Origin: Candidatus Iainarchaeum sp.
GTDB taxonomy: Archaea > Iainarchaeota > Iainarchaeia > Iainarchaeales > JAFGBZ01
Direction: 5' to 3'
Length of the DNA: 29,560 nucleotides
NCBI GenBank assembly: GCA_016218635.1
Contig: JACRDJ010000095.1
Coordinates: 1 to 29,560 of the forward strand
The notes under the pieces were generated by a model. It did not search any database. It saw only the letters and a program-made list of their open reading frames with translations, and was not told the origin of the DNA. A program made the translations under genes and the position numbers. This document shows, piece after piece, positions 1-29,560 of this stretch. Numbering within the stretch: position 1 is the first letter of the stretch; each line of letters begins with the position of its first letter.

Positions 1-240
1 CAGCCGCAGGCCCGAATAATCCAGTCCCAGCAAGGGAGAAAGCCAGGCCGCCGGAAGAATCTGGGCAGCCATTAAAGACGTGTAATTGAACCGGCTGAAG
101 TTTCCGCTCAGCACGTAATCCCGCACGGAGTCCGCATAAAGGGCATCATCGTTAAGGGAGAATTCGCCCTTCCACGGCATGGAAAAAAAGAACAACGCGA
201 ACACGATAGCCAGCACCACGAGCCAGTGAACCGTTTTCAT
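1..240 (-). CDS. 5' part of an ArnT/PMT-like (GT-C fold) membrane glycosyltransferase; runs off the window
   Basis: Manual translation from ATG at 240: MKTVHWLVVLAIVFALFFFSMPWKGEFSLNDDALYADSVRDYVLSG..., open to position 1. One TM helix is followed by an acidic NDDxxY loop motif, as in GT-C enzymes. Not listed in the ORF track. Confidence 0.65.
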   Translation of the reverse strand, partial: MKTVHWLVVLAIVFALFFFSMPWKGEFSLNDDALYADSVRDYVLSGNFSRFNYTSLMAAQILPAAWLSPLLGLDYSGLRL

Positions 241-242
241 CC

Positions 243-1913
243 ATGAATGCAGTCCGTAAGCTATTTTATTTCGTTCTGTTCACAGCATCTTTCATGGATG
301 CATTCCGGCTGACGGGGTTTGGGTTAATGGCCGCCGGCCTGCTCAACCTTTTTTGGCCGTTCTCGGTTCCCTTCGTACTCTTGCTGGCCAATTTTTTGGC
401 CATTTCCGGCCAGTGCGTGCTCTGCACGCCCCTGCTTCTGAACTCCGTTTCCTTCATCTTTTCCCTGCTGTTGCTGGGAGCCGGTGTGCTCCTGGCTGGT
501 GGAGAACGATTGCTGAATTCAATGAACCGTTTGTGGTCCGCTCACGGAAAAACCGTGCTGATTCTTCTGATTGTGGTATTGGCTTCTTTGATGGTGACCC
601 GTGCATTCCTGCGCGAAGCCGACTGGGACGAGTTCGAGCACATTCACTCCGCCTGGCACATCCTGCAGGGCCACACGCCTTACGTGGATTTCTTCCAGCA
701 CCATAACAGTTTTTTCCATTACCTGCTGGCCCCCTTCCTGCTGGTGAGTGGGGAATCCGCTTTCACGTTTTTGTTCCTGCGTGCCCTCATGCTGCTTTCC
801 TCCTTTCTGTTGCTTTACGTTCTCTTCCGTTTCACGCGTTCACTCACTGAATTGGCTCATGCCCCGTACTGGACGCTGGTGATGGCGCTTTCATTCTTTT
901 TTTTTCATGATAAGGCCTTTGAAGTCCGGCCGGACGTGCCCATGGCCCTGGCGGGCGTGGCCGGATTTTATTTCCTGATGCGTTTTTTCTCGGATTCCCG
1001 CAAAAAAGACCTGTGGGTTGGTGCGCTTTTGTTTTCGCTTTCGGTTTTATTCCTGCAGAAAGGAATATTTTTTGTGCTGGCCGCCGGTCTGGCATTTCTT
1101 TGGGCTTGGCATGAAAAACGCGTAATGCTTCGGGATGCACGGGTATTCGGAGGCATGATGGCGGTTCCTCTCCTGCTCTATCTGGGCTTCATTTGGATCA
1201 GCGGTTCCCTGAATGCGTTCCTTATATTCAATGTCTTTCTTAATCTGCTGACCACGGATACGCTGAATCCCTTCATTTACCTTAAACTCTCCTTCATTCA
1301 GAATGCCTCCTACTGGGTGCTGGCTTTTGCGGGCGTGCTGCTGGCATGGCGGAAAAACCATTTTCTGGCCCGCATGGTTTCCCTTTTCTTCCTGGTTTCT
1401 TTGGCTTCACTCTTCCTGGTGAAGGTTTCCTACATGCATTATTATCTGAGCATCATTCCGTTTGCCGTACTGGCGGCCGTGTATGCGCTTTCCGAATTGA
1501 GTGAACGGATTAATCGGTTCTTTCCCCTGGTGGCCGTTTTCCTGATTGGAATGCTCGTCATTCCGGCCTTTTTCGGAGTGCTCTGGTTTAATCCGCTTAA
1601 GCCCACGCTGGAGCGGGTCCAGTTTGTGCTGGATCATTCCACTCCTTCGGATTATGCGTATGACTCCGAGCGCCGGTTCAATCTCTTCCGCCCTGACACG
1701 GATTTCTTCTGGTACGCGGTTCCAATGGCCCTGCCCACCTACCGGGAAATGGGTTACGCCTATGATTACAATGCCTATTCCTCCATTGCACGGCTGAAAC
1801 CGAAATTCATTTCCACGGATCAGTTGGATCTGGGGGATTCATTGATTCGGAATTATTACCGTCCCACTCCCTTTCCGGGGCTTTTGGAACGCATTCCCGT
1901 CACTGAACCATAA
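243..1913 (+). CDS. ArnT/PMT-like (GT-C fold) multi-pass membrane glycosyltransferase; real start may be ATG 294
   Basis: 556-aa hydrophobic ORF with about 12 TM segments. It has a DWDEFEH acidic loop after an early TM, an RPD motif and a soluble C-terminal tail. Confidence 0.7.
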   Translation: MNAVRKLFYFVLFTASFMDAFRLTGFGLMAAGLLNLFWPFSVPFVLLLANFLAISGQCVLCTPLLLNSVSFIFSLLLLGAGVLLAGGERLLNSMNRLWSAHGKTVLILLIVVLASLMVTRAFLREADWDEFEHIHSAWHILQGHTPYVDFFQHHNSFFHYLLAPFLLVSGESAFTFLFLRALMLLSSFLLLYVLFRFTRSLTELAHAPYWTLVMALSFFFFHDKAFEVRPDVPMALAGVAGFYFLMRFFSDSRKKDLWVGALLFSLSVLFLQKGIFFVLAAGLAFLWAWHEKRVMLRDARVFGGMMAVPLLLYLGFIWISGSLNAFLIFNVFLNLLTTDTLNPFIYLKLSFIQNASYWVLAFAGVLLAWRKNHFLARMVSLFFLVSLASLFLVKVSYMHYYLSIIPFAVLAAVYALSELSERINRFFPLVAVFLIGMLVIPAFFGVLWFNPLKPTLERVQFVLDHSTPSDYAYDSERRFNLFRPDTDFFWYAVPMALPTYREMGYAYDYNAYSSIARLKPKFISTDQLDLGDSLIRNYYRPTPFPGLLERIPVTEP

Positions 1914-1946
1914 TCCACTTAAGCGGTTTGCATACCGATACTGGTT

Positions 1947-3089
1947 ATGGCACTGCCACGTATTTTGCTGGTTGCCCAATGGTTCCCGGAGGAAAAAAAC
2001 GGGGGAATCCGTTTTCCAGGCGGAACCGAGCGGGCCGCATTCACGTTTGCGAAAGCTTTTCAGCAAAATGGCTATCCCTTGCAGGTGCTGGCCGCCGCCG
2101 ACTCTGCGCGCACGCATTCGGTGGACCATCTGCCGGTCCGCGAATTCCGTCAGAAAAGTTTCTTTTTACGCGATTACTATTCCTTCCGGGAAACCCGTCA
2201 CGCCATTGATTCTTTTTCTCCGGACGTGGTCCTGATTGTGGGCTGCGGATATCATTTTGCCGCCGGCGCCATTCTGGCAGCCCGCCTGAGCGGAAAAAAA
2301 GCGTATTACTATTGTGCCCTGCATTCGCGGGAATCCGAAAAAATGCCCCTGCTGCGGCTGCTGGATGAAACCGTTTTCTCCCGGGTTCTGAATCTTTGTG
2401 AAAAAATTTTCGCCCCCACCCCTGAAACCGGGGAAGCGCTGGTTTCGGAAATGAAAATTGATTCCGCCAGACTCTCGTTGATTCCCGCTCCCCTTCATGA
2501 GTTTCCCGCTCACCCCGTCCATGAGCGCCCATCCGAGCGGCTGTTGTTTGTGGGCCGGCTCGAACCCCGGCAGAAAGGAATCCTGACTCTTCTGGATTCA
2601 ATGGCCATCGTTCACCGCCGCATGCCGGACACGGTTCTTTTTTTGGGCGGTTTTGCGGACCGGCCTGAAATACTGGTGCAGCTTCGTTCCCGGGTTTTGG
2701 AACTGGGTCTGCAATCCGTCGTTCGCTTTGAAGGATACCTGGACTCCGTTCAGCTGGAAGCCCACCTGCGTTCGTGCACGGCACTTGTGATTCCGTCCAA
2801 TTATGAAAGCTTTGGATACGTGCTCGTGCAGGCGCTTTCATTCGGGGTTCCCGTGATCGCTTCCGACATTCCTTCCTTTCGCTCCCTTACGGAAAACGGC
2901 TCCTTTGCCCTCCTTTTCCGAAAAGGGGATGCGGCGGACCTGGCTGAAAAAATAACTTTCCTGCTGGAAGACCCGGCACTTTTGCGCCGATTATCCGAAT
3001 CCGGCCCCCCACGCGCCCAGGACTTCTCGGTTGAGTCTGTTTTTCCCCGGCTATGCGCGGAAATGAATCTTTCGTCTCCCCTGAAATGA
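1947..3089 (+). CDS. Glycosyltransferase family 4 (GT-B)
   Basis: LLFVGRLEPRQKG motif and PSNYESFGYVLVQALSFGVPVIASD, the GT4 E-x7-E region with the second E replaced by Q. Confidence 0.9.
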   Translation: MALPRILLVAQWFPEEKNGGIRFPGGTERAAFTFAKAFQQNGYPLQVLAAADSARTHSVDHLPVREFRQKSFFLRDYYSFRETRHAIDSFSPDVVLIVGCGYHFAAGAILAARLSGKKAYYYCALHSRESEKMPLLRLLDETVFSRVLNLCEKIFAPTPETGEALVSEMKIDSARLSLIPAPLHEFPAHPVHERPSERLLFVGRLEPRQKGILTLLDSMAIVHRRMPDTVLFLGGFADRPEILVQLRSRVLELGLQSVVRFEGYLDSVQLEAHLRSCTALVIPSNYESFGYVLVQALSFGVPVIASDIPSFRSLTENGSFALLFRKGDAADLAEKITFLLEDPALLRRLSESGPPRAQDFSVESVFPRLCAEMNLSSPLK

Positions 3090-3145
3090 ATTCTTTTCCG
3101 CGGCCGAAAGCCTATTTATTCGTTTCCCTGCCCCGTTAATGCATT

Positions 3146-4060
3146 ATGGGCCGGCTGCTGCTTTATGGACTGATGGTGTGCCTGGTTGCCTTCGGATTCT
3201 TTGTGCTGGGCACCCTGCTTTGGGCCACCGGCACGGATTCCGCTTTTTTGAATTCCGTTTTTTATTCCAGCAGTTCGCTGTTCCTGCTGGCTTTCGCGGC
3301 GGCTGTAGTGGACCTTCATTTTTTTCGTTCCCGTTCGCGTCCCATCATGTACCGGCCCCTTTCAAACCCTAAGATCAGCGTGGGCATGACGGCCTATAAC
3401 GATGAAGGCGTGATCGGGCCCGCCGTAAAAGATTTTTTATCCCATCCGTTGGTGTGCTCGGTGGTGGTCATTGACAACAACTGCACGGATCACACAGCCC
3501 AGGAAGCCAAGGCAGCCGGCGCAGTGGTGGTGGCTGAACCCGTGCAGGGATATGGAGCCGCCTGCAAGCGGGCCCTCCAGGAAGCCCGAAAAAACGGAAA
3601 CCTGATTCTGCTGGTGGAAGGCGACCAGACGTTTTCCTCCAAGGACATTGACAAGATGGTGGCCTACATTCAGAATGCGGATCTGGTGCTGGGCACCCGC
3701 ACCACCAGGGAATTATGCGATCCCGACACCCAGATGAACTGGTTTATTCAGTATGGAAACATTTTCATTGCCAAACTCATCGAACTGCGTTTTTGGAGCA
3801 GGACCCGCCTCACGGATGTGGGCTGTACCCTGCGCCTCATCCGTCCCGAAGCCCTGGATGCCCTGCTTCCTTCCCTGCAGGTGACCGGCAACAGTTTTTC
3901 CCCGCACATGATCCTGCAGGCCCTTCACCAGGACCTTAAAACCCTTGAAATTCCCGTTACTTTCCGCAAACGCGGAGGCCAATCCAAGGGAGTGGGCTCC
4001 AGTTACGTAAAAGGCCTGCAGACGGGCCTCGCGATGTGGAAGGAAATACTTTTAAGTTAA
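3146..4060 (+). CDS. Glycosyltransferase family 2, dolichol/polyprenol-phosphate sugar synthase-like, with N-terminal TM helices
   Basis: GMTAYNDE, VVVIDNNCTDHT, GYGAAC, VEGDQT (DxD position), DLVLGTR, TDVGCTLR and EIPVTF..RGGQSK motifs of DPM1-like GT2. Confidence 0.85.
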   Translation: MGRLLLYGLMVCLVAFGFFVLGTLLWATGTDSAFLNSVFYSSSSLFLLAFAAAVVDLHFFRSRSRPIMYRPLSNPKISVGMTAYNDEGVIGPAVKDFLSHPLVCSVVVIDNNCTDHTAQEAKAAGAVVVAEPVQGYGAACKRALQEARKNGNLILLVEGDQTFSSKDIDKMVAYIQNADLVLGTRTTRELCDPDTQMNWFIQYGNIFIAKLIELRFWSRTRLTDVGCTLRLIRPEALDALLPSLQVTGNSFSPHMILQALHQDLKTLEIPVTFRKRGGQSKGVGSSYVKGLQTGLAMWKEILLS

Positions 4061-4084
4061 CCCACACCTAATTCAAGCGATATT

Positions 4085-4579
4085 ATGGTTCTGGAAGGCG
4101 TGGAACAAAAGCCCCTCAAATTCCATCTGGATGACCGGGGTTACGTATACGAAATCGTCCGCCACACAGATGAGATTTTCAGGGCCGGCGAATTCCGCCA
4201 GCTGACCTTTTCCCATCTCTTCCCGGGCGCCATCAAGGCATTCCATTTCCACCGGAAACAAACCGACTGGGTGGCCTGCGTGCAGGGCAACGTACGCCTC
4301 GTGCTTGCCGACTTCCGGGAATTCTGGAACGACGGCAAAGGCATTGAAGGCCGTGAAAGCCTGCTCCGCCAGAAAGTGGTCCCCAAACAGTTTTTCCTGG
4401 GCGAAAAAAACCCGGTTTTTCTCAGGATTCCCAAAGGAATCTGGCACGGCTATTGTGCGCTGGGCCATCAGCCCGCCAGCATCATGTACGTCACCGACCA
4501 GGTGTACGATCCGTCCGACGAGTACCGTGTTCCCTGGGATTTTTTCGGCAAAGAACTCTGGGAAATCCAAAACAAGTAA
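4085..4579 (+). CDS. rfbC: dTDP-4-dehydrorhamnose 3,5-epimerase family (RmlC cupin)
   Basis: DDRGYVYE, AFHFH, LVLADFR and IPKGIWHGYCAL motifs; adjacent to an rmlD homologue. Confidence 0.82.
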   Translation: MVLEGVEQKPLKFHLDDRGYVYEIVRHTDEIFRAGEFRQLTFSHLFPGAIKAFHFHRKQTDWVACVQGNVRLVLADFREFWNDGKGIEGRESLLRQKVVPKQFFLGEKNPVFLRIPKGIWHGYCALGHQPASIMYVTDQVYDPSDEYRVPWDFFGKELWEIQNK

Positions 4580-4585
4580 TGCTTC

Positions 4586-6328
4586 ATGAACCCGCCCAAA
4601 CGGTTTCCATTTTCTGAACTCCTCCCCTGGCTGGTGGCCGCCGGATACGTTTTTCTGATTGCCCAATTCCTGCTGGTGTTTAATTCCGATGAACTCGCCT
4701 TTGATGCGGTCGGTTACGCGGTCCGCTACCTGCTGGCTTTTCAGCCATGGTCACATGCATTCTTTATGGGCGTTCCGCTGGGAACCTTCGACCAGCCGTT
4801 TCCTTCCGTGATTCCCCTGCTGTTTTCCTTCCTGGGCCTTGGGCAATTAACCCTTCCCTATGCATTATCCGTTCTGCTCTTCCGCCTCCTTGTTCCATTC
4901 ACCTTCCTGCTCTTGCCCGGAGAAAACAAATGGGAAAAACTCGCCGCCGGACTCGTATTGGTTCTCAATCCCATTACCTTCAATTTTCTTAACCGCCTCT
5001 ACGAAGCCTATGCCTGGCTGTTCTTCATTCCGGCTCTCATTTTACTCTATCGGTTCCTGGAATCCGAAAAAACCGATTTCCGCCTGCTACTGGGTGCCAT
5101 TGCTGCGGCCGTTCTTTCCGTTCTTTCCTCTTCCGTGACCGTCATTTTTCTGGGCCTGGCGGGCCTGGCCATGATCTCCTCAATCAAAGACCTCAAGCGC
5201 CTCGCATTATTCGGCGCATCCGTGGCCGGGCTGAGTGCATTCTGGTTTTTGCCCTACCTCACATTCCTGCCTTACTCCGTTGTTTCATTCCAGGCCGGAC
5301 TCAGTGAACTGCGGACTTTCGGAATCCTTTCCTCCGGACTCTTCCTGGCCGCCGTTTTCTTATTCCTGCTCCTGCAGCAAACCGTTACGTTTTCCTTCCG
5401 GCAGAAAAACCTCCTCCGAATGGGGTTTGTTCTCTCGCTTCTGATTCTGCTTCCCCTGAATTGGCCCCTGCTGGGAAAACTCTTCGCGCACAGCTACCAC
5501 GTTTTCTTCCTCCTCCTGCTGATGCTGCTTTTCTTTTTCACTCAAACCCAGCGCGGGAACTGGAAAAAACTCCTCTTTTCACTTCGTCCGCTGGCGGTTG
5601 TGGGCATTCTGGGGCTTGCATTCATGGCTCCCTACCTGTTCTCCCAGTACGTTTATCATTTTCCCCTGCTTTCCGAAAAACAATACCTTTCCCCGGACGG
5701 CACGGCCGTTTCCCTACCGCAGGCACTGGAAGTCATTTCAACCCTTCCTTCCGGTTCCCGATTTGAAGCACTCCCGGCTGACTATATTCTGGGTTCTGCA
5801 GCCATTCTACGTTACCCGCTTCAGACCTTCACGGCCTTCGGATTCGATGCCTACGGGCTTTCAGACTCCATGAACCTGCAGAAAAAACTCAGCCAAACGG
5901 ACTCCTGTGATTCTTTGCGGGAAGCGGCCCGCACCGCCGGCATCACCCACTTCGTGGCACTCACGCGCCCTCTGCAGTCCTTCCTGAATTCCTGCGGGTT
6001 TCCGGCTTCCGCTTCCCCGCTTCCCTCCATTCATGAAACCGGTTATTCCCTGCTTGAAAACGGAAAACTGATGGCCCTCGAATCCGACAAAATAGTCCTC
6101 GAAATCCGTCCCCCTTCCACGCTGCTAAAAGTAAATTATTTCCCCCGCTGGCAGGCTCCCGCCGGCACGCTTCTCGAAGACGCCCACCCCGGCATGCGCC
6201 TGTATGCGGAAACGCCGCGAACGATTGAACTCCGCTATGGGCCGGTCTGGACGGACTATCTGGGAATGGTCCTTTCCCTGCTGACCCTTGCCTTTTTATT
6301 CATTCTTTTCCGAATAATAAATCGGTGA
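4586..6328 (+). CDS. Large multi-pass membrane protein, probably GT-C/YfhO or PTPS-related membrane family
   Basis: About 13 TM segments with an early acidic loop (DELAFD) and LSAFWFLP, a soluble extracellular domain with NYFPRW, and a single C-terminal TM. It lies inside the glycosylation operon. Confidence 0.6.
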   Translation: MNPPKRFPFSELLPWLVAAGYVFLIAQFLLVFNSDELAFDAVGYAVRYLLAFQPWSHAFFMGVPLGTFDQPFPSVIPLLFSFLGLGQLTLPYALSVLLFRLLVPFTFLLLPGENKWEKLAAGLVLVLNPITFNFLNRLYEAYAWLFFIPALILLYRFLESEKTDFRLLLGAIAAAVLSVLSSSVTVIFLGLAGLAMISSIKDLKRLALFGASVAGLSAFWFLPYLTFLPYSVVSFQAGLSELRTFGILSSGLFLAAVFLFLLLQQTVTFSFRQKNLLRMGFVLSLLILLPLNWPLLGKLFAHSYHVFFLLLLMLLFFFTQTQRGNWKKLLFSLRPLAVVGILGLAFMAPYLFSQYVYHFPLLSEKQYLSPDGTAVSLPQALEVISTLPSGSRFEALPADYILGSAAILRYPLQTFTAFGFDAYGLSDSMNLQKKLSQTDSCDSLREAARTAGITHFVALTRPLQSFLNSCGFPASASPLPSIHETGYSLLENGKLMALESDKIVLEIRPPSTLLKVNYFPRWQAPAGTLLEDAHPGMRLYAETPRTIELRYGPVWTDYLGMVLSLLTLAFLFILFRIINR

Positions 6329-6333
6329 AATCC

Positions 6334-7206
6334 ATGCGCGTACTTGTGACCGGAAGCCAGGGCATGCTGGGAACCGGCCTCCTGAAAGTGCTGGCCCGCG
6401 AAAACGAAGTACTCGGCGTTGACAAAAACGAAATGGACATCACGGATTACGCGCAGGTACTCAAGACCTTTTCCTCCTTTAATCCCGAAGTGGTCTGCCA
6501 CCTGGCCGCCATGACGGACGTGGACCAAAGCCAGAATAACCCGGAAGTATTCCGGGTCAACGCCGGCGGAACCGCCAACCTCGTGACCGCCGCCAAAAAA
6601 ACCGGTTCCCGTTTTCTTTACGTGAGCACGCTGGCCGTCTTCGGAGGAACCCAAAAAACCCCTTACCGCGAAACGGATCCCTGTTTTCCGAACAATACTT
6701 ACGCGGAATCCAAATGGCTGGGCGAACGCATCATTCAGTCCTGCCTCAGCGAATACTTCATTATCCGCTCCGGATGGATTTTCGGCGGCGGACCTGCCGA
6801 CAAAAAATTTGTCCGCAAAATCCTCGACCTCAGCAAGAAAACGGATTCCATTCAGGCCGTTACGGACAAAACCGGTTCACTCACCTACACGGTGGACCTC
6901 TCGGCGGCCATTTCCGCCCTCATCAAAACCCGTGCCTACGGAACCTATCATGCCGTCAACCAAGGCGTTTCCACCCGATACGAAATCACCAAAAAAATCC
7001 TGGAATTCGCCGGCACTCCGTCAGTTCGCGTGGTTCCCGTAACCTCGGACGCATTCATTCTTCCGGCCCCCCGGCCCGACAACGAAAGCGGTTCCAGCGA
7101 AAAACTCTCCCAGAGCGGCATTTACACCTTCCGCCGCTGGGAAGACGCCCTCAAAGAATACATTCAGGAAATCACCGGCACCGACGGCTACGCTAAGAAA
7201 AAGTAA
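6334..7206 (+). CDS. rfbD: dTDP-4-dehydrorhamnose reductase (RmlD); the track start is GTG 6325, but ATG 6334 follows a GGTGA RBS
   Basis: VLVTGSQGMLG Rossmann motif, HLAAMTDVD, YVST, YAESK (YxxxK) and PRP motifs. Confidence 0.9.
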   Translation: MRVLVTGSQGMLGTGLLKVLARENEVLGVDKNEMDITDYAQVLKTFSSFNPEVVCHLAAMTDVDQSQNNPEVFRVNAGGTANLVTAAKKTGSRFLYVSTLAVFGGTQKTPYRETDPCFPNNTYAESKWLGERIIQSCLSEYFIIRSGWIFGGGPADKKFVRKILDLSKKTDSIQAVTDKTGSLTYTVDLSAAISALIKTRAYGTYHAVNQGVSTRYEITKKILEFAGTPSVRVVPVTSDAFILPAPRPDNESGSSEKLSQSGIYTFRRWEDALKEYIQEITGTDGYAKKK

Positions 7207-7209
7207 GAG

Positions 7210-7326
7210 TGATTAGCAGCACCTGGAGGCTCCAAGCAAAGCTCAGCGCCAACCAAAACACTGCCGGCTTAACTTCTGAGTTCGAAAAGGGATCAGGTGT
7301 TTCCCGGCAGCTATGACCGCTAATCA
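7210..7326 (-). rRNA. rrf: 5S ribosomal RNA, stand-alone
   Basis: The minus strand reads TGATTAGCGGTCATAGCTGCCGGGAAACACCTGATCCCTTTTCGAACTCAGAAGTTAAGCCGGCAG...GCTGCTAATCA. It carries the canonical 5S motifs GG-CATAGC, GAAACACC-GATCCC-TT-CGAAC and GAAGTTAAG, and the 8-bp terminal helix I pairs perfectly. Confidence 0.93.
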
Positions 7327-7346
7327 ACCAAAACTCCCACAAGAAT

Positions 7347-7362
7347 GCTTTTAAATCTTTCC
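7347..7362 (-). promoter_or_regulatory. BRE/TATA promoter of the 5S rRNA gene
   Basis: Minus strand GGAAAGATTTAAAAGC: a purine-rich BRE plus TTTAAAAG, about 22-30 nt upstream of the 5S 5' end. Confidence 0.65.
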
Positions 7363-7374
7363 CCCGCCGTCACG

Positions 7375-7519
7375 TCCGGCGAGTACGGGCATCCCTTTCA
7401 GGGAAGCATGCTCTGCAGGAACCTCAGCGGGTACGGGCATCCCTTTCAGGGAAGCGTGCTTCGCTGGAACTCCGGCGAGTACAGGGACTCCCTTCGGGAG
7501 GCCATGCTTCGCAGAAACC
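7375..7519. repeat. Three imperfect tandem repeats with a 48-bp period, each containing a hairpin
   Basis: GTAC anchors lie at 7383, 7431 and 7479. A 25-nt core GTACGGGCATCCCTTTCAGGGAAGC is identical at 7383-7407 and 7431-7455. The third unit is diverged but keeps a hairpin (CTCCC-TTC-GGGAG). Confidence 0.9.
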
Positions 7520-7529
7520 ATTCATGAAC

Positions 7530-8078
7530 TTACTTCTTTCCGCTCTGAACCTGGTTTACGATGGCCTTGGCGCGGTTAAGCCCTTTCTTGAGGAGCTCCT
7601 CGCGCTTGGCTCCGGCACAAATGAGTTTTCCGTTCTTGAATAAGAGCAGGGTCAGCTTGGGGTCGCTTAACCGCAGAATGGCGCCCGGAAACTGTTCGGG
7701 TTCATATTCCACGTTGTCGAGCCCCATCGCCACCTTGAATAAGTCCAGATTCTGGTTCAGGTTCGCGGTGGCCACCAGATTCACGACCGAATACTCCGCG
7801 TCTTTTTGAATCTTCACGCTTTTCTGCACTTCATGAATGATCTTGCTGGCTTTCAGGATGGCTAACGAAATGTCTTTCTCGCTGGATGCCCCTGAACAGA
7901 TGATTTTGCCGTTCTTGAATAAGAGCATGGAAACCTTCGGTTCCTTTAACTTGAAAATCGCGCCCGGAAACTGTTCCGGTTCGTACTCAATCTCCGGAAT
8001 GCTGACCGCCAGATTATATAAGTCCAGTGTGGCATTCAGGCTCCCCGAAGCCACCATATTCACAATTGTATACTTCAA
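7530..8078 (-). CDS. tbp: TATA-box binding protein
   Basis: Two internal repeats, each with VN-VA, EYEPEQFPGAI and LLFKNGK-IC-GA. TTG start preceded by GAGGGGG. Confidence 0.97.
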   Translation of the reverse strand: MKYTIVNMVASGSLNATLDLYNLAVSIPEIEYEPEQFPGAIFKLKEPKVSMLLFKNGKIICSGASSEKDISLAILKASKIIHEVQKSVKIQKDAEYSVVNLVATANLNQNLDLFKVAMGLDNVEYEPEQFPGAILRLSDPKLTLLLFKNGKLICAGAKREELLKKGLNRAKAIVNQVQSGKK

Positions 8079-8114
8079 ACCAAACGCCCCCTCAGTTCCA
8101 TTACTAAGTGAACC

Positions 8115-8148
8115 TATTTAAAAAGGTTTAAAAAGGGTATTTAAAGGG
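8115..8148 (-). promoter_or_regulatory. Stacked TATA-like boxes upstream of tbp, also T-rich downstream of msrA
   Basis: Plus-strand TTTAAAAAGG occurs at 8117-8126 and 8127-8136 as a perfect 10-bp tandem, with TTTAAAGG at 8140-8147. Confidence 0.6.
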
Positions 8149-8172
8149 AGTTACCGGAAAAGCGGCAGGGAA

Positions 8173-8658
8173 CTAATGGCACGCTTTGTCTCCGCGTTTT
8201 AGTAAATATTTCTGGTGATATTCCTCGGCCTTGAAGAATTTCTGGGCGGGCTCAATCCGGGTCACGAGGGGTCGAGAAAATTTCTTGGATGCTTCCAGTT
8301 CCTGTTTGCTTTTTTCCGCAATCTTTTTTTGTTCCGGGGAGTGAAAGAAGATGGCGGAACGGTATTGTTCGCCGGCATCCGGCCCCTGGCGGTTTAAGGT
8401 AGTGGGGTCGTGAATTTCCCAGAATAATTCCACGAGTTTTTCATAGGATACTTTCCGGGGATCAAATTCAATCTGGACCACTTCCGCATGCCCCGTGTCT
8501 TCATAGCAGACTTCTTCGTAGGTGGGATTGGTTTTTCTTCCGCCCATGAATCCGGCCGCGGTGGATTTCACTCCGGGCACGGTGCGGAAGAATTCCCCGA
8601 TTCCCCAAAAGCATCCGCCCGCAAATGTGGCGGTTTCGGTTGAATCGGATTTATTCAT
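8173..8658 (-). CDS. msrA: Peptide-methionine (S)-S-oxide reductase; the track start is GTG 8667, ATG 8658 preferred
   Basis: FAGGCFWG catalytic motif, NPTYEEVC, GHAEVV, HDPT, QGPD-GEQYRS, AEEYHQKY and a C-terminal Cys. Confidence 0.95.
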   Translation of the reverse strand: MNKSDSTETATFAGGCFWGIGEFFRTVPGVKSTAAGFMGGRKTNPTYEEVCYEDTGHAEVVQIEFDPRKVSYEKLVELFWEIHDPTTLNRQGPDAGEQYRSAIFFHSPEQKKIAEKSKQELEASKKFSRPLVTRIEPAQKFFKAEEYHQKYLLKRGDKACH

Positions 8659-8701
8659 TGCATCCACGCCTCTTTGGGAACTCTTGTCTGTACTCTTTTT
8701 G

Positions 8702-8717
8702 GGAAAGCTTATTAATA
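8702..8717. promoter_or_regulatory. Palindromic TATA box (TATTAATA, 8710-8717) between the divergent msrA and exonuclease genes
   Basis: A perfect 8-bp palindrome preceded by GGAAAG on the plus strand and 25 nt before ATG 8742. Confidence 0.5.
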
Positions 8718-8741
8718 TGGATTTTGCTGGATAATCCAGTT

Positions 8742-9296
8742 ATGGGCAATTTTTATCTGGACATTGAAACCACGGGCCTGGATTCGCAGAAAGACAAAAT
8801 TATCACGATTCAGTTTCAGGAACTGGACAAGAATTCCGGGGAAGCCCTCGGAGAGCTGGTGATATTAAAGGAATGGGAATCCAGCGAACGCGACATCATC
8901 CGACAGTTTATTGAAAAGACCAGGATTGCGGACCCGTATCCGTTCGCATTTGTGCCCGTAGGCTATAACCTGAATTTTGAGCACAATTTCCTGAAGGAGC
9001 GCACGGCCCTGCATAGTTTTACGCCCCTTGATATTCTCAGCAAGCCTTTCATTGATCTGCGCCCGTTCGGCATCATCATGAACCGCGGGGAGTTTAAGGG
9101 TTCAGGGCTGGACAAAATAACGGCAAAGCCCATGAACGGGCGTTTGGTGCCCCAATGGTATTTTGCCCGCGAATTTGACCGGATTGTAGATTACGTCCGC
9201 ACGGAGACTGCCGCTTTCATTGAACTGAATGCCTGGCTGCACCGCGAAATGCCCTTATTCCTGGAACGATTCAAACAGGAACACTACATTAAGTGA
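8742..9296 (+). CDS. Stand-alone RNase H-fold (DEDD/DnaQ-like, RNase_H_2-type) exonuclease
   Basis: Start MGNFYLDIETTGLD carries the ExoI D-x-E. GYNLNFE is at the ExoII position and YVRTE at the ExoIII position. The track start at 8625 overlaps msrA and is unlikely. Confidence 0.72.
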   Translation: MGNFYLDIETTGLDSQKDKIITIQFQELDKNSGEALGELVILKEWESSERDIIRQFIEKTRIADPYPFAFVPVGYNLNFEHNFLKERTALHSFTPLDILSKPFIDLRPFGIIMNRGEFKGSGLDKITAKPMNGRLVPQWYFAREFDRIVDYVRTETAAFIELNAWLHREMPLFLERFKQEHYIK

Positions 9297-9374
9297 ACTC
9301 CTTTCGAATTCCCTTGAACTCATTCCCGTTTTTAAATCCGGGAGTTTTTATTTACTTTGCTGTTTTTCTGGTTC

Positions 9375-10298
9375 ATGCCCTCGGTTTTAAGAAGGTACGC
9401 GGATTCTCGCGGAATGAGGTTGGGCCCGGACACCGAAGACAACCTGAACGCGATTTTAGGGCGCCTGCAGGAGGAATGGGACAATTCTTCCGCTGGCGGA
9501 TTAAGAGATGAACTGATTTCCGCCTGTGCGGTGACCCTCAATGGCCTTGGAAAAATACGGGGCCCGGTTACTCTTTTTCGAAATCTGGGCCTGACTTTTG
9601 AGAACAGAGCCCACTGTATTTATACGCCTACCGTCCGGAACGCTTTCAACCGGCTTTATCTCAATGCAATAAAAAACGGTAAGCAAAAAGAAGTGTTCGA
9701 TGTATGGAGAAGATTTGGTAATCCTTTAACGAAAGCCAATGCCGGCAAGTACGTTCCTCTGCATGCTCTGGAAGCATTGCTGGACCACCCCCAGGACTAC
9801 GTTCAGATGGATGCTGCACGGATGCTGGGTTCCAGAAAGGATGGGTCCATGACCAGATTAAAGGATTTGCTTGGGAGTTCTAACTCCAATATCCGGAGGA
9901 AAGCTGCCAGGGAGTTGGGTTCCTGCAAGGATTTTCCATTAACCGGCCTGAAAGGCCTGCTGCATTCAGGCGATTGGTTCATTGAATTGGGGGCCGCGGA
10001 AGCCTTGTCCTCTCGCTTGAATTTTCCCTTGAAAAAATTAAAGGGCCTGCTGACTCACCCCCACGAGCAGATGCGGAAGCTGGCCGCAGAAGCTTTAGGC
10101 CGACGGAAGGACCTTCCTTCCGATGAATTGCGTGCATTGCTGCAGCATAGGGATAACGGGGTGGCGAAGGGTGCCAAGGACGCGCTGGCATCCAGATCCA
10201 GGCTCCCTAACCCGCTTTTTCCGCTTAAAGGAATCCATGGTAAACGAAAGCAGCGGAAAGAGGAAATGCACCGTCGTATGCAGCCTTTGCGGGGTTGA
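9375..10298 (+). CDS. HEAT/PBS-lyase-like repeat protein with an unrecognised N-terminal domain
   Basis: Five roughly 29-aa repeats of the form L..LL.H.....R..AA.ALG.RKD in the C-terminal half. ATG 9375 is preferred over TTG 9357. Confidence 0.75.
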   Translation: MPSVLRRYADSRGMRLGPDTEDNLNAILGRLQEEWDNSSAGGLRDELISACAVTLNGLGKIRGPVTLFRNLGLTFENRAHCIYTPTVRNAFNRLYLNAIKNGKQKEVFDVWRRFGNPLTKANAGKYVPLHALEALLDHPQDYVQMDAARMLGSRKDGSMTRLKDLLGSSNSNIRRKAARELGSCKDFPLTGLKGLLHSGDWFIELGAAEALSSRLNFPLKKLKGLLTHPHEQMRKLAAEALGRRKDLPSDELRALLQHRDNGVAKGAKDALASRSRLPNPLFPLKGIHGKRKQRKEEMHRRMQPLRG

Positions 10299-10405
10299 TT
10301 CTCCTTTCAGGGAACTTCCGGCTCCTAAAAGTCTGCCATTGAAGTAGATATTTAAAGCTTTGCAGGGCTTTTTATGTACGCTTATTCAGTGGAGTTATTG
10401 CGATT

Positions 10406-10729
10406 ATGTCCTCTAAAGCATCCAAGGGAAAACGAAAGAAATCCCGCGATTTAATGAAACGAAGGGGCCCTAAGCCTTCCGTGAACGACCTGATGGCCGT
10501 CTTCTCCGTGGGAACCCGGGTGCATATTAAGCTTAGTCCGTCCATCCATTCCGGTCTTCCAAGCCTTCGCTTTCAGGGAAAAACCGGGGAAGTGATCGGC
10601 AAACGCGGCCGAAGCTATGTGGTGGCCGTACGTTTAGGCAACCAGGCCCGTCAGCTGATTATCCCGGCTGCCCACCTGCAGGCTGCAGGTCCCGTTAAAA
10701 CCACTCCGGCCTCCATGGCCGCCGCCTGA
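10406..10729 (+). CDS. rpl21e: 50S ribosomal protein eL21 (L21e)
   Basis: G-RVHI...PSIHSGLP..RFQGKTGEVIGKRGRSY and P-HL motifs; first gene of the conserved rpl21e-rpoF-DUF655-rsmA block. Confidence 0.93.
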   Translation: MSSKASKGKRKKSRDLMKRRGPKPSVNDLMAVFSVGTRVHIKLSPSIHSGLPSLRFQGKTGEVIGKRGRSYVVAVRLGNQARQLIIPAAHLQAAGPVKTTPASMAAA

Positions 10730-10741
10730 AGGAATACAACC

Positions 10742-11080
10742 ATGTTGGGAAAAAAAATAAACTCCAAATCCATTCTCGGACTCATTGAAGTCAAGGAAAT
10801 CCTCAAAGAGCGCTCCACGGAGGAAACCCCAATGACCTATGAACAGCAGACGGCATTCGATTACACAAAAAAGTTTGTTGGACTCTCCAAATCCAAGTTC
10901 GAGAAACTGGTGGAAACCCTGAACAAAATCGAGGGCATGACTCCTGAAACGGCCGTTCGGATTGCCGACCTGCTGCCCAAAGACCTTGATGAACTCAATC
11001 TGCTTCTGGTGAAAGGCCCTTCCTTTTCCGAAGAGCAAAAAAAAGCTGTTTTGGACGAACTAACCAAAGCATTAAAATAG
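10742..11080 (+). CDS. rpoF: DNA-directed RNA polymerase subunit Rpo4 (F)
   Basis: EVKEIL, TYEQQ-A-DY-KKF and IADLLPKD..EL motifs; conserved synteny. Confidence 0.92.
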   Translation: MLGKKINSKSILGLIEVKEILKERSTEETPMTYEQQTAFDYTKKFVGLSKSKFEKLVETLNKIEGMTPETAVRIADLLPKDLDELNLLLVKGPSFSEEQKKAVLDELTKALK

Positions 11081-11115
11081 TTCTCCACCCTAATTATGTA
11101 GTTTCAGGGATTCTT

Positions 11116-11682
11116 ATGGAAGACAACGGTATTGTGCTGGATTTTCTGGCGCGCGGAAAAAGCAGCTCGTTTAAATCCGAGCCGCTGGCCCAGTTACTGG
11201 GCACCACCAGCTTCACACTCCTCGAAGTGGTTCCCCGGGAAGGGGTTACTCTTCAGATCGGCGAAAAAGTGTACATTGGCCGCAATGAACGCAGCCAGAT
11301 CAGCCACATCAAGAAACGGATTGAATTCCCCGAACTCACTTCCACCGCATTCAATGAACTGCCCAACGCCATCACCCAGGTCATTAATGCGGACCCCGCC
11401 AAGTTTCTTGCATTCTTCAATAAATCCCGCCCCATTTCCCTGCGGCTGCATCAAATGCAGCTCTTGCCCGGCGTGGGACCCAAGCACGTGCAGGAACTGC
11501 TTTTAGAGCGCGAGAAAGGGGACTTCATGTCCTTTGACCAGCTCTCCGACCGCGTGCCCTTCCTTCCTGACCCCGTGCAGATTCTGGTGAAACGCGTCCT
11601 CGAAGAACTCAAAGGCACGGATCAGAAGTATTACCTGTTCGTGCGCCCGCCAACCGAACCCGGCGAAGCCAGACGCAGGTAA
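11116..11682 (+). CDS. DUF655 family nucleic-acid-binding protein
   Basis: IVLDFL, FTLLEV, V-IG..ER, SLRLHQ-QLLPG-GPK (HhH) and KY-LFV motifs; conserved synteny. Confidence 0.9.
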   Translation: MEDNGIVLDFLARGKSSSFKSEPLAQLLGTTSFTLLEVVPREGVTLQIGEKVYIGRNERSQISHIKKRIEFPELTSTAFNELPNAITQVINADPAKFLAFFNKSRPISLRLHQMQLLPGVGPKHVQELLLEREKGDFMSFDQLSDRVPFLPDPVQILVKRVLEELKGTDQKYYLFVRPPTEPGEARRR

Positions 11683-11692
11683 GCGGTAAACC

Positions 11693-12505
11693 ATGAGTGA
11701 ACTGTTTAACCGGCTCAACGAACTCATGGTGAAATACGGGTTCCGTCCCCGCAAATCCCTTTCCCAGAATTTTTTGATTGATGCGCGCGTGATTTTGGCG
11801 TTGGTGGAATCCGCCGGTCTTAAACCCTCCGATCGCGTGCTGGAAATCGGCTCCGGAACCGGTTTTCTCACCCAGGAACTCCTTAAGCACTGTCCCGTCA
11901 TCGGCATTGAATCCGACCCCGTGCTGGCGGAACTCTTACGCAAAGAAATCGTTTCGGATTCCTTTGAACTCCTCGAAGGCGATTTTCTGAAACTTTCCCT
12001 GCCTTCGTTCTCCAAAATCGTCTGTGCCCCTCCGTACGGGATTTCCTCGGAATTAATGGGTCGCCTGGGCGGGCTTTCATTTGACTCCGCAGTGATGCTC
12101 CTGCAGTCCGATTTTGTGGCCAAACTCATGAGCTATCCGGGCATGCATGGATACAATGCGGTGAGCGTGATGGCCCAGTACTCGTTTGAACTGGAAGAAG
12201 TGTTCCGGGTTCCCCGGGAGGCCTTCTTTCCCAAGCCCAGCGTGATGACTTCCGGGCTCTTTCTGAAATCCGCGCGCGCGCACGGAACGGCCCGAAATGA
12301 ACCCGCATTCGCGCACTTCATCAAGGAACTCTTCCGCTTCAAGAACAAAAACCTCTCCCGCGCCTTCAAGGACGCGGCTCCCTTCATGGATTTAGGGAAG
12401 AATTCCGTTTCCATTGTTTCCGCCCACCCGCTGGCGGGAAAAAAAGTCATGCAACTCGAAGTCCACGAACTCGTGAACGTCTTCAACGAACTCATGAAAA
12501 AATAA
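11693..12505 (+). CDS. rsmA: 16S rRNA adenine dimethyltransferase RsmA/KsgA/Dim1
   Basis: SQNFL, VLEIGSGTG-LT, IGIESD and F-PKP-V-S motifs, plus synteny. Motif IV reads APPY rather than NxPY. Confidence 0.9.
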   Translation: MSELFNRLNELMVKYGFRPRKSLSQNFLIDARVILALVESAGLKPSDRVLEIGSGTGFLTQELLKHCPVIGIESDPVLAELLRKEIVSDSFELLEGDFLKLSLPSFSKIVCAPPYGISSELMGRLGGLSFDSAVMLLQSDFVAKLMSYPGMHGYNAVSVMAQYSFELEEVFRVPREAFFPKPSVMTSGLFLKSARAHGTARNEPAFAHFIKELFRFKNKNLSRAFKDAAPFMDLGKNSVSIVSAHPLAGKKVMQLEVHELVNVFNELMKK

Positions 12506-12534
12506 AAAAAAGGGGCCCGGAAGGGGGATCCGGG
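12504..12534 (-). terminator. Hairpin plus oligo-T terminator of the lipoprotein pseudogene
   Basis: Stem CCCGGA (12516-12521) / TCCGGG (12529-12534), followed on the minus strand by GCCCC and a T8 run. It closely matches 19141-19175. Confidence 0.65.
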
Positions 12535-12537
12535 AGA

Positions 12538-12916
12538 TTATTTACAGAATGCAGTGGCGGATACAATCCTCGTGTTTGTTTCCGGTGGGTTATACCCGGT
12601 ACAGGTCCAGGAGTCAATGTCAGCTCCTTCTAATCTTCCTACCGAATTACTCCCTCCGGCGCTTCTTGCAGTTGTGTAATCAAAGTTACAATAACCAATC
12701 ACTGCGAACTTTCCAGTTGGACAGGTGGCAGTTACTATGTATAGACGGCCAGGAAGTGCCTGAAAGGACTGAGTCACTACCGGGTATTAGAGAAAATCGC
12801 GCTGGTAGGACTCTTTGATAGCAGGGTTGCTTCCCCCGTGCTTCCTCCCTGTATCTGCGTGCCCCGCTGAGTATGAGCAGTAATGCGAGCGGGGCGGCTA
12901 AAAGTAATTTGTTCAT
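12538..12916 (-). pseudogene. Small Cys-rich secreted lipoprotein broken by two 1-nt deletions; paralogous leader with 19177-19641
   Basis: Frame 1 gives the signal peptide MNKLLLAAPLALLLILSG. Restoring one base (AGC GGG [T]GC ACG, as in the paralogue) gives CTQIQGGSTGEATLLSKSPTSAIFSNT. One more base in ACCCGG joins it to VVTQSFQALPGR...TATCPTGK..IGYC...WTC...ATAFCK*. Confidence 0.75.
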
Positions 12917-13040
12917 TCCTTTCCCTCCTTTTGGGCAGTATCCTTAACGTTTTTTTTGATAAACGTTTCGGTTTATGTAGTGGTTTGGGTTGGAGATTGG
13001 CCCGGTTCGATTCGGTGGGCAATAAAATCAATCAAAATTG

Positions 13041-13098
13041 ACTATAAGTAAACTGCAATATTACTTATACTGAAATACAAGTACTGCAAATATTGTAT
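13041..13098. promoter_or_regulatory. Two related AT-rich palindromes, operator-like
   Basis: TATAAGTAA-actgcaata-TTACTTATA (13043-13069, perfect 9-bp arms) and ATACAA-gtactgcaaata-TTGTAT (13075-13098); both have an ACTGCAA(A)TA centre. Confidence 0.5.
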
Positions 13099-13157
13099 CT
13101 TTTGGTCTGTTTGGTCGTTTCGTTACATTTAAATGGGTTTGAGGGCGTAATGGCTGT

Positions 13158-13538
13158 ATGCGTAAGGAAGTTTTTGACTGGCTGAATGCGGCCGAGGATG
13201 ATCTGCAAACAGCTCAGACACTTTTCTCCCAGGAAATTCATTATGCCTGTGCCTTTTACTGCCAGCAGTCCGCCGAAAAGGCTTTGAAGGCCGTTTACAT
13301 TCTCAAGCAGCGGAAGAGCACGCCGGTTCATAACCTGGTTGCCATTGCAAGGGAGCTGGGCGTACCGGAAGAGATTCTTTCAGCCTGTAGGAAACTGAAC
13401 CCGCACTATATTCAGACCCGTTACCCGGATGCGGCCAATGCGATACCCAAGGATGCCTACGATGAAGAAATTGCAGAAGAACTGCTGGAGAATGCCCGGG
13501 AGGTTTTTGAATGGAGCGAAAAGCAGTCCAGTCCGTAA
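13158..13538 (+). CDS. HEPN-domain protein (toxin of an MNT-HEPN, type VII-like TA pair)
   Basis: W...A..DL..A, YACAFYCQQSAEKALKA, HNL and RYP motifs of small archaeal HEPN proteins. TATA TTTAAAT at 13128-13134. Confidence 0.9.
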   Translation: MRKEVFDWLNAAEDDLQTAQTLFSQEIHYACAFYCQQSAEKALKAVYILKQRKSTPVHNLVAIARELGVPEEILSACRKLNPHYIQTRYPDAANAIPKDAYDEEIAEELLENAREVFEWSEKQSSP

Positions 13539-13825
13539 TCCGAAAGTTTGCCCAATGTCTTCGGAAAGACTTTAAGGATGCCAAGGTCATCTTGTTTGGT
13601 TCAAGGGCCCGAAACGATGCGCTGGCGGACTCTGATTATGATGTCCTGGTAGTCAGTTCGCAGTTTGGGGAAATGAATTTCTTTGAACGCACGGAAAAGA
13701 TGTATGCGTACTGGAATGAACGGGAGTCCCTGGAAGCCCTTTGTTATACGCCGGAAGAATTTCGGGAAAAGTCCGGCCGGATCGGCATTGTAAAAGAAGC
13801 CATCCGGACCGGAATAGCCTTGTAG
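13511..13825 (+). CDS. Minimal nucleotidyltransferase (MNT) antitoxin
   Basis: LFGSRARNDALADSDYD matches GS-x10-DxD, and YTPEEF is present. It overlaps the HEPN gene. Confidence 0.9.
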   Translation: MERKAVQSVIRKFAQCLRKDFKDAKVILFGSRARNDALADSDYDVLVVSSQFGEMNFFERTEKMYAYWNERESLEALCYTPEEFREKSGRIGIVKEAIRTGIAL

Positions 13826-14038
13826 TGTGTTCACTGAACAGCAGTTGTTTTGGTTGGGGTTGCCTTTTAATAAATTATGCATACTATAGTTAGTGACATT
13901 AATTTTTGGACGAAACAGGCAAATACTTTCCCAGGAAAGCCGAATTACTGTGTTTACGGCAGGTATTCAGGAAATGCCTGTCTAATTCTTTTTGTCCTTC
14001 ACTATATGTGAATACGAAATGCATTTGAGGTGATTTTT

Positions 14039-14293
14039 GTGGTGGATGCCCGGGTTTCGCTGAATAAGTATTCAAGTCAGGTTTTGTCGGTGGTGAAGGC
14101 CAGGTATGATTTGAGGGACAAGAGTGCAGCGTTGAATAAGTTTGTTGAGCTGTACGGGGTAAATGAACTGGAACCGGAAGTGGATGAGCAGTACGTAAAG
14201 AAAATCCTTTCCCTGGAGGGTTCGCATCTGAAAAAATACGGGCAAAAGCACACCTCTTTTTCGGATTTGCGAAAAATTGTTGAAGGCGACTGA
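14039..14293 (+). CDS. DUF2683-like antitoxin; the track start is GTG 14030, GTG 14039 preferred after the GAGGTGA RBS
   Basis: VL.VVKA.YDL.DKS.A.N....LEPE....Y.KK pattern; lies directly upstream of a RelE-family toxin. Confidence 0.7.
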   Translation: MVDARVSLNKYSSQVLSVVKARYDLRDKSAALNKFVELYGVNELEPEVDEQYVKKILSLEGSHLKKYGQKHTSFSDLRKIVEGD

Positions 14294-14575
14294 ATGGCTT
14301 TCAGGCACGGGTTTTCCGATGTTTTAAAGGACAAACTCCGGAAGCTTTTCCGCCATGACCGCCGCCGCTATGAACTTCTGATGAAAAAAATGGAGGAAAT
14401 CGCTTCAGCCGATGCAGGGGTGATTGAGCACTACAAAACTCTTCGCTATGATTTAAGCGATCGGAAGCGGGTTCATATTGACCGGAATTTTGTTCTGACT
14501 TTCTCGTTTGACAAGCGAAGCCAGTTCATTCTGTTTTTGAATTTTGATCATCACGACCGGATTTACCGAAGATAG
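14294..14575 (+). CDS. RelE/StbE/YafQ-family addiction module toxin
   Basis: 93 aa and basic, with HYK.LRYDL...KRVHI...FVL.F and DHHD.IY; abuts the antitoxin stop codon. Confidence 0.8.
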   Translation: MAFRHGFSDVLKDKLRKLFRHDRRRYELLMKKMEEIASADAGVIEHYKTLRYDLSDRKRVHIDRNFVLTFSFDKRSQFILFLNFDHHDRIYRR

Positions 14576-14577
14576 CG

Positions 14578-16110
14578 TTATTCCAGTTTTTCGAGGATGA
14601 TTTTTTCCATTTCGATGATGGTCTGGGTTTTCATGTAGTCGTAGGCGGCATCCAGGCGCTGGCGGCTGCCGGAGTAAATGGTGAACACGGGCTGTTCTTT
14701 TCTGAGTTTCTGGCCTTCTTCCACGTGCAGCAGGATTCCGGCATAGGGATCAATGGGGGCTCCGGCCATGCGGGCAATGGTGGTGAGGGCCTTTACGTTG
14801 AGGTTGCTGAGTTCCCCGCTTTGCATGCTGCGGACTTCCTTACGGAATTTGGCAAAAGGAATCTGGTGGGCGGAAACCGGTTTTCCGCCTTGGGCGCGGA
14901 TGATTTCCTTCATTTTGGACAGTGCTTTTCCGGACTGGAGAATATGCAGGGCCATGTCGGTTCCTTTTCCTTTCGGGCTTTTTCCGGCCAGTTCCAGCAG
15001 CACGCCGGAGAGTTCCACGGCTTTTTGGGCGAGGTTGTCGTACACTTTTCCTTCCAGGATTTTGAGCACGTGCTGGGCTTCCAGGGCTGCCCCGAATGCG
15101 GGGCCGCTGGGTTCCATTCCGTTCGTGATGACGGCTTCCACCCGGATTCCGATGCGTTTGCCGACTTCAATGAATTTGCGGGCCAATGATTCCGCTTTTT
15201 CCTGGGTTTTGACCTTGACATCCGGTCCGACCGGAAGGTCAATGACCACATATTGGGCCCCCACGGAGGCCTTTTTGGCCATCACGGAGGCAATGACCTG
15301 TCCTTCGGGGTCGAGGGAAAGCGGGTACTCGATTTTGATGATTTTGTCGTCCGCAGGGGCAAGGTCCACGGCACCGCCCCACGCAATGACTCCGCCGGTT
15401 TTTTGGGTGATTTCGCGGATTTTGGCTAGGGATAAATTCACTGGCGCCAGCACTTCCATGGCGTCCGCGGTTCCGGCAGCGGAAGTGATGGAACGCGAAG
15501 AGGTCTTGGGGATTTTGAGTCCGGTGCTGGCCACGATGGGGACCACGATCATGGTGGCCCGTCCGTTGAGTCCGCCAATGGAGTGCTTGTCCACTATTTT
15601 GCCGGGAATGGACAGTTTTTTTCCGGATCCGATGAGTGCCTTGGTCATGTGCGTGGATTCGTCGAGGTCAAGCCCGTTGATGTAGACGGCGGAAACGAAT
15701 GCGGCGGTTTCAATTTCGCTTAAGTGGTTGGAGGAAATGTCTTCCACAATGGATTTGATTTCTTCCAGGGAGAGTTTCTGGTTATTCATTTTCTTTTTGA
15801 CAAAATCAATGCTTTCAGGGCGTCCTACGGGCCTGACTTCCACGAGGGGGGAGCCGTCCCTGATTCCCAGTTTTTCCTGCACGTCCATGAGCACGCCGAT
15901 TTCATGGCGTTTGAGCACGGAATCATAGCTTAAGTCCACCACGGAAACGGCTTTCTTTTTGTTGCGGGGATAGGTGAGTTCAATGCGTTCAAATGGCTGG
16001 ATTCCCATTTCCTTGGCGTCTGCCTCGTTGAGGTGGCACACCATTTTTCCGGCCTTGATTGGAAGGGGCCGCATGGTGAACCGGAAAACGTAGCCGTCCT
16101 TGGATTTCAT
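14578..16110 (-). CDS. deoA: AMP phosphorylase (archaeal nucleoside-monophosphate phosphorylase, thymidine phosphorylase family)
   Basis: 510 aa with the N-terminal extension typical of AMP phosphorylases. DKHSIGG, PKTSSRSITSAAGTAD.MEVLAPV and WGGAVDLAPADD motifs are present. Confidence 0.93.
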   Translation of the reverse strand: MKSKDGYVFRFTMRPLPIKAGKMVCHLNEADAKEMGIQPFERIELTYPRNKKKAVSVVDLSYDSVLKRHEIGVLMDVQEKLGIRDGSPLVEVRPVGRPESIDFVKKKMNNQKLSLEEIKSIVEDISSNHLSEIETAAFVSAVYINGLDLDESTHMTKALIGSGKKLSIPGKIVDKHSIGGLNGRATMIVVPIVASTGLKIPKTSSRSITSAAGTADAMEVLAPVNLSLAKIREITQKTGGVIAWGGAVDLAPADDKIIKIEYPLSLDPEGQVIASVMAKKASVGAQYVVIDLPVGPDVKVKTQEKAESLARKFIEVGKRIGIRVEAVITNGMEPSGPAFGAALEAQHVLKILEGKVYDNLAQKAVELSGVLLELAGKSPKGKGTDMALHILQSGKALSKMKEIIRAQGGKPVSAHQIPFAKFRKEVRSMQSGELSNLNVKALTTIARMAGAPIDPYAGILLHVEEGQKLRKEQPVFTIYSGSRQRLDAAYDYMKTQTIIEMEKIILEKLE

Positions 16111-16212
16111 GGTTTAATGAATGTCTGTGCCATAATAAATACATTGCCTTTTTTTTAGGGTGGATTATTTAAGGTGTTGGAGGCAGTAATTCTCAGCATT
16201 TGAGGTGACATT

Positions 16213-17535
16213 TTGTCTTTTGGGCTGAATCCGGATTCCCGCGGGCTTTGGATTCTGAAACTGATTTTTATTGCCATTCCTTTGCTGGTGATTGCCAGTT
16301 TTATGCTTCCCCTTTATGCAGTGATGATCGGGGTTAATTTCATTCTGCTTTATCTGACCGTTCTGTTTGTTCTGATTTATCTGCAGAATCCCGAGGAACC
16401 GGCGGTGCGGTCCCTCAATCACACGTATTCACTGGCAGTCCTGGTTCCCTGCTTTAATTCCAAAAACACCATCCGCAAATGCATTTCATCCATTCAGGCC
16501 CTTGCCTATCCGCTGCCGTTCCGCATTATTGTGGCGGATGACGGGAGCACGGATGGAACCCGTGATATGCTCAGGGAAATGAACGGCATTGAATTGCTGG
16601 AGCTTCCCCATCGGGGAAAAGGGTTTGCCCTCAATGACGGGCTGAATCTTATTTCCGAGGAGGCGGTGGTCTGCATTGATTCGGACACCTACCCGGAGCC
16701 GGATGTGCTGATGAAACTGGTGGGCTATCTCGATGACCCGGCCGTGGGGGCCGTGAACGGACGCATTGTTCCGGACCAGCGGAGGACCTTCATTCAGAAA
16801 GTCCAGAACCTGGAGTACCTGATTGCATTCGGTTACTGGCATGCGGTTCTTTCTTCCCTGAATTCCATGTCGTATGTGACCGGACCGCTGACGGTTTTCA
16901 GGCGGAGTGCCCTGCAGACCGTGGGTTATTATTTTGATACCCGGAATCTGGCGGAAGACATGGAGATCGGCCTCCGCCTTCAGGCGCACGGATACAAAAT
17001 AAAAGCCTGCATGCAGGCCTGCTCGGAAACCGATGTTCCGGACTCTCTTCCCAAGCTGGCCAAGCAACGGGACCGCTGGTACCGCAGCCGGGTATACAAT
17101 CTCATTTTGTACCGCCGGCTGTTCTTTAATTCAACCAATCCCGAGCTTGGGTTTTTCGGGCTTCCTTACCTTTTCATGGTTGAGCTGCTGATGATCGTGG
17201 TCCTGCTGCGGGTGACGCTGCTGCTGGCTTCCAGCCTCCTGGAATGGCTGAATTTCGGTTCCATTCTGTTTTTTTCGGGAAACCTTCTCGCCCTGCCGCC
17301 CATTGATCTTACCCTTGAAACCCAGCTTTATTTTTTCATTGCCACCCTGGCGGTTGTTTCGTTTGCCTATTTTCTGGGCCTTCGCCTGGCCGGATACCGG
17401 GTTCAGCGCGATGACCTGCTTCCGCTTTTATTCCAGTTCACGCTTTATCCGTACTTCATTGCGCTCGTGTATTTGCGCGGAATCATCCGCGAAATTCGGG
17501 GGGCCCGGCCAATATGGGAAAGAGTATCTTTTTAG
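16213..17535 (+). CDS. Processive membrane GT2 (cellulose/hyaluronan/PNAG synthase-like)
   Basis: VPCFN, DDGSTD, KG.ALN, DSD, LAED and KQRDRW (D, DxD, ED, QxxRW signature), with flanking TM helices. TTG start after GAGGTGA. Confidence 0.9.
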   Translation: MSFGLNPDSRGLWILKLIFIAIPLLVIASFMLPLYAVMIGVNFILLYLTVLFVLIYLQNPEEPAVRSLNHTYSLAVLVPCFNSKNTIRKCISSIQALAYPLPFRIIVADDGSTDGTRDMLREMNGIELLELPHRGKGFALNDGLNLISEEAVVCIDSDTYPEPDVLMKLVGYLDDPAVGAVNGRIVPDQRRTFIQKVQNLEYLIAFGYWHAVLSSLNSMSYVTGPLTVFRRSALQTVGYYFDTRNLAEDMEIGLRLQAHGYKIKACMQACSETDVPDSLPKLAKQRDRWYRSRVYNLILYRRLFFNSTNPELGFFGLPYLFMVELLMIVVLLRVTLLLASSLLEWLNFGSILFFSGNLLALPPIDLTLETQLYFFIATLAVVSFAYFLGLRLAGYRVQRDDLLPLLFQFTLYPYFIALVYLRGIIREIRGARPIWERVSF

Positions 17536-18152
17536 TGGCAGCCCTGGTGACCGTTGTCATTTTTGCAATAGTTTTCTCGGTGGTGAACCTGCAGGAATCC
17601 TCCATGCGTAACCAGCTTTCCCAGGACATCACCGCACTCTATGAAGACCAGCAGGCGAACAAGATTCTGCAGGCCTATCTGGGCACGCTGGACCCGGACA
17701 CCTGCGTGATTTTCGAGAAACAGATTTCCCGCCAGCTTAACCGCATCTATGACCTCTTCTTCCGGCTTGAATCCCTTCAGGAAAAAACGTTCGTCACTTC
17801 CAGCGACCCCGTCAAACGCCAGTACCTCCTCGCCAGCATGTCGTTATGGATTGACCTCCAGAATGCCTCCAAATACTGCTCCATGAACATAAAGCCGGTT
17901 CTTTACTTTTTTCCCAACCAAAAAGAATGCGCCCTCTGCGATGCCATGGTCACCCAGTTCGAATCCCTCAAAAAAGAATGCCCGAGCGTGCGCATTTTTG
18001 CATTTCCCGCGCAAAGCGATGAATTCGAGTTTTCCGAACTCCTCAAAAAACAGTACGGGGTTTCTTCCGCGCCGGCCATGGTAGTCAAAAACCGGGTGCT
18101 TTATGAGATTGTTCCAATGGAACAATTAAAGAGCCTGGCTGGCTGCACCTGA
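17514..18152 (+). CDS. Membrane-anchored extracellular protein with a C-terminal thioredoxin-like CxxC domain
   Basis: An N-terminal TM, a helical middle region, then VLYFF....CALC and YGVSSAPAMVV. It overlaps the GT2 gene by 22 nt. Confidence 0.65.
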   Translation: MGKSIFLVAALVTVVIFAIVFSVVNLQESSMRNQLSQDITALYEDQQANKILQAYLGTLDPDTCVIFEKQISRQLNRIYDLFFRLESLQEKTFVTSSDPVKRQYLLASMSLWIDLQNASKYCSMNIKPVLYFFPNQKECALCDAMVTQFESLKKECPSVRIFAFPAQSDEFEFSELLKKQYGVSSAPAMVVKNRVLYEIVPMEQLKSLAGCT

Positions 18153-18173
18153 TTCTTGGGATGCGGGATTCTG

Positions 18174-18965
18174 ATGCCTGACTCCGTCAAACGATTCTAC
18201 GAATCCTTTCCTTACCCCTCCAAGCCCATTTTTTCCCGCAAAAACCTCTTCAAGAACGCGCAATGGATTTCCCGCCTGGCGGGCATGGAACCGGATTCTT
18301 TTCCGGAAGGCTCCCGCATCCTGGAAGCCGGCTGCGGTACCGGCGAATTCTCGTGCGGGTTTGCCTTAAGCCCGCATGCGCGGGTCATGGGCGTGGACGT
18401 AAGCAGCGCTTCCCTCCAGATTGCCCGAAGAAACGCCGAAAAATTCGGTTTAATGAACGTTTCGTTTGAGTCTGCCGACGTTCTCAAATTGCCGTTTGAA
18501 AGCGGTTCTTTTGATTACGTTTTCTCGCTGGGATGCATTCATCACACGCAGAATCCCCGCAAGGCTTTCTCGGAACTCTGCCGCGTCACCCGGCCCGGCG
18601 GGGTAGTGGTGGTCGGGGTCTATCACGCGTGGGGGCGGCTGCGTACCCGTCTTGCCGGATTGCTGCTTTCGCTGGCGGTCGCGGATGAAGAAAAACGCCT
18701 TTCACTCGCGCATAAATGGTTTTCTCCGCAGAAAACGTTTTCCGCCCAGCAGCGCATCTGGCTCGCGGACAAATACCTGCATCCACTCGAGCATCACCTG
18801 CTGGTGAACGATTTAAGGCAATGGTTTGCGCAGGAAGGGTTGGAATTCGAGCAGGCGTCGCCCGCCATTCAGAAGCCATTGAGTCTGCTGAATGCCCTGA
18901 AAGCCGATCTCTCCTTCGGACTCCGCCAGGAAAGCTTCATGGTGCTGGCGGGAAGAAAGGCTTAA
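18174..18965 (+). CDS. Class I SAM-dependent methyltransferase; the track start is TTG 18156
   Basis: ILEAGCGTGE, GVDVS, FDYVFSLGCIHHT and RPGG motifs; N-terminal FYESFPYP. Confidence 0.88.
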   Translation: MPDSVKRFYESFPYPSKPIFSRKNLFKNAQWISRLAGMEPDSFPEGSRILEAGCGTGEFSCGFALSPHARVMGVDVSSASLQIARRNAEKFGLMNVSFESADVLKLPFESGSFDYVFSLGCIHHTQNPRKAFSELCRVTRPGGVVVVGVYHAWGRLRTRLAGLLLSLAVADEEKRLSLAHKWFSPQKTFSAQQRIWLADKYLHPLEHHLLVNDLRQWFAQEGLEFEQASPAIQKPLSLLNALKADLSFGLRQESFMVLAGRKA

Positions 18966-18998
18966 ACGGTGTTTTGTTGGTCTATTTGGAAGATTGTT

Positions 18999-19136
18999 AT
19001 GAAAGATCTTAAGGGCAGGTTGTTGAATCCGGGCGTCCGTTTTCATGCTCGTTCGGAAGAGTATGCTTATCGTGAAATCAAGCAAAGGCACGCAATCCGG
19101 ATTAAGGGAATTAACGAACCCGCCCGGAAGACCTGA
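18999..19136 (+). CDS. Possible 45-aa basic small protein
   Basis: Manual translation MKDLKGRLLNPGVRFHARSEEYAYREIKQRHAIRIKGINEPARKT*. It fills the gap between the MTase and the terminator. No family recognised. Confidence 0.3.
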   Translation: MKDLKGRLLNPGVRFHARSEEYAYREIKQRHAIRIKGINEPARKT

Positions 19137-19140
19137 ACCA

Positions 19141-19175
19141 AAAAAAGAAAAGGGGCCCCGGAAAGGGTTTCCGGG
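19141..19175 (-). terminator. Hairpin plus oligo-T terminator of the lipoprotein gene
   Basis: Perfect 8-bp stem CCCGGAAA (19157-19164) / TTTCCGGG (19168-19175), followed on the minus strand by GCCCC and a T-rich tail. Confidence 0.7.
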
Positions 19176-19176
19176 T

Positions 19177-19641
19177 TTACTTACAACAAAGAACCGAGTA
19201 TTCTTCAATAAACCTTGTGTCATATACCGAGCTTATAATTCCCTGTATTGTTCCACTATCCCCGGCCCTAAAGCAGGAAGAAGTTTGTCGGAGTGGATAT
19301 GTGCGGGGCGTGCGTATTGAGTCAATTAAGTTCCCTATTGAAACTATGCCTCCGGTGCAGGTTCCGTTTGTCGATGCATAGAAGTATTCATCAAACCGAT
19401 AACCTTCCAACATTGCGGTTCCCATTCCGGTAGCGGTGCACCTTTGTTGAGCGGTTTCTCCATTAAGCGCGCTGATTGAGTTACACTGCAACCCCTTCAA
19501 CTGGTCAAGGATAGTTGCCTGAACAATCTTTCCACTGGATGGCAACGCAACCGCCTCCCCCGTGCTGTTCCCTCCCTGTATTTGCGTGCACCCGCTTAAT
19601 ATCAGTAATATTCCGATTAATCCGATTCCGACCCATTTCAT
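19177..19641 (-). CDS. Small Cys-rich secreted lipoprotein; the track start is 19647, ATG 19641 preferred from RBS spacing
   Basis: MKWVGIGLIGILLILSG-C signal peptide with lipobox, then a TQIQGGNSTGEA linker. Six further Cys; ends CCK*. Confidence 0.82.
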   Translation of the reverse strand: MKWVGIGLIGILLILSGCTQIQGGNSTGEAVALPSSGKIVQATILDQLKGLQCNSISALNGETAQQRCTATGMGTAMLEGYRFDEYFYASTNGTCTGGIVSIGNLIDSIRTPRTYPLRQTSSCFRAGDSGTIQGIISSVYDTRFIEEYSVLCCK

Positions 19642-19679
19642 TTTCATTCCTCCTTCACGGGAATGAAAGTATAGTGTCT

Positions 19680-19692
19680 GGGGGGGGGGGGG
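19680..19692. repeat. G13 homopolymer (C13 on the lipoprotein sense strand) directly downstream of a TATA-like ATTAATTA
   Basis: Thirteen consecutive G at 19680-19692, the longest G/C homopolymer I noticed in the window. Confidence 0.9.
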
Positions 19693-19799
19693 TAATTAAT
19701 GTTGTGGTATAGTGGTTTGTCTGGCTGAAAGCCGGTTAGTGGCCAGTGGCCTGTTAAGTTTATATATGATTGTATACATCTGTATATTTAGGTGAATTT

Positions 19800-20030
19800 A
19801 TGGATACAACGACCTTGCGGGTGGAACGGGAACTGAAATTGGATTTGGATGAACTTAAGAGTACGAAGAATGAGAGTTATGCGGATGTGATCCGGCGCCT
19901 TGTCCGGATTGCCAAAGAGGAAAATGCTTTGTCCAAGGATGAAATCCGCCAGATTGAGGATTCACTTAAGGACCTTAAGGCCGGCCGTGTGCTCAGCCTC
20001 AAAGAGGCCGAACAGAAGTGGGGCATCTGA
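19800..20030 (+). CDS. Ribbon-helix-helix-type antitoxin; the track start is 19770, ATG 19800 preferred after GGTGA
   Basis: MDTTTLRVE..LK.DLD.LK....ESY.DVIRRLV N-terminus and acidic C-terminus ending GRV.SL.E. TATA TTTATATAT at 19759-19767 and a TGTATACA palindrome at 19771-19778. Confidence 0.75.
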   Translation: MDTTTLRVERELKLDLDELKSTKNESYADVIRRLVRIAKEENALSKDEIRQIEDSLKDLKAGRVLSLKEAEQKWGI

Positions 20031-20031
20031 A

Positions 20032-20286
20032 TTGTTTGAGTTGCTGGTCACGGAACGCTTCGCGAAGGAGCTGAAAAAGCTTCAGTCTTCGGAACGGGAG
20101 CGGATTAAGGAAAAATCAAGGGTTTCTCAGGAAAACCCGCTTCTTTTTTTTGAGCGGCTTACCGGGAATGAATTGTTCAAACTGCGGGTGGGTTCTTTCC
20201 GGGTGATTGCACTCATTCATTTTGGAAAGAAAACGATTACGGCACTCTCGGTAGGGCTCCGAAAAAATGTTTATGATAAGCTATAA
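20032..20286 (+). CDS. RelE/ParE-family toxin (TTG start)
   Basis: FELLVTERFAKELKKL, FKLRVGSFRVI and VGLRKNVY, the typical RelE pattern, 1 nt after the antitoxin stop. Confidence 0.85.
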   Translation: MFELLVTERFAKELKKLQSSERERIKEKSRVSQENPLLFFERLTGNELFKLRVGSFRVIALIHFGKKTITALSVGLRKNVYDKL

Positions 20287-20307
20287 ACTCATTTTCTTCT
20301 GCCGCAT

Positions 20308-21519
20308 TTAATTCCCGGTTTTGAGTGCCACTACGGGGTCGAGTTTGGCTGCCTGGATGGCGGGGTAGGTTCCGGCAACCATGCCGATGATGGCTGCAAA
20401 CAAGGGGGCTCCGGCAATGAGGGCGGGGTTAAGGATTAAGGGGATGGCGAACCCGTTTTGGGTGGCGATGAGGGAAATGACGGCGGTGAAAATGTAGCCC
20501 AGAATGGTTCCCAGGATTCCTCCCACCAACCCGATGGTTCCGGCTTCAATCAGGAACAGGGTGCGGATCTGGTTGTGGGTTGCTCCGATGGCTTTCATGA
20601 GTCCGATTTCGGATGTGCGTTGGATGACGCTCATGATCATGGTGTTCATGATGCCGATTCCGCCGACCACCAATGAAATGGCGGCGATTCCCACGAGCAC
20701 CAGCTGAACAATGTTCAGGACCGCAAAAGCGGTTTCCGCGATACTGTCCGCGGACATGACAGCGAAGTCTTCTTCTCCGTGCGCGCGCTTGAGCTGGGTC
20801 CTGATTTTTTCCTTGACGGATTCGTTGAGGGACTGGTCCTGGGTTTTCACCAGGATGCGGGAGGGTTGCAGGGTTCCGATGAGTTCCTTGAAGGTTTTGC
20901 TGTTAATGAATGCGGCGCTGTCATAGATTCCCCCGAACGACCCCTGGGAGCCTTTGTTGGTTCCGACGATTTTAAAGGAGTGGCCCGGCATTTCCATTTT
21001 CTGCCTGGCCGTCAGCGGGTCGGCGAACACTTTTTCCGCCACGTTTTTTCCAAGGAGGACTGCGTATTGGTCGGCGTCGCTGAGAACCCTTCCTTCATTG
21101 ATGTCCATGATTCCCACCTGTTCCAGCTGGGGCTGGTCGGAGGGATTGATTCCGACCAGGAGCAGGGTCTTGTTTTCGGATTTCACGGTGGACTGGGCGG
21201 TCGAGTAGTAGAGGGGAACGGCGAACGCCACGCCGGGGATGGCTTTATTGCGTTCGGGGTCTTTTTCCTGCAGTTTGGTGATCAGGGAGGTGCTGAATCC
21301 GCTTCCGGGAATCACGATGAGGGTATTGGATCCGATTTTTTCAAACTGCTGGTTGATGGAGGAATTCAGCCCTTCTCCGGCCGAAATGAGGGTTACGATG
21401 GCCGCGATTCCTACAATGATTCCCAGTAATGTGAGCGTGCTGCGAAGTTTCTGGCTCTTGAGGTCACGGATCGCATTCCCCAGCACTTCGGTGACGTCGG
21501 TGAACGAGTATCCGATCAT
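20308..21519 (-). CDS. MacB/FtsX-family ABC transporter permease (copy 2)
   Basis: RS.LT.LGIIVGIAAIV, a large extracellular domain, GGIGIMNTM..SV.QRT.EIGLMKAIGA and PA..AAKLDPV.AL. Confidence 0.92.
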   Translation of the reverse strand: MIGYSFTDVTEVLGNAIRDLKSQKLRSTLTLLGIIVGIAAIVTLISAGEGLNSSINQQFEKIGSNTLIVIPGSGFSTSLITKLQEKDPERNKAIPGVAFAVPLYYSTAQSTVKSENKTLLLVGINPSDQPQLEQVGIMDINEGRVLSDADQYAVLLGKNVAEKVFADPLTARQKMEMPGHSFKIVGTNKGSQGSFGGIYDSAAFINSKTFKELIGTLQPSRILVKTQDQSLNESVKEKIRTQLKRAHGEEDFAVMSADSIAETAFAVLNIVQLVLVGIAAISLVVGGIGIMNTMIMSVIQRTSEIGLMKAIGATHNQIRTLFLIEAGTIGLVGGILGTILGYIFTAVISLIATQNGFAIPLILNPALIAGAPLFAAIIGMVAGTYPAIQAAKLDPVVALKTGN

Positions 21520-21520
21520 G

Positions 21521-22717
21521 TTATTCGTACCTCAATGCGTTGACGGGGTCGAGTTCGGCGGCCCGGCGGGCGGGAATGAACCCGGAAACGATTCCGACGC
21601 CGGATGCGAACGCGAAAATGCCGGCCACGGATAATGCGGAAATGGTCAGGTCCAGTTCAATGCCCTGCGCACGGGCTACTGTTGAAATGATGAGCGAGAA
21701 GAGGTAACCGATGCAAACTCCGATGATTCCTCCGAGCAGTCCGATGGTGGCGGCTTCGATGAGGAAAAGCGTCTGGATTTGGGTATGGGTTGCCCCGATG
21801 GCTTTCATGAGTCCGATTTCCTGGGTTCGTTGGATGACGCTCATGATCATGGTGTTCATGATGCCGATTCCGCCCACCAGGAGCGAGATTCCGGCAATGC
21901 CGAGCAGGAAGAGCTGGATGATTCCAAGCACGTTTTTGGCGGTGTCAAGGAGCTGGGCCGCGGAAAGAAGGTAGAAGTCTTTTTCCCCGTGCGCGCGTTC
22001 CAGGCGGTCTTCCATGCGGGCCGAGACGCTGCCGATGAGGTCTTTGTCGGCAACCGTGACCGCGATTTCAGTCGGGTTTTTTTCCCCGAACAGTTCTTTC
22101 ACGGTGTCGGAAGGCATGAAGGCGATGTTGGTGATCAGTCCGCCGCCGATGGCCTGGGATGGTTTGGAGATTCCGGCAATCCTGAATTTTTTTCCCTTCA
22201 TTTCCACTTTTTCGCGCAGTTGCAGGGGGTTCTTGAATGCGTCTTTCGCGAAGGAATCATAGATGACCATGGCGTATTTGTCGCCTGGGGAAAGATTTCT
22301 GCCTTCCTGGATGTTCACGTATCCGGTTCGTTCCAGTTCCGCGAAATCGTTTCCGTTGACGCCGACAATGAACAGGGTGCTGGATTCGTTTCCGCGCGTG
22401 ATGGTGCCGGAGGTTTCATATAATGGAAAAACGGACTGGACTCCGGGAATGGATTCAATGATGGAGATGTCTTTTTCCCGCAGCTTGGCGAGGGCGCTGG
22501 TGATGAAGTTTTCGGCGGAGCCGGGCTCCACCATCACGGTGTTCAGGCCGATGGACTGGAACTGTTTTTCAACGGCCGTATTAAGCCCTTGCCCCAGTGA
22601 AACCAGCACCATGATGGTGGTGATTCCGATGATGACGCCCAGAATGGTGAGGTAACTGCGGAGTCCTTGGCTTAACGTATTGCGGACGGCGATGCCGGCC
22701 AAATCCAGCAGGTTCAT
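21521..22717 (-). CDS. MacB/FtsX-family ABC transporter permease (copy 1)
   Basis: Same architecture and motifs as copy 2, ending PARRAAELDPVNALRYE. Confidence 0.92.
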   Translation of the reverse strand: MNLLDLAGIAVRNTLSQGLRSYLTILGVIIGITTIMVLVSLGQGLNTAVEKQFQSIGLNTVMVEPGSAENFITSALAKLREKDISIIESIPGVQSVFPLYETSGTITRGNESSTLFIVGVNGNDFAELERTGYVNIQEGRNLSPGDKYAMVIYDSFAKDAFKNPLQLREKVEMKGKKFRIAGISKPSQAIGGGLITNIAFMPSDTVKELFGEKNPTEIAVTVADKDLIGSVSARMEDRLERAHGEKDFYLLSAAQLLDTAKNVLGIIQLFLLGIAGISLLVGGIGIMNTMIMSVIQRTQEIGLMKAIGATHTQIQTLFLIEAATIGLLGGIIGVCIGYLFSLIISTVARAQGIELDLTISALSVAGIFAFASGVGIVSGFIPARRAAELDPVNALRYE

Positions 22718-22747
22718 GGAGCACGCATACCTTGATTGATTGGCCGG

Positions 22748-23965
22748 TCACTTTTTCTGCAGCCGGCTCAGAACCCATCGGGCAGTGCTGATCAGTCCGA
22801 TTAGCACCAGCAGTCCGCCAAGCGCTCCCAGAATCATTCCTACGATTCCTCCGTTTGCGTTTCCGGCTTCCTGGGCGCTTAGCACCGGCACTTCCACGCT
22901 TTTGTCCACGGTTATCTTGTTGTTTTCTCCGTCCCTAAACGAGAGCCTTACCGTGAGGGGATAGTTGCCGGGAGCCAGGGTGGAAGGCACTTTGTATTTC
23001 GTTTTGAATGAATCAAAGTCATCGGCTTCCAGGGTTCCGATGAATGACTCGGTTTTGTCGAGTTTGATTCCGTTTTCGGGGGCCAGGATTTCGAGGGAAA
23101 CAAAGGAGGCCGTTCCGGCGCCGGTGTTGAACAAATCAAAGGCTATTTCGCCTTCTCCGCCCGGAATGGCTTTCGGCTGAATGGTTCCCACAATGACTTC
23201 CATTTCGGCCTGGGCTTTCACGCGCACGCCCACATAGGCCGTGCTGGTGTACTCAGTCCCTTTCGAGTCCTTGAATGAGATCCTGACGGGCAGGGTGTAA
23301 TTCTTGAGGGGAGCCGCCGGGTTGGCGCTTAAGGTCATTTGGGCTCTTCCTTCCCCGCCGGGCGTCATTTCCGCAATGTAGGTGGCCGCCGAATTCAGCG
23401 GAACCACTTCCCGTTCGACCACTACTCCGGTTGAGGTTACGGTCCGGTCTTCGGTGAATTCCACTACAATGTCCTTGGCCGTGTCCTGACCGTTGTTTCT
23501 GAAGGATAATACGAATTCTTTGGCCTGACCGGGTTCGAGCTGGTTCTCTGAACTGCCCACCAGCTGAATGTCGGGCGCGCGGGCCTTCACGTCAATCGCA
23601 TTGAGTTCATTTTTCTCGAATTTTCCTTCGCCGAAACGCACTTTCAGATTATAGGTCCCGCTCAGGGTCTTGGAATCCGTGTTCAGTTCAAACTTGAAAA
23701 TGGCGATCTGACTGGCTTTAACCGATGCAACTTCCTGGGTGTCTTTTTGGCCTTCCACCAGCGTGAACGGATATTCGGGTTCGATGCCAACCAGTGTTTT
23801 TCCGGCGTCCGTTCCGGAATCATTCTGGATCTGCACCCAGAAAGTGAACTTTTCTCCCGCCGTCACGGGCGCGGGCGAGTAATTGTAGGCATTCACCTTG
23901 AAATTGGCGGCAAATGCACCTCCCATCAGGATGCCAAGTGCAAGCAAAACCAGTATTTTGTTCAT
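22748..23965 (-). CDS. COG1361 S-layer-domain / CARDB-like secreted protein with a C-terminal TM anchor
   Basis: Signal peptide and repeated Ig-like segments (I.N.G...A, GTLEADD, PGNYPL.V.LSF). Single C-terminal TM. Lies between the ABC ATPase and the permeases. Confidence 0.75.
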   Translation of the reverse strand: MNKILVLLALGILMGGAFAANFKVNAYNYSPAPVTAGEKFTFWVQIQNDSGTDAGKTLVGIEPEYPFTLVEGQKDTQEVASVKASQIAIFKFELNTDSKTLSGTYNLKVRFGEGKFEKNELNAIDVKARAPDIQLVGSSENQLEPGQAKEFVLSFRNNGQDTAKDIVVEFTEDRTVTSTGVVVEREVVPLNSAATYIAEMTPGGEGRAQMTLSANPAAPLKNYTLPVRISFKDSKGTEYTSTAYVGVRVKAQAEMEVIVGTIQPKAIPGGEGEIAFDLFNTGAGTASFVSLEILAPENGIKLDKTESFIGTLEADDFDSFKTKYKVPSTLAPGNYPLTVRLSFRDGENNKITVDKSVEVPVLSAQEAGNANGGIVGMILGALGGLLVLIGLISTARWVLSRLQKK

Positions 23966-24002
23966 TTTTCTTTCCCCCTTGTTTTTCAGTAAAGATTATT
24001 TT

Positions 24003-24701
24003 TTATTCCCTGTGTGTGTCCGAAATGACCTGCCCGTCGAGAAGGCCAATCCGGCGCTCCGCCATCTTTCCGATAGTAGGGTCATGCGTGACCATCAACA
24101 CGGTCTTTCCGTGTTCTTCGTGAAGCTCCTGGATGATCTGCAGTACCTGTTCGCCGGACCGCGAGTCCAGGTTTCCGGTGGGTTCGTCCGCCACAATCAT
24201 GTCCGGGTCATTCACCAAGGCACGCGCAATGGCCACCCGCTGACGTTGTCCGCCGCTTAACTGGCTGGGCTTGTGATCCATTCGGTCCTGGAGGCCCACC
24301 ATTTTCAGTTTTTCCCCGGCGATTTTTTCCCGTTCCTTTAACGGAATTCCCTGAAAAAACATGGGCAGCATGACGTTTTCGAGCGCACTCATGCGTGGAA
24401 TCAGGTGAAACGCCTGGAAAATGAATCCAATGGTCTTTCCGCGCACTTGGGCCAGCTGGGCATCATTCATTTTCGAAATGGGCCGGCCCTTAATGAATAC
24501 TTCCCCGCTCGTGGGCCGCAGGAGTGCGCTTAATACGTCTAAGAGCGTCGTTTTTCCGCTGCCGGAAGGCCCCATAATGGAAACCATCTCCCCCTCCATA
24601 ATGCGGAGATTAATGCCTTTAAGCACCTGCAGCTCGGTTTCCCCCATCACATAGGCCTTGGAAACTTTCTGCAGCTCGATCACAGGAGTTGCGGAGGCCA
24701 T
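24003..24701 (-). CDS. LolD/MacB-type ABC transporter ATP-binding protein
   Basis: GPSGSGKTT Walker A, GFIFQAFHLIP, LSGGQRQRVAIARAL, ADEPTGNLD and VTHD. Confidence 0.95.
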   Translation of the reverse strand: MASATPVIELQKVSKAYVMGETELQVLKGINLRIMEGEMVSIMGPSGSGKTTLLDVLSALLRPTSGEVFIKGRPISKMNDAQLAQVRGKTIGFIFQAFHLIPRMSALENVMLPMFFQGIPLKEREKIAGEKLKMVGLQDRMDHKPSQLSGGQRQRVAIARALVNDPDMIVADEPTGNLDSRSGEQVLQIIQELHEEHGKTVLMVTHDPTIGKMAERRIGLLDGQVISDTHRE

Positions 24702-24775
24702 CTACTAGCAAAAACCTGAAAACATTAATAAAGTAACCTATCGGATGTCCGTATCACTGGGTGCCGGGTCCGTTT

Positions 24776-25363
24776 TTAAACCGAAGGAGCGGGTTTTTCA
24801 AGAACCCCTGCGATGGCCCGCAGCAGCAGGACCAGCAGAATGAATCCAATCGCCAGCTGGCCGGTTAGGCGGGAGAAGAAAATTCCCTGTTCGAGGAGGG
24901 CCACATGCAATAACACCATCGCGAATGCCAGATACCCGGTGCGCTGAAGGCTTTTCCAGTTCGCATACCCCAGTTTTTCCTCCCGGGCTTGTGTGGATGT
25001 CACTGCCATTAAGGTGAAAATCATGAATGCAAGCGCCGCCACCGCAATGGAAACCGCATCAGCCAGCGTGATTGTCCGAGCATGCGACAGGAGCACCAGG
25101 CCGGAAAGAAAAATATGTGTGGCCGCCAGCGAGAAACCCATCAATCCGAACGCTTTGCGGTCAGACAGGAAATGGGTGAAAAACGGAATGAACCGGGCCA
25201 GGGGGCCTAGGAGGAATGAATAACCGATCACGAACACGGAAGAGAATGCCAACACGGCATTCAGGTAATTGAGCCCCAAGGGCCGCCCCATCCAGACAAA
25301 GTAATAAAACGCAAACAGGGCCACCACCAGCCCCACAATTATTCGGGGAAACCAGCGGGTCAT
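24776..25363 (-). CDS. Ferric-reductase-like (MsrQ/YedZ-like) heme-b membrane protein
   Basis: About 6 TMs with RKAFGL, TH, TS....LG..NWK.LQR.GY and LLH, matching the MsrQ pattern except that Q replaces the LH-R His. Its ATG overlaps the pyrF stop (ATGA). Confidence 0.72.
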   Translation of the reverse strand: MTRWFPRIIVGLVVALFAFYYFVWMGRPLGLNYLNAVLAFSSVFVIGYSFLLGPLARFIPFFTHFLSDRKAFGLMGFSLAATHIFLSGLVLLSHARTITLADAVSIAVAALAFMIFTLMAVTSTQAREEKLGYANWKSLQRTGYLAFAMVLLHVALLEQGIFFSRLTGQLAIGFILLVLLLRAIAGVLEKPAPSV

Positions 25364-26247
25364 TGGGTTAGTTTCCTTTTTTCTCCGAACCCGATTTCCT
25401 GATTGAGTTTTTTGAGCGCTTTCACGGCCTCGCCCGCATAATCGGATGAATTCGTTTTTTCGTACGCGTAATTGAGTGCGGAAGAGGAATTAATGCGCGC
25501 AAGGGACAGATCATATCTGGATTTCCGGAGGGATTCCATCACTTCTTTCACGTCTGCTCCCTGCGTTCCGACCCCTGGAATCAGCAACGGGACCGGATTC
25601 TTTTGTTTCGCATAAAAGGAAACAATTTGCCTGAGTTCCTTTGGGTTGGTGGCTCCCACCACTGCGCCCACGTTTCCGGGTGCCAGCGCGCTCCATTGCG
25701 CGATTTTCCGGCTGACTTTCATGAACAACGGGGATGAACCCATTTTAAGACCCTGAAAATCCTTTGCCCCGCTGTTGCTGGTGCGGTTGAGTACGTAAAT
25801 GCCCTGCGGTTTGGTTTCGGTGAATTCAATGAATGGCTGAACGGAATCCGTTCCCATGAACGGGGAAACCGTGAGCGCATCCGCGCCCCAGAACTCAAAC
25901 CCTTCCCGGGCATATGCCGTAGAGGTGCTTCCGATGTCTCCGCGCTTTACATCCAGAATCACCGGAACCCCAGTGCTTTGGGCTTTGCGTATCACGGCCT
26001 GCAGGGCATAGAGTCCGTCAAACCCGTACTGGGCAAAGAATGCGTAATTGGGTTTGAATGCGCCCGGAAAAACATTCTCGGCCTTCATTTTGTCCAGTAT
26101 GCCGGAATAAAACGATTCAATGCGTTCTCCGGGATTTCCTTCCCGGATGGGAATGCGTTCGAGCACGGGGTCAAGCCCGAAGCAGGCAACGGATTTCATT
26201 TCCTCGGCGGCTATCCGGAGCGCTTCCGTGAATGTCATGGTTTCCAT
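25360..26247 (-). CDS. pyrF: Orotidine-5'-phosphate decarboxylase (subfamily 2 type)
   Basis: [48 protein letters not shown] and NSS motifs. Confidence 0.93.
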
Positions 26248-26837
26248 CCTGACGGGTTCTTCAGATAGTTCTGAATGGAACTAACCTGTCCTTCGGTTAT
26301 TTTTCCTGCCTTGCGGAGGTCGTTTAGGATCTGGGTCATGGTGAGGGCTGCATGCAGGCGGACTCCCTGGGCTTCGAGTTCCTTTTTTCCGCCCTGTTCG
26401 CGGTCAATGAGCACGCACACGTCTTTCACGTAGAGCCCGGCTTCTTTTAACGGTGCCATGGTCTCGAATTTGGATCCGCCGGTGGTGATGAGGTCATCAA
26501 TGACCAGCACCGTCTGCCCCTGGCTGTACTTTCCTTCAATCAGTTTTTTGGTTCCGTACTCCTTGGCTTCTTTTCGGGCGTAAATCATGGGCCATCCGAA
26601 TTCCAGGGAAATGGCGGTCGCAATCGGGAGGGCTGCGTACGGGATTCCGGCAATCACGCTGAATTTGAGTTTCCTGCATTGTTCGCCCATCACGTGCGCG
26701 ATTTTTTTAAGCACTTCCGGGTAGGCCACCAGGATGCGCAAATCAATGTAAATCGGGCTCTTAAGCCCGGACTTTAACGTGAATTCGCCGAACTTCACGG
26801 CTTCAACGTCAAAGAGTTCTTCGGCCAACGATTTCAT
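26235..26837 (-). CDS. pyrE: Orotate phosphoribosyltransferase
   Basis: [26 protein letters not shown] and [13 protein letters not shown] (PRPP loop). Confidence 0.95.
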
Positions 26838-26841
26838 TTAT

Positions 26842-28131
26842 TCACCCATTCCCCGTTTTTTCCAAAAACTTTCCGTTGCTGAATGCGATTTTTCCGTTCA
26901 CCAGCGTAGTGTGGATTTTTCCTTTCAGCTTCCATCCGTCAAAAGGGGTCCAGGCGCATTTGCTGAACTGGTCCCCGTTTCTGATAACGCTCTTGGTCTT
27001 TAAATCCATGATGGTGAGATCCGCATCAAACCCTTTCCGGATGAACCCTTTTTTCGTGAGCCCCATGAGCCGGGCGGGAATTTCGCTGGTACTTTTCGCC
27101 AGATACGTTAACGGGATTCTTTTTTGGGCCACTTCATTGAGCAGCAGGGGAAGCAGGGTCTGCACACCGGGAATTCCGCTGGGTGCCTGGGAATACGGCA
27201 GTTGTTTTTCGGCCACCGTGTGCGGGGCGTGGTCCGAGGCCATGCACTGGATTTTTTGGGCGTACAGCAGTTTGAGCAGTTTCTGCTGGGAACTTTTAGA
27301 GCGCAGGGGCGGGTTCACTTTCCCGAAGTTTTTGAGTTTCTTCAGATGGGTTTCGTTGAGAAAAAGGTGCTGGGGGCTGCATTCGAATGAAACCGTCCGC
27401 CCTTCCTCTTGTGCTTCGCGGATCAGTTTCACGCTTTCGGGCAAAGAAACGTGCGCGAAATGCACGCGGGCCATTGTTTTTTGCTGGAGTTCCAGTGCAT
27501 CCTGAACTGCCTGAAGTTCGCATTCGGGGCTGCGGATGCGGTTATGGTCTTTTAGGGTCGGATTCAGGTAATGCATTTTGTTTTTTTGGATGCATTCCTC
27601 GTTTTCAGCATGCAGTGCAATGAGTTTGTTTTTCTTCCGGGCGGCCTGGAACGTTTCTTTCAGCCGGTTCTGGATTAAGAGGTTGCCGGTGCTGGAACCC
27701 AGGTAGAGTTTGATGGCATTCGCGGGCGTCTGCCGGATTTCTTTCAGGTTGGTTCCGGTTCCGCCCAGATAAAGGCCATAATTGCAGTAGGAATTGTTTT
27801 TGATTAAATTCATTTTTTGCCGGAGAATTCGGTTGGTGGTGGTAAGCGGTGCAGTGTTGGGCATATCAAAAACGGTGGTGACTCCGCCGGCCACGGCCGC
27901 CTTGCTGCCGGTTTCCCATGTTTCCTTGTGCTCGGCTCCGGGCACGCGGAAGTGCACGTGCAGGTCAATGGCGCCGGGAAGGATGATCTGGCCCGTGCAG
28001 TCAATGATTTTCTTTCCGGGAATTTCTTTTTCGCTGATTTCTGAAATTTTCCCGTTTCGGATGCCGAGGTGGGATTCCGTAATCTGTCCGTGAATGAATG
28101 TTTTTCCGTTTGCAAGCACCCATTCATTCAT
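26842..28131 (-). CDS. pyrC: Dihydroorotase (type I)
   Basis: PGAIDLHVHFR, DMPNT, KLYLG, HAE, HVS, KVNPPLR and ASDHAPH. Confidence 0.93.
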   Translation of the reverse strand: MNEWVLANGKTFIHGQITESHLGIRNGKISEISEKEIPGKKIIDCTGQIILPGAIDLHVHFRVPGAEHKETWETGSKAAVAGGVTTVFDMPNTAPLTTTNRILRQKMNLIKNNSYCNYGLYLGGTGTNLKEIRQTPANAIKLYLGSSTGNLLIQNRLKETFQAARKKNKLIALHAENEECIQKNKMHYLNPTLKDHNRIRSPECELQAVQDALELQQKTMARVHFAHVSLPESVKLIREAQEEGRTVSFECSPQHLFLNETHLKKLKNFGKVNPPLRSKSSQQKLLKLLYAQKIQCMASDHAPHTVAEKQLPYSQAPSGIPGVQTLLPLLLNEVAQKRIPLTYLAKSTSEIPARLMGLTKKGFIRKGFDADLTIMDLKTKSVIRNGDQFSKCAWTPFDGWKLKGKIHTTLVNGKIAFSNGKFLEKTGNG

Positions 28132-29035
28132 GTGCGATCCCGACCAGTTCGCTGATTTTTTTGTAGCGGTGTGCTTTCATCCATTCCGTGATTTCGGCGT
28201 TGACGGACGTGAATGCGGTGGGACCTTTCTGGATGATGAGTGTGCCTAATTGTACGGCGCTGGCTCCTGCCTGCAGGAATTCAATGCAGTCCAATCCGTT
28301 CATGGCGCCTCCGGAGGCCAGGATGGGAATTTTCACGTGCGAGTAAAGATCATAGACGCACTTCAATGAAATGGGTTTGAGTCCGGCGCCCGTGTATCCC
28401 CCGCTCTTGAATGAAAGCACGGGTGCATGTTCTTCGGCATTGATGGCCATTCCGGGCATGCTGTTGGTGGCGGTAAGCGCATCCGCGCCCGCTTTCTCGC
28501 AGGCAAGCCCGATTTCCGTCACCGAACAGGTGGCGGGCGTGAGTTTGGCGATGACGGGAATGCCTTCGGAAACGGATTTGATTTCCCGGATGATTTGGGC
28601 GGACTGATCCGCGTAGGCCGAGAACTGGGCGCCTCCGCCTTCCACGTTGGGGCAGGAAATGTCCACTTCGATGGCGGAAGGCTTGTGTTTGACCACTTCC
28701 ATGGCCACTTTCTTGAACCCGGTGGATTCATCCGAGCCGATGGAATAAAAGAGGTGACTGAATTTTTTGATTTCCTCCATTTCCGCCCACTTGGTTCCCA
28801 TGTTCAGGTACCCCGGAGACGGGAGTCCGATGGCGTTCAGTAACCCGGTTTCGAGGCGAACCAGGTTGGGTTGCGGGTGTCCTGCACGGGGTTTGTCCAT
28901 GATGGTTTTGGGAATGATGGCTCCGGCTCCGGCCTTGGCGCACTGAAGAGCCTGCGGAATGCGGTCCCATACCACTCCCGATGCCAGAATAAGGGGACTC
29001 GAAAGGGTGAGTTTCCAGAGTTTAGTTTCAAGCAT
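28124..29035 (-). CDS. pyrD: Dihydroorotate dehydrogenase, family 1 (1B-like catalytic subunit)
   Basis: LASG, NAIGL, ISCPN, AKLTP, GG.TG..LKP, GASAVQLGT and ELVGIAH. Confidence 0.93.
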   Translation of the reverse strand: MLETKLWKLTLSSPLILASGVVWDRIPQALQCAKAGAGAIIPKTIMDKPRAGHPQPNLVRLETGLLNAIGLPSPGYLNMGTKWAEMEEIKKFSHLFYSIGSDESTGFKKVAMEVVKHKPSAIEVDISCPNVEGGGAQFSAYADQSAQIIREIKSVSEGIPVIAKLTPATCSVTEIGLACEKAGADALTATNSMPGMAINAEEHAPVLSFKSGGYTGAGLKPISLKCVYDLYSHVKIPILASGGAMNGLDCIEFLQAGASAVQLGTLIIQKGPTAFTSVNAEITEWMKAHRYKKISELVGIAHE

Positions 29036-29560
29036 CCGGATTCCTTTTTTTTTGATTCAGGCCTTTTGGGGGCTTTTTTTGTTTAATCATTAGGCTGAGA
29101 ATGGCTTCGCGTACGGGAAGCCCGTTGGCGGCCTGACGGAAGTAAAGCGCGTGCGGAGTGGAATCCATGTCGGCGTGGATTTCCTGGTTGCGGGGAAGGG
29201 GGTGCATAATGCGCAGGTGTTTTTTGGCCGAAGAAAGCATTCGGGGCCGGATTTGGTAATTGTTTTTGAATTCGGTTACGTCGATTCCGGGCGGGATGCG
29301 TTCTTCCTGAATGCGGGTCATGTAGAGCACATCCAGTTTGGGCAGCGCGGACTGAATGCTTTCGGTTTCCTGTACGCTTACTTTTTCCTTAATGGCCTCC
29401 ATGATGGATGAAGGCATTGAAAAGTAGGCGGGTGAAATGCAGTGAAGATTAATCCGGCCGAATTTGGAGAGTCCGAGTGCCAGGGAGTGCGCGGTCCGCC
29501 CGAAGCGGAGGTCTCCGGCAATGCCGATGGTGAGTCCGTCTATTTTTCCGAATTCTTTTC
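29028..29560 (-). CDS. pyrB: Aspartate carbamoyltransferase catalytic subunit, 3' part; runs off the window
   Basis: Extending the track ORF to the edge gives KEFGKIDGLTIGIAGDLRFGRTAHSL, followed by DVLYMTRIQEER, MHPLPR..EI and YFRQA.NG...R.A. Confidence 0.95.
   Translation of the reverse strand, partial: KEFGKIDGLTIGIAGDLRFGRTAHSLALGLSKFGRINLHCISPAYFSMPSSIMEAIKEKVSVQETESIQSALPKLDVLYMTRIQEERIPPGIDVTEFKNNYQIRPRMLSSAKKHLRIMHPLPRNQEIHADMDSTPHALYFRQAANGLPVREAILSLMIKQKKPPKGLNQKKRNPDA

Follow-up and report, generated by a model that had tools for sequence, protein, structure and literature searches.

The Vsp and Vpma lipoproteins of Mycoplasma carry a lipobox, and their genes have a highly conserved 5′ UTR and signal-peptide-coding region followed by mature parts with little or no homology (PMC2268961). 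These genes form a single clustered locus beside a Xer-type recombinase with its sites in the 5′ UTR; the promoter belongs to only one of the genes, and the mature parts contain repeats (PMC2268961). The archaeal gene family described here likewise combines a conserved 5′ UTR and signal region with little-related mature parts and a lipobox. Unlike Vsp and Vpma, it is dispersed on four contigs of an archaeal host, each gene has a promoter-like region, no recombinase lies nearby, and a search of the variable cores with TRF gave no tandem repeats.

In Borrelia burgdorferi, lipoprotein genes of the UHB or Erp-OspE/F type join differing mature parts to a common promoter region (PMC7002432; Marconi 1996 cited there). 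This arrangement is also seen in the present family. In the UHB genes the leader peptide is common as well, and recombination between paralogues makes mosaics. Unlike the Borrelia genes, which reside on cp32 prophage plasmids and to which no sequence relationship exists, the present family was seen in no prophage context, and toxin-antitoxin (TA) neighbours are its own feature and not part of the Borrelia pattern.

For a tandem cluster of lipoprotein paralogues, the stretch from the 3′ end of one gene through the intergenic region to the 5′ end of the following gene has been described as the unit of evolution (PMC2568036). The cluster resembles our family in its conserved ends and variable centres, explained by recombination among paralogues, whereas its conserved unit spans adjacent genes and the ends of the dispersed present family are conserved separately. 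We take it to be the lpl cluster of Staphylococcus aureus. Conserved flanks around variable segments are also known from pilE/pilS of Neisseria and vlsE of Borrelia, in which one expression site is supplied by many silent cassettes; the present family has such flanks, but no silent copy was found in its assembly. TA modules found in genomic islands and in the cassettes of superintegrons are viewed as stabilisers of accessory DNA. Here, too, the inserted low-GC DNA has several TA families among its small accessory genes, and these TA pairs may stabilise it, but the integron integrase and attC sites of superintegrons are absent. Lipobox proteins have been reported for DPANN archaea, as has, with gaps, AliA (arCOG02177), the enzyme of lipidation (PMC12462473).

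Here, we present the analysis of a DNA stretch of 29,560 nt (the window) from the 914-kb metagenome-assembled genome of a groundwater archaeon of the Iainarchaeia (DPANN). The genome is a single fragmented assembly of 169 contigs with 76% completeness, so that the copy number of the family is a lower bound. Read evidence was taken from Logan contigs of ~4-6x depth, which drop rare variants. The features of the window are listed in Table 1.

Table 1. Features of the window, numbered from its first nucleotide
Feature	Position	Strand	Details
ksgA	11693-12505		convergent with AMP phosphorylase gene
A terminator	12504-12534	-	6-bp-stem hairpin (12516-12534), then CCCC and T-run; 3 nt past A stop
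Islet A, low-GC insertion	12506-14577		2,072 nt (2.07 kb) between ksgA and AMP phosphorylase genes
Lipoprotein gene A, pseudogene	12538-12916	-	two 1-nt deletions, three frames
A frame 3	12541-12777	-	4-Cys core ending FCK; stop 12538-12540
A frame 2	12780-12860	-	TQIQGG-STGEA linker
A frame 1	12863-12916	-	signal peptide up to LLILSG
A lipobox and linker block	12829-12884	-	mosaic junction; resembles B and C72, not C102
A upstream region	12917-12987	-	type-1 5′ module common to C102 gene
A upstream elements		-	SD AAGGAGG 12924-12930; TATA-like run 12950-12963; 10-mer CAAACCACTA 12978-12987
HEPN-MNT TA pair	13158-13825	+	head-to-head with A; HEPN 13158-13538; MNT-type nucleotidyltransferase 13511-13825
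MITE-like repeat	13885-14006		122 nt; imperfect terminal inverted repeats TATAGT...ACTATA
Second islet A TA pair	14030-14575	+	87-aa putative antitoxin 14030-14293; 93-aa YafQ/RelE-like toxin 14294-14575
AMP phosphorylase gene	14578-16110		convergent with ksgA
Islet B, low-GC stretch	18966-20307		between methyltransferase gene (18156-18965) and FtsX-like permease gene (20308-21519)
B terminator	19141-19175	-	8-bp-stem hairpin, then CCCC and T-run; 1 nt past B stop
Lipoprotein gene B, intact	19177-19641	-	154 aa from SD-spaced ATG 19641; another ATG upstream, 19647
B type-2 5′ module	19553-19719	-	19553-19687 conserved with C72 and C44
B further upstream		-	poly-C13 run 19680-19692; TATA-like AT-rich run 19693-19702; 10-mer CAAACCACTA 19710-19719
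RHH / ParE-RelE-like TA pair	19770-20286	+	head-to-head with B; RHH-like antitoxin 19770-20030; ParE/RelE-like toxin ~20020-20286

Five genes with conserved ends

The 5′ module was found in five genes, namely A and B on contig C57, 6.6 kb apart and separated by housekeeping genes, and a single gene on each of C72, C44 and C102. Three of them (A, B and C72) also have an end of C-K-stop and hairpin terminator in common. The genes encode four unrelated orphan cores, B and C72 being the sole homologous pair. The original prediction, made from A and B, had proposed a dispersed gene family whose ends are conserved and whose cores are unrelated, and the five genes support this part of it. As it had stated, the cores of A and B contain 4 and 6 Cys and are unrelated in sequence (z = 0.0 versus shuffles), and hhalign aligns the leader alone. 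The C72 paralogue was the only relative of B in a search of 5.8e9 proteins, and no relatives of the A, B and C102 cores were found elsewhere. The A core gave a moderate all-beta model without a match when compared for known folds, and the predicted structure of B reached only a pLDDT of 32.

The following signals described earlier for A and B were recovered. In both genes, a spacing of 7 nt separates the SD sequence AAGGAGG from the ATG (ATG 12916 in A; in B, the SD at 19649-19655 serves the second ATG, 19641). A block common to both (12829-12884 and 19553-19609) shows 80% identity over 60 nt with an E value of 6e-6 against the whole genome. The 10-mer CAAACCACTA has only two sites in the 914-kb genome, one belonging to A and one to B, each 71-72 nt upstream of the first ATG. 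In either gene, a C-K-stop end is followed after 1-3 nt by a GC hairpin and T-run; the two terminators are 80% identical, and that of A adjoins the ksgA stop codon. The alignment score of the two 3′ flanks, 28, is the highest among ~1100 gene 3′ flanks, the random maximum from 20,000 flank pairs being 23. The 3′ flank of B is dissimilar to that of C72, although C72 is a true paralogue, and the 3′ module is therefore firm only for the A-B pair.

A merely generic resemblance of lipoprotein signals, SD sequences and terminators could be suspected in a genome in which AAGGAGG occurs 89 times and hairpins with T-runs also follow other genes. LSGC-type lipoboxes, including LSGC(TQ), are a general pattern present in ~20 or more genes, and so the lipobox alone is no family marker. 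The blastn E values of the leaders (6e-6 to 3e-46), the rank of the 3′ flanks, the 5′ identity profile and the unique 10-mer are all far above the genome background and contradict this explanation, which we regard as extremely improbable.

The translations begin with signal peptides consisting of a basic n-region and a hydrophobic h-region, of the forms MKW.GIGLIGILL... and MNKLLL.AP.ALLL..., and B, C72, C44 and C102 have the lipobox L-S-G-C, which fits the pattern [LVI][ASTVI][GAS]C where the h-region ends. The B protein has a LLILSGC lipobox, an NST sequon, a 6-Cys core and a CCK end. The products are probably exported, lipid-anchored and disulfide-rich surface proteins that are specific to one lineage, and they may act in interactions with other cells or viruses. 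Leader DNA searched outside the genome gave no match.

Of the two lipobox genes described in the original prediction, B is intact and A is not. The first of the two 1-nt deletions in A changes the lipobox Cys codon from TGC to GC, so that the Cys is lost, and both are reproduced without a gap by an independent Logan contig covering 12717-13254. Judged by its reading frames, gene A is dead and recently decayed.

Module boundaries and recombination

The 5′ module of B matches C72 with 89.6% identity over 135 nt and C44 with 81% over 134 nt (blastn). Among these three genes, the 5′ UTR and signal-peptide region is 77-97% identical from -49 to +86. For B and C72, the identity in this interval is 87-97% and then falls to ~40%, and B versus C44 shows the same block. 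All conserved blocks are short, with 60-135 nt at the 5′ and ~45 nt at the 3′ end. The cores of B and C72 can be aligned at ~27-30% identity, with Cys positions and a STNGTC motif in common. Among codons for identical residues, synonymous differences amount to 9/32 in the leader versus 25/32 in the core (chi-square ~16), both cores being saturated at synonymous sites; because of the lower synonymous divergence, either the leader is of more recent origin than the core or its DNA sequence is under constraint. In its leader, C44 agrees with B and C72 at ~90% identity. The C44 core has a homologue of 59% identity in the same metagenome, P0009, in which both the signal peptide and the linker are different. 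Since the identity drops sharply, the leader shows lower synonymous divergence and P0009 has a different signal peptide, the comparisons show that, independently of the cores, the 5′ module is either mobile or homogenised.

Gene A changes its affinity along its length. Its 5′ module matches that of C102 with 72% identity over 128 nt (blastn against the whole genome, E 9.5e-10), rising to 77-87% at -60 to -20. From +27 to +85, A and B are 70-87% identical, whereas the identity of A and C102 drops to 37-50%. By these alignments, gene A is a mosaic in which the promoter and signal start are of the C102 type, the lipobox, the linker and the 3′ end are of the B type, and the core is its own. The comparisons within the family point to recombination as a force that has shaped it.

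We consider it rather probable that the five genes are a lineage-specific lipoprotein family located in accessory islets, whose ends undergo concerted evolution. The shared 5′ part would serve as an expression-and-export module consisting of an upstream motif, a TATA-like box, an SD site, a lipobox signal peptide and a STGEA-type linker, to which three members add the short 3′ end of C-K-stop, hairpin and T-run. These ends would be copied from one gene to another, and thereby kept alike, by homologous recombination or gene conversion between paralogues. Between the ends, the bodies are orphan domains that either are unrelated or have diverged to the point of saturation, and the small low-GC islets in which the genes reside also collect TA pairs and a MITE. 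Against concerted evolution, the low synonymous divergence of the leader could reflect selection on the mRNA, for which a hairpin pairing with the SD is predicted.

Duplication from a single ancestor is an alternative that dispenses with recombination between members: purifying selection would maintain the ends as signals for export and termination, while diversifying selection would have driven the cores apart beyond recognition, as in conotoxins. The alignable cores of B and C72 with their common Cys positions and STNGTC motif fit this scheme, as does the C-K-stop kept in three members, but the synonymous contrast of leader and core is unexpected from selection at the protein level alone, and the conservation of 77-97% includes the non-coding 5′ UTR. 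The different leader on the C44 core homologue of another organism and the two leader types combined in A also speak against it, and we hold it to be unlikely.

Islets and toxin-antitoxin neighbours

In 10 loci of related Iainarchaeia, the ksgA and AMP phosphorylase genes abut or overlap. Islet A, with a GC content of 0.40-0.50 versus 0.52-0.58 in its flanks, is a precisely bounded insertion into this conserved housekeeping junction, in line with the interrupted housekeeping context predicted at A. Its MITE-like repeat occurs in six full copies on six contigs with 99-100% identity, one more being cut by a contig end. Islet B likewise has a lower GC content (0.46-0.49) than its flanks (~0.55-0.59), and synteny around gene B is not kept in relatives.

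The head-to-head TA neighbours named in the original prediction are borne out by domain matches, with HEPN (PF05168, 3.2e-28) and MNT-type nucleotidyltransferase (PF01909, NTP_transf_2, 1e-13; MntA match weak) beside A, and an RHH-like antitoxin (DUF7557 1.1e-5, VapB-like 4e-3) and ParE/RelE-like toxin (ParE_toxin 1.3e-4, 22.9 bits versus a Pfam cut-off of 23) beside B. The second pair of islet A was assigned from a TIGR00053 match of 8.9e-11, which is below the curated cut-off, and a weak DUF2683 match. Elsewhere in the family, HicA (5.5e-13) with HicB (2.6e-9) and a second ParE-like toxin (1e-3, under the Pfam cut-off) were detected. The four neighbouring pairs belong to four families, HEPN-MNT, RHH-ParE, HicBA and ParE/YoeB-like. 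In these neighbours, two small genes adjoin or overlap and a recognised toxin domain is present, as would be expected of type II or type VII TA systems. The predicted enrichment was also found: a toxin gene lies within 500 nt of 4/5 family genes compared to a genome background of ~6% (P ~7e-5, a post hoc value from crude gene calls and n=5 genes), a non-random link between family genes and TA modules.

Three members stand head-to-head with TA operons, each sharing a short intergenic region with its TA neighbour, an arrangement that could suggest that the lipoproteins are working partners of the adjoining pairs, for example membrane effectors or sensors of three-component defence or stress modules. 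However, the TA family is a different one at every locus, the lipoprotein cores differ between loci, C44 has no TA neighbour and the TA gene of C102 is tail-to-tail. Moreover, the frames of both TA pairs beside gene A are still open even though A itself has decayed, and no conserved pair of the same lipoprotein core and the same TA family was found in other genomes. A working partnership is thus very unlikely. Most likely, the link arises from joint residence in insertion-tolerant spots, to which the TA pairs possibly add some stabilising effect.

Search for a switching mechanism and biological meaning

The original prediction also envisaged antigenic or host-range variation by swapping of the cores, with retention by addiction modules. 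In its active form, such a cassette-exchange system would use the 5′ and 3′ blocks as handles for recombination and replace the cores at fixed loci within ecological time, the loci being anchored by TA modules. Of this, recombination between members is visible, and the conserved ends around the unrelated cores of A and B, the mosaic A, the TA adjacency and a poly-C run in the type-2 promoter whose length varies among the paralogues (13, 8 and 3) would all be in keeping with swapping. No support was found for the switching itself. A blastn search with both islets against the 914-kb assembly, 76% complete, returned leader blocks and the MITE only, and no silent or promoterless core copies. No site-specific recombinase was found near any member; the one tyrosine recombinase of the genome is located on C31, away from the members, and a genome-wide search for serine recombinases found none. 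With regard to diversity-generating retroelements, neither a reverse transcriptase (PF00078, genome-wide) nor template-like repeats of the cores (blastn) were found. Alternative alleles were not seen at A in the Logan contigs, in which B is barely covered and whose ~4-6x depth, with rare variants dropped, is too thin to detect variants. Furthermore, the family has only 3-5 members, one of them (A) a pseudogene with a double frameshift, and the synonymously saturated cores of B and C72 indicate old, stable cores. Nothing in the present evidence shows that the family switches antigens, no new switching mechanism is established here, and active cassette exchange appears quite unlikely.

Equally doubtful is a bolder version, a portable DPANN kit of a head (promoter, SD, lipobox signal and linker) and a tail (C-K-stop and hairpin terminator) that would place new or foreign small domains on the surface and allow these domains to be traded among loci, the surface genes being physically linked to TA pairs protecting the islets from loss. 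If true, this kit would be an archaeal, recombinase-free counterpart of the bacterial variable-lipoprotein systems.

The lipoproteins are candidate substrates of AliA in the lipoprotein pathway recently discovered in archaea. The genomes of DPANN archaea are tiny, many of these organisms depend on contact with other cells, and the origin and diversification of their surface proteins are poorly understood. The locus offers a precisely bounded insertion with TA pairs and a MITE in a housekeeping junction and, at the same time, a testable archaeal case of an export-and-anchor module that would evolve in concert across unrelated orphan genes.

A dispersed family with shared ends

In the assembled genome of this Candidatus Iainarchaeum sp. 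(913,975 bp on 169 contigs, 76% complete), five genes share a conserved start, which consists of the promoter, 5′ UTR, Shine-Dalgarno sequence, lipobox signal peptide and linker and exists in two versions. The dispersed family proposed from the lipoprotein genes A and B of the window is therefore real as to its conserved start, and it includes single genes on three other contigs (C72, C44 and C102).

In A and B, AAGGAGG precedes the ATG at a distance of 7 nt, the signal peptides end with LLILSG, a TQIQGG(N)STGEA linker is present, and the reading frames terminate in C-K-stop with a GC hairpin and a T-run 1-3 nt past the stop. The leader blocks matched in a whole-genome search (80% identity over 60 nt, E 6e-6), and the genome contains the 10-mer CAAACCACTA at two places only, 71 (A) and 72 (B) nt upstream of the first ATG. 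That the 3′ ends are merely generic terminators was ruled out by a hairpin search, which detected CCGGA...TCCGG with a T-run directly past the stop only at A and B, and by the alignment score of the two 62-nt ends (28), which ranked first among about 1100 gene ends and was not reached by any of 20,000 random pairs (maximum 23). Judged by these comparisons, the originally predicted common features, from ribosome binding site spacing to terminator and upstream 10-mer, exceed chance. The only gene detected when the window was scanned with Rfam and for tRNAs was that of a 5S rRNA.

The cores, i.e. the variable bodies past the linker, were expected to be unrelated. This holds for A versus B and for every other pair but one, all of which aligned no better than shuffled sequences, and comparison of A with a B/C72 profile by hhalign aligned the leader alone. 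The one exception is B and the C72 gene, which are true paralogues with an overall identity of 44-46%, a core alignment z of 8.5, common Cys positions and a CCK end in both. None of the five proteins matched Pfam. Among 5.8e9 proteins, B found itself and its C72 paralogue only, and in 40 related genomes its matches were at signal-peptide level only. Gene A gave no word-based match, and a full HMMER search of 1.84e9 representatives gave three matches, which were to Ig-domain, MBG-domain and low-complexity proteins and were all rejected as artefacts of repeats. A feature search of the ESM Atlas placed A near unnamed bacterial clusters of 75-90 aa at 0.92-0.93, but the recognition value was too low to be reliable, so that this is a lead only; for B it gave no match (0.76). 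The predicted structure of the A core (pLDDT 64, pTM 0.51, five strands) had no match among AlphaFold DB clusters (best E 0.6), and that of B was unusable (pLDDT 32). The C44 and C102 cores were not detected in 150 genomes of the order, apart from a weak, stop-containing match for C44, and the leader DNA patterns had no match in JGI metagenome contigs or IMG/VR viral contigs.

Positions of the family genes and associated features (coordinates without a contig name refer to the window)
Feature	Location	Remarks
Gene A (type 1, MNKLLL.AP.ALLLILSGCTQ)	12538-12916 (-)	neighbour: HEPN-MNT
Frames of A after two deletions	12863-12916; 12780-12860; 12541-12777	
C102 gene (type 1)	C102:4378-4752	neighbour: ParE/YoeB-like toxin, tail-to-tail
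Gene B (type 2, MKW.GIGLIGILL.LSGCTQ)	19177-19641 (-)	neighbour: RHH + ParE-like toxin
C72 gene (type 2)	C72:9846-10283	neighbour: HicB-HicA
C44 gene (type 2)	C44:1268-1786	
Leader blocks of A and B	12829-12884; 19553-19609	
Type-2 poly-C runs	19680-19692 (minus strand); C72 ~10316-10323; C44 upstream	C13; C8; CTCCC
Predicted 5′ UTR hairpin	19645-19672 (minus strand)	equivalents at C72 and C44
Islet A	12506-14577	gene A; HEPN/MNT pair; 122-nt MITE-like repeat; YafQ/RelE-like pair
Islet B	18966-20307	low-GC stretch around B
MITE-like element, 122 nt	13885-14006	imperfect terminal inverted repeats TATAGTTAGTGAC ... GTCCTTCACTATA
Other MITE-like copies	C138:884-1005; C107:6596-6717; C149:3782-3903; C144:1951-2075; C72:5685-5806; C69:1-57	
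Further toxin-antitoxin cluster	C72:7583-8730	HicB, HicA, ParE-like toxin with upstream partner
Membrane-anchored protein	17514-18152	C-A-L-C motif
Tandem FtsX-like permease paralogues	20308-22730	72-80% identical DNA blocks, 1210-nt spacing
5S rRNA gene	7211-7324	Rfam, 66.6 bits; adjoins three 48-nt tandem repeats at 7379-7522

Separate histories of leaders and cores

In a sliding comparison, B and the C72 gene are 87-97% identical between positions -49 and +86 (counted from the start), a block spanning promoter-proximal DNA, 5′ UTR, signal peptide and linker, beyond which the identity drops to about 40%; B and the C44 gene share the same block. Codons for the same residue differ between B and C72 at 9/32 positions in the leader and at 25/32 in the core (chi-square ~16), and this synonymous saturation indicates that the two cores are old. 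A homologue of the C44 core, P0009 (59% identical), is encoded on a 4.8-kb contig of the same metagenome. Its downstream neighbourhood is similar, but it differs in signal peptide (lipobox LVAC) and linker, whereas the first 30 residues of C44 are about 90% identical to those of B and C72 of its own genome. A leader like that of B and C72 on a core like P0009 is the signature of homogenisation within the genome or of module replacement. The P0009 contig, a Logan contig of run SRR12113407, represents a second, related organism in the sample with a C44-type core behind another lipoprotein signal; it also carries a weak HicA match two genes upstream and an intein-containing gene of 872 aa downstream.

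Gene A had been taken for an intact lipoprotein gene, and this reading is contradicted by two deletions of 1 nt, one removing the T of the lipobox codon TGC and the other lying within 12780-12786, which split the gene into three frames. An artefact of the original assembler is excluded, since both deletions are also present in a Logan contig (12717-13254) that was assembled independently. The core frame of 79 codons is still open, which suggests that inactivation was recent. In addition, A is mosaic. It resembles C102 in the promoter region and at the signal start (72% over 128 nt, E 9.5e-10; 77-87% at -60 to -20) and B in the lipobox-linker block and at the 3′ end.

Within the 5′ UTR shared by B, C72 and C44, RNAalifold predicted a 9-bp hairpin in which UUCAUUCC pairs with the Shine-Dalgarno sequence and first AUG (GGAGGAAUG), the sequences being too alike for covariation. 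Such a structure could mask translation initiation.

Islets and toxin-antitoxin neighbours

The convergent genes ksgA and AMP phosphorylase abut or overlap in 10 Iainarchaeia loci and are 58-650 nt apart in five further ones. In the window, the AMP phosphorylase is 58-61% identical to its counterparts in Candidatus Iainarchaeum/Diapherotrites MAGs, which places the organism among the Iainarchaeia (DPANN). Here the gap between the two genes measures 2,072 nt and holds islet A, so that the predicted interruption of housekeeping context is borne out here. Around B, ABC-transporter genes are conserved in a same-family relative and the far side differs. Both islets have a GC content of 0.40-0.50 versus 0.52-0.58 in flanking genes. 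The MITE-like element folds into a long hairpin (-33 kcal/mol) and is present in six full copies of 99-100% identity on six contigs, with one more truncated where a contig ends; no transposase was recognised as its partner. Adjoining islet B, the tandem FtsX-like permease pair is kept in the same-family relative.

Pfam profiles and inspection yielded 25 toxin genes in the genome. Of the ~1100 crude gene calls, about 6% have a toxin gene within 700 nt, as do 4/5 of the lipoprotein genes (binomial P ~7e-5, in a post hoc test of a small sample on crude gene calls) and ~2/21 of the other lipobox genes. The supposed pairing of each gene with a toxin-antitoxin module thus applies to A and B and to four members in all, not to every member. 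Segmental duplication does not explain the association, since every neighbouring toxin-antitoxin family is different. A further toxin-antitoxin cluster lies 1-2.5 kb from the C72 gene, beyond the GAPDH gene.

Absence of switching machinery and relation to known families

The original prediction of antigenic or host-range variation by payload swapping was not supported. The assembled genome contains no silent core copies, no reverse transcriptase, no tandem repeats in the cores and no recombinase near any family member; its single tyrosine recombinase lies elsewhere, and serine recombinases are absent. In Logan contigs of one groundwater run, which contains 79% of the region's sampled words and is the only run whose contigs include the region, no variant junctions were seen at the thin coverage available. 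Differences at 19599-19632 were rejected as alleles, the contigs belonging to the C72 and C44 paralogues. The type-2 module has a poly-C run that separates the TATA-like box from the conserved 5′ UTR and measures 13 nt in B, 8 in C72 and 3 in C44. Barely covered by Logan contigs, it had been noted from the sequence alone as a possible phase-variation tract.

In Mycoplasma vsp/vpma families, the 5′ UTR and signal peptide are conserved and the remaining coding sequence is unrelated (PMC2268961). The present family is alike in this design, as it is to the Borrelia UHB/Erp genes (PMC7002432), but it is archaeal and lacks their defining switching machinery. For DPANN, both lipobox proteins and AliA, a lipidation enzyme, have been reported (PMC12462473), and we infer that the family proteins are lipidated. 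About 1 kb from B, the membrane-anchored protein with a weak thioredoxin-like match is a candidate oxidoreductase for disulfides in exported Cys-rich proteins.

These genes are best read as a lineage-specific family of lipoproteins in which recombination among paralogues has spread and homogenised the expression-and-export module. The terminator end of A and B would have been spread or homogenised likewise, and the family would reside in insertion-tolerant islets that also collect toxin-antitoxin pairs and the MITE.

Follow-up and report, generated by a model that had tools for sequence, protein, structure and literature searches.

Directly after the putative TATA box of a gene encoding a small Cys-rich lipobox protein, a run of 13 cytosines appears to form a poly(dC)·poly(dG) spacer within the core promoter of an archaeon. 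We judge it about an even call that this spacer is prone to slippage and that its length varies how strongly this one paralog is expressed; start site, instability and expression effect are all predictions from the DNA sequence and from comparison with related copies. Three intact family copies seem to reuse a single cassette of promoter, 5′ UTR and signal peptide before divergent mature parts. The window, i.e., the whole 29,560 nt stretch of DNA that was analyzed, is the entire contig C57 of a 914 kb genome (169 contigs, 52% G+C), estimated to be 76% complete with 0% contamination. The host is a DPANN-type archaeon and belongs to an order of small genomes (0.3–1.5 Mb) with approximately 196 species-level representatives. 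The following features of the window are used throughout:

19680–19692, minus strand: poly-C tract (C13 in the sense direction, G13 on the plus strand), the proposed slippage-prone spacer, based on the sequence and on the genome-wide count of runs
19693–19700, minus strand: TATA-like box that immediately precedes the tract (sense ATTAATTA), with GTATAATA and GTTTAATA at the same place in the paralogs
19701–19707, minus strand: BRE-like, moderately A-rich region, sense CCACAAC, proposed from its position relative to the TATA box
19668–19672, minus strand: predicted transcription start region with T-A at 19671/19670, 22–23 nt after the TATA box, derived from the promoter geometry in PMC5316973
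19642–19668, minus strand: inverted repeat in the 5′ UTR, TTTCATTCC / GGAATGAAA, with 9 nt arms of 100% complementarity
19649–19653, minus strand: Shine-Dalgarno sequence GGAGG, 7 nt before the second ATG and identical in the C72 paralog
19177–19641, minus strand: gene of the lipobox protein (lipoprotein 2), of 154 aa when counted from its second ATG, with an in-frame ATG at 19647
19800–20286, plus strand: RHH-type antitoxin gene (19800–20030) and ParE/RelE-type toxin gene (20032–20286), assigned by domain matches
19759–19787, plus strand: the TATA box of this operon, TTTATATA (19759–19766), and an overlapping palindrome (19762–19787)

From 5′ to 3′ on the sense strand, the elements read CCACAAC-ATTAATTA-C13-AGACACTATAC-TTTCATTCC-CGTGAA-GGAGG-AATGAAA-ATG. 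A sequence-only reading made beforehand had described the promoter on the minus strand as ATTAATTA-C13-AGACACTATAC-TTTCATTCCCGTGAAGGAGGAATGAAAATG, which is correct, and the G13 tract it reported is present as 13 consecutive G on the plus strand at 19680–19692. When all 169 contigs were counted, this run turned out to be the longest G/C homopolymer of the 914 kb genome, in which G/C runs of length 7 occur 40 times, those of length 8 five times, and those of length 10 and 13 once each. By our own arithmetic, about 0.03 runs of at least 13 bases are expected under independent bases with 26% G; extrapolation of the observed decay (approx. 8-fold per base) yields an expectation below 0.001 for a 13-base run. 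Since the run is longer than either expectation allows, we regard C13 as real and not as a chance feature. Two of the seven G/C runs of at least 8 bases occupy one homologous promoter position in two paralogs; four of the remaining five lie within long open frames, and the run on contig C141 is overlapped by competing frames only. Repeats of di- to octanucleotide units were absent from the genome at the thresholds used and, consequently, there is no wider repertoire of simple-repeat loci.

Some further repeats were recorded during this survey. The second-longest G/C run is a G10 on the coding strand of contig C76 (5392–5401), which lies in the frame of a multi-pass membrane protein, encodes Gly-Gly-Gly and is a possible frameshift-prone site. 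The longest A/T runs, A13 on C31 (7133–7145) and T12 on C156 (2549–2560), are located just beyond the 3′ ends of long ORFs and are consistent with archaeal oligo-T terminators. A terminator role was also considered for the tract itself and rejected, as archaeal terminators are T runs and the A13 and T12 of this genome fit that role. In addition, a direct repeat GTATAGTG (sense CACTATAC) at 19669–19676 and 19707–19714, 38 nt apart, flanks TATA box and tract; it may be due to chance, about 0.2 such repeats being expected in 161 nt by our estimate.

The gene downstream of the tract encodes a protein with the N-terminus MKMKWVGIGLIGILLILSGC, a signal peptide with the lipobox LILSGC, a Cys-rich composition and the C-terminal residues LCCK. 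Its 154 aa length follows the gene caller of the protein collection (P0001), which uses the second ATG. No Pfam family was matched, the ESM Atlas gave no match for the lipoprotein, and an AlphaFold2 model from the three-sequence alignment was unusable (pLDDT 35.7). Neither did we find orthologs in 60 related genomes. A search of 5.8 billion proteins returned the query itself and the C72 paralog only, an HMMER scan of all 1.84 billion representatives found nothing but the paralogs, apart from spurious hits on DUF5122 propeller repeats, and a scan of metagenome and genome contig collections with the signal-peptide DNA detected no other copy of the locus. The family is thus confined to this genome, leaving no orthologous loci for comparison. 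A 911 nt Logan contig carries the C72 paralog.

Within the genome, tblastn revealed two further copies, at C72:10283–9849 and from C44:1789 onward. The C72 paralog is similar over its full length (40–44% identity, depending on the aligner), and the C44 paralog is conserved in the signal peptide only (77%). Altogether, family copies are found on C57 (two, 6.6 kb apart), C72 and C44. The second copy on C57 (lipoprotein 1, window 12916–12538) is a fourth, putatively frameshifted member with a different leader, in which TTTATC is followed by A8 (12940–12965, minus strand); the family may simply be decaying. The sense promoter of C72 reads CCAAAAAG-TATAATA-C8-GAACACAATAC-ATTCATTCC-AATGAAGGAGGAATGAAAATG and that of C44 reads AAGCAAACG-TTTAATA-CTCTCCC-AAACACAGTAT-TTTCATTCC-AATGAAGGGGAACTGAAAAATG. 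All three copies therefore have in common an A-rich stretch, then a heptamer resembling a TATA box, a spacer rich in C and a conserved block. The 130 nt downstream of the tract, which comprise 5′ UTR and signal-peptide cassette, are 82–88% identical among the three; the values are 46–56% for the 80 nt upstream and 48–65% for the gene core. At the homologous site the spacer measures 13, 8 and 7 nt (the last being the interrupted CTCTCCC), and this is the main length difference in the cassette. Examination of other family members for similar tracts, which the sequence-only reading had proposed, thus gave C8 and CTCTCCC at the same site. Its view that the tract lies on a variable surface-lipoprotein gene also holds, given the signal peptide with lipobox and the variable cores of the paralogs. 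Accordingly, the gene under control would encode a surface protein, and its lipobox class is typical of repeat-based switches. Lipoprotein lipidation machinery has been reported for DPANN archaea (PMC12462473).

A two-repeat TBP is encoded on the same contig as the tract (7530–8078, minus strand), and sigma-70 region 2 was not found in the genome; both support the archaeal host assumed beforehand. The TATAAT within the C72 box was also considered as a bacterial −10 element, a candidate rejected because the genome is archaeal. In archaeal promoters the TATA box is centered near −27 and the A-rich BRE near −33; A/T-rich sequence is found around −10, the bases at −1/+1 form a pyrimidine-purine step, and transcription starts at a set distance after the TATA box (PMC5316973). 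As a reference for TATA boxes in this genome we used tRNA promoters, since a profile from ORFs led by a Shine-Dalgarno sequence was swamped by operon-internal genes. Upstream of 30 tRNA genes we found boxes of the type TTTAATAA, TTATAAA or TTAAAAA ending 26–30 nt before the mature tRNA 5′ end, which fits the usual archaeal geometry.

Compared to this architecture of BRE, TATA box, PPE and Inr, the lipoprotein promoter has an A/T-rich 8-mer, an A-rich upstream element, a pyrimidine-purine step approximately 23 nt downstream and a 5′ UTR led by a Shine-Dalgarno sequence. ATTAATTA is the sole A/T-rich element suitably placed for the gene and matches the boxes of the tRNA promoters; CCAAAAAG (C72) and AAGCAAACG (C44) take the BRE-like position in the paralogs, and GGAGG follows approximately 39 nt downstream of ATTAATTA. 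A start at the predicted T-A (19671/19670) would place the tract at −23 to −11. The earlier statement that the tract fills much of the spacer between TATA box and start is therefore supported with 13 of about 23 bp, the start being a predicted one. Whereas the archaeal norm is A/T-rich sequence near −10, up to three C of the tract fall within −12 to −1 here.

The sequence-only reading had further likened the tract to bacterial promoter repeats. In its anatomy the tract does look like a repeat-based switch, but the bacterial mechanism cannot be transferred directly, as the archaeal start tracks the distance to the TATA box (PMC5316973). A length change would leave no −35/−10 spacing to break; since the start lies at a set distance from the TATA box, it should instead shift the start and alter the melted region. 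By our own count, a promoter with 7–8 C has a pyrimidine-purine step 23–24 nt after the TATA box, namely the C-A within the conserved TTCATTCC. With 13 C, TTCATTCC is 5 nt too distant and the predicted start becomes the T-A in CTATAC, five bases upstream. Over the predicted −12 to −1 stretch, the share of A+T thereby falls from 8/12 (67%) with the short tract to 6/12 (50%) with C13 (own count).

Based on these comparisons, we propose the following mechanism. Replication slippage probably lengthened the tract from about 7–8 C, as in the paralogs, to 13; homopolymers of about 8 or more were taken as slippage-prone, which applies to C13 and to the C8 of the C72 paralog. As archaeal RNA polymerase would start approximately 23–25 bp after the TATA box, each C gained or lost should shift the start along the conserved downstream sequence, and a longer tract should push C's into the region to be melted (−12 to −1). 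Tract length may also decide whether the RNA carries the full 5′ hairpin arm over part of the ribosome-binding site. The expected outcome would be a heritable variation, graded or on/off, in the expression of this single paralog. However, start selection by TATA distance may buffer length changes, so that expression might be little affected. A more far-reaching version, in which poly-C between TATA box and start constitutes a distinct archaeal class of switch whose length moves the start, sets the hairpin arm and so alters transcription and translation together, appears unlikely to us.

The hairpin in question would be formed by the arms at 19660–19668 and 19642–19650, and it would possibly cover the last two G of the Shine-Dalgarno sequence together with the first ATG. 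The inverted repeat is kept in the paralogs, with 8 bp in C72 and with a bulge in C44. RNA starting at 19670, which contains the whole 5′ arm, is predicted to fold at −11.1 kcal/mol, and RNA starting 6 nt further downstream, taken as a mimic of a short tract, at −4.6 kcal/mol. The predicted stability gap between the two lipoprotein leader starts is 6.5 kcal/mol; the equivalent C72 RNAs fold at −8.5 and −3.2 kcal/mol. Against shuffled controls the hairpin showed no extra stability (z = −0.34), and no leader RNA, those of C72 included, beat its controls. For this reason, the hairpin is treated only as a testable addition to the proposal.

On the other side of the intergenic region lies a putative toxin-antitoxin operon. 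Antitoxin stop and toxin start are 1 nt apart, as in a type II pair, with borderline domain matches which barely pass their cut-offs (DUF7557 for the antitoxin, 25.5 bits with a cut-off of 25; ParE_toxin for the toxin, 23.1 bits with a cut-off of 23). AGGTGA precedes the RHH gene at 19790–19795. The palindrome ATATATGATTGTATACATCTGTATAT (19762–19787) spans the region from TATA box to start of the RHH-ParE/RelE operon and is likely an autorepression operator. The tract had also been assigned to the divergent promoter region of this operon. It does share the same 152 nt intergenic region, but the tract is outside the RHH-RelE core promoter, since this operon has a separate TATA box and palindrome at a distance of 66 nt. 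The C72 paralog is likewise arranged back-to-back with a toxin-antitoxin-like pair of two genes, HicB/HicA-like by eye (C72 approx. 10370–10953; L005 2022–2605, plus strand), and variable lipoprotein genes thus appear to be paired with toxin-antitoxin modules more than once.

Related archaea were searched for comparable tracts. Runs of C11 or longer were found in 28 of the 196 genomes of the order; several of these, located at the ends of contigs, are probably artefacts. In another genus of the order (labeled g54), three internal runs share a single promoter type. These promoters precede genes of a signal-anchor protein family that has the N-terminus MAKENxxKLIIWAxVALVxG, occurs in up to nine copies per genome and varies in the remainder. 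The promoter type consists of ATTTATAAA, 2–5 nt, the C run and ATAGATAATATAG, with GGAGG and ATG about 40 nt further on. In four species, a conserved TTTATAAA precedes a run of C14, C13, C11 or C10, and an interrupted version, CCCACCATCCCTC, occurs in a fifth; the whole spacer from TATA box to the next conserved block is constant at 15–18 nt. Hence, a pure C run after a TATA box, ahead of a variable surface-protein family, seems to recur in the order and to persist across species. As a second TATA-like box lies 3′ of the tract in the A/T-rich g54 genomes, the promoter assignment is less certain there. In many g54 family copies the TATA boxes are (TA)n runs, with lengths varying from GATATATATCG to CAATATATATATATATATATATCGG (L054, L055, L050, L044, L051, L062, L063, L065), which adds a second type of simple repeat to the promoters of these archaea. 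In a crude orientation test, an A/T octamer followed after 0–3 nt by C9 was compared with the reversed pattern. No significant asymmetry was detected, neither over the 196 genomes (11 vs. approx. 10 loci) nor in this genome (11 vs. 5), and we therefore claim no general enrichment.

A search for MutS domain V drew a blank in this genome and in its two family members; in all, 29 of the 30 relatives searched gave no match. Absence from a genome that is 76% complete is no proof, but the family-level pattern points the same way. NucS/EndoMS is present (C113:220–561) and was found in 19 of 31 genomes. NucS leaves indels of 1–2 nt unrepaired, and a link has been drawn between this gap and phase variation at homopolymers in mycobacteria (PMC11551767).

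The tract may have other explanations. That the run or its length stems from poly-G read ends or homopolymer miscalls is hardly to be expected. The genome is metagenome-assembled in 169 contigs, and related assemblies do carry poly-G/C at contig ends (L016, L023, L030, L033); but terminal poly-G is absent from this assembly, the run is internal to a 29.6 kb contig, and both flanks align with the paralogous promoters in the correct order. This collinearity of TATA box and conserved 5′ UTR argues against a chimeric poly-G join, although the exact tract length could be wrong by a base or so. A very remote alternative is a start from the toxin-antitoxin TATA box read on the minus strand (CATATATAAAC), by which C13 would become part of a long 5′ UTR and act at the RNA level or through transcriptional slippage. 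TATA boxes are nearly symmetric, and CATATATAAAC is found on the lipoprotein strand some 66 nt upstream of the tract. However, an own A/T-rich box directly precedes the tract in all three paralogs, the upstream box exists in this copy only, the corresponding DNA of C72 being G+C-rich, and no Rfam family was detected in the region (19000–20400).

Slippage without any switching deserves more weight, though on the whole we doubt it: C7–8 would have grown to 13 by a neutral accident, leaving an unstable tract which may only weaken one redundant paralog. In favor of such an accident are the proposed lack of indel repair, MutS not having been found, and the proposed weak selection on a family confined to this genome, one member of which is putatively frameshifted; further, repeat loci of this sort are not more widespread in the genome, and no orientation bias was found, be it order-wide or genome-wide. 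On the other hand, the gene and its promoter elements are intact, and the genome's two longest G/C runs between genes share one promoter position in two paralogs. In addition, pure C10–14 is kept across four g54 species while its flanks diverge, although drift alone should interrupt such a run. Alternatively, the tract could be a static element whose length carries no signal, i.e., a rigid G·C stretch by the TATA box for promoter direction, TFB contact, histone exclusion or binding of a regulator. The C-rich sequence after the TATA box in all three paralogs speaks for this, as does the C-rich sequence at this place in the g54 promoter with its constant whole spacer of 15–18 nt. But paralogs otherwise about 88% identical in this region differ here by 5–6 nt in length, and one of them works with the interrupted CTCTCCC, so that a pure tract is not required; nor was a factor found, and we know of none for such a G·C tract. 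We consider a static role improbable.

Repeat-based phase variation is the textbook bacterial way of varying surface proteins, and a slippage-prone poly-C spacer would plausibly be an archaeal variant of these switches. One of the closest known systems is the Vlp variable lipoprotein system of Mycoplasma hyorhinis (Rosengarten and Wise 1990 and 1991, as listed in PMC11868660). The vlp promoter contains a poly(A) tract between −35 and −10. In both cases a conserved promoter, 5′ UTR and signal peptide precede the divergent mature regions of a lipoprotein family. Every vlp promoter has its homopolymer, poly(A) instead of poly(C), whereas a pure C run is present in two of four genes here; further, the vlp genes are clustered and have size-variable C-terminal tandem repeats, whereas the genes of this family are dispersed and free of internal repeats. 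In Neisseria, a tract of approximately 10–15 C is situated within the core promoter of opc, a gene for an outer-surface protein, and its length gives graded expression. The similarity lies in a poly-C of comparable length inside the core promoter of a surface-protein gene. In contrast to the cassette family described here, opc is a single gene, its tract alters the spacing of bacterial promoter hexamers, and the effect was verified experimentally. The poly-cytidine tract of the opc promoter is described in PMC13742949.

In Bordetella pertussis and B. bronchiseptica, the promoters of the fimbrial genes fim2, fim3, fimX and fimN carry a ‘fim box’ and a ‘C-stretch’ (PMC1891110, citing Willems et al. 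1990). The C-stretch ranges from C7 to C22 across paralogs and strains and tunes transcription, sometimes gradually (PMC1891110). Both systems comprise paralogous surface-protein genes with a common promoter module and a poly-C of differing length (here 13, 8 and 7). The Bordetella tract sets the distance from the BvgA site to −10 in a sigma-70 promoter, whereas the distance at stake here is that from TATA box to start, with TBP and TFB. Moreover, length variation and its effect on expression were demonstrated in Bordetella, whereas the present case is built on anatomy and comparison. In general, the bacterial switches alter the spacing of two fixed elements; here, a moved start and graded promoter strength are expected. 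Our literature searches retrieved no description of a homopolymer switch or spacer in an archaeal core promoter, and a review from 2025 leaves the distribution of phase variation in archaea to future work (PMC11868660).

If the spacer of a TBP/TFB promoter varied in this way, it would offer a natural experiment on how TATA distance, initiator and melted region determine where transcription starts and how strong the promoter is. Archaea with small genomes of this kind are generally regarded as living attached to host cells. Stochastic variation of a surface lipoprotein could matter for host contact or for evasion of viruses and, if expression varies as proposed, the poly-C tract would be an archaeal counterpart of bacterial phase variation by promoter repeats.
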